A stretch of DNA of 60,232 bases, counting the filler, from Dugesia japonica (lineage: Eukaryota): NCBI GenBank assembly GCA_001938525.1. It is 5 parts of 5 records of this genome, joined end to end, with 100 filler letters (N's around TTAATTAATTAA, not from the genome) between each part and the next. Parts side by side here need not be neighbours in the genome. Positions count along the whole stretch, not along the records: positions 42,588 to 51,617 come from MQRL01648218.1; 4 more parts are not named here. One strand, given 5' to 3'. This document shows, in pieces, positions 1 through 60,232 of this stretch; within the stretch, counting starts at the first letter, position 1, and every line of letters starts with the position of its first letter. Made by a program: the position numbers and the translations under genes. Under the pieces are notes generated by a model. The model searched no databases, was not told the DNA's origin, and worked only from the letters and a program-made list of their open reading frames with translations.

Positions 1-128
1 CTACGAACGATGAGTCATACTTATGACTCATTTTCCTTGTTCTAGGCTTCCATGAGTCATACCTATGACTCATCATCATAGCTCTAATTTTCTTCGTCGG
101 CGGGGGGGAGGGGTGATCCAGTGCGCCA

Positions 129-1846
129 CTATCTACCTACTAACATAAAAACAAATACTCTCCATTTTTCATTAAGCTTTACATTTAAATATACTTTTTC
201 TACAATTTTTAAAGAACTATTATTCGCACATTTGACATTTATATCAGAATCAATTATCGAAACATTCCTTATTCTTTTTAATAAGTCATATTTAATAACA
301 CTAATTTTAGCACCAGTATCAAGTAAACATGATGTAACAATATTATTAATTTTTAAATTTATCATAGGTCGACTATCTACGGTATTATAGTCTTCATAAA
401 TTTCTTTATCAAAATTTTTAATGATTAATAAATTATTATTATCGTCATAATTATCATTATTACTATAATTATTATTATTATTATTATTATCGTCATAATT
501 ATCATTATTACTATAATTATTATTATTATTATTTACAAAGTTATTTTTATTATCAACAATTATATCAAGCATAACATCAACACACAAAACTACATCATCG
601 CAAAAATTATTTTCAAGCAATTCAATATCATAAACACATTTACAATCATTATCAATCATACAATTATTGCTCAGATCAAATCTTACATTTTTTAATGAAT
701 CGCCCCGAAAACTTCCTCTCTTGTAAGGGCTTTGGCTTTTGGGAATTGCTTTATCATAGTTCTGTCATTATCTGAATGTTCATCGTATGCAGCAACGTTG
801 TATTGATGATAATCTATTTTCATATCTCATAGCATTGATGTTTAAAGTGTCCAGGTCTGTTACACTGGAAACATTTTACATTTGGACAATTAACTCTGAC
901 ATGTCTTTCTTCTTTACATACCTAACATCGTTTAGATCTTTGTGAAAAATTATTTTCCGTTCTCTTAAATCTTCTTCCATGGAAATGATTAATGGATGTA
1001 TTTGAATTAACATATCTTCTGGAATTCGAATATCGATTTCTGTTGTTTTCCACTAAATTATTCCTTTTAAATGTGACTGGGCGATTTGGCTGAAAATCCT
1101 TAAATTTAGCAGTTTTTTCATAATTCTTCTTTTCGATTTTAACTGTTACAACATTGACTTCTAGATTAAGCTCCTTCTTGATACTGTCCCTTTTTGAAAT
1201 AATGTCTTTCTTCATTTGTTCTTGATCCTCGAATTTTTATTTATTTTTTAACATCCATATCTTCAGCAGCATTTTTTAAAAGAAAACTGAGGAGATTTCT
1301 CTTTATCAAGTTATATGTGATTATATTCTCTCCAAGACGATCAATTCTTTTGAAAAATGAATTTATAGATTCATTTCCTTTTCGATAATTTAATGCAGAT
1401 AATAAATCTTTACCGATATTTGCTGGTTCTTCCAAAGCTTTCCTGCATCTTTGGGCATAATCATCAATTGAATCATTCACGGATTCATATTTTTTAACAG
1501 CATGTGAGGAAATAAATGCCTTGATAAATGTTCTTTGAAGAGGACCTTGAGTCATTGTCAGTTCATAAAATCTTGCTATCTCAATTAAAAGTTCTTCCAC
1601 ATCGTCTCCAATATCGAAGGTTTTTGGAGTGTGAATAAACGAATTGAGCATATGTCCTTGGGTGGTCGCCGTGTTAGAAGTCTGGTTCATTAACATAATA
1701 TTTATTAAATGACAATCTAAAAAGGAAGAATAAATATGTGTAATTATGATTTGAACAATCAAGATACTTTAATCAGCAAACAAACATTGACTTGTTATGC
1801 AAATACAAAATATTTGAACTCATAGTCAAATATTAATTATGCAACA
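129..1846 (-). mobile_element. Ty3/Gypsy LTR retrotransposon 5' part (probable LTR, PBS, gag with two CCHC knuckles, aspartic protease), degenerate
   Basis: Protease LLDTGAKISVI (129-659); knuckles CYVCKEERHVRVNC and CFQCNRPGHFKHQC (~830-925); gag 1241-1650; PBS-like (c)GGCGACCAC at ~1662-1671; TG...CA LTR candidate 1672-1846. Confidence 0.85.
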
Positions 1847-1989
1847 TACAGTTTTAATTATCATTTATATTAAATATAAAATATCCTCACAATGGATATA
1901 CTAGAAAATTATTTCAAGCATTGTTTAGTACAAATATAAATTTACTGATTAAATTATATTATAAGTTTCAAGTTTAATATTTCTATGTA

Positions 1990-2405
1990 GTCTGCTGTTT
2001 AAATTGTCACTGACAGCGAGGAAATATTCTGACATTATTATAGTAGAAATTTCGAGTAATCAGATGTATTATTATAAATCCTTAAATGATTCATTTTTTT
2101 CTGAAATGCTTTTCTCAATCTTTCTTCAAATTCAACAACGCTGATTCCAACTGCTTCATAAATTTCAATAAATTTCCAATTGATCATTTTTTGACTATTA
2201 ATATTTTTGAGTTTTCTTCGATATTTGCGTAGTTGACAAACGTCTTGCCATTCAAAATAAACGTATCCAAATCAATTCTTCCATTTTATAAATCTGTCAT
2301 AATTGTGTTTATTAGAGTATGTGTGGCCTCCAAGTTAAGCTAAAACACAAAATTACTTCCAATCTTTATTTTAATAACAATAATAAACTGCTTTTTTCTA
2401 ATATG
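1990..2405 (-). mobile_element. Gypsy fragment: LTR piece, PBS and gag N-terminus (second copy at 16625-17105)
   Basis: PBS TGGAGGCCACAC at ~2321-2332; gag FIEIYEAVGISVVEFEERLRKAF; ~300 bp similar to 16795-17100. Confidence 0.7.
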
Positions 2406-2785
2406 TTGGGGTCTTGAGTGATATGGCTCGTAGAAAATATATAACTCAATAACTTGCAAACGAGGATTTGGTGCAGCTGTCCTTTAGTTAACAACTGTCC
2501 TGCAACAATTACCCTCCGTTAAGAGTGCATGAGTGTACTATCTGCGTTTTAATCGGGTCCATTATAGATTAGTGATAGACGCCTTTATATTAGCTAAGCG
2601 AAATTAACCTCATGAATGACGCAAAATATAACACAAACGAGGAAGCCAGAACCTATAGTATCAATGATACACCTGTAAAGTTGCTATTTTAACAGGAGCA
2701 GGGAGATTCCAGAGCCCCCAGAAGGATATACTTCATGAGAGACAATGTTATTGTTGCGAAGAATATGGCTATCTAAATTGGTTTT
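2405..2785 (+). mobile_element. GC-richer retrotransposon gag remnant
   Basis: Degenerate zinc knuckle RQCYCCEEYGYLNW near 2740-2780. Confidence 0.4.
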
Positions 2786-3114
2786 CTGTTTGTATAATAT
2801 ATATTTGTATAGTATATATTTGTTTAATTTTTATTTGACATCACTATTTTATTTTCTAGTTGAGTTTGGTGTTTATTTACTCTTTTGAATTCAATTTATG
2901 TTTAATTTACTTAATTTTAAGGTTCCTTTGCTTTATTTATGGTTTTGCTAACGAATTCTGCACCAAAAACTATTTAATGATTTTATTATTTGTTAAAAAA
3001 TTGATATTTTTTAAAAATTTGGATTCTGATTTAATACGGCATATGATATTTTTTAGTTTTGATAAACTCTTTAGCATAACCGTTTAGTTTGTTTAAGATT
3101 TAACTAAAATTTAG

Positions 3115-3293
3115 GACGATTTTGTGACAGCTGTGACGTCAATTACTTTGGAAATCCAATAAGCAAAGATGGCTCGTGCAAACCTTGCAAATGTTCAGAA
3201 AACATTAACAAATTAATTCCAAACAGTTGTGATCATAAAACTGGAGAATGTACGAAATGCTTATATCATACTGTCGGATTCAACTGTGAAAAA
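3115..3293 (+). CDS. LAMB1: Laminin beta exon (LE repeats)
   Basis: ttag|GA CGA TTT TGT... translates to RFCDSCDVNYFGNPISKDGSCKPCKCSENINKLIPNSCDHKTGECTKCLYHTVGFNCEK|gtattat. Confidence 0.92.
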
Positions 3294-6200
3294 GTATTAT
3301 TACATAATTGTTATAAAGTATATTATGGCAATATTATCTGTGTATTATTTTTCTTCTTTAAATTCAAAATATTTGCTAATTATAATGTAAAATATGTTAG
3401 TTGAGTTTGGTAAACTCATCGTATCATCAATATCAAAATTTGAATTCATTACAACGCTTTATTAAAATAAAACCTAAACATCATTAATTCTTTAAACAAA
3501 CAAATTTAAAATGTCACATTTAAAAACGGAAAATACTAAATATTTAATTAAATATATTTTTATATTTTATTATATTTAAATGATATTTGGATTTAAAAAA
3601 AATACAATAAAATAGATATATTTTATTCTTATAAAATATATTTGATTTTTTTAAAAAATATATTAAAATAAACTTCTTTTATTTATTCAATTTTATATTT
3701 TAAAAATCCTTAAATTTTAGTATTTTTCTGTATAAATCATTTTCTTGATACAATTTTAAATATGCTTTTGATTTTAATAAATTCCGTTCTCAAAAAATAA
3801 AAAATTTAAATCTATCTTTCAAAAAACTATCTTATAATAATATATAAACGAAATTGTTCTCAGTTCAAAATTAGTTCCTTTTAAAATGTTTTTTTTCCTG
3901 CTCATGTAATTTATTTGAATTATTGCAGTTTTTTAATATACTCCAACCTTATTTTGCGTTTTTCTCGAATGTGCCTCTGATAAAAAGAATACCATTTTTT
4001 CAATTTGCAGCGACGTCTTAAAAATTTTCTCTCAAAATATAAATGTGATTATGAAATCCAAGTGAGAAAACAATTAATTCAATATAAGAAACTTAAAATT
4101 CTCATTAAATTTTAGAAAATTATATTAGAATTTTGAAATTGTTATTTGAATTATATTTGAGTCAGAGCTGTGACGAAACCTGTGGTGATCCGTAAACAAA
4201 AAGTAAATTGAGGCCCCAGATTTATAATATAAGATAATTGTGTAAATTTAATATTATTAGACCCAATGGTCTTGATTTGAGTATAATTATCTTCATAGTA
4301 ATTAAATATTAATCTAATTAGCACAATAAATAATATTAAAACCCCACAACTTTATGGGATTTTTTACTTACTAAAAAATACAACTAAAAATCGTTTGATA
4401 TGAACATTATTTCTTTAGCCTATATTCAAAAGTTTGAAATGAACACTTTGAACATTTTTCTAATGACGACTGTTCACGTGAACAATTCGGAGCATCTAAA
4501 TAAATTGTATAAAATTTCGCACAAGATTTCAATAAATAGCCGTTACACACTTGGAATAAATTGACTGTAAAAATGCTGGGCTATAAAAGATGCAATTTTA
4601 TATATTGAAACAAAATTATGAAAAAAAGACTTCTCAATAGCTTTATCACAGTCTGAATTTTACGAAAGGGCATTCATTATAAATCTTACGAATAGACTAC
4701 TTAGTACCTGCTCGCATAATACTCTCTTTTTTTGCATGGCCTTAACTATCGGCCTCTATTTACCCGATGGTATTACTAAATGATAACACCAATTGGTATT
4801 CGTCGATTTTTCAAAGAACAAAGTTTTTTTCACTAAAAGCATGAATATACGAGGTCCAAGGTAGTTGCCTCTTTCTCCTCATTCTTAACACTAAGCCTGA
4901 TCAACAAAGCAAAATCGAGACACATCTTCTTATTCAGCTGAAGAAAACTCACTAAAAAGGGAAATTTTAAATAAAGGTTGTACTCTAAAGACTCTAAAAT
5001 TTGTTATTAAAATCAATACGCAATAAAATTTCAGCAAAATGAAATGAATTTTTAAATATGTTTGATTTTAATTTAAATAAATCAAAAATTTAAACTACCC
5101 CGAAGAAGATTGTTGAAATTTTGGATAACTAACAAAGAAATAATAAAGAAAAACAACATTTTGATTGAAGCTTTTAATTTAGTGAAATCTCAAATGCGAC
5201 CAATGATTAATCTAACGATTATTCTCGCAATAATTATAATTACACAAAACATTTTAGACAAATAAATAAATATAATATAATAATAAATATGAAAAATAAT
5301 AAAACATTAACACAATAAATAATAAATAAACATAATATATACTAGGTTGATTAAAAAATTATTAAAGTTTTTATTCAATAATTTCAAAAGCAAAGAATTC
5401 ACAAATAATAGTCATTCCTCAAAGTATAATCCATGATTGTCAATCACTTGAAGCCATTGTCAAACAATTTTTCAATGCATGGCCTTAACTATCAGCCTCT
5501 ATTTGCCCGATGGTATTACTGAATGATAACACCAATTGGTATTCGTCGATTTTTCAAAGAACAAAGTTTTTTTCCCTAAAAGGCAAAGGACTCGGAAGTT
5601 ACAGTTTTCAACTTCTTCTCCCAAGTGATACGTCTTACGTGAAAGAAATGTGCTAAAGAAAGAAACCGGTGAAAATTAGATTGCGCAAAGTCAAGGCTAT
5701 ATGCAAGGTGGGGAATGATTTCAATCACTGGTAGTTCTTCTAGCTTCTGGTTGATCGTACTCAAAATATGGCGAACGTGAAACTTTATTTACTGTATTTC
5801 AAACAGATTTTATTGTAAAAAAATAATTTATTTTGATGAAAAAAAATATAATATTTTTTGTGAGTTCAAGAATTTTTTTAATTACATATTTCTTATTATC
5901 GTAAATTTTACATTTTAATGAATTTTGAAATATTTTCATTTGTTCAATTCGAATTCCGCATGTTGTTATTCAAATGTAAAATTGAATCATTTACAAATCA
6001 CCCAAATTACAATTTTTAACGAAATACATATGGTTTTTTTCACAAAATATTGGGTTTTTCTGCTGACTTAATGTTTATTGGGCATAAGGCAAACTATTTA
6101 TTGATGTCACATATAAACATTGATTATAATGAAATGAAATTCATTTTGATTTGTTCTATTGATTGATAGTGTATATTTTAATAATTTTCCAAATAATTAC

Positions 6201-9200
6201 AAATTTAACATCATAATTAGTCTTATCAATGAGTCTTATACAAACCAGTTTAATTTTGATTTTATTTACGTAACTTCTAGAAATGGTAAAGAAGTACATA
6301 GATTTTATTGAACGTTTAATGTTATAAAATGTAATAATGAATTAAAATTTCTAGAGTTTTCGTTTTAAATACTTTCCTGTTGATATAAATTTTTGTCATT
6401 CAATTTAAAAATAATGAAATTTTGAAAATAATTAAAATAATGAAGCTTATAGCAGTTTCTTGAACTATTTTCGGCCACATAAGTACGATTCGAAATTCCT
6501 TTTTAAATTAAGATGAATCTTTTAATAAAATTTGAGAAATTTTGCTTTTTATTAAATATCTAGGTTATGGTTTTCTCCCCAATTTTCTCNCNACAATTTA
6601 TTCGTCTCTATTTCCTTCAGAACTTTAATTTATAAATTTTTGAACTGTCAGGATTGATAATTATTCATTTTCTGTCATTTCTTTTGCTGAGTTGTTTTGT
6701 TCGGAACTTTATCTTATTTTTTTTGTCAATTGTATGGTAATTGTTTGTCTCGGTTTACGGGTTTTTGTGTTGGAAATTATTGCCTGATCATCGTTGGTAG
6801 CAGTTTGATCTTGAAAGTTGTTTTTCATTTCATTATTAACTAGTTCTTTGGGAAAGTAATTTAACTTTCTTAATATAATAATTTGTATTTGTTAATATAT
6901 TAATTCATATTTGTAAATATAAATATTAAGCCATAACCCTGTATTATTAAGATTAAAATATGTTTTTGCGTTCTTGTAGTATTTGTCTTAATTCGAGAAT
7001 TTCGACTGTTCATTTTGAATTTACGAAGTTTTGAATTTTCTAAGATTGACAAATTTTTTAACTCAGCAATAATTTAATAACTTTATTTTTGATTTTCGGA
7101 ATAATTAAAAATTGGTTCTTTTTTTAAATATTTTAATTTAAAATTTTTTGGAGATTTCACTTTAAAATTATTATAATTTAGTTTTATATTTAGCCTAACT
7201 TTAGCCTATAAATTAACTCATAATAAGAACAATTTGTAAATATTTATTATTCAAATTAAAATTTCAGTGTTCTTCGGGGTATTTCGGTAATGCCCTAAGT
7301 CGAACTTGCAAAAAATGTGTTTGCAATAATTTGGGAACGAATTTGAATTCAAATGGAATTTGTAATCATGAAACAGGAAAATGCCCTTGTCTTCCAAACG
7401 TTATTGGTCAGCAATGTGATCAATGTCAAGACAATTATTTTAATATATCTTCAAAAATTGGTTGTTTGTCGTGTCAATGTGATTATCCAATCGGTGCAGT
7501 TAATAAGTCATGCAATCAAGTACTATATTTTTATGTTTTATTTAATAAATTATTTAAGTTGACTGGACAATGTTACTGCCACTCTACAAGAAGCGGTTTG
7601 AAATGCGATAGTTGTGAAGATGGATATTGGGGTGACCCTAAAACAATACAAGGATGTCAAAGTAAATGATTTTTTTTATTTACTTACTCCATCCAATATA
7701 AAAATAAAAGAAATTTTAAAAACATTAAAAAACCAATAAAATTTGTATTTTTCATAAAATGTTTATCTATATTAAAATCAAATCCAAATAAAAAAGTGGA
7801 TTTAATAAATTTAGTTTTAATTTACATAAACATTTAATCTCGTATATAATTGAAAAATAAAAATTTTCTTGATTTTTTAATTTTTTCAAAAATAAAATTT
7901 TTTTGGGATGGAAAAAAAAACTTGAAAAAATTCTTCTTTTTACTTTTCTTACAATTATTAACTGTTTNNGTTTCAATGTGAAATTATCAGGTACCTCTTT
8001 TTCTACTTTTATCTTATCTTATTTTATTTTGTGTTATATATTGAATGCCATTTAATTGCTAACTTGAATTCCAGGAATAGAACTTTACTAACATTGTCGA
8101 AGATCATTCTTAGTCAAGCTACTGGATCTGTTTTTTTACAAAGGGTTGCTGTTTCCATTATTCGAGTAGTTGTTTTTTTATCTATCATGTTACTTGTTAG
8201 TTTTGTTTGTTTTCTTCATTTAAATCAACTAAAATAAGACTTTTTATTCAATACATTTTTTAAAATACAAATAATTCTTATTTGAAAATTTTCTTGCTTT
8301 TTTGAATGCTTCTATCAACACTTGCCTTTCTCAATTTATGTTTCCAAAATAATACTAAATTTAAACAAATTATTTTAAAACATTTTATTTAATTATTTAA
8401 ATTATATAAAAAAAAATTTATTTAAAAATAAAACAATTCAAATTTATTTAAAAATAAAACAATTCAAATTTATTTAAAAATAAAANNNNNNNNNNNNNNN
8501 NNNNNNNNNNNNNNNNNAAATTTATTTAAAAATAAAACAATTCAAATTTATTTAAAAATAAAACAATTCAAATTTATTTAAAAATAAAACAATTCAAATT
8601 TATTAACAATTTTCAAAATTTTCAATTAAATTTTATATCTAAATTATAGAAACCTCCAATTATAAATTTGAATTAAAAGTTTTACATTACGTATTTATAT
8701 CTAAAATTCATTTAATAAATTTTAAAAATTTAGACTACTAATTTCTAAATTAATATTTAAAATTTCAATTTCATAATTTGCAATTTAACATTTAAAAACA
8801 ATTAAAAATTTACACTTTTTAAAAATACCTAATACTACTAAATAGGAATTACAGAAAAAAATAATTTCTTAACATTTTGTCTTTTTTTATCAATTTCATT
8901 TCAGCTTCGTTTTTCGATTTACTTGTATTTAATTATCCGGTATTTTTGGAGGATTTTTTTGAAAAAATACGCATATATTTAATGTCTTTAATCAAAAACA
9001 CCTTATATTTAATAATTGGATATCTTAATTTACATTAAACTTTTATTAACTCAGTGTGCAATTGCAATTCGGAAGGATCCCAGTATAAACAATGCAACAG
9101 AAACACTGGAGCATGTCGATGTAAACCGGGGATCACTGGACGTAATTGCAGTGAATGTATGAAAGGAACAGATGGGAAAATGCCTCATTGCAGTTCATGT

Positions 9201-12200
9201 GGGGACTGTTGGTTCCAATGGGATCGTATCATTGAAACTAATGAAAGTAGTTTATTTGTTTATTTATTTATCATAAAATAAAAATAAAAAGGAATTTTAC
9301 ACTGTAAAATTCTTTTTACAAAATGAAAATTAATTACATTCTTAAGTTTTTGATTTACGAGAAGAATATATATATTTTAAATTAATTAATTAGCAATTAT
9401 ATTTTTAAATAATTAAAATTTTAAAATATATAAAAATTNNNNNNNNNNNNNNNNNNNNNNNNNNNNNNNNNNNNNNNNNNNNNNTCTTCTGCATGAATAT
9501 AAATAACTGCGCTTAAAAATATCGATAAGTTAATGTTTTAATGTCTTGAATATAGTAATGAAAGATTTGTTGAAATTGCAAGTTTCATAAGCATTTTTAG
9601 AATTTATTAGGTCGTCACAAATGAAATGTTCCATTTGTTTATTTAATTAAAATATGAGCCCTGTTTTTCTATGAACTATGCTCAATGTTCTCCTAAGGCA
9701 TATATTGCATCTTCAAAGAATTTGTCATCTTTTATACAGAAAAACTGTTTGATAGCTTCAGTTTCCTATTTTTTATTTAAGAATTTTTTCGGGCGTATAA
9801 AAAGTTTGAAATGTTTAAATACGTAGAAAATATATAAGAAGGATATGCGGGATGTTGAAAAATTTCATAATTCAAACTTTGCAACTTGTGGACCGTAGCT
9901 GGAGAAAAGTAAGGCCTTACATTATCGTGAAGCAAAATTGGGCTATCTCTATTTCCTAGTCTTGGTAGCTTTTTACAAGTTTTCTTGCATACGATCCATT
10001 TCTTGACAATAGGATGTTGCTGTTACAGTTTTTTCTTATTGCGAAAATAAATAATGAATAACCCGTTTCGTAGACCACCACACAGTGATGATCAACATTT
10101 CAGGTTGCAATAATGGTTTGAGCAGTGTTTCACATTAGTATCAATAAATTGGTTTTATGTGGAAAACAATAGTTAATAATCATATAACATATGGGTTTGA
10201 GTATGCATGTTTAGAAATGTAATGTTTTGTTAGATTGATATGTTTGTGACTGAAAATGTACTCATTGCGAAATCACTGAAGATTTACCCAAAATCAAATA
10301 GAAGAATTGTGTCATAAAATATAATTTTTCCATCATTATTCTGTCTTCTAACATGGCGACCACTATTTTGACCCATGAATAAATACAGATCCTTTCTCAA
10401 CGAAAGATTTATGAAATTAGAGAATTAATTAATTATTTAAGTTGTTGAGTAAATTACAAGAGATTTCTATTGTTTTAAAATTTCATTCACCTTTAAAAGT
10501 AAAGAACTTCAGATTCAGTAAAATCGTTTGAATACTACATAGTACGTGCATAACTTAATAGATGGTGAACATGATATTTATGTAAGTATAATTTATGTAA
10601 ATAATTTCATAGTACTCGTGTAGCAAAATAGGAAATGTTAAAAGAAACTTTTACATTAATTTCATTTATTAAATACAAAAATGAATAAAGAAGTTTGAAC
10701 TGTCTTTAATGATGATTTTCAAAAAATAAGAAATTAAAAATATTAAAAAGAAAAACTCCAATTTTTTCAGATTAATATTAAGAAATCGCTGTTCATTCTA
10801 CCCAAGGTCGAAAGACACCAAATATAGTACTAAATGTTCGTTATGCCTTGAACATATAGAATCCAATGTAACAACTTGTTCGAACTGTAATGTATAATTA
10901 TTTGTAGCCATTAATTTACTTTCTATTACATTTTGGTTTTCCTTTCATAAATATAATTTTTAGTACATGAAAATTTTGAAAATAAAGCTTTAAAGTCCCC
11001 GAGTATAATTTTTAATCATTTCTTTCGATTGAGAAACCTTAGTAACATGTTTAAAACCAAAAAACGATTGGGGTCAAATATGACCACATTTTAGTACCCC
11101 GTGTATCACGAGGGGTTTTAGGTAGAGGAAGGTTAAAAGATAAATATTTATTTTAATATTTGATGCTTTCTTCTTGTATTGCTTATCTTTAAAATGAATT
11201 ATTCTAACTTTAACTTTGTTAAATCATAAGAATTTCTTCTTGCCTTTATTTCGCTCCTTCTTAAGATTTATTTTAAATTGTTCTATTTCTCGGTTATTTC
11301 TTTTTTGTTTGCTTTACTGTCTTTTTATTCGACACCTTTCCTATCGTTATTATCTCTTACTCTATCTACTCCTTATCGGTTCCTAAAAGCAAACAAAAAC
11401 ATCAAAGCAAACAAAAACAAACAATCTAAAGAAGATAATAAAGAAAAAATATCTCAAATCACGGATCTATCAATAAAAGTAAAGCTTTACAAGAAAAAAA
11501 AACTTTCAGATTAATATTAGTTAAATTAATATTTTCAAAATTGTGCAGCGAAGAAATTCATTTATTACAATAAGTTTAGGTTAAATGTCAAACCAATTAT
11601 AAAAATAAGATTTATTTATAATAATCAAACAAATAATTTATGCCCTAAAATAATTCAAAAATAAAATTTAAAATAAAAATCTTTTTGAAAATATTAATTT
11701 TTTTAATTGAAAACTTATAAAAAAAATATTATTTTTTACTTCAAAATTTAAAAATACATTTTACTATAAAACAATTTTGTAAATCGTTTAAATTATAAAA
11801 ATTTACAAACTTAAGTAGTTTATAATTCTTAAGAATTTATAAATTTATAAAAATTTTAAACAAACTATTTAAATTAAATTGAAAATTTTTCTAAGGCATA
11901 AAATATTTGTTACATGATCAAAGTAAAATATCAGTATGAGTCAGTTGTTAACGTTCACTTGACTATTGCGAACCAAAACCAATAATTTCACTTGTCACCA
12001 CGTGACTCCAGAAAATTTATCAATGTTTGGGTTCATTTAATGTCAATGTCATTGTTAATTCTTAAAAATTTATTTATTTTACCATTTTTAGTTTTGAATT
12101 TTAAACTAAAATTTACATCGCCAATTGCAGGGGGCAAAATTACTTCATTTGGTTGTTTAATAACAACTATCGTTATTGTTATTGGTAAATCTTTTTCGAA

Positions 12201-15200
12201 ACATTGATTAGGAATTACAATGAACTTCCAATCTAATGTTACAAAATAAATTATTTAAACATAGTTATCCAAACTAGGGTGCGGAAATTAACGATTAACT
12301 AATTTATTAATCGATAAAATATTTAATATATTAAAAATGTTTTAATCAGTAGTTCTTTGATTAATTTTTACTTAATAACTTAATTAGGTCTTATATTTTT
12401 TGAAACAAACCTGTTTTACGATATGAATCATAGATCATAAAGTTGTATCAGGTTTGATGCGTTACGCATGAAATGAAAACACAACATATCATAAAATAAA
12501 AGGATATTTGTTATTGTTTCAAAATAAAGTTTTATTTTTTTGATTTAGTCTTGACCAGGTCTTTCAATAGTAGAATTCCATTTCAGTTTAGAAAGTATTG
12601 TTGAACAAAGCCGGAAAATAATTGAAACCTTTGACTTTTATTCAACCTTTTACTTCCATTGATGAAATATATTATTATGCATTTGTTTGTCAATATACAT
12701 TTAATCAATAAACATAAAAATAAATGGTCATAAAATTAATTAATAAATAATCAATAAGCATTATTATTGTTAGTATTAAGGATTAACAAGTATACAACAA
12801 TGGCGAATAATGAAAGTAACGTTTCTGTAAAACCTTTAAACGGAAAGTTGAGCAGGCATTTTGTTTTTAGGTTAACTGCTGATGACAAAGTAGAAGACGG
12901 AGAAAAATTTTCTGCGTTCACTGCAATAAAAACAGTTTGCTTTCCTTCGTTCAAATACCTCGCTAACTTACCATCTTCAGCACAAACATCCACTGTAGCA
13001 TCATGAAGTTGAGGCAAGCAACCAGAAAAAGAGTTCTCAAAAAAAAACAATAACCAGTTTCTTGTCGTTGAGGTCAAACAAACCTATAAGCGAAAAATTT
13101 TCTACCGACTTGAAATTTAGTATTGCCCAGTGGATTTCTAGCTCCGGACATCCACTGGGTATTGTGGAAGATGATGGCCTACAAACTGTATTACGTATTG
13201 CTCTTCAGAATCAGACTTATACTTTACTCAGTCGCCGTACAATTAATAATGTCATCTATCACATGTACAANGNAAAGCTGAAAGAGCTCAAAAAGGTTAT
13301 TGCAAATGTCTGTAGTATCGCACTCACTACAGACGTTTGGACATCAAACAACAATGAATCGTATTGTGGTTTAACGGGACACTGCAGTGCGTCCAACTGC
13401 AAAATTATTTCAGTAACATTAGGTTGCCTAGTTGTTGAAGACAAAATATGCTGTATTCTAACTGATAGTGCTCGAAATATGGTCGCTGCTATTGGGCGAA
13501 CGAATTACAATCACATACCATGTATCGGACACTGTCTGCAGCTTAGCATATTAGCGGATTTTAAGGCAGCTGACTTATCACCGCTTTTCTCAAACATTTC
13601 AAACCCAGCTCGGCTAACCCATTCGAACTAAAAAGTAGCCATGTCAGTTTCTCTCGGCAGATTATGACGTGTTCCATAAAATGCAGCAGGATGTAGTAAC
13701 TCGTTGGAACAGTACCTACCTGATGTTAGCCAGATTGTTGGATGTCAAAGAAGCAATATTACAGTATCACATTGATCATCCGAGAAACTACAGTAGACCT
13801 TAACTGATAGATTCTGATTTGGAAAAAATGGCCAAATATATGTCAGTCTTAGGTTCACTTGCGGATGCCAACGAATAGGTTAGGAATGAAAAATATGTGA
13901 CATGTTCTGCCGTTCTACCTTTAGAAGCCTTTTTGCGTAGACTGTTGAAAGTTAACGATGACGACCCAGGTTATATTGCACGATTCAAAAATGCAACGTT
14001 GAACGACTTTACAGGAAGAATCATAGGCATTGATTCTTTGCTAAAGTTGCAAATGGCTACGGTCTTAATGATCCGCGTTATAAGAAACTTACTTGCCTGA
14101 AATTTATTACCTGTAATTAATGCGACGACCCATTTCCATAAAGATATTCGTTCTTATTTCACTCAGTAAGTACTTAGTAAGAACACGTAGTAAATACAAA
14201 TATCTGGATCAATATTGCCTTTTATATTACATAATTGAGAATTTGGTATATCGGTCAGAGTTACTTCATTTAACAGACCCAAAATGTAGTTGGACAAATG
14301 AGACACGTTAACTGGATTCAACTTTATACTAAAATATGAAAACAAACAGTAAAACTAATTATAGTTATTTTCTTTTTTTATGATGTCAATATTAAGAGTA
14401 TTTTAAATTTAGTATCCGTTAACAATTTGTCCAATTCAAGTTTCATTAATCTGACCAACATTAAATATCCAAAAGAATTAAATGCAATATTTTCTAACAT
14501 TGATGAATATGTAAAATTAACCAAAGGGCTTGAAAAATATTTTCCAGATGGATTTACAGAAAAACTCAATAAAATGGAATTAAAGTTATCCACTTTAAAG
14601 TAATTGTTTTACAGGTTTTTTATAACTAAATAACAAATATTTTAGAANTAGTTTTCGCAAAATGAACAAAACTAACTTTGATATTAATCAAAACTCAATA
14701 AGCGCAATTGAAAATTCTACAGACGATGCTAAAAATTTGGTTTCTAAAAATAAAATCAAAGACATCAAAGGTAATTTCTTAAATTTAACATTCTATGTCA
14801 AATCTTTATAATTAGGTGCTTATAGTGAAATATTAAAGTCATTGAAAAGCGTTCATACAAACTTGGAAGATTCAAAAGAATTATTTAAGAAATTTGATGT
14901 TAAGAATTCAATTTTAAATAATAAAAATACAGAATTACAAGCGATTGATGTTGATTATATTAATGAAAAGAATCAAGAATTAATCGCATTAAAAAAGAAA
15001 TTATTTTCATCGATAATTACATACAATGCACTGGTAGGTGATTAATTTAACAATTTAATTAATTAAAATCAATTTAAAATTATAAGAAATAATAAAAAAA
15101 AATTATAAATCGCAGATTAATAAATTCGACTAACAAACAGCATTATTAATCAAAATAAAAAACATTCGAATCAATTATTGCGAGAATAATTGTTGAACTT

Positions 15201-18200
15201 AACCATTGGTCGTATTTGAGATTTCATTAAAATAAAGTAAAATTTGAATATCTATAAAACAACAATTTAATTTGATCGAAGCTATTAATTTATTTTAATG
15301 AAATTTTAATCAATGTATTATTTATATACAGGTTTGTTTATTACTGAAATATGAAATTTTTTAACTGTGAGGTGACGAGGTCATTGAAAACCTGTGCGGC
15401 ATTGCCTTTATTTTAAAAGAAATTGTTGTGATGATTGAAAAAAATAAAGTTCTTATTAACTCATTAGCTATTCTGGTTCTCAAATAGAGAAAAATTTTAG
15501 TTTTCATAAATATTGAGAACCAGGATAGCTAATGAGTTAATAGGAACAATAAGCATCTGTATCCACAATAAAAGTTTATTACAATCCCAAAACTGATGTT
15601 TTATGTAATGTTATTTTGATTAATTGATTAAATGATTAATCACATTGATCAGACCAAAATAGCTCTTCATTACCTTAACTACATAATTCTAAAAATTCTA
15701 GCTCTTTCTGCGCATTGGTTTATTAATCTTTGATAATAATTGGATAATCCGAAGAAACCTCGCAAACTCTTGATACATTTTGGTCTTTCAAATTTATTTA
15801 TTGCTACAATCTTACTTTAATCTGTTCATATGCCATTACTTGTAATGATATGTACAAGAAATTTAACTTCATTATTGAATAACGAACATTTCACTGGATT
15901 TCTCCAGAAAAATAATTTTTCCATTCAAGGTTAGACATGACACCAGTAATCTTTTGAACTAAGCATATTTCTACAGCAAACTCTATACAAAATATTTTGA
16001 AAAGTTAGAACTGAAAGAACAATTAATGGCGTTTGTAAAGAGGTTTTTTTTAGTTGCAGAAAAATTTTATTGGGGGAATGGATATGCGGAAGACGTTTGG
16101 ATACCACCTTGTACGGTAAAACTAACGAAAAAGTCAAATATTACATTTGTAATATTGAAGGAAAATTCGGTAGATAAAATAAAAAGAGAAAGCGATTGAC
16201 AAGAGCTTTAAGTATTTTGAACATTAAAGACGATCAATGGTTATTGAATATAATTAAAATAAAGAAGATATTTTCATGGCAAATAAATGGAATGTAAGAC
16301 GCACACATCTGAAAAAACACAAAATAATCACAAGTGGTGAACCAATCAACGTAAAACTGTACAAGTAACCAATGAACTTAGAGGCTAAAATTGAAGAAGC
16401 TTTCTAAGACCCTTTTGAAAATAATATTCTCCGAAAATGCAACTCTCTATGGAATACCGCACTGATTTGTATTTAAAAAAGGAGAATAAAGAAAAAGGTT
16501 TGGATTTTAGGCAATTGAATGCAGTAACGAAAAGACCAGCCTTTCTGATGCCTAGCTTTGATGAAATGCTGGACAAGTTGGATAAAGCAAAATAATTTAG
16601 TTCAATAGATTTAGTAAATGTGTATTTAAAAAAACACTTTCTTAGTTCGTTTTTGACCCATTTTTGTCAAAATAATTCTTCCCTAATAATATTTATTTCT
16701 TTAAAAAACCTTTCCACAGAAGTCGATTTGGTATTTATTTTGCGGAATTCCATGATTTCTTTAAGATCATTAATGTGCGAATTTAGTTTTTTATATGCTT
16801 TCCTCAATCTTTCTTCAAATTCAACAACGCTGATTCAAACTGCTTCATAAATTTCAATAAATTCCCTATTGGTCATTGTTTTGATTATAATCTTTATGGG
16901 TTTTCCTCGATATTTGCGTAATCGGAAAACTTCCGGCCATCCAAAATAAAACAAATGTATCCGAATAAATTCTTTCGTCATATAAATTTGTCACACTAAT
17001 AAACACACTAATAAATTTGTGTGTTTATTAGAGCATGTTACGTTAAAACACAAAATCACTTCCAATATTTATTTTAATAACAACAAAAAACTGCCTCTTT
17101 CTGATTCTTTTTTTATTATTTTTTACAGACCTGCAATGGAAGAAACCATAGTAATTGTTCTTCATTTTGTGGAGGTGTGGGATGTCAATCAAACCCGTGT
17201 TACAGGCAAATGCCCAAAAATTCTTATTGCATGAAAAGTAATGATATATTTTTCAATAAATTCGCTTGGTCTATACAGGAAAATCTTAATGAAGTCGATT
17301 CTTTATTGAACAAAATGACAAAAGAAACCTCTAGCAGATTGGATTCTGAAGTAATTTATATTTTAAATGCTTTTTATGAAAATTTCGCAAAGTTTTATTC
17401 ATAAATCTTTTAAATTAATGTAAATTTACTAAATTACTAATTTTATATTTTTGTTATCTAAATTTATATGCTCTTAGCAAACATTAAGAAAAAAACATTT
17501 ATGGAAGTTTGACACATAAAAACAATTTCCTTGAACAGCTAATATTTTTTATCGTATTTTATCGGAACTTTGTGTCAGAATTTCTAAAAACAATTATTGA
17601 TGAACATAATTAAACTATCTATGATGTAAACCTAAGAAAATGAAAATGAATATGGTGGTGTAGTATGAAAGCCTAATAATTGTAAATAGCAAACTAAGAT
17701 AACAGTGGTAGTATGTAATAAATCAAAATTTAAACATGATAAAAAAATTATAAATTTTATTAAAATTAAAATAAACTCTACGATCAAAATATTGTTTTTC
17801 TTTTTTAACATAATGTTTTTTAGTTCTTGATAGAATTTCGAATTTTCGACTTTGTCTTCGTCAGGAATTGTAATTGTAAAAATTATATCAGTTAACACAT
17901 TTTCTTCAAATTAATTATTTATATTACGATTTTTTACACTTTCTAAATGTGTTTACTGCGGTTTGGTTATTGTATTTTAATTATTTTCATTGATTGTTGC
18001 GTTTTTTGACAATGATGAACCTTCAATTATTAGTTTTACATAATTTTACTTTTTTTCAACAGTTTCTTTTGAGGTTTTAATTATTTTTTTGGTATTATTG
18101 TGTTTGCTGTAAAAATTAATAGTTTTTGATAATTTTTTATTTGCAAATTTCAATTTCTGTTTCTAAATTAGAAAATATAAGAAAATTTTTTAATTATTTT

Positions 18201-19580
18201 ATTTTTTTATACAAATATAAATATTTTTAAAAAATTGTATTGTAAATTTATAATATTTTTTGAATTTTTTAAATAAAGATTTTTCAATTTTTTTTTAATA
18301 TTTTAGTATTTTCAATATTTTAGGACGTTGAATATTTGTTTAAATAATTATTAATAGATGGAAAATTGCAAAATGGCAATATCAATTTGTTTTAATATAT
18401 TAAGTTTTGACTGGTAATATTGAAAACCTTTTTTAAGTAATAGATAAAATTTTTTTATTTTATTTATCAAAAATATATAAAAAAAAAATTTCTTCTATAT
18501 TTTAATAATTCCTGAATAGTTATAACAAGCGATTTTTTTGACATGGCAATAATCTTTTCCCCAGTTTTTAATATATTTCTCTATCTTTTTTAATGTCCTT
18601 TGATTATATAATTTATCTGTTCTCACGATATATATTGCTTATTTTTCTATTTTCGTTTTATGCTTAATTGATTTTACTTCTTTTATTAAATTCATTTTTC
18701 TTCATGGTGAAATTTGGAGTTTTGGTTAACAGGTTATTATTATTCTCATTTCTAAATATTTTCTCTTTATCACAATCACGAAAAATTGTTTATATTTTTA
18801 CTTATTTTCATTAATTGATTTTAGTTTTTTAGCTTGTTGTCTCTTTATATTCTCTGTTTTTAATTTTATTTTACTAATTTCACCGCTTAATATATTATTT
18901 TCTTTATTTTCCCTTTGATTTTTTTGTTTTTTTATTTATATCACTATGAATCAAATGGTAAAAATAGGAATATTGTGAAAATTACTATAGAAGAATATTT
19001 AAAAGAAAATTTTCATGGAGTTACTCTCTATTCCGGTCCTCTATTCCATTTTTGAAGTTTCGATACTCAAAGATTAATTTTATTTTCGGTTTTAAAGTAA
19101 CAATTTAATAAGTTCATTAATTATAAAAGTCATAATAAAAACGATAATTATTATAAAAAAATAATTTAACATTAATTATATTTTGTATTATTATTCAGGA
19201 AATTAAAGCAGGATATAATAAAGCAAAATCAGAATATAAAGAAACTGCTAAATTAATCAATGTCACTGAAAATGTCATTGTATCACATCATTCAAAAGTT
19301 CTGAGTCTTCTACAAAAATTAAAAAAAAATGCAAATTCTTCCGTAAATGAGGAAGATTTTATATCAGTAATGAATTTTTTTTGATAAATTTAACTTTTTG
19401 TTAGTTAATAAAGAATATCAATAAATTTGAAGTGTCTTTTAAAGAAAATGAAATTACAGCATTAGAAAGAGAGATATTCAACAGAAAAAAGAAATTAACT
19501 AATGTCGATGATATTTTGGAAAAATCGGAATTTAATAGAAAAAATTGTGATATGTTAAAGAAATCAGCCATTCAAGCAAA
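3115..19580 (+). CDS. LAMB1: Laminin beta chain gene, partial: 10 exons covering LE/EGF repeats, coiled coil and the beta-knob; 5' end upstream of the window, 3' end cut by the contig end
   Basis: Spliced by hand; all introns are GT-AG and phase-consistent. Exons: 3115-3293, 7268-7519, 7559-7661, 9055-9246, 14413-14599, 14646-14770, 14816-15033, 17129-17350, 19199-19366, 19405-19580. Beta-chain motifs: KCLYHTVGFNC, CPCLPNVIGQQCD, CGDCWFQWD, DIKGA, TCNG..CSSFCGGVGC knob, LTNVDDILEKS. Confidence 0.93.
5095..5240 (+). mobile_element. Penelope pseudo-LTR copy with a mutated hammerhead
   Basis: Matches the reverse complement of 44300-44430 (ttttgattgaagctttta...gaaatctcaaatgcgacc...ttctcgcaataatt); preceded by CCGAAGA-AGATTGTT-GAAA. 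Confidence 0.7.
5345..5775 (-). mobile_element. Mariner transposase 3' remnant
   Basis: PHLAYSLDFAQSNFHRFLSL (degenerate YSPDLAPSD motif) and QWLQVIDNHGLYFEE*. Confidence 0.8.
6500..7025 (-). mobile_element. Probable Penelope-like remnant (degenerate hammerhead upstream of a decayed ORF)
   Basis: Minus strand aattc...gtcGAAATTCTCgaatt at 6990-7022; downstream sequence resembles 18500-18730. Confidence 0.35.
7268..7519 (+). CDS. LAMB1: Laminin beta exon (LE repeats)
   Basis: tttcag|CSSGYFGNALSRTCKKCVCNNLGT...CPCLPNVIGQQCDQC...NKSCNQ|gtactat. Confidence 0.93.
7559..7661 (+). CDS. LAMB1: Laminin beta exon (LE repeat), after a 39-nt intron
   Basis: ttaag|LTGQCYCHSTRSGLKCDSCEDGYWGDPKTIQGCQ A|gtaaat; phase 1 matches the next exon. 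Confidence 0.9.
8414..8603. repeat. 26-bp minisatellite (aaatttatttaaaaataaaacaattc)n
   Basis: Near-perfect tandem copies on both sides of an internal N gap. Confidence 0.9.
9055..9246 (+). CDS. LAMB1: Laminin beta exon (last LE repeat and start of coiled coil)
   Basis: ctcag|..CNCNSEGSQYKQCNRNTGACRCKPGITGRNCSECMKGTDGKMPHCSSCGDCWFQWDRIIETNE A|gtagtt. Confidence 0.93.
9490..10120 (-). mobile_element. Mariner transposase remnant(s)
   Basis: MLIITVWWSTKRVIHY..TATSYCQEMDRM..PILLHDNVRPY, EIFQHPAY. Confidence 0.8.
10200..11136 (+). mobile_element. piggyBac remnant with C-terminal cysteine-rich domain and 3' terminus
   Basis: RNRCSFYPRSKDTKYSTKCSLCLEHIESNVTTCSNC* (10781-10895); ends ...gaggaaGG-TTAA at 11131-11136. 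Confidence 0.6.
12275..14115 (+). mobile_element. hAT (Ac/ZBED1-like) DNA transposon, frameshifted transposase
   Basis: TAGGGTGCGG..TTAACGATTAA left end; BED finger remnants (CVHC..YHLQHKH); IALTTDVWTS, LTDSARNM, CIGHCLQL, QDVVTRWNSTYLML, DPRYK. Confidence 0.9.
14413..14599 (+). CDS. LAMB1: Laminin beta coiled-coil exon
   Basis: tttag|(I)SVNNLSNSSFINLTNIKYPKELNAIFSNIDEYVKLTKGLEKYFPDGFTEKLNKMELKLSTL AA|gtaatt; open frame, phase fits both neighbours. Confidence 0.8.
14646..14770 (+). CDS. LAMB1: Laminin beta coiled-coil exon
   Basis: Follows a 46-nt intron; reads ..SFRKMNKTNFDINQNSISAIENSTDDAKNLVSKNKIKDIK G|gtaatt; the junction yields DIKGA, matching DIRGA in laminin beta 1. Confidence 0.8.
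14816..15033 (+). CDS. LAMB1: Laminin beta coiled-coil exon
   Basis: Follows a 45-nt intron; GAYSEILKSLKSVHTNLEDSKELFKKF...SSIITYNAL|gtaggt. Confidence 0.82.
15449..15547. repeat. 35-bp inverted repeat with a 29-nt loop (MITE or hairpin)
   Basis: gttcttattaactcattagctattctggttctcaa / ttgagaaccaggatagctaatgagttaataggaac. Confidence 0.9.
15650..16625. mobile_element. Rearranged Gypsy pol fragments (RT on + strand; RT C-terminal part on - strand)
   Basis: Plus strand: LDFRQLNAVTKRPAFLMPSFDEMLDKL..FSSIDL. Minus strand: EVKFLVHII..PKCIKSLRGFFGLSNYY. Confidence 0.8.
16625..17105 (-). mobile_element. Gypsy LTR/gag fragment, same family as 1990-2405
   Basis: Direct similarity to 2100-2400; gag ..EFEERLRKAYKK..DLKEIMEFRK..SVERFFKEI. 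Confidence 0.7.
17129..17350 (+). CDS. LAMB1: Laminin beta exon encoding the cysteine-rich beta-knob
   Basis: ttttacag|TCNGRNHSNCSSFCGGVGCQSNPCYRQMPKNSYCMKSNDIFFNKFAWSIQENLNEVDSLLNKMTKETSSRLDSE|gtaatt. Confidence 0.88.
17750..18950 (-). mobile_element. Penelope-like remnant ending in a hammerhead-bearing pseudo-LTR
   Basis: 17760-17870 matches 44360-44435; LLTKTPNF (~18710-18735) resembles the PLE N-terminal LxKGxNF motif. Confidence 0.55.
17834..17869 (-). ncRNA. Minimal hammerhead ribozyme motif (Penelope-type)
   Basis: aauuc CUGACGA A-GAC-AAA-GUC GAAA AU-UC gaaauu: core boxes, 3-bp stem II, AAUU palindromic stem III, NUH triplet UUC, stem I. Confidence 0.65.
19199..19366 (+). CDS. LAMB1: Laminin beta coiled-coil exon
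   Basis: ttcag|EIKAGYNKAKSEYKETAKLINVTENVIVSHHSKVLSLLQKLKKNANSSVNEEDFIS|gtaatg. Confidence 0.78.
19405..19580 (+). CDS. LAMB1: Laminin beta coiled-coil exon; a probable further exon starts at 19622 and is cut by the contig end
   Basis: Follows a 38-nt intron; LIKNINKFEVSFKENEITALEREIFNRKKKLTNVDDILEKSEFNRKNCDMLKKSAIQA AA|gttagt; resembles the laminin beta 1 segment SLSQVEVILQHS...EMLLEEAKRA. Confidence 0.8.
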
Positions 19581-19628
19581 GTTAGTAATCTAAATACAAT
19601 TATATTGCATTTAAAATAAAGGATATTC

Positions 19629-19728
19629 NNNNNNNNNNNNNNNNNNNNNNNNNNNNNNNNNNNNNNNNNNNNTTAATTAATTAANNNNNNNNNNNNNNNN
19701 NNNNNNNNNNNNNNNNNNNNNNNNNNNN
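19629..19728. other. Artificial contig spacer (44N-TTAATTAATTAA-44N)
   Basis: Exactly 100 bp, stop codons in all six frames, four identical copies in the window. Confidence 0.97.
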
Positions 19729-19765
<37 letters not shown>

Positions 19766-21186
19766 TAACTGAAGACTACATAAAAAAATTGTAAAAGGAA
19801 TGTTACGATTTTTAGAAATTATAACTAAGAAATTTTATATTAAGGAATAAATATAAAATTTAAAAACGATTAATAAATATTTTTTTCCGAAATTATTTCC
19901 AATTAAAAATTGTAATGCACCCAGCCCTAAATGAATCAATGAATCTCAACATTTCACTTTTAGGCGTCGATTGTATAAGTGGTTAAAATAACGTTTAGAA
20001 ATATTGGGTAAATTAATTTGTTAAGTTTTCGATTTGATTTAATTCGAAGTAAAAAATTAAGTTAATTATCTATTTTGAAAAATAAAATTTTTTGTCAGTT
20101 TAAAGATGATAGGATGGAATTTTAGTAATATGTAAAATATTTTAAAAGGGTTAACTAAAAAATGGAAGTGATTATTATAACAACCCAATTATTAATAAAA
20201 CTCAAATTTACTCAATACTACTCAAATAATATTATATCAAATAATATTATCAATACTACTCAATAATACTCAAATTTTATACTGAAAATTATTTTTACTA
20301 AAAAAATTTAAAAATGGAGACAAAGCAGACTTAATTTACTTCTCACTACAACCAAATCAAAGTAATTTTTTAAAGAGCGCCAAAAATCAAATTTGTGAGT
20401 ATAGCCATATACCCTGTTTTATTTTCCGAAAATGGGTAACAGTTTTTTTACGCAACTGAAAATAAGGCGGGTGGAAAATAATAATGCTATATGGAAAAAT
20501 ATTATTTTCTCAACTGTCACCTATTACACGAAATAATAAGTATTTTATTTTAAAATCGATAATGGAGATTGTTGTGCTATTTTTCCATAATTTTTTTATT
20601 TTTAAATAAAAAATAAATATCAAAGTACATACATACACACGTGAGGAACAACTAAAATTTGATTTTGAAAAGTTTTACTTTGTCTTGGCGACTGTACCTG
20701 TAAAACAGCTTTAAATGCTGGAAATATAATTGATGTAATAGTTGTTTGAGTATTTAAGTGTAGTTAAATTTTTTAAAATTCAATTTATTTTGGTTATCTT
20801 CTTTTTTTTNNNNNNNNNNNNGGTTGCCAAGTTTTTATTTTATTTTCTTAATTTCAGATTTTAATTTTGTGATCAATACTTTTTTATTATTTTAAAAATT
20901 TCATAATAATAATAATATAATACACACAAGTAAATACATAGTATTTACAAAGTATTTATTTGAGTACACACAAGTACTCAAGTTTTACAGTGAAATCAAA
21001 ATGGAAAAAGTGAAAATCGACACAGCAATTACGAACAGTAATTATTTTTTTTGTTTATTGACTAATAAAATTTGTATATTTTATAGTTAATTAATGGTTA
21101 TTTTTGTATTCATTTGCGTTTTTACTTTGTCACTTCGTGTTTATAGTTAAATCCAAACTTCACAACTCTCCATAAGTTTTAATTTA

Positions 21187-21270
21187 TTATCACAAGTTTT
21201 TTGTTTAAAGTAAAAATAGATGAAGAATAATCCATAGTATTCAAACAAATAATCTGAGAAATTTAATTTC
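21187..21270 (-). mobile_element. Solo-LTR fragment related to the Gypsy 3' LTR at 31758-31940
   Basis: Shared tattcaaacaaataatctgagaaat and flanking similarity. Confidence 0.55.
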
Positions 21271-21952
21271 AATTTTTAATAAAATATTTGAAAAATTAAA
21301 ATATTTTTACTTTACATATATTTTTAATTATTTTTCAACATAATTTCTTAAAATAATTTTACACTTTTATCATTTTGCCTAATATAATATATAGAAATTA
21401 TTTAAAATAATTTGCCTTTAAAAAATGTTTTATATTTTAAAAATATGTTTTTACTTTTTTTACAATCGTTAGGTAATTCTTCAATTGGCAATTCATTTTC
21501 AAAATCACAACTATTTTTAGAGATAATTTATTTCAATTCATACAGCTGTCTCAATTATATGAGAATAGAACCATAAAAATATTTATCTACAATTTAATCG
21601 ATTTCTATTGGCTGCATAAATTATTAATTTAAAATTATTTCCTTATAACAATAATATTTGAATGTTTCAAAAAATAAATTTTAATATATAATATAATATA
21701 TACCAAATTGAAAAATTTCCCAGATATTTAAAATCTATGAATCACTCTTACAGTGTTATTATCGCTACATTTACAAACAATTCACCCCGAATTTCCGAAC
21801 ACTGATTCTGGATATACTGTCAGGCTCGACATAATTTCTTCAACAAATAAAATTAATTATAATAATAACAAAACAAATAGATTATTCAAATAAAAGACAA
21901 AACATATAAGAACCCTCCTTTATATAAGTCGGCGTATAAGTCAATAATAAAA

Positions 21953-22042
21953 ACTTGTCTTCGTCAGAAATTGACTTTTTGAAACTAGAAATATAAAAAA
22001 GAAAGACAGTATTTTGATTGAAGCTTTTAATTTAATGAAAAG
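21953..22042. mobile_element. Penelope pseudo-LTR fragments in opposite orientations (half hammerhead on minus, downstream part on plus)
   Basis: cttgtcttcgtcagaaattgactttt matches ~44412-44437; attttgattgaagcttttaatttaatgaaa matches ~5158-5187. Confidence 0.65.
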
Positions 22043-22299
22043 TTAATTTCGCTTGAATATTACTAAGTAAACTTTGTTTGTTAAAATATTTAAAGCAGTT
22101 TAAATTAAATTATTCAATTTATTCAAATTAATATATCACAAATTATCAATTCCCGATAAATATCATAAATCAAAAATAAAAATTTCAATTATGTAATATC
22201 AATAAAGTGAATCAGTTTTAAAAAAACAATGTCTAAGTATCCAAAATATATAAAGTTTTATCATTTAAATTCCAAAGTTGAGCAAAAGTTATTTCAGAT

Positions 22300-22844
22300 T
22301 GCAAAGAAATCGGTGATTTTATAAAATGTATAATTCAGAAGCCAAATGAAGTTAACAAATTTTTTTATAGAAAACAGAAATTATTATTGCAATTAAGATC
22401 ATTTTGGGGAAAAATTGATTATCGTCGATTTATAATACGATTATGCAACAATCATCCTACATTGGATAAGCGAAAGGATACCAGACCTCACACGGATTTG
22501 ATGACTCAACAGAAAATTGCTGAATTTGATTGGGAATAAATAAGTTACCCGCCATATTCACTCAACTTAACGTCTTCCGATTTTCATTTGGTTAGATCTG
22601 TGCAGAATTCTCTAAGTGGGAAAAATTTAAAAACCACATGAGCCTACAAAAACCACTAGAACCAATTTATAGCACAAAAAGATTAAAATTTTGGGAGGAT
22701 GATTTCATGAAGCTTCCTCAAAGACGGCGACAAGTATTCAAACAAGATTGTGTATATTTAACCAATTAAATATGTATGCGGTTTTAAAAATTATGGTCGG
22801 CTTTAACTTAAAAAAACTCTACGATCTTTTCTTCCAACCCAATA
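22300..22844 (+). mobile_element. Mariner transposase 3' remnant with right TIR
   Basis: RPHTDLMTQQKIAEFDWE..YPPYSLNLTSSDFHLVRS; ends ttccaacccaata-TA. Confidence 0.85.
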
Positions 22845-24301
22845 TATTATGTCAAAAATGTCAACGCACCATTCTCAATTTTTCATATATTACTATTATT
22901 TAATATTTCTCCTTCAACTTGACCAATCAATGACAGTATTTGGTTTGATTTTGAAATACAATGAGTACATTTCCACGATTGGTTTCTGATAATTAACTGC
23001 ATTAATTTTATCTACCTAATTTTCGATAATACTATTCATAGCTTTATTTAACTTTATTTAACTTTGTTGACTCTGTGGGTAAAGATGATTTGATAAGTCT
23101 TTGTAGAGTTCCCATGATTTCGGTTTGATAATAAAATCTTTTAACTTTTTAAAGAAATTCTTCAGTATTGTTTGATTACTTAAAAAATTACAACATTGGA
23201 AACAAAGTCTATTGGAAAAAAGAATCATCAAATTTTGTTCAAAATTTTTAAAAAATTTAATTCAGTTATTAGACTCAAAAATACACTTTAAAATAATTAG
23301 GTATCATCAAATCTGCTAAAATGAAAATATTTAATTATAGAAATAAAATTTTTCAATGAAATAATAACGAATAAATTCATAATTTTAGTTAATTAAAAAT
23401 TTTGTCATTAAAATTGAACAACTCTGTCACGAAATTTTGTCTGACAAAATTTGCTTGTAAATCAAACTCGAGTAAAAATAAAAATTCTTAAAAAATTAAC
23501 TAAATACTTTTTGGACATTCAACTAATGTATTCAAACAACTCGATTAATTGTTATGGAATTATTGTATTATTACAATTAATTACAAAAAAAATTTACAAT
23601 ATAAATTCATAAACGTAACATTATCCAAGAGGCGCATTTTCAAAATTCTATATGGATTTAAAAATTTTTAATTTTTGATAAAGTATATAATGTGAATGAA
23701 TCTAAGACATCGTCTTAAAACCAATGAAAATGTAATTTCCAAAAAATAATTAATTTAATTTGGTTGTATTTATATTAATTTGAATATTTTTACAAATATT
23801 TTTACAAACTTTTTAAAATTTAATCTATTGTTTCTTTTTTGTTTTCAATTGACTTTGTTTTCAATGTTGTAAATATTTAATGTAAATGAAATAAAGACAT
23901 CATCTTAAAAACATTGAAAATCTAATTTCCCAAAATTAATAAATTTAATTTGGCTGAATTTATATTAATTTTGCAATATACTTAAAATATCTTATGATTT
24001 ATTTAATTAAGCATCTAACAAATGTAAGCCTTTAATGCATTCTTATCACTAGAAAATCAAAATGCAATCCCGCCACTAAAACGTGCTTCTGCAGCAAGCA
24101 CAATTGCAAAAAAACCTAAATGTTCCATCGTGCATTTTCACCTTTAAAAATATATTCAAATCTCTTATAATAGCTTACTTGAAATACTTTCATTACCAGC
24201 CTTCATTAAAATAAATAAATTTACTTTTTAAACATAATAAAATTATTGCAATGTTTACTAAATTGCCAATAATATCAAATTTGAAATAAAATATTAATCG
24301 T

Positions 24302-24312
<11 letters not shown>

Positions 24313-24374
<62 letters not shown>

Positions 24375-24424
24375 NNNNNNNNNNNNNNNNNNNNNNNNNN
24401 NNNNNNNNNNNNNNNNNNNNNNNN

Positions 24425-24488
<64 letters not shown>
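24313..24488. repeat. (AAT)n microsatellite
   Basis: Direct reading; internal N gap. Confidence 0.95.
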
Positions 24489-24491
<3 letters not shown>

Positions 24492-24977
24492 TTATTTGTA
24501 TACAAAAAATTGATATTTTAAAATTCAAACAAAATTAAACTGTTTTCAAAATAAAATTCAATTAGACGTTTTTTGAAATAAAAAAAAATTATTTTTAACA
24601 CATTGTGTAAACAAATATGCATCATAGTTTGTTATTTATTTAAAGAGAAATTTAGAATAATTTAATTTTAAATTTAAACAATAAAATTAACTGTTACGTT
24701 GGAGTTGAAAATTTCAACATTGTGGAAACGAAAGATCATTTATGTTTAAAATATGAAAATAAAAAATAATATTACATCAAAAATTTTAATATTTTTTAAC
24801 AAATGTATTATAATTTTAAAATGGAATTTGATATAATATAAATTTGAATTTTGTGATCACGTAATTTTTTTTAAAAGAATTGGCCAAAAGGCTACATCTG
24901 TATTGATATTTACTGGCAACATTGAAAATATAATCGTTCAAAATACTAAATACAAACTGTTAGTAAGTTGGTATATC

Positions 24978-25715
24978 GGTATACGGACAGTTCATCAACG
25001 GACTGTTCATCAAGAGGACAGTTCATCAACGGACTGTTCATCAAGAGGACAGTTCATCAACGGACAGTTCTTCAAGAGGACAGTTCATCAACGGACTGTT
25101 CTTCAACGGACTGTTCATCAAGAGGACAGTTCATCAANNNNNNNNNNNNNNNNNNNNNNNNNNNNNNNNNNNNNNNNNNNNNNNNNNNNNNNNNNNNNNN
25201 NNNNNNNNNNNNNNNNNNNNNNNNNNNNNNNNNNNNNNNNNNNNNNNNNNNNNNNNNNNNNNNNNNNNNNNNNNNNNNNNNNNNNNNNNNNNNNNNTGAC
25301 AATCTAGGAAAGTTTAATACTATTGTATATAAAACTAGGAAATTTTATATATATTGCGAAATTATCCAAAGATTATAATCAATTGGAATAGCAAAACAAT
25401 TATCTAAGATAAATAGTTTATTGAAAAGAATATTTACTACAATTATAGGTTACTAAAGCCATTATATGTTTTTAATCTGTATATTGTTTAATATAATATT
25501 CATGTGTTCTTTGATTAACAAATCTTTATTGTTTGCGTCATTGAAATTTCGCAGTATAAATTAAATTTCCTAGTTTTATATACAATAGTATTAAAATTTC
25601 CTAGATTCTCAGTTTTTTGATGAACAGTCCGTTGATGAACAGTTCTCTTGATGAACAGTCTTCTTGATGAACAGTCTTCTTGATGAACAGTCCGTTGATG
25701 AACAGTCCTAGATTC
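24978..25715. mobile_element. Foldback/MULE-like non-autonomous element; long TIRs built from 15-16 bp tandem units (ggac[a/t]gttcatcaa[c/ga])
   Basis: Left array 24985-25137 is mirrored by 25618-25708; inner inverted repeat 25297-25345 / 25563-25611; degenerate TSD ggtatatc/agtaaatc. Confidence 0.85.
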
Positions 25716-26639
25716 AGTAAATCAGTTAAACCATCGATTTTTCAAAAAGCTACAATAAAATCCTAATTGTCATTCAAAAAAAGAATAAATATAAAATTAT
25801 ACTAGTCTGTTCAAAAATTATATTTCAAAAGGTTATTCAAAATTAACATAAAAAACATTCATGGAAAAATTTGAATGCCATAAGTAATTTGATAACAAAT
25901 CACTGTAATCACTCTTTAAATATTAATTTCTTAAATAATTTGAATTGAGTATAATATTATTACTGAAGAACCTTCATTTAAGATTAAAATTTTAAATTTC
26001 GTAAATTATATTCACAACTAAACTTTTCATTTGTATAACAAAATGTTTGAAAGCATATTCGTTTTACACAAATATAGAATAAACATATGGAAAATATACC
26101 GATGAAAAGATTCTGCATAGATATTGTTATCGGAAACATTATATTTAGAAATATTGTTATTAGAGAGTATCTTATTGAAGCCGTCAGAGAAAAATTCAAT
26201 ATAACTCCTGAAGATTATGTGTCAAGAATAAGAAATACGTTTGAAGTTAAAAACAATTTGACCAATGATTTAGATATGCTATTAAATTACAGAAGAGTTT
26301 ATAATTCTGTTGAAACATAAATTGCCTAAATAGAGATAAAACACAAATTAACATCAAACTCGTCGCATTTTTTTTGAAACTTTGTTTATATAAAGAAAAG
26401 CAGAATAAGGCAATTTGAACAATTTGAAATGACGAAGATGTGTTGAAGACAAAATTATTTAAAGAAGTTTTAATAAAATATGTGGAAGTTGAATCCAAAG
26501 GACCAACTCAGACCAAATATATTAAAAAAATTTTAACCCATTTTATCTTCTTACAGTATATATTCCTTAAAACTAGGTGCGACGAAAAAAAACCGGCCCG
26601 GCCATATATGTCATATATAATCAAATTTCCAAATAAATT

Positions 26640-27240
26640 TATTTTTATACACAAATCAATATGAATCAATAATGTAATTGCCATCGTTATCGATAACCAC
26701 TTTCCATCTGTTGACCGAAGCTTCAATTCCATCAGCAAAACATTTGCTCCGTTTTTCGACGAAAAACGAACCCAATCCCGATAATACTTCATCTTTATTA
26801 TTAAACACCTTCTCCCTAAGGAAAGGCTGCAAAGAACGGAATAGATGATAATCTGATGGTACAATGTCAGGAATATAAGCCGGATGAAACATCACTTTCA
26901 AATTTAACTCATTGATCTTTTGTAGAGTAACTCTTGAAAAGTTAAGAAGGATAACACATTTTCTCTTAATTAATTTCGAGTGATTCATTTTCAGTGCTTC
27001 AACTAATCGGTCTAATTGGTGAAAATAAATATTTGAGTAAATAATATGTTCATAATCAAAGTCCTCCCAATGCACGATACCTTTCTGGTACCACCAGAAA
27101 AAAAAACAAATATTTATTTGCGTTGACATTTGATCTTGCCGCCGGAACTGTAGTTTCTCAACTAGAAAACCTACTTTTCATCAGAAGTAACAATTCTCTT
27201 CAAAGATGGTTTCTTTTCATTTCTAAAAATGTTCGAGTTT
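26640..27240 (-). mobile_element. Mariner transposase remnant
   Basis: SLKRIVTSDEK; WWYQKGIVHW..HPAYIPDIVPSDYHLFRSL..RWKVVIDNDGNYI. Confidence 0.92.
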
Positions 27241-27267
27241 GCAATAAGACTTTAATTACAATAAATA

Positions 27268-27629
27268 CAGGTAACCCTCCTAAAACGAAGTAGCTAGGTT
27301 CCTAAAAATTTCCGTGTTGTAAGAAATCGTGTTGTAGAAGACGTTATGTACGGGAAAAAACCTTTTTTTAAATTGAAATAAAAAAATGTTTGAAAAAAAT
27401 TGCGTTACATATAAAAAGAATTCCGTGAAAATCGCGTTGTAGGAGTCGCGTTATAGGAAAATTTTTGCAGTTTGCGAACCGCGTTGTAGTGAAACCGCGT
27501 TGTAGTGGAACCGCGTTGTAGTGAAATCGCGTTGTAGTGGAACCGCGTTGTAGTGAAACCGCGTTGTAGCAAAACCGCGTAGTAGCGAAATCGAGTTATA
27601 GAAGTTCCACGTTGTAGGAGGATTACCTG
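27268..27629. mobile_element. pogo/Tigger-type MITE with an internal 16-bp tandem array (gcgttgtagtgaaacc)
   Basis: TA|CAGGTAACCCTCCTA...TAGGAGGATTACCTG|TA. Confidence 0.88.
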
Positions 27630-28479
27630 TAACTTGATTTTTCCTTTAATCAGCTCTTTGATTAGAGCCTTGATTAAATCCATATAATAGACAATGTCTT
27701 ATGCGTGTCTTATTCACTTTTTTAGTCATTACTGGATAATTAATGATTAGAGCTAAAAATAAAATTTAAGTTACATGATTAGATAAATCATTAAATAAAA
27801 CCATTACAAACAGTGATGGTGGTAAAAATCAATCAAATGTAAAATAAAACATTTCAAACATTACTTTAACTTATAGCCGGTTAATTTTCGTAACATAAAT
27901 TATTAAGATAAATTATTTAACTTACTTTCATTGTAACATCATATAAAATTTCAAGGTTATACATCTCGAAATTTTCAAAAATAGATTTTTATATGTTTAA
28001 ATTATTAAAATTAATGACAGAATTTTTAAATAAAATTTTTAAACTTAAAATAAAAATTATATATCAAAAAATATTGATTGTTTGTAGGTCATAACACTAT
28101 TTGTTCACGTTTTTGACCAAATAATAAGAAATATGGAATAATAGTAAGTCTTAACCAAACAAATAAAACAAAAAATAATTTTGAATAAAATGTCAGTTTT
28201 CCACAAATTCTCAATTTAAAAGGTCATTTTTTGACCTACATTTTAAAAAAAACTGAGAAATAGAACAATGAAGTGGAATAAATGTTTGTCTGAAAGAGAC
28301 CTTATCTATTGATATATGAATTATGAAAATCGGCCAAAGGATTGTTGAGAAAGTTTTATCTCTGTATACTTGTTGCAAGTATACTTGTTGCAAGTATGAA
28401 AAAATATGAAAAAAAATTATACATTGAATCATTAGAAAGTTAAATCAATTATGCAACCAATACTAGTTTATAAAGATTC

Positions 28480-28541
28480 AACATTTCAACGAGTATAAAC
28501 CACGAAGCGCAAGGTGAGCGAAGAGACGGGCGATTTCTAGT
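28480..28541 (+). mobile_element. Probable Helitron 3' terminus
   Basis: GC-rich cgaagcgc..gagcgaagagacggg followed by CTAG|T. Confidence 0.45.
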
Positions 28542-29015
28542 AAATTTAACAGTATTATCTCATATTTATAATGGGTGTGTGTGTGTTTTTAGTAGATTTT
28601 ATTAATTTGAACATAAATTTAGGCAATTAAACCCAACTTCGCGCAAAGATATTTTCTTGATAATCAATGGAAGGCATGACACTCAAGTATTAATTATTTA
28701 ATATGTTTAACTTATAAATAAAATTACAAAATAAGCAGGACAGCGATTTTATAATCAATACAAATAGAATTTTGATTTCAATCATTTCAGAAAAATAATA
28801 CATTTTATAATGTTCATGTAATAAGAATTAATTAAAGAAGCATTTTAATTATTCTTTCAAAATATTAAAATTATAAATCACGCTGATTAATTGGCGGAAC
28901 ATTATATATTTCCACGCAAATATTTATTTAAATATCAAATGACTCTTTATAATTTTATCGGTAAATTCTATTAAATAAAGAGACTACTAAAGTATTTTAA
29001 AATTTTTATATTATC

Positions 29016-29021
<6 letters not shown>

Positions 29022-29079
<58 letters not shown>
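29022..29079. repeat. (TTA)n microsatellite
   Basis: Direct reading. Confidence 0.95.
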
Positions 29080-30494
29080 NNNNNNNNNNNNNNNNNNNNN
29101 NNNNNNNNNNNNNNNNNNNNNNNNNNNNNAGTGCGGGTTGTAAAACGAACTCTTCTAAGTCCAGTCTTGTATCTGGGAAATTCAACGTTAAAGAATTTGA
29201 AGTGTCAACTGAGCCTGGATTTTCATCACTCTAAAATAGCATGTGAATAATAATTTATAATATAATATAAATGTGATTATTTCATTGTAATTACAATATA
29301 AATTATTATGATTATTTGTGAGATAAATTATTTCCTTATTCTTTAAAGAAAACATATTTTAAGTAATTTGTGATTAATAATTAATATTTATTAAATTTAT
29401 TGTAATTAAATTATAAATCTACTCAAATCAGATTAATCAAATAAGATCAACAATAAATAATCGTATTAATTTTAATGTAAATTTAAAGGAAGCAGGAATA
29501 TTGAAGTATTGTTTGTAAACAAAATTAACATTTGTAGTTTATTATATAATAAGAAAACTAAAATAATTTTAATTGCATTTATGTGAATTAAAAATTAAGT
29601 TATTTAACTAACTAATGATTTTATTCGTCGAATTATTTGATAACCACAATTAAAAAATAAGTTAGTACAGTAGTACCCAAANNNNNNNNNNAAAACACCC
29701 CGTCGCACTCAAAAAGACTCTTGAGAATCCAAGAAGTATCGATAACGGGTTGGATCGACAAGGAACCATCAATGAAGAGGTTGAGAAGTATTGTGAGGCT
29801 TACCGCAGTAGAGCTCAGGGAAGTAATGAAGAATTGATAACTGGGATATATATAATTAACCCATAAATTAAAAACTTGTATAATAATAGATCAATATTTT
29901 GATTTGTAGCGCAGCAAAACATAAAATTTTGAGAACCACTGTGCAAGTACGTTTAATAACAATAACTTATACTTTTTTAAAGTGGTTGGGTTATTTTGTA
30001 TTTTCCACACTAAAGTTCATATTATAAAATTAATAAACTCATCAATTTTTTTGAAGATTTAGTCTTGGAATCTAAATCTGTAGAAAACTTTACATTGACT
30101 TACATGTTTTCATTAAATTTTAAGTATTTTATATTAAAATTTTGAAAAATAAATATGATATACAGAAAAACAAAAAATTATTGTTATCTATATCAGTAAA
30201 ACTGCTTTACAAATTTTCTCAAATAATATTTAGTGATGTATTCATATTTTACAAGATAAGCCAAAACAACATTTTTTGATAAAATTTCAATCGATATAAA
30301 ATCAATAAAATATGAAATTAAGAGTTATAAATACAACCTAACAAATTTAAATAATTAATAACAGAATTGGTAACAAAACCAACAAAATTAACAAAACCCG
30401 AACATAACGTTGTTTATTGATGCTATATAATGTGTGTTTTTCTGTGTGTAATATTATGGCTTAACATGTGAATTGACATTTGTTTTGTATGCAA

Positions 30495-30950
30495 TTATCC
30501 GTTTGTATGTGTTGACAAATGTCTATTTTGTACCTCTATTATTGGTTTGTTTGCTAAGTTGCATTTGATGGCAATTAATTTTGAATTGAGCATATCTAAG
30601 TCTTGATTCAATTTTTTGTCATCTCCGTTGTTATTTTTGATGGATGAAGCCAGAAACAAACCGGATTTAACAGACAATTTAGATAGCGTAACGTTATTTT
30701 CTTTTATTTGCTCTTCATTTGTTTCGTTGATAGCTTTCTTTCCGTCATTATTAATTAAATCATTTTTAATTTTGTCACATTTTGACTTGTGTATTTTTCG
30801 ATGACTACGTTTTTTGCTTTTGTCATTTTCAATAATCATAGCTTCGTTTGATTGTTTATTTGATGAAGTTTTATCAACCATGTCAATTATTGGAGTTGCA
30901 TTATTAGACCTACAGTTTATTGTTGATTGAGTCCAAGATTTTTTCAAATT
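30495..30950 (-). CDS. Terminal exon of an unidentified gene (Lys/Asn-rich, likely disordered C-terminus)
   Basis: ttcag acceptor just upstream of 30950, 151-codon open frame to a stop, AATAAA on the minus strand at 30413-30418; no recognisable domain. Confidence 0.55.
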   Translation of the reverse strand, partial: NLKKSWTQSTINCRSNNATPIIDMVDKTSSNKQSNEAMIIENDKSKKRSHRKIHKSKCDKIKNDLINNDGKKAINETNEEQIKENNVTLSKLSVKSGLFLASSIKNNNGDDKKLNQDLDMLNSKLIAIKCNLANKPIIEVQNRHLSTHTNG

Positions 30951-31757
30951 CTGAATTTCAATAAAGAAATTTTAATTGATTACTTGTAAAGCGGAAATCA
31001 AAATAAAATGATAATTCAAAAATTTCTTTAAAAAAACGACATTAATAAATATGCAAATAAATTAAACAATATCTTAAAAGTATTATTCAAATGTCATTAA
31101 AATTCTCCGCATGTAAATTAATTATCATGTATGATAAATATTTTTCTTATTAATTATATTATACACCTATATCTTGGTTTGCGTGTTTCCGCTTTACGGG
31201 AATTTTGTTTTTGTTCTCAAAATTCATTTTGAGATTTGATTTACTTTGCATAAATATTTTAGGCAACACTAAAACAAATAATTTGTTCATATAATAATAC
31301 TTATATGAACAACATTTCGCATAAATTAATACTCAGTACAGGAGAAAAAATCGATTTATTGAACGATTTGACTCATACATTTCTCAATATTAGCGGAAGA
31401 AATGGTTTTTAAACTCATTCATAATTTAGTTTAAATGCAAATTTCATGTCATCAGTGATTTAAATATAATTTAAAACTTTAATTTCACATAGGTTATGTA
31501 ACTGGCAAACTTAAATTAAGGTCGGTTTTAAATAAACTTTCTAACAATCATTCATTTCAAATTTACTCTTGTTTTGAAATGGAAAATAAATATATTAGTT
31601 CATTAACTACTGTTTTAGAATTCTGTTTTAGATAATTCTTTTTAGTTATTAAAAAAAGGTAATTAAGACCANNNNNNNNNNNNNNNNNNNNNNNNNNNNN
31701 NNNNNNNNNNNNNNNNNNNNNNNNNNNNNNNNNNNNNNNNNNNNNNNNNNNNNNNNN

Positions 31758-32320
31758 TATTACAAGTCTTTTAATAAAATGAAAAATGATAAAGCACAAT
31801 TCACAATATTCAAACAAATAATCTGAGAAATCTTAATAAAACCTGTTTTATATTTTAAAAGTTTCAAAAAACCAAGTTTAATATTATAAATAAAAATTAA
31901 AAAATCTCAGATATTTGAAATCCATGAATTGATACTAACATCCCACTCTTTAAAATTTTTTTTAATTTTTTCAACATTTCTTTCAATCATCTTGCCTTCT
32001 GAACTCTTCAGCAGGTATCGTCTTTCATGAATCTGTTTTATCACCTNNNNNNNNNNNNNNNNNNNNNNNNNNNNNNNNNNNNNNNNNNNNNNNNNNNNNN
32101 NNNNNNNNNNNNNNNNNNNNNNNNGTCTCTTTGTTGGTGTCAACTCTTCAGATTCTTCCTTCTTTTCTCCATTATTGAACCATCGTTCTCTATGTATCTT
32201 CTTGCCGAATATCACTTCTGCTGGACTTATGCCCAAAGTCTTTTGCCTTGTTGCATTTAGAGTATATTCGATTTCTGGTATTAACTCTGCCAAATTTTTA
32301 TTCTTTTTATCTTTTAATGT
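31758..32320 (-). mobile_element. Gypsy 3' end: integrase C-terminus, PPT and 3' LTR
   Basis: AELIPEIEYTLNATRQKTLGISPAEVIFG..RRYLLKSSEGKMIERNVEKIKK; PPT aaagagtggga followed by TGTTAG at 31940. Confidence 0.85.
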
Positions 32321-32420
32321 NNNNNNNNNNNNNNNNNNNNNNNNNNNNNNNNNNNNNNNNNNNNTTAATTAATTAANNNNNNNNNNNNNNNNNNNNNNNN
32401 NNNNNNNNNNNNNNNNNNNN
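32321..32420. other. Artificial contig spacer
   Basis: 44N-TTAATTAATTAA-44N. Confidence 0.97.
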
Positions 32421-32429
32421 ATTTAACAT

Positions 32430-32710
32430 GTAAATATTACTGTAAAAACATCAGGATGTAGTTTAATCTGTGGATCAGAATCACTACTAAATTTTTATTA
32501 ACATTAATATGAAAACAATTTGTAGCATGTTTATCCAACCTTATAAAGCAGCCAGATTTCGATTGTGATAATTCAAGTACATTCACGAATGTTGAGTCTG
32601 ATTTATCGAATTTAGTTTCATATTTATAACTCTCAAACCAAAAATACACAATTGCTGAGTGTATTATATTAGAAATAATTTCCATAAGCCAGATAATTGA
32701 TGGATATTAT
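32430..32710 (-). CDS. Possible exons of an unidentified membrane-protein gene, split by a ~51-nt intron
   Basis: YPSIIWLMEIISNIIHSAIVYFWFESYKY...GCFI ag|gttgg...tttag|..SDSDPQIKLHPDVFT|gtaat; no homology recognised. Confidence 0.3.
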
Positions 32711-33724
32711 TATTATTTTATTGAAACTATGCACAAATCTTTATTAAATACGATTGTTATTAGTTAATGTTTATTTTACGGATATTACAAATAATTAAAT
32801 TATGTTTTAAAACTTCGTTTATAATGAATAATTAAATTTGATCAATTTAAACAAAACAAAATGTTGTAATTTTTATTAATATTAACTAAAAGTGTTTTAT
32901 AAACTAAAAATTCAGTAAAATAGATTTTAATAAAATATGTTTAAACAAATAAAACTTAATTTGAAAAATAATTACTTCATTAAAATCAAAAATATTAATT
33001 TGAAATTTGAGTAAATAACTTTAAATGCATAATGAAATATTTAAAAAAAAATAATTTTATAGTTAATAAATTATTAATCAAAAAGATAATATTAAAAATT
33101 TTATAATCACATTGATAACTAGAATAATTCACAAAAGTAGTAGAAATGTAATTCATATGTTCTAAAATTTATTTGATAAATTTAATAATCAATTCTTATC
33201 CAACTTATCTTTTGAACTTTCTGACCCGTAAAGTTTTAAGATTTTCACAAAAATAAAATATTTACAATAATTCAATGTAATTTAAAATAATGCATATGAA
33301 GACACCCTGTAGATTCAAAATTTCTACAATAAGCGAGATTTTTAGTATATAAGTAATATTTTCGAAGATAGCTGATAATTTAACGATTTGCATTGATATC
33401 GAGAAAAAATAATTCATATATATAATATATATTGTGCATACATCACATGACAAACAGCATATAGTCAACCAAGATTTGATAATTCAACCCAGTCAATAGA
33501 AAACTACTAAAAATAATAATCATAATTTTTTTTAATTAATTTAAACTTTGATTAAATTATAAATTACTTAATTTAGAAAATAAAAATTATAAGTTATTTA
33601 CTATTATATTTTTAGGCCAAAAGAATTACTATTATTAGAAGTCATAAATAAAAGGCGCTATTTACAAATGTTATGTTGGACGACTTATAGATACTTTTAA
33701 ATAATATAAATACTGCTTTAATAA

Positions 33725-34610
33725 TCAGCCAAAACACTTAAAGTACATGTGCAGTAATCTCCAGTGCACTACGTAATTGAACTTAGTAATTAAAAAATGA
33801 ATCAAGATTAATTTCTTGACTTTGCTTCCTGAAAAACATTGATGTTCAGCTGCAATGGGTAAGTCACATATATATTCATGAAGTTCGTTCGTAATCTCAA
33901 TGTCAACTTTTAGAGTGTATCCATATTGTAACAATTTGAGATCTACATATTTACATTCTTCTAAACCTAATTCTAATCCACAATAAACCCATTGAAAATC
34001 TTTGTATGGTAACTTCTGGCTCAAAGCCCAACCATACAGGTTATTTATATCGATGTATAACAACTGTGTTTTCAACTGAAATAATATGATGTTTGTTGAT
34101 TAAGGTGAGTTCACCTCTAATTCCACCTTCAAAAAAATATACAAGTTTTTATCCGTCAAAAGCTCGATGGGTTCGTTTTAAGTCATAAAAGCAGATGCTC
34201 AGCTCATACCTGGAATGCCAAATAAATTTAAGGGTTACAGACGGTTGCGAGCTAATGACTTAACTCGGAATTGCTGAAAAAAGTCATCTAGAAGAAAGAC
34301 GTCCAACTTCATGTTCACCAGTATATAGTCCAGTAAGTTTTGATATTTCAAGATTTTCCACATATTCACCACTTTTTTCATTTTCTTCATCACTAACTCC
34401 ATCACATTTTGAGAGCATTATTATTAACCTTTGTATTAACCAGTAATCGTAAACTAGTAGCGTGATTGTATGGAAAATTTCTCTTTGTCCTTAAAATTCT
34501 GCTGTCAAAAAATTCATGTGATGTTTAAAATGTTGTTTTCATAGTTTTAACATCTTAATTCAGAGATGAATTGATAAATTGAAATGTATCAATAAATCTA
34601 ATGGTAGGTG
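33725..34610 (-). mobile_element. Polinton/Maverick (adintovirus-like) protein-primed DNA polymerase B pseudogene fragment
   Basis: In order: IRFIDTFQFINSSL, KLDVFLLDDFFQQFR, YIFFEGGIRG, LLYIDINNLYGWALSQKLPYKDFQWV, GYTLKVDI, NYVVHWRLL; stops and frameshifts present. Confidence 0.85.
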
Positions 34611-34821
34611 ATTGTGTTTGATGTGCAATAGTACACAAGAACTTTTAACTTGTAGTTTTAATTCAGTAATCCACCGTGGATCATGGTCGGTTCCATACTC
34701 ACTTATTGATTCCCATAAATTTGACACATTGTTCAGAATATTCGATTGGAAGGAACACTATCCTGGCTTTAGCGATTCATTAGCTACTGTTGTTGTCAGC
34801 GATTTGAACATTTTAGATATT

Positions 34822-34990
34822 AACATTAACTCTTTGTCTTTTTTTAAAATATTAATAATTTATAATACAAATCAAATAATAACATTAATTCTTTTATCGT
34901 TTATCAAAATGTTAATAATTTATAATACAAATCTAATGTAATAATTTCAATTTATTATAATGTAATAATTTCAATTTATTATAATGTATT
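34822..34990. repeat. Tandem duplications (~60-bp unit x2, then 24-bp unit x2)
   Basis: aacattaa..ttaataatttataatacaaatc twice; aatgtaataatttcaatttattat twice. Confidence 0.75.
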
Positions 34991-35572
34991 ATTATTAATA
35001 TAAAATCAAAGTTTACTCTGGACTAATTCACGATCAATAATCATTGCGGATGAGGTTGATTCTCTAACTAAATTCATGTTGGCTATCCAGTCACATTCTC
35101 CTTCCATAGAACTTCGTTAACTCATCTTCATGTACATATTCATAATCCTATATTAACTGAGAGATCCATCCTCCTCCGAATAACTATTGATCCATCGGCC
35201 AGCTCAATTAAACATTAAAATTTCATTCTACTAATAATCATCTGCAATAAAACTAATTGATATCAATCAAATAATATTTTCATATAAATTGTACAAATAG
35301 TAAAACATAACATAATCAATATTAGAATAGGCTAAGATTCAACCACCACACTTTATTATCTATTTCAATTTATATCGTTTATCCACTGAACATCTTCAAC
35401 TTTCTACTTTACATATCATCTCACATATACCGTACCATCTCATCACATCTATCATTTTCTAAACACCGTAACATCTCTCGTACCTCACATATCATCTTTC
35501 ATTCACAACCCATGACATTGTTTATTATAAACATCTTTTATAATCGTTACCATCTAACAACCGCTTTTTTAA

Positions 35573-35775
35573 ACATTATATTATTATAATCTTTCAATGT
35601 CATAACATTATAAACTTTCATTGTCAAATCATTTTCATCTTTCCATGTCCTAGCATTATAAACTTTCAATGTCACAGCATTATAACCTTGCGGTAAAATA
35701 GCATTATAAACTTTCAAGATCATAGCATTATAAACTTTTATAAACTTTCATTATCATAGCATTATAAATTTTTAT
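35573..35775. repeat. Degenerate 24-bp minisatellite (catagcattataaactttcaatgt)
   Basis: About 8 diverged copies. Confidence 0.8.
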
Positions 35776-38700
35776 TAGTGGATAATCTCGCATCGAAATT
35801 AAGTAAGGATCTTTGAGCCCTAATGCCCATCGTTGTTAGTCAACGATGAATACCATCCCAGTCTTCCGATTTTATCTAATAAATATAATTCAAATTTACT
35901 TTGTAGTCTGTTGATGATAGAACCGAGTTTCTTTTTAATAGAAATATAACTGTCTAGTAAAATTGACAAATGAAAATTAATATTAAAATGTTAAATGTTA
36001 AAAAATGGTAAAATGTTAAATGTTAAAAAATGGTAAAAATGGTAATTTGCTGGATGGTATCTTTTCTTTTACACTGCACTGTAATATCAATTTTGACAGT
36101 TGCAGTAAGCAGTTCTACAAATATTTGAAAAATCATTGAATTGAATACCTCTGAAATATTAATTTAACTTTCCATTTTCTTTTATTAAATGTAAGTCTAA
36201 TTTCTTAACTCCGTTTTCTTCTTCCGAATTAAAAAATATTTAACTAAAATAATAATAAAATTATTTCTTATTATTCAAATACTTTTATTATAATAATATA
36301 AATGTTTATATCGACATTACAATAATTTTAATACTGTTCTTATTATACTGTTAATAATAATTTACGTCTTAACCATTTTCTCGTAAACTCGTTCGACTTT
36401 AATAAAATCTTTTACTATAAATTGCTTTTGTTTTAATCTTAATTTACGAAATAACTATCTTTTTTATATACCTATAATTCTATAACATAAATATAATTAT
36501 AAATAATAACATATCACACACTCTAATTTTCGCTTTCGTTCGTTATTTCTCCTGTATCATTTCTTGACATTATTCATATATTTCATTGTTAACTTTCTTT
36601 TTATTTCGTGAGCCATAATTTATTAAATGATTTTCTTTTATTACGGAATTTATTATTTGACCCATTGTACTTTAATTCATTAACTATTGTTTCTTTTGAT
36701 CACTTTACCGTTGATTATTTTCCTTTGAGCATTTTATCGTTGACTATTATTTATTTTCTGCCCTTCACATTCTGGTAATAAATATTCGTTATGATCACTG
36801 GTTTCTGTATTCCTTAATTTTTATGATTAATTCTGATTTATGCCATATTTCAAACTTTGACTTTATTCTGATGATTTAAGTTTATTCTTTTCTTCTATTT
36901 TTATTTCTATTTAGTTCTAGGTTATTAATTCAATGCAATTTTCATTTAATCTAATTTAATTTGAGGGAGTTGTCACTTTAATTATTCTTTATTGTCATGG
37001 TTAATATTCCTCTTACTTTTATTACTTCAGTAGCATTGTCTCCTCTTTTCACTAGTTCAACTTTGTTTAAATGTTCATGATATCAACAGGCCTGTTTCAG
37101 CCCAGCATATCCAATAGTAATTGTATCTTACCAACAATAAACAATGTTAAATGATGTACATGAAATAAAATAAAATCCATCATATGTACTTAAACCTAGT
37201 ATGGTACATGCTGAACATATAAAATATTTTCTACCGTAATAAATAAGACTATAGTATATCTGCAATACTTCATGAAGTACAGTAAACATTTATCTAAAAT
37301 AATATTGATATAAAGTGTAACATAATAATCATTAAAAATTATATACAATGTCAATAAAACTCATGAAATTGCTATATTATAATCAAATCAATAAAATTAA
37401 AATTGATAAATATATTAAGTCAGGTAAAATCATACTTAAAAGTAATAAAAACTTAAAAATATATATTTATCATTCATTAAAATTAGTAAGTTAAATCATT
37501 AAATTAAATCATTTACAATAAAAGTTTAAATGAAATTATAATCAAATTAAAAAAATAATTAACTTATAATTATTTAAGAATGTCATTAACCAAGAATTTA
37601 ATCTTAATAAATCTAACCAATTTAATAAATTCCTTTGATGCATCATTTATTTTTCAGTCTAAAATATAAACCAATAAAAATAAATAAATTAATTAAACTT
37701 ACCATGTTAAAGTTTCTCGTCATATTTGTTGAAATATTTTTCTTTGGATTTATTTTGTTTATATCTATTAGAATCTTATAATGAATCTTAGGCATAAGGA
37801 ATTTAAATTTATTGTTTGCTTCAATATACCTAGGAACTTAAAAAATGCCGGAAAAAAATATTAAGATTACCCGAACACACATTTCTAAACCATCACCCTC
37901 ACAGGATGATTTTTAAAATTCTTAAAATCAACTCAAAATGGAAAGACCTATAACAACTTCTCTGTTTTTATCAATAATAATATTACTTGAAATTTAAGCC
38001 CAATATTTGATAGCGTTCTTCAAACGATTACCTTAAATACATAAAAATTAACGGGTTTTCATCTCTAAAGAGTAAAGGTAGTTCATTATCAAATTATTAA
38101 ATTCATCTCAATTAATATAATACAATTAATAAACCAAACACACTCATAAATCTAACGAACCCATTAAGTATTTTAAAAAAAACAATTCAAAATCAAATGA
38201 CCTCAATGAAATATAAACAGTATATTTTTTTATAATTTTATTAAATCAATTTTATTAAATCAACCATCATAACCCAAAAATCATCAACCGACCCTCATTC
38301 TGTCGCTATTTCCATTTTTTCAATATATACTTAAGCAGTTACACATCAGAACCATCAAATAGAAAATACTAACACTTAACACCCTTTTAACATGTTCTTA
38401 TTTTTATATCATTCTTTATTTGTTCAATTGTTTTTAATTTTTTTTAATTTTTCGCCACTTCTTTTGGTTTTGATGGTGATTGTCTTATTAGATTGTAACT
38501 ATGGGTTAAAATTTTCCTGAGTGTTACAATGATGAGTTATCACGTTTAAGTTAAAAAGAGTGTGGTATTATGAGTTTTGGCGAGATTTGTATAAATTTGG
38601 GTTTGAATGAAAGAGGAGAAGGTGTGGTAGATGATGATGCGTGGTTTGGGTATTTTTAGTGTGTAAAAACTGAAAATTTTCAAATTTCGGATGCCCCGGA

Positions 38701-41700
38701 TTCCCATTCAAAATTGATTTAAAAAATTTAAATTTTCATATTATTTAAACAACATGAACGGTTTATCAGGATTCATATAAAAAATTTCATAAAATTTTTC
38801 CCAACTAAAAGGTGGAACAAATACTGTTGCTTAAAAACGTAAAAAATATTACCCCTTAAAAATGATTATAAAAATTTTCCCAATTAAAAAGCCTAAAATT
38901 TAAAAATAATTCAGCAAGCTTTTCAAAATTCGAGTAGAAGTTACATAATTTTTTAGGATTAAGTTTCATTAAATCACTTATCCTGGGGGATACCGAATTT
39001 GTGCAGAGGTTGTCCACCACTATCCCTCTAGTAATATTACACAAATTCATATTTATAAATTTGTTATTTTCATTTTAATACTGCATTATTTATATAAATC
39101 AATAATTCGTGTTGAATCTTATTCGAGTAAAGAGGTGAAAATCTGATGTGAGAACATCGTCACTTATTGTCCGCAGGGTCTATCACTTCCCGACTCGTTT
39201 CTGAGTTATCAGGTTTTTGTGATTTTGAGTAGCGTAGTTTCATTTTAAGCAGTCATTAATCTGGTCAAGGCGATAATTTATGAAGAAATTTGACAATTAC
39301 TTTATCTCACAAAGTGGCTGTCATGTTCATTTATTTTATGGTTTATCCTTCAATCGTAAAATAATGAAACAGTATTAATCAAATAAATAAATAAGTTAGA
39401 TTGTTGAATTATTCTAATACAATTGAGATAATTACTATTGTTGGTAATTTATAGTTTAATGAAATAACGAAATATTAATATTAGTTATTATAAAAGTATA
39501 ACTTTAAAAGATTTGTAAAAATAAGTTAATTAAACAATTATTAAATTGTTATTCATTACTGAAGACTGAACAAAATTCGATATAAAAAAATTAGTTAATG
39601 AAATTATTCTGACCATAATACAATAGTATAAATAGTACCAAATTTTCCACTTAGAAGAAAAACCATTTTTAAAATAAGATTAGATTTCCCCGATCCTCAC
39701 CAGCAGCTCATAACGCATCTTTAAATTTAATTTATTTTACTTCTTTTGTTACTCTTTTTCTATATTTTTAAACATTTACAATTCACAACTTATTTGTATC
39801 GTTGGATTTGACTTCAAGTGTTTGTGTATAAATAAATTTCAATATCCATATACTCGACTTTATTAGCGTGGCACTCTCGATTGGTTTATTTTATTAACAG
39901 TACAAGCTCTCTCTCCTTCATTGACAGGAGTTCATTTGCTATTTGTTGAACTCAAATTTTCTCCTTCCGTTTTATCATGTTTGGCAATCGAACTTGAATT
40001 TTTTCAACTGCTACTTTTAAACCCTCGCTCTCTTACTTTACTCATTAGACTCGTCCCATTTATCTCACTGATTGGATTTGTTTACTTGGTATCTCGAATT
40101 CTCTTTAGTTCTGTTTCCTCATTATTTCAGGATCTTTCAATTTTGTTATATTATTATTTCGTGTTTCCTATCATTTTGTTTCATGCCATTTCATGTTTAT
40201 TTTAATTCAGTTACATTGACAGTACCAATTTCTTTTACCTCCGTTTCATTGTCATTTAACATTCCTTCTCATTCTGTTTTATTGGTATTTCGAGCCTTCT
40301 TTGATTCTGCTTCAATGATATCGCAGGATTCACTAATTCTATTTGATTATTATTTCAAGTTTTTTTTAATTTGGATCCACGCTGCTGGGGATGATCTCGG
40401 CTACCATTTTTGTCTTCACACAAAACTGTAAATTACTTTGTAAATTTATTCGCCTGGAAATCTCTCTGAACAAATATAATTTCAACAATTTTCACTTTAA
40501 ATTTTTAAAATAGATTTGAAAAAAGTTTTAGTGAGTCTTTTTCGTTTATCGTTTAATTCTTTTATAGTAGTCTTTTTAGTAGGTGTTGTCGTTATATATG
40601 GTTCTATTATTTAATTCATTGAATCGTTTATTAAATCATTTCGTAAATCCAATGCAACCCACCTTTATCGATTGCTATTCCATGTAGCTTTCTGTTATCT
40701 TTTCCACTAATACGTTTCTACACAGATTTTGTGCATCTATACCGTACGTTACAGTAGACCTCCAATACATGTGATCATCCACCCCTACAATTTTTTCTGA
40801 CTAATTTTCTTTCAGAGATAATTTGAAAGGTCAAATTGATGTGACCTTATATAATGGTATAAAATATAATTAAATATTATTATCAACTATAATTATAAAT
40901 AACAAAATATAACCAATAATATTTTTATAATAATTATTACTAACGAATACCACTTCTGAAATTCATTTTTAAATTTTATAATGACATTCATTTGGGTGGT
41001 AATATATACTTAGGATAATAATAGTTTAATAATGATCAAGTTTTTTGTTTCAATTAACTGTCAATATTGGCTTTCATTATATTAACCAAATTTAATAAAT
41101 ATTTATTTTATGATAATGGCACATGCATTATCTTTGGAATTTTTTATATTATATTTTCTTTTATAATTATTCAAAATATAAAATAATTAAATATAATTTA
41201 TAATATATAAAACTATTCAATTGTCATTTCTGTATTTGCTTCTCTAGACTTTCTCGATTATTATTTTAAATTAAATTATTTTATTCATTTGTCAACCATT
41301 TTCATCATTTAATTTCTTTATCTAATATATTTATTTGTTATTTCTCTTAGATTAATCTCTTTATCAACATCTAATTTATTTAGTTTCTTTATTAAATCGT
41401 TCTTTATTAAGTTTCTGTTTTCAATTATGTTATTTATTATTTCCACTTTACCTAGAGCTCTCTGATGTTTCTTTGTCAATTTTGTTTATTTATTCCTCGC
41501 AATATTTGTTTTTTGATATTCGTTTATTATTTTAACTTATTAAATTATACAATCATGTGACTCTCAATTATTTATTACTTGCCATTTCACTACTTCATTT
41601 CTTATTTTACCTCTTGTACATTAGAGCCGTTCGAGTTCAACATTACTATTATTATTAATAATTTTAATATTATCAGTATTATACTTATAATTATTATTAT

Positions 41701-42487
41701 GATTACTAATTAAATTATTATTATCTTTATTTTCATATTATTATTAACCCATTTTGAATGGTGTTCCCATATTTCAACAGTTTGCTTTATCATATTAACT
41801 TCGATATCGATTGTCTAGTATAGATTATGATTACATCAGTAGATATCTAACAAGTGTGAAAAGTGTATGGTTCAGTGATTCAGCACGTTTGAGCTTTTTA
41901 GTGTTTTATTAAAATAATCATGAATTTGTGCAAAGAAATTCGGGCAAAAACGAGTTAATAAATTAATACAATCAATAATATTATCAATATTATTATCATT
42001 ATATTAATAAAATAAAATAACAGAAATATTGGATATAAAAATAAATCAAATAATTTATTTACATTTTTTTTTTGAATTTTAATGTGAAAATTATTTGAAA
42101 TAGTTAGAGATTTTTAATTTATTATCACAAATGAATCAATACAATTATGCTGTCAATTGAACATGTAGAGAAATCATTTTACACTGTAATTACGTAATCC
42201 GATATATTCCTTCATATATAAAATAATAATTATTTTTATTTTCACCATATTGAATATGACTTTCAAAATCGTAATTTTCGTTTTGTTATTTATTTTACCA
42301 TTAAACAATAGTTTGATTCCGAGAATCTGTAGCGATAATGCAACTCTATCAAATTCTGTTTGCTGCCCATTTTCACAGAGTAATTTTACTGTAGAATTTT
42401 GGTGAAATATTGTTAATATTTTCAGATATGGTTTGTAATGGCCCAAAACGGGGTATTTGTGATTTTGTTAGATTGATTCAAAATCAA

Positions 42488-42587
42488 NNNNNNNNNNNNN
42501 NNNNNNNNNNNNNNNNNNNNNNNNNNNNNNNTTAATTAATTAANNNNNNNNNNNNNNNNNNNNNNNNNNNNNNNNNNNNNNNNNNNN
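42488..42587. other. Artificial contig spacer
   Basis: 44N-TTAATTAATTAA-44N. Confidence 0.97.
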
Positions 42588-44299
42588 TTATAAACGTCAA
42601 GTTAATGTTCACTTAAATTTAACAACAATTTATTTAAAGCTTCAGGTAATACTTCGGTAATTTATTACATAATACATTAAGAAATCAAAATTTCAATGCA
42701 TAATTATTAAAATACATTAGGTTAAATTTACATGAAAATGACAGAACTACTAAATAAGTGATAAAAAATGGTGTGCTTTATATCCTTATATGCTTTATAT
42801 ATATATAAAATATATAATATAATATAATATATAAAATAATATAATATATTATAATATAATAATATAATATAACATAGAAAATATAAAATTCTTTGGTTTA
42901 TTAAGTTATAAATTTTAAAAATTTAAACATAGGGTTATTTATTCGATTATAAATAATAGATTACATCAACTCGTAGCTAAAGATTATATTTAAAAATATT
43001 AACACGTCAGATAAACAAATTAACAACTAATACAATTTAATAAATAAATTGAATATGTATAAACCGAAAACAGATATTCCACTCTAAAATATTAATTGTA
43101 TTTCAAAAATAATTTCATTGGTTTGTATAAAGTCATCTAAATTATTAATGAAAAGAACAAATCCAAACATGCAAATACCATAAGTTATTTAATTGAGAAA
43201 ATTATAATTTAAATAATTATAAACGCTCAACAATTTAAATTATCTGATGATTTTATGAAAACTATTTTTAGCAACAGTTCTTTATCTCAATAACCGCCAC
43301 GCACTCATCCATATCGAAATGTATGCCTTGATAAAATATAATAAATTAGTTAATCACTTATTTGATTTATTTATTAAAAAATACATCCTTCAGAAAAATT
43401 AATAAGAATTTGAAGACATCACATCGCTTATCAATAATTTTTAGTAAATGCCGCATACATATACTTCTATTTATAATCTAATAAGGTATTTTTACATTTT
43501 TATTACAACTCTTGGCCAATAGAATTAAATATACATAAATAAAATTTGTTGATATTCGAACATATACCACTCTTAACAATTTAACCACTGTGTGAAACAT
43601 AAACAATTCAATTTAGATTTGTTCATTGCGGTGTGTGAATCATACTTGTTTCACTCAAGGAACTTTCGTAGTTTACCTATGATTGGAATCTGAATTAAAT
43701 GCTTATGGATAATAACAATATAAATTGGTTCGGGAATCATATATTTTTAATGCTATTGCAGTCAATATGTCAATATTAATTCGTTATTGTTTTTAATATT
43801 CTCTTTAACTGAGAAAATTTTGAAATTAAAAATCATTTAATTCGAAATTTTTAATTTTTAATTGGTAAGTTGATAAATAATTAATACCTGATGACATTAT
43901 TTACTCAGTGAAAAATGAAATGTAGATGCAAAATTATTGTCTATTTTGTGTTATTTTTCCAATTGAAATTTTAATATCACCAACAATGAAAAAAATTTCT
44001 CTTTTTATTTACTAAAATCTTAAAGAGAAACAGCTGTGAATAAGAATATTAAATTTTTTTCTATTAAAAATATCAAATTGTTTGTATTTGTTGGATATTT
44101 TTTCTTGGTTTATTTATAAAACAAATTGTTAATATTTTTAGTAGAAAAAAATATTATTTGCAGTTAAATATGATCGAATTAATAAAATTATGAAAATATG
44201 ATTAAACTTTGAAAATAAATTAATTGATAATCTTAATAATAATAGTAATAATAATAACAATAATAGTAAAAATAATAATTATTATTTTACAATTACAAT

Positions 44300-46297
44300 T
44301 ATTGCGAGAACAATTCTTGGACTTAACCACCGATCGTATTTGAGATTTCATTAAAATAAAAGCTTCGATCAAAATTTGTTTTTGTTTTTGATGATAATTC
44401 TGATTTTCGACTTTGTCTTCGTCAGGAATTGACTTTTAATTTTTTTATATTTATTTTTTTTAATTGGTTAATTTTTTTAATTATTTAAAATTAAATTGAT
44501 TTTAGGTTTATCATTTTTAATTAGTAATTCTTCATGTTTTTCCTGTAAAGTGTGGAAATGTAGCCTGTTTCTAGTGTTTTCCCTATTATATGATGTTGTT
44601 CTAGTGAAATTTTAAGTTTTTGTTTGAAGATTTCACTTTATTTGCTTGAGATGTTCCTTAATTCTTGTTCAAATGGTTCCACATGTTTCACTATATAAGT
44701 TTCCTTAAATATGGTGCATGTTATTTTACAAGTGACATTTTTCTTATTAACCTATATTAATACCAACACAAATAAATTTTGGACCACAAAAGTTTTGTGG
44801 TTTCTGTAATTGGATGCCCAAAGGTTTTGTAAGTAATTCTTGGATTGTTCTTGAGTTCATATTTTTTTATTATATTTTGCATGATTTCTCATTAATAAAA
44901 AGTAATGTAATAACTGTGTTTGTTTTTGATTTAATTCTATTATATTTTGTATTCGGAGATAAATATTTTGATATTATTTTATTTGGTAACCGTTATTTAA
45001 GAATTTATCTTTTATCAACTTGAAAGAAATCAATTTCATTTCTTCATTTGAAGATAGTTGAATTCTTTCANNNNNNNNNNNNNNNNNNNNNNNNNNNNNN
45101 NNNNNNNNNNNNNNNNNNNNNNNNNNNNNNNNNNNNNNNNNNNNNNNNNNNNNNNNNNNNNNNNNNNNNNNNNNNNNNNNNNNNNNNNNNNNNNNNNNNN
45201 AGAAAAGGAATCTGAAAGTCAAATTACTTCTCTAAAGTCAATTTAATGTTACCATTAATACTATTGAAATTTCTAAAATTTTATCTAAGTAACACTGAAA
45301 ATATCATTTATGTATCTAAACCATAGATGAATTTTCCTGTTTGATTTAAGAATTATTTGATTTTCATTGAATTTCATGAAAATTATAGCCAGAATGGGAG
45401 ATAAATAGTTACCCATTAAAAAGCTGTTCACCGATGAAAATGCTATCAAAGAGACACAAATTAATTAAGACATTTGAAATCATTTTTTTGGTGATATCTG
45501 GAATATATTCTTTGTATCTTTCAAAGAAGTCACTTACAATATCAATGAAATTTTCAGATCCTTCAATTGGAATTTATCCATATATATTTGTTATATATAA
45601 TGAACCAAATTTATCGTCAGTCTTCCATCATAATTTTTAATTTGTTCGAAAAAATTTTAACTATTCTTTAAATTTGCCGGTATGAAATTTAATGGTGATT
45701 TTAGTATATCTACCATAAGTTTGCATAATGCAGTACAATGAGTGTCAGAAGCGTTAACAATAGGTCTTCCTTTCACTGTGGTTTTCTGGTTTTTAGGAAC
45801 ACAGTACATCGAGGATGGAACTGGTTCATGACATTTGACTGTTAAAAGTAAAGATGTTATTGGGTCTTCATATTTTTTCCGAAATTTGAATTAATTGTTA
45901 ATTGAATTTAATTTCTTTTGTAGTTAATAGTCTTTTNNNNNNTGTTGTTTCATAATTATTTTACTGTTCAGAATAAATGCATTGTATGTCTATTCAGATA
46001 AAGCTACCAATTTATTTGATTTTGTCTATTGGTGTAATGATAATTGATTTTAAATATTTAATTTCCTTAATAATTTGACTTTTATCAGATAAGATAAAAA
46101 TACTAGGATCAGGTTACATTTCCACACTTCAAAGGAAAAAACATGAAGAATTACTAATTAAAGAAAAACCTAAAATCAATGTAATTTACAATAATTAAAT
46201 AAATTAACCAATTAAAATTCAATAAAATAAATTCCAAAAAATATTTCTATTGTAATAATAAATATTGATTAAATAAAAAATTCAATCCCTGACGAAC
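44300..46297 (-). mobile_element. Penelope-like retroelement (RT + GIY-YIG), 5'-truncated, with an inverted copy of its 3' end
   Basis: IIITPIDK; PSSMYCVPKNQKTTVKGRPIVNASD; WFRYINDIF; FLNNGY; KNVTCKITCTIFKETYI..ET..TRIKEH; KHEELLIK..PKIN. 46085-46297 is an inverted copy of ~44415-44595. Confidence 0.9.
44396..44430 (-). ncRNA. Minimal hammerhead ribozyme motif in the Penelope 3' pseudo-LTR
   Basis: aauuc CUGACGA AGACAAAGUC GAAA AUCA gaauu; perfect 5-bp stem I; U16.1 appears mutated to C. Confidence 0.6.
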
Positions 46298-46643
46298 NNN
46301 NNNNNNNNNNNNNNNNNNNNNNNNNNNNNNNNNNNNNNNNNNNNNNNNNNNNNNNNNNNNNNNNNNNNNNNNNNNNNNNNNNNNNNNNNNNNNNNNNNNN
46401 NNNNNNNNNNNNNNNNNNNNNNNNNNNNNNNNNNNNNNNNNNNNNNNNNNNNNNNNNNNNNNNNNNNNNNNNNNNNNNNNNNNNNNNNNNNNNTATGACT
46501 TCACAAAATTATATCATAAATAGATTAGATGGACCAATATCGTAAATTAAAAAATTATATTAAATCGTAATCTTTAAGTTTATATAAGAAATGAATAATT
46601 ATATCAAAATTTAATTTATTTTTCAAACATTCAAGAATTTAAA

Positions 46644-46830
46644 TTACAGGATAATGATAAAGTCAATGTTTTCACCACAAGATGGACAAACAGGGTAGTC
46701 TGTATTTTGTACTCTTTCAAAACATGATATAAAAATCTATATGTGTTGACATGGTATAATAAGGGCATTCTTTGGTTCTTCTGGCTCTTTTGGTTCGATT
46801 TTTGAATCATTTTCATTGTCATCTGAAGAA
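46644..46830 (-). pseudogene. Degenerate C3HC4-type (IAP/Mdm2-like) RING finger remnant
   Basis: In a frame not shown in the ORF track: EPEEPKNALIIPCQHI*IFISCFERVQNTDYPVCPSCGENIDFIIIL*. Confidence 0.6.
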
Positions 46831-47029
46831 ATATTTATTGGATCATTATTTTAATTTGGATTGCAGCATATTATTTTTTTTAATTTACGATATTAATCAA
46901 CATTGCTTGTTACGAAATAAAGAAAAAAATTAATTTACGATACACAATATTCACGGTATAATTCCCATATTACGATCAGTTTTATTCGACACAAGTAAAG
47001 GCACTCTACTAATAATAATATTAACAATA

Positions 47030-47032
<3 letters not shown>

Positions 47033-47095
<63 letters not shown>

Positions 47096-47145
47096 NNNNN
47101 NNNNNNNNNNNNNNNNNNNNNNNNNNNNNNNNNNNNNNNNNNNNN

Positions 47146-47212
<67 letters not shown>
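47033..47212. repeat. (AAT)n microsatellite
   Basis: Direct reading. Confidence 0.95.
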
Positions 47213-47213
<1 letters not shown>

Positions 47214-47424
47214 GAGGACCATACCTATAAAGTAATATGATTTCATAGAAATATCGTAAATAGATTAAATTAACCAATATTGTAAATTAAAAACTATACA
47301 TTAAATCGTAATACTTATTTAAGCTTTATATCGTTAATGAAAAAATATATCAAAATTTAAAGAAAATGTAGGAAAATATACATTGTTTAAAATTTTGACG
47401 CCCCAATATGTTGAGGCTCTAGAT

Positions 47425-47723
47425 CAGTGATGAATAACTCGTGGCCCAGAACTATATTACATGTGGCCCACGACCCAAATCCATGAAAAATCCAAACTGT
47501 CTTTTTTATAGAAATATAATTCTATGCAATCAATGTTTCACGTATTCACAACGATCTCCTCCTCCAAAATAGTAGCTGCAAAATGACACTTTAACAGTGA
47601 TATATTACATTTTCGAAGTTATATAGTATAGTATAGTATCTACAATATCAGTGATGCACAATTTGCGGCCCGAAAATTTTTTATGCATGACCCGCGACTA
47701 CAAAAAAAGGTTGTGCATCACTA
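47425..47723. mobile_element. hAT (Charlie/Buster-type) MITE
   Basis: CAGTGATG...CATCACTA termini; 8-bp TSD ctctagat/ttctaggt; extra internal TIR copy at 47649. Confidence 0.75.
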
Positions 47724-49794
47724 TTCTAGGTACTTACTAATTTACAATTATAAACTATTAATTTTTTACTGTAGTTAACTAAAAAAAATTGATATTAATA
47801 AATAAATAACAAATATTTAGGTAATATATATTCATTTTTGGAATCGATTTAATTATTTATAAATACGTTAATTATCAATTCCAATAAATATTAAATATAT
47901 AAATAAATATATATAAATATAGTATCTTACAGAATTCTAAAATTGTTTAAATGTTATTTTAAATTAATTATTTTTTTAATGTTTTTAATTTTCTAATATA
48001 ATGTTATAATTATTGATTACAGATTTTTATTGACAAAATATCCGTTGTAGTATAATTTATATAATTATAGAAAAATTGGAATAGAATTATTGGAATAAAT
48101 AATATCAATAATTTGAATAATTCTAATTAAATTATTTAAATTTAGAAGCAAATAAAAAATTAAACATAAATAAAAATGAAGTCTCAAACATAAATGAAAA
48201 TAATATTAATAAAAATGAAGTCGCAATCATAAATTAAAACAACGTTTCTCAAAATAAAACTTGACACAATTATTATTTTAAGTGCAGTTGGATAGTGAAG
48301 TCAATAATTTATAGAAATCAGTGGAAACCTCAGAAATATTCGCATGAAATATTTTATAAACAATTAATGTAAGTAGCACAATATTTTCAATAGAGAATAT
48401 TTACGCTATTTTAAAATTTTTATTTCATGAAAAATATTATTTATAATTTTTAAAAATAATTAATTTTATCTATTGAATGAATTACAAAATCTACAAATCA
48501 CTTTGTAATACTCTACGCACCAGCGAATCTTTGAGGTAATTTAACAAAAATGGATTAATACTTAAATGTATAAATTTTCAATGCTATTCTCAGCCTATTC
48601 AGAATACAAAATTATAATCTGAATTCGAATTTTTATAAAATAATTTAAATATGTAAACGCCGTAAATATCGTAATATACAATTTTATCATTATTATACTA
48701 TCATTTCTTACTTATTATATTATAATTATATCAGATTTGTAAGAAAAATATTTCGTTTTTGACTTTTAATTCAACGATAACTCAAATTGAATTATTACAA
48801 TAGCAACCATTACATTCAACATATGCTTGCCAACGGGAAACAAGCTTAGCACGTCATATTTTCCAAAAATATTTTAATATTTTAATTCTCGACATAATAA
48901 GTAAAAATGTCTTGATAGATTTTATTAATACTTTTGTAACATATATGTCATATGTTTTTAGCATAAAAGGTCATCAAAGATCTCGTGTTTAAAGGATAAA
49001 AAAGTTATATAGATTATCATCTATACGTGTTATAACGTGTTACACATTATAGATTTTATTGATGATATCAAATCTAAATTTTTACATGTCCTTTATAAAT
49101 TATTGATATTTTACTTCTTATAATCACTTTAAAAATATAAGTATTTTAAAATATAATAATTTACAGTAAAGAAAAATCCTTTTGACAACATTCGCTGTAT
49201 GAAAACTGATTAAATGGAATATTAAATATTTCAATCATTTTAATTCAGGTGTTTTAAACGCTTTAAATTGAAATTTCTACACTTAGAAAATTACACATTA
49301 AGAAAACGAAAATATTAAAAATAATTTATACGCCATTAATGAAAATATTTGTTTTATACGTAGCACATTAATATCGGCACCGTAATACAAATTTGAAAGA
49401 ATTACTGTAAATGACATTAAAATAATTCTGGATTGTTTACATATTTCAATACATTTCAGAAACATATTTACTTTTCACTTATTTTAAATATACCTAGACA
49501 TGTTTTCATATTTAATTTTAAAATTAAGAAATATTTTTAAATATTTTTTTACAAATTTATACTAACTGTAGAAACATTTCCTCTGAATTATTGTATTTCA
49601 TATATTGAATCATTAGTGTATAAATCAAGATGTTTTATTTTTAGTTTTTCTCGAATTTTAGACAGTAATCTTTATTAGGAAGATGTTATTTGATTTTTAA
49701 AAGTCTATTAAAATAAATANATAGTTAAAATATTTTAAAACAAATTTTATTTTATTAAATTCTTATTTAACTATTTTTGATTAACTTTTATTTA

Positions 49795-51612
49795 CAATGA
49801 ACTCAGCTTAAACCAAGCATTCAAGGGATCGAATTTTAAGTTCGTTATAACCGGAAGTTCGGTTTAACCGGGTTTTGCATATAAAAATGATAAAAATTGT
49901 TTTTTTTATATATAATATGGATAAACTATATTAAAAGAATATTTGTTTTATAGATATATTTTAATAAACATAAATCAATAAAATATACATCTACAACACC
50001 ATTATTTTTTTTTATTAGAAAATCAGTAATCTTTCTTTGGACTTTATGTCTTTAAAATATTCTTCGTTTCCAAATCATCTTGCAACGCAAATACACTTGC
50101 TTTTATCTCCTCTGATGGCATTTCGAAACCATAAATTTACTAATAACATTAATAGCATTTAATGCATCTCTCAAGTCAACCACCTTTAAAGTAATAGTCT
50201 CTTCTCCAGTATCGTCGATTAGTAATGGTTCATCAGATTCCATACAAAAATCCTCGGTTTTTTGAACATCTTTATCGATTTCAAAATAGCTATTTATTTC
50301 AACAACCGAATTTTAAAAAATGGTTGAATCATATTTAAAGATTCCGATAAATTGCTGTCTTTTAGAGGTAATTTTGTATCTTTACTTTNNNNNNNNNNNN
50401 NNNNNNNNNNNNNNNNNNNNNNNNNNNNNNNNNNNNNNNNNNNNNNNNNNNNNNNNNNNNNNNNNNNNNNNNNNNNNNNNNNNNNNAGAGTTATTTTAAA
50501 TTCTTCATCATTATCAGCCGTATGTATCATTTTAGATTTTAATGATTTTCTATTTTTCTTTAAAGTTTCTTATCACTCCTTGGTCAAGTGATTGTAAAAT
50601 GCTCATTGTATTCGACGGCAAAAACACCAATTTAATTTGGGTCAACATATCGTTTATATTTGGATGAGTGGGGCAATGGTCGACCAATAATAATATTTTT
50701 CTACCTCCTTTTCTTCTAAGTTCTGAATCTCATCGGATTAATTCATTTTTAAAGACACTGGAAGTCATCCATATAGTATTTATATTTTTAGTATTTATAT
50801 CTCGTCAAATTTTGATTTTTAAAACATCTCAGATTCTTACTTTTTCCAATAATTAGAGGCTGTCTTTTTTCTACAGTCATGCCTGCACAAAAAAGCACTG
50901 TTATTCTTTCTTTTGATAGCTTTCCGCCGGTACATTTTTCGCCTATAAATCCATGAGTTTTATTTGGAGTAACTTTATAAAATATCCTAGTTTCATCTGT
51001 ATTAAAAACATCTTTAAAAACATTTCTTAAACGCAGATATTCATCCTCAACCCATGATTTAACAGCGTTTACATCGACTGATTTTGCTTCCTCTTGTATT
51101 GAACCATAAAAAATGGAGTCTTTTATTAATCGGGAAATCCAACTGCTTGAACATTCAAACCCGTTTATTCCCATTTCACTTGCTATCAATGTAGCTTTGC
51201 TTTTTAGCATAAATCCTTCAATGGGTATATTTCTTCATCTCTGAATCTTGAACCATGTAAAAAGAGCGGTATCGATTTCTTCATACTTGGGGCTTTTCAC
51301 TTTTTTGATATCACTTCTTCGTTCGATGAAAACTTTAATTTCTTCTTTGGTTTTCCAAATACCACTAACAGTTCCGGGGGTAGAATTGTATCTTTTCACC
51401 AATTCTTTTTGCTTTTGACCGAGCTCAATCGATTGTATTATTGACATCTTTTCTTTTAAAGACAAAGTTCTTCATTTTTTTGGTTGCATTTTGTGGTTAA
51501 TATTTTCAAATTTTTAATTTGGTTTAAAAATCTTCGGTTTAAATGAAAAAGAATAAATAAATTATTGATTATTGTTCGGTTTAAACGAATTTGTTATAAC
51601 CGAATTATACTG
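49795..51612 (-). mobile_element. pogo/Tigger DNA transposon, near full length, disrupted transposase
   Basis: HTH-psq LSLKEKMSII..; CENP-B HTH EEIDTALFTWF..PIEGFMLKSKA; DVFNTDETRIFYK..GGKLSKERITVLFC..PLIIGKSKNLRCFK; TA-flanked CAGTATAATTCGGTTATAAC end. Confidence 0.93.
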
Positions 51613-51617
51613 TATTT

Positions 51618-51717
51618 NNNNNNNNNNNNNNNNNNNNNNNNNNNNNNNNNNNNNNNNNNNNTTAATTAATTAANNNNNNNNNNNNNNNNNNNNNNNNNNN
51701 NNNNNNNNNNNNNNNNN
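51618..51717. other. Artificial contig spacer
   Basis: 44N-TTAATTAATTAA-44N. Confidence 0.97.
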
Positions 51718-52210
51718 AGAGTAATAGATTCAACTCCTTCTCTACCTGTTTACTAAGTTCCTTGGTGAAGCCAAAGAAATTAAATGTTTCAAAAAGGTTT
51801 TGTGAAATCTGAGAGAGATAACATTTGTTTTTTAGAAACCAATTTTACATATAATTGAATATTTAGAAATATATTTTAAAAAATAGAAGCAAGGATCTCG
51901 TATTCAGTTTTATTTGGGCATCCTTACATTTTATTAAAATATTGAGCTGATACTAAATATTATCTGAAAGAGAAATAATTTATGTAGTATTGGATTTTTG
52001 AGAAAGTTCTTAATAAGACTTTCTACTGGTTTGTGGGATTGTAAGACAAAAAGTGAAGCCCAAGATATTCCCAAAATTTCATTACTCTCATTAAAACTAA
52101 AAATTCTAAAGATACTACTAGTTTTTACAAATTTAATTAAAAAAATTAATTTTTTATCTGAAATTTTCGCCAATTCTGTCAATGTGAAAAGTGTTTTACT
52201 TTTCCTTTAA
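51718..52210 (-). pseudogene. Unidentified gene or pseudogene with micro-introns
   Basis: Frames join across 31-nt and 40-nt GT-AG introns: ..LHKLFLFQIIFR|CPNKTEYEILASIF*NIFLNIQLY|ISQNLFETFNFFGFTKELSKQVEKELNLLL; one in-frame TAA. Confidence 0.35.
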
Positions 52211-52785
52211 TATTGAAAAGTATTGATAAATTAAGCATTTAATATTATATTAATGACATTTTTATATCAAAACCGGAAGTAAACATTTTTACAACAAAAT
52301 AATTTGATAAAATCAAGTCCTTTAAATCATTTTAGCAATAACTATCTACTTCATATCAGATTCTAAAATCCAATCTGATTCTCTATTCAGTTCATTTTAC
52401 TACACGAATATGCATGATAAGAACTGTTACGGTTTTTCGATAAGTTTTGAACAGTATTTTCGGGAATCCATATTTGATTACATTCTAAATAGTTCACATC
52501 ATTTAAATCATTTAAAACTTTCAATATATCATATTTAAATTGCATTTTTTAGATTATTTTACGAATAATTTACGATAATAATTTACGAAACCAAAATAAT
52601 TATTTATATAAACACCTGATTCACTCATTGAATCACGCTGTAAAGCTGATATTTCTTATCAACAACTAACAGTAACTAAATATTTAGAAGAAAATAAATA
52701 TAAAATTAATATTTCTTAATTATTTAGTAATAATAATAATAATANNNNNNNNNNNNNNNNNNNNNNNNNNNNNNNNNNNNNNNNN

Positions 52786-55700
52786 TCATTAATTAAATTA
52801 AATAAAGTCACTTGTTTTAATATAATAATAAATATTTAATAAACGTGTTACATTTGAATTCTTATTATTATGAAATTCGATGTTAAAGATAGCGTAACTG
52901 GCGACCACACCAAAAATATCAGTGCAGTTATCAGACATCAAGAGAAAAAAATTAATTATTGATTTATTTCCGAAGCGCAAAATATGTTTAGTTTCAATGT
53001 TCTAAAATATGATGATCAAATTTTGAAGAAGCTGCAAAATGGATTACCGATATTGAAGATTATTTGCGAGTAAATACTTTTTGTTTGATGAGTGCATTCA
53101 ATCTAATACTATCTNGTGNAGCTGCTNTTTAATGGAAAGATTTTAAAACAGATTCCACGACAAAAGATGGAGCAAAATCTTGGTTTATCGATACTTTTAC
53201 AATAAAGAAATCAATTTCAGATATGTTTGTTGAATTGACTGGAATTAAATAACAAGATAATGAAAGATTTGCGACATTCGAGATTAAAGTAAAACAGTTT
53301 TTGGATGATATTTTTAATTCAAGATTAATTCGTGACGAAATAATAAAAGATTTTATTTTGAAATGATCAAAAAGTTCAACATTAAAAGAAAAGTTAATTT
53401 CGAAACCAAAAATGAACATTGAAGATATTCGGAATATTGTCAAATTATATGGAAATCAAGAAGATTCAATTCAATTCCAAGAAGTTAAAAATGTAAATGT
53501 TATGAATAAGAGATGATATTCTGATGTTGTGAAACAAGGAAATAAATTATATCGACAAAATCCAAAATGAAATTCAATTGAATCAATACCAAAATTCAAT
53601 CATAATTTTGCGAGAAATTTGGGATGTAATTTTTCATCTGGAATTATAATTTCCAATAGAAATTTTGACAAGTTTAATAATAGAAATAACTGGAATAATG
53701 TAAATTCGAGATATCAGCCATTTGTTTCAATGAAACATATTCCGAGAAAATTATATAATAAATACAATGGATTACCACAACCAAAAGATGAAATTTTAAA
53801 ACCAATTCAATGTTATTGTTGTGGAGAAAGAGATCATTTACGTTTTGAATGCCCATTAAAGAACAAATGTTTAATATGTTGAAAAGAAGGCCATTTATTC
53901 AGAAATTGTCACTTATTGAATAATCGCAATAGGAATTTTAATAAGCTTATACTATGTATTTATGTTGAAAATAATGAAGAGTATTGTGAAGATGAAATAA
54001 TAAATCGTGAGATTGAAGAACAAAAAAACCAAAACAATTCTGTTAATTACATTTCGTCAGTGGAGTTGAATAAATAAATGATTCTGCAAATCGAAATTAT
54101 ATGAAGAATGATGCGATGTACCAGACGAGTGATGGAAGGCAATGAAGTAATGTGTAAGTTGAAGATGTGGCAATTCAAATGTTGTGGGACTCAGGAGCTG
54201 CAATAACAGTGATGAATAAAGAGTGTTGGGGAAAGATTGGAAAACCTCATTTATCAGATACGAATATTATGCTCAGTGATGTATTTTCTAGAATGAGTGA
54301 AAGACCTATGGGATCCGTGTCAGTAAACGCGAGATCGAACGGTAAGATTCGATTAGTAAATATATGAATAGTTAGACAAATTTATCCAAATATTATTTGT
54401 AGAATAAACATAATAAAGAGTTTTGGAATAAAACTAGTGGAAATAAACAATATTGATATTTCTATAATCAAAAACAATCATTCAGACACAGAAAGAATCA
54501 GAATTGCCTTAAATTATTTTAATATTCATAAAACAATTACATTGACAAATCTAATAAAGATTATTGCGAAAATTATTATTCTTTCGAAATTTGATCTTGG
54601 TCATACGACATTGATAAAGTATGAAATAAAAGTAAATAGTGCACCAGTACTGATAAAATTTAGTCATCAACCAAATTTACTTTTCCAATGTCGGATATAC
54701 TTTTTCTGCTTGACAGTTTATCTGATTTTAATTATTTCTTATTTATTTAGGCAGATACGTCAGCACTGGAACACTTGCATTTGTCTGGGTAAAGAAGGCT
54801 CTGGTTCTTCAATTTTTTGTTCTTCAATTTGAATTATTGATCAGTAAATAGTGCACCAGTACTAATAAAATCCAGTCATCAACCAAATTTACTTTTCCAA
54901 TGTCGGATATATTTTTTATGCTTGACGGTTTATCTTATTTTAATTATTTCTTATTTATCAATCTGGGTTAAGATTACTACCTAGTAAAGTTGTATGAAAA
55001 TTCCAGATTGTTTGCTGCTTTTAGTACTTAACGACGTCAATTTAGTTTTAATTGTATCCCTTTCGGCTTTTCAACTGCACCAGCAAAATTTTACGCTGAA
55101 CTCCTAGATGGATTAATTTTTAATGGTGTTATTGTTTATCTCGATGAAATACTAGTATATATATAAAATCTATGGAAGAACATGACGAAATGTTAGATGC
55201 ATTTTTTAAACGGATCTGTATTAAGTCGAATTAAAGAAAATGGTGATGAAACAGTAATTACATATGGATCACGGTATCTTTCTGCTCATGAAAAAGGTTA
55301 TTGTGTTTCTAGAAAAGTATTTTTAGCATTACACGAAGATGTTATGTATTTCCAACGTGTGTATGGTTTTAGTGCTCAGACATTATTACATAACGGATTC
55401 CTGAAAAGCTATCCAAATTTGTTACAGTGTCATTTTGTGCATTAAATATATTTTTTGCTTAACTCTATTTCCAAGTCTAACATGGCAACCATGCCAATTT
55501 TGAACTCTTGTATTCCAACACCCAAGACATTTGAGATAGAAGNNNNNNNNNNNNNNNNNNNNNNNNNNNNNNNNNNNNNNNNNNAAATTTCCATGAGTTC
55601 GAATCAGTCAAAGAAAATAATTATAAAAGCGTTTATGACAACAGACACAGTCAAATTATATGTAACAGTGATTCAAAGATTAAAGATTTTGAAACAAGAT

Positions 55701-58700
55701 GTGGAGAAGCATTTTCAGAGCATGCAGACCTTGGTAAATATCTAATTAATTCCTTGAAATATCGTAGACTAAACAAATCCTCAGTTTCATTTTTTTCCAA
55801 AGTTGAAAAATCAGCATATAATAATCTGCGTCACCAGTTAACGAAGGAAAAACTTGTCAAATTCCTTTTACAAAATTTAATAGACGATAAAGAAGTTAAA
55901 AAGAAAATAAAAATGCGAGATATAGAAGATATTGAAAAAAAGAAAGAAGTTATAATTAAAATTGATAGATTGAAAAAGGAAATGGAACCAGAATATGGAA
56001 TATCAGAGTTGGAGAAAAAAAATTACATATGTAGCATTAGCGTGTTAAATTCGAAATTCAAATTAGTAAACCAAGACTCAATGGAAATTTAAGTCAAAGT
56101 AAAAGTTATGAGCAGAAATATGATTCCAAGATATATCGAGAAAATAGCGGAAATTATATGAGAGGATATTATGAACCCAATGTTCAAACTTTCAGAGTGA
56201 GAAAATGTTGGGCATGTAGAGAAAAAGGTCATATACGCTCACAATGTCCTAATGTTAAATGTTCGCTTTGTAAGAATCCAGGACATTTCCGATTTCAATG
56301 CCATGAAATTAATCCTTTTGAGTGATATAATTGAACAATTTTCAGAAATATTTATGAAAGATAAAAGGGATTTAGGTAAGACAACACTATTAAAACATGA
56401 AATTGCTACCTACGTTGATCCAGTTGTAGTAAATCCTAGGCGACAATCTATTCATTTAGAAGATAAAATTAACAAGGCTATTTTAGAAATAGAAAAGAGT
56501 ATAATTAAATAGTGTGATTCTGAGTTGAATAGTCTGTTAGTTTGTGTTTGTAAGAAAGACATTAGAATTTTCTTAGATTTTAGATTATTTAATAATATAA
56601 CGGAGAGACCATTGTTTCCAATACCAAACATAGGAGAAATGCTTGACATTTTGAATGGATCAAAATAATTTACAATGATAGATTTGGGTAATGCATATTA
56701 CCAAGTAGAACCAGAGGAAAGTTCAAAATACAAAATGGCATTTTCTACAAAGTTTGATCAATTTTACTTCTACCGAATACCATTTGGAATGGCTGCAGCA
56801 CAAGCAACATTTAAAAAATTAATGACAAAAGTGTTAGGACCCTTAAATTGGGAAGAAGCAATTTTTTATCTTGATGATATACTGATATTTTCTAAAACTA
56901 AGAAAGAGCATACAAAAAGATCGGAAAATATTTTAATCAAATCAGAAATTCAGGTTTGAAATTAAGTTCTGATAAATATGTATATATGAAAGTGAGATTA
57001 AGTTTATGGGTCATATAATTTCAAAATATGGTTTAAAAACAGATCCAGAAAAGATTAAAGCATATTTAAGAATTTGAACCAACCTAAGTGTTTGAAAAAA
57101 CTTCATGGATTTTTAGGGCTTACAAATTATTAAATAATATTCAAAACACTCAAGAATAGTAGAAAGTTTTTGTGGAAACAATAAAAATAAATTAATTTGG
57201 TCAGATCAATGTAAACAAAGTTTTAATGCTTTAAAACGAGAATTATTGAGGGTTTCTATACTTATTTATTCAGAATTATCTAAAGAATTCATACTAGATA
57301 GAGATGCTAACTTGGTCACAATCAGTGGAGTATTATTAAAGTTAGATGAACAAGGCAATGAATGGGTTATAGCATATGGATTAAAAGCAATGAGTAAGCA
57401 TGAATTAGATTATTGTATAACCAGAAAAGAACTTCTAGCAATATATTATTTTACAGAACATTATAAACACTATTTATACGAAAAAACAATTTAAATTTCG
57501 AACTGATCACAAAGCCATAACTTTTAAGATTAATACACAATTCCAGACATGGATCAATTATTTAAGTAGTTTGGATATGATTATGGAATACAGAAAAAGA
57601 GAATTTCATTTAAATGCTGATACAATGTCGAGGAATAATTGCGAAACATGTATTCAATGTCAAATAAATCATGAGAATGCGAAAAAGGGAAAATGAAAAC
57701 TAACGTATTAGCAATTGAGTTTAAAACAAATGGTAATAAATTGCAAGAAAACTCTGAAGAAATTGATTTTATAAAAAGTAACTTAAAAATGGTGAAATGA
57801 ACTCAAAATTTAAGTTTTCAAATGGTATCATAATGACAAATAATAATAAATTTTAAATGCCTTTAAAATGCAGAAAATTATTTGTAAGAAATGAACACNN
57901 NNNNNNNNNNNNNNNNNNNNNNNGAAAAATGGCAGCTCATATAAAAGAAAATTATGATATGGAAGGTCTAGAAGAAATTGTAAAAGCGGTTACTCAAAGT
58001 TGTAGAAAGTTGTCAATTAAGAAAAACACAGACAACTCAAACAAAAGAAAAATTATTAGTATTCCAGTTGATGACATCTTTGAAATAATTCATATATATT
58101 TTTGTAGTCCTTTAAAGAAAACTTTATATTGGAAACAATACATTTTAGCTATAATTGATAAATTCAGTAGATTTATATCTCTCAATGAAGTTTCACATCA
58201 AGATGAAAAAACCACTGTTAAAATATTAAAAAATAATTGGATTTTTAAATATGGTGCACCGAGAATAATACATACAGATCGTGAAAAATAATTTGAATTA
58301 AATCTATTCCAACAATTAGCTAAAGAATTTAATTGTGAAATCCTATACTCAAGTCCATATCATCATAGTAGTAATGAAATAATTGAAAGACAATTTCGAA
58401 CTATAAGAGATACAATTAATATTAGTTTACAGGATAAGGAAGTGCAGGACTGGGCCGAAATTTTACCAGAAATAGAATTTATGTTGAACACCACAATTCA
58501 GAGAACAACGAATGTATATCCAGCTGAAATAGTTTTAGATAGAAATGATAAAAAAAATTTAAATGAAAGAAATCTAATGCATAAAAGAATAATAAACAAT
58601 TTAAATAACTATGAAAATTCCAAAAATTTAGAAATGACTAAGGATAATATTATATTTTTATATTGACCTTTATAAGTGGACAATTTCTTAAAGAACGGAA

Positions 58701-58830
58701 AATTTACGGTGTATCATTAATTAAATTAAATAGTAAAGTCACTTGTTTTAATATTATAATAAATCTTTTCTAAGCATGTTACATTGGAATTCTTATTATT
58801 ATGAAATCCGATGTTGAAGATAGTGTAACT
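52786..58830 (+). mobile_element. Composite Ty3/Gypsy element: one LTR pair enclosing two degenerate gag-pol units
   Basis: LTRs 52786-52898 and 58714-58829; PBS TGGCGACCAC at 52899. Unit 1: CYCCGERDHLRFEC, LWDSGA, RT/RNaseH remnants to ~55350. Unit 2: CWACREKGHIRSQC, IDLGNAYYQV..FYLDDILIFS, ITRKELLAI, integrase AIIDKFSRF..GAPRIIHTD. Confidence 0.92.
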
Positions 58831-58831
58831 T

Positions 58832-58863
<32 letters not shown>

Positions 58864-59616
58864 TTTATAATATTTCCCTCTAAAGGTATTCTATCTTGCA
58901 ATAAATTCTCTCTATAAAAACACTTAATATTTATCCCATTTTACTATCACTAAATCTCTAAAGTATGACGATGTTTGGAACTTTGTTTTGATGAGCATTT
59001 TTATTTATCTCAATAGTTCTATTAATAGCTTTGTTCAATTCAAAATACTTGCCCACAGATGCTGCACTTTCACCTCTCGCAATACAGTATAAGAATTTTA
59101 ATTTTATTTTTTAAGAAATGCGTAATCATTAACGAATCTTTGAAACTTTCGACATTTTGTAAAATTTTATCTGGGTAAAAAATTAATTATTTAATTATTT
59201 TTATTTCTTAAAGTCAGAAATGTTTAAATATAATTGATAGCACAATGTTTTGCTGATAACATGAACTGTTGATTAAATATTGTAAGCTAATAAACTTAAA
59301 CAATTAAATGATAGAATATTTTATGAAAATGTTATACTAAATGTGTATGTAAGAGTTATTTAACTACTACATTTAAGCAGTGCTAAGTGTTGCCTAATTT
59401 TTTAAGTGTAGTTTAAACGTCAGTTCTTTTGATACATTTCGTACCAAAACTGCAATTTACACTAGACTGATCATGATAATGTACACAATTATACGAAAAT
59501 TACTTTAAAATCTTGTTAGATAAAATAAATCTTTTGAAAATTAGAAGACTTTTCCAACTTTAGTAAAGACCGCGTACCTTTAAATTCGTTTAAAAAAGAG
59601 TATTGGTGCAAAAATT

Positions 59617-59856
59617 TTAAAAAAACTTACTTGAAGTAAAAATGCTTTTCTTAAATGCTCGTCGAAATTCACTTGACATAATATTATAAATCATTGGACT
59701 TATTGACGAATTAATAAAAACAAGATGTCTGGCAAATAAAATGTACCATAAATCAATGCTGGCATTTTCTGCATATCCATCGTAAATTAACAGAATACGG
59801 TACGGTAACCAAGTGAAAATGAAAAATAGCACGATAATTAGAAGCATTTTGATTTT
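59617..59856 (-). CDS. TRHR: Rhodopsin-family GPCR, thyrotropin-releasing-hormone (TRH/EFLamide) receptor-like; terminal exon (TM6-TM7-helix 8)
   Basis: tcag|KIKMLLIIVLFFIFTWLPYRILLIYDGY...DLWYILFARHLVFINSSISPMIYNIMSSEFRRAFKK; WxPYR, WxxLFxR and YNxMSxxFRxAF are characteristic of TRH receptors. Confidence 0.8.
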   Translation of the reverse strand, partial: KIKMLLIIVLFFIFTWLPYRILLIYDGYAENASIDLWYILFARHLVFINSSISPMIYNIMSSEFRRAFKKSIFTSSKFF

Positions 59857-60022
59857 CTGAAAATGTATTAAAAATTAGAAATTTTTTCAACAAAATGTTA
59901 AATTTAAAATAATTTATTTAAATCACGAAAAATATCGTTAAATTATTAGTAGTCGTTTATAAGTTGAAGAAAAAGTATTAAATCAAATTTATTGTAAAAG
60001 TATTGAATAACTTTACCATTAC

Positions 60023-60106
60023 CTGTCTTTCCAGTATAAGCTCAACTTCAAAATTGTTAGGGAAATTTATACTTTTATCCTCTAACAAGTCACACTCCAC
60101 TATCAG
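60023..60106 (-). CDS. Probable upstream (ICL3) exon of the TRHR-like GPCR
   Basis: gtag|LIVECDLLEDKSINFPNNFEVELILERQ|gtaatg; phase 0, joins as RQ|KIKML, similar to TRHR RKQ|VTKML. The 5' boundary is uncertain. Confidence 0.45.
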
Positions 60107-60232
60107 CTACATTATATATTCCATTTAATAAATATAATATAATTATTGAAAAAACTGGAATATATTAATTTAAATAAAAAATATTATTTATTTATACCAT
60201 TATAGCATGAGTAAAAAAAGAAAATTGTATAC

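Follow-up and report, generated by a model that had tools for sequence, protein, structure and literature searches.

The 35-nt motif at 44396..44430 on the minus strand of the analysed window is very probably a decayed copy of a minimal hammerhead ribozyme (min-HHR) from the terminal repeat (pLTR) of a Penelope-like element (PLE), whose intact copies would cut RNA inefficiently and as predicted dimers. The window, the whole stretch of DNA that was analysed, is 60,232 nt long and consists of five joined stretches of an AT-rich animal genome (24.9% G+C), that of Dugesia japonica. As predicted from its sequence, the motif is an ordinary member of the published "minimal hammerhead" class at the lower size limit of that class. 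A first-pass annotation had proposed that a Penelope-like pLTR carries a minimal type I hammerhead here, and both the ORF context and the fit to the published descriptor bear this out.

Motif copies in the window

The focal copy was identified by direct reading and by a profile. On the minus strand it comprises the 5' strand of stem I (44430-44426), a CUGACGA box (44425-44419), an extra A (44418), stem II with its loop, GAC/aaa/GUC (44417-44409), GAAA (44408-44405), A-U-C (44404-44402), an A at H17 (44401) and the 3' strand of stem I (44400-44396). The initial reading of this copy and of a second one at 17834-17869 (-) was exact base for base. The AAUU palindrome that had been ascribed to the focal copy is not there: the sequence is A-A-U-C-A, with a C in place of U16.1 at 44402, so that the palindrome is broken. 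The second copy, 17834..17869 (-), has an intact core from C3 (17864) to H17 (C, 17840), an AAUU palindrome, a UUC triplet and a 3-bp stem I; it is a solo pLTR fragment on a different stretch from the focal copy. For this copy, the cut predicted earlier 3' of the C at 17840 falls at the right position.

Within the window only 17840-17864 satisfies the published min-HHR descriptor, and the focal copy fails it. The hammerhead numbering and the requirement for U16.1 are established knowledge, consistent with the NUH rule. Siblings of the focal copy read GAAA-AUU-A or GAAA-UAU-A where it reads GAAA-AUC-A, and its only nearby partner is an inverted half copy, so it has no partner for a tandem dimer. 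Lacking both U16.1 and a partner in the same orientation, the focal copy is likely an inactive, mutated remnant that is unable to cut. Cutting after AUC in a shifted register was considered and rejected: the A that follows would then lie opposite C2.1, opening stem I at the junction.

The profile was made from 84 fetched genomic copies, and the best scores of shuffled sequences were 3.2-5.0 bits. It scored 62.9 bits at 44348-44435, 51.7 bits at 17765-17871 and 26.4 bits at 5099-5185. The last of these belongs to a decayed motif (5096-5125) followed by a pLTR leader (5096..5241, +) that is 83.7% identical to 44387-44291. At 21955..22037 (-) the 5' half of a motif (21955-21977; 12.9 bits with the full profile, 17.3 with a core profile) is accompanied by an inverted leader arm at 22004-22037. 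A fold-back pLTR remnant at 15173..15310 (+) has a direct arm that begins inside the motif and retains only the 3' half, from about 15239 (17.1 bits at 15239-15292). The short copy at 46284-46297, beside an N gap, was missed by the profile; it is backed by tblastn and by an inverted repeat (44439-44580/46242-46097, 83.9%). The first-pass annotation had counted about six copies: those at 44396, 17834, 5096, 21955 and 46284 stand, whereas 6990-7022, which scores 3.7 bits, at the level of shuffled sequence, and has no CUGANGA, was discarded as noise, and the remnant at 15239-15292 had been overlooked. The copies are spread over three of the five stretches and are therefore not neighbours. An Rfam scan of the window gave no match to a hammerhead family at E values up to 10.

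The carrier element and other features of the window

The focal motif accompanies a 5'-truncated, frameshifted Penelope-like ORF at 44504..46089 (-). The ORF was found by tblastn (main pieces at E 9e-56 to 8e-17) with P0001, a full-length relative of 843 aa that is 76% identical to family locus L126. By tblastn, the reverse transcriptase (RT) part of the broken ORF covers 45200-46089 (-) and the Zn-linker and GIY-YIG endonuclease part 44504-45069 (-); the Pfam domains RVT_1 and GIY-YIG were matched on P0001 and on family loci. The rest of the pLTR, 44280..44395 (-), consists of a leader, in which a TTGATCGAAGCTT stretch is conserved, together with the first ORF codons in degraded form. On the 5' side an inverted copy at 46097..46297 (+) comprises the ORF end, the 3' UTR and the first half of the motif (46284-46297), where it is cut by an N gap (46298-46493). 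An inverted partial copy on the 5' side is the usual PLE layout (Craig et al. 2021).

The motif lies about 75-110 nt past the ORF end and, in locus L084, about 50-60 nt ahead of ORF residues 2-48; it is thus placed where tandem units join. Solo fragments make up most of the genomic copies. Among 63 copies with enough flank, the 3' end lies 44-57 nt past the cut in 19 and 111-121 nt past it in 24; the remaining 20 have other end points or come from a subfamily that fails to align with the reference. In the focal copy the end lies at +121. A TTGATCGAAGCTT-like stretch is seen about 25-35 nt past the cut (44346-44375 in the window) in most fetched loci and subfamilies, and many copies end just past it, near the first ATG.

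Two other assignments of the element were considered. A non-LTR retrozyme consists of tandem non-coding units with intact type I hammerheads, and the focal locus is a truncated coding element. The sole clear hint of a retrozyme-like tandem is a pair of direct motifs of the GGC-ATA-GYC subfamily 359 bp apart, at 1523-1546 and 1882-1905 of locus L042, behind a PLE 3' end; this pair may form a short tandem or non-autonomous unit in which dimers could arise in cis. Membership in the Hydra clade was also rejected. According to Craig et al. 2021, PLEs of that clade have no CCHH in the endonuclease, a divergent RT4 and a hammerhead with a real stem III, whereas the present family has a CxxC..H..H endonuclease, an RT with MGNNLSP/YIDD and no stem III. 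The Hydra-type marks DKT and a CxCX5C linker were nevertheless noted by eye in P0001 and the family loci, and RT4/5 and the linker appear, by eye, to resemble Nematis rows. The protein possibly represents an unplaced lineage. In P0001 and loci L101, L127 and L131, DKT, KDHK and a CxCX5C linker occur alongside a CCHH endonuclease and an RT that is canonical and Nematis-like; DKT is also common to P0002-P0007.

Elsewhere in the window, a host gene exon with laminin EGF domains lies at 7217-7669 (+; E 7e-20). Remnants of LTR retrotransposons were found at 132-764 (-; aspartyl protease, E 2.5e-5) and 57857-58288 (+; integrase core, E 1e-6), and remnants of DNA transposons at 26659-27177 (-; mariner-type Transposase_1, E 1e-7) and 50791-51234 (-; a weak Tc5/DDE_1 match). 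Two further frames, which gave no Pfam match at E 0.01, look like fragments of a family B DNA polymerase (33728-34099, -) and a hAT transposase (12999-13628, +). A long hairpin at 15452-15545, with a sub-threshold match to Rfam mir-8517 (38 bits against a cut-off of 70), is probably a MITE-like inverted repeat. A tandem repeat of about 31 bp occurs in both orientations, at 24985-25137 and 25617-25709.

Genome-wide conservation and comparison with published hammerheads

The genome-wide pattern search suggested in the first-pass annotation was carried out with CTGANGANGACN{3,5}GTCGAAA and gave 10,723 exact matches in the 854-Mb genome; the reversed-pattern control gave 0. The layout common to the family is stem I (3-6 bp), CUGANGA, A, GRC-loop-GYC, GAAA, UAU or AUU, H and stem I. 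The continuation GAAA-WW-U-H was found in 9,694 of the 10,723 matches. The palindrome is AUAU in 5,397 matches and AAUU in 4,024 (together 9,421), which agrees with the earlier proposal that stem III is palindromic and would depend on a second copy. Non-palindromic one-step hybrids amount to 273 (9,694 minus both palindromes), compared with about 4,750 expected if the positions were independent. The 4-nt AAUU palindrome that had been put forward as distinctive is thus present, but AUAU is commoner, and a 4-nt palindrome is already described in PMC4209133.

Covariation in stems I and II, for which the first-pass annotation had suggested a test, was seen between subfamilies. The middle pair of stem II is A-U in 10,723 cases, G-C in about 640 (862 minus 222) and an A-C mismatch in 222; pair 4 of stem I is A-U in 35/51 copies and G-C in 8/51. 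The extra base after A9 is A in all 51 copies, and H17 alternates between C, A and U, with G in just 3 of 51. In a sample picked without reference to the core, mismatches at the extra base numbered 3/61. Stems I and II fall within 3-7 bp and the loop within 3-10, with covariation. Subfamilies hold the 11 core bases and exchange base pairs in both stems and in the palindrome. The copies are kin, so these counts represent a handful of subfamily events and not independent trials.

Single copies were sampled by a downstream anchor only, blind to the core. Of 1,723 tetraloop matches the first 100 were taken; the triloop sample, drawn from the first 100 of 2,095 matches, comprised 101 copies in the fetched loci. 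For the 61 triloop copies that extended sufficiently upstream, departures from the majority base amounted to 48/671 (7.2%) in the core and 19/305 (6.2%) in the flank, with 34/610 in stem I and 8/122 in the palindrome centre. The most variable sites (21-36%) were the loop (38/183), N7 (22/61) and H17 (13/61), positions that the hammerhead model leaves free, their variability being partly inflated by CpG decay. Hand-summed counts for 59 tetraloop copies were 62/649 mismatches in the core and 25/236 in the loop. Core, palindrome and H17 were all intact in 30 of 101 triloop and 20 of 100 tetraloop copies. Inserted copies decay neutrally, and a comparison of core with flank in single copies, which the first-pass annotation had proposed as a refuting test of the motif, is for this reason made at the wrong level: there the core is no better conserved than the flank, while constraint is visible between subfamilies.

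Published min-HHRs (Cervera and De la Pena 2014, PMC4209133) share as conserved features the extra nucleotide 9/10.1, the G10.1-C11.1 pair and the palindrome. The extra base after A9, which had first been taken for a peculiarity of this family, is therefore a feature of all min-HHRs. Nor is the 3-bp stem II with a triloop special to it, since the published descriptor permits 3-7 bp in stem II and loops of 3-10, and among the 56 tabulated motifs are one of 35 nt from C. briggsae, whose stem II has 3 bp, and one from a planarian PLE. Like the min-HHRs of metazoan PLEs described there, the family has CUGANGA with the extra base, G10.1-C11.1, GAAA-NN-UH and a palindromic 15.2-16.2, no helix III and a short stem I, and it likewise occurs as thousands of solo copies, in opposite-strand pairs and as several subfamilies per genome. 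Unlike in most min-HHRs, whose helix II is usually large, stem II here has 3 bp and the loop 3-4 nt, in the lower corner of the descriptor. A close likeness in these respects is to the PLE min-HHRs of C. briggsae and C. remanei (PMC4209133, Fig. S3), which have a 3-bp (C. briggsae) or 4-bp stem II and a total length of 34-35 nt; their loop has 5 or 4 nt and their palindrome is ACGU or AUAU, whereas the loop here has 3 nt.

For comparison of size, nine published rows were measured, the eight apparently shortest and the planarian one. The core, from C3 to H17, spans 25 nt in the triloop and 26 nt in the tetraloop form, compared with 27-31 nt in these nine rows; the ranking rests on the rows measured, and the data of Lunse, Weinberg and Breaker could hold equally small motifs. 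With stem I included, the shortest published motifs, at 34-35 nt, are no larger than the 35-nt focal motif. To call the motif one of the smallest is thus fair, while the earlier suggestion that it is more stripped down in kind found no support. The small PLE hammerhead variants of Lunse, Weinberg and Breaker, as summarised in PMC6765202, also have a diminished palindromic stem III and dimer cleavage. A literature search, with subscription papers mostly outside its scope, returned no title or abstract on a smaller natural hammerhead or on copies starting at the cut.

Footprint at the predicted cut site, proposed mechanism and alternatives

Intact copies would cut the element RNA about 50-60 nt ahead of the ORF start. 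Two of them, on one tandem transcript or on two transcripts, would pair their AUAU or AAUU segments to form the missing stem III and then be cut after NUH. Reverse transcription would begin in the leader or the first codons, mostly on uncut RNA; this placement is proposed because copy 3' ends cluster near +44..57 and +111..121. A minority of templates would already be cut, and their copies would begin at the first base past the cut. The anole element PAc (Poseidon; Anolis carolinensis; Frangieh et al. 2024, PMC11167929) offers a close parallel: its motif lies at the pLTR-ORF junction, two internal copy ends define its tail, and RNA-seq read ends are absent at its cut site. The two clusters of 3' ends seen here resemble its two internal reverse-transcription starts. 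It differs in that its ORF starts inside the motif and not about 50-60 nt past the cut. Cleavage of PAc was assayed, whereas cutting in the Dugesia japonica family is predicted from sequence.

Genomic copy starts were examined for a trace of such cutting by counting copies that depart from the family at each of the three bases upstream, with +1 defined as the first base 3' of the predicted cut. In the triloop subfamily with the AUC triplet, 45 rows start exactly at +1. Inspection by eye reduced these to 33 junctions, after removal of 7 rows (indels, internal deletions, stem-I microhomology) and 5 duplicates; in at least 9 of the 45 an inverted arm also stops at +1, with 1-13 nt of filler between the arms. 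Control positions in this subfamily gave 2 rows at -1, 1 at +6 (its own control giving 1) and 6 at -8, and 12 rows start at -2, one of them keeping C17. AATT context by itself raises junction counts. A site at -31 with an AATT context like that of +1, counted with the identical filter, gathered 31 rows over all triloop subfamilies, 13 of them with AUC-subfamily loops, which reduced to 7 junctions (minus 2 duplicates and 4 stem-I microhomologies). The comparison of 33 with 7 junctions corresponds to a 2.6-fold excess, approximately, after a rough exposure correction of 0.56 (p ~0.009). In the core-blind triloop sample a script placed 4 of 101 starts at +1.

Starts at +2 (75 rows) are as common as those at +1, many of them being AATT fold-backs or deletions, and microhomology of ATAT or ATTTG is used at many of the junctions between -5 and -1. 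Tetraloop subfamilies with the UUU triplet had no +1 peak, with 11 rows there and 17 at -8; none of the 100 sampled copies started at +1. The focal-type AUA/UUA subfamilies gave 38 rows at +1 with a looser two-base filter, about 23 distinct junctions, many of which adjoin (ATT)n repeats. The match between triplet and footprint is only partial, because a review counts AUC and UUC as active triplets but AUA as a slow one. In the tetraloop sample, starts clustered at the 5' edge of the motif (15 of 100 at -29..-23, compared with 4 at -22..-9); this cluster was discarded, being absent from the triloop sample in the position range fixed in advance (5 of 101 vs 3).

We take the footprint as evidence of moderate strength for cutting of a minority of templates; joining driven by AATT, or transcription that starts at +1, are live alternative explanations of it. 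Whether a hammerhead whose core has 25 nt does cut in vivo, with a few percent of insertions reverse-transcribed from cut RNA starting at the scissile bond and a footprint whose strength varies between subfamilies with different triplets, we judge to be evenly poised. If it does, the genome itself would be a read-out of ribozyme activity. With about 10,000 copies and a measurable excess of starts at the cut site, a family at the lower size limit sets a natural lower bound for the size of hammerheads and supplies ready material for testing. The class of motif is already known; the cut-site footprint is added evidence and the part worth following.

Against useful cutting it may be argued that the pLTR keeps a folded RNA element for protein binding, or as a signal for reverse transcription or translation, the +1 and +2 starts then arising from AATT end-joining or transcription start. 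The predicted stability is indeed weak: in a nearest-neighbour model, which is without core tertiary contacts, the active dimer fold lies about 10-21 kcal/mol above the dimer minimum-energy fold in 9/9 copies, and stem III formation is energetically unfavourable there. None of the listed data sets containing the stretch is recorded as RNA. In four raw RNA runs with the same species label, read ends did not pile up at the cut, three of which had a depth of about 200-400 over the motif. Reads cover the motif in both directions and are mostly less than 95% alike; this null result is weak because the libraries are fragmented and the copies diverged. Such an element would also suit the abundant +2 starts, often AATT fold-backs, the junctions gathered by the similar CAATT site at -31, and the microhomology junctions at -5..-1, which require an uncut template. 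Published min-HHRs cleave weakly in vitro (PMC4209133), and hammerhead mutants of the reconstituted anole element left insertion in vitro unaffected (PMC11167929), so that cleavage was unneeded there. We nevertheless consider this account unlikely, as a dimeric stem III is the sole role for a palindrome that is maintained in two versions, H17 is C, A or U and rarely G, +1 exceeds its matched -31 control, and inverted arms also end at +1 with short filler between.

Cutting by monomers, through tertiary contacts or with help from an element protein, would spare full-length elements, whose two copies lie about 2.7 kb apart (843-codon ORF), a costly dimer in cis, and would suit the solo fragments that predominate in the genome. 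It is very unlikely: stem III cannot close on two unpaired bases, the palindrome covaries, and the published min-HHR monomer was inactive while dimers and trimers cut (PMC4209133). That the motif is a chance look-alike spread by transposon copy number alone is hardly credible. Every match is a homologous copy and Rfam gave none, but the motif sits at the expected pLTR position with an exact fit to a published class, and the compensatory changes in three helices across subfamilies refute this reading. The balance thus remains with a PLE min-HHR acting, where intact, as a predicted dimer. Three junctions (G000:C248364, C539822 and C524436) carry short reiterations of the first bases past the cut and look as if the reverse transcriptase had stuttered at a template end.
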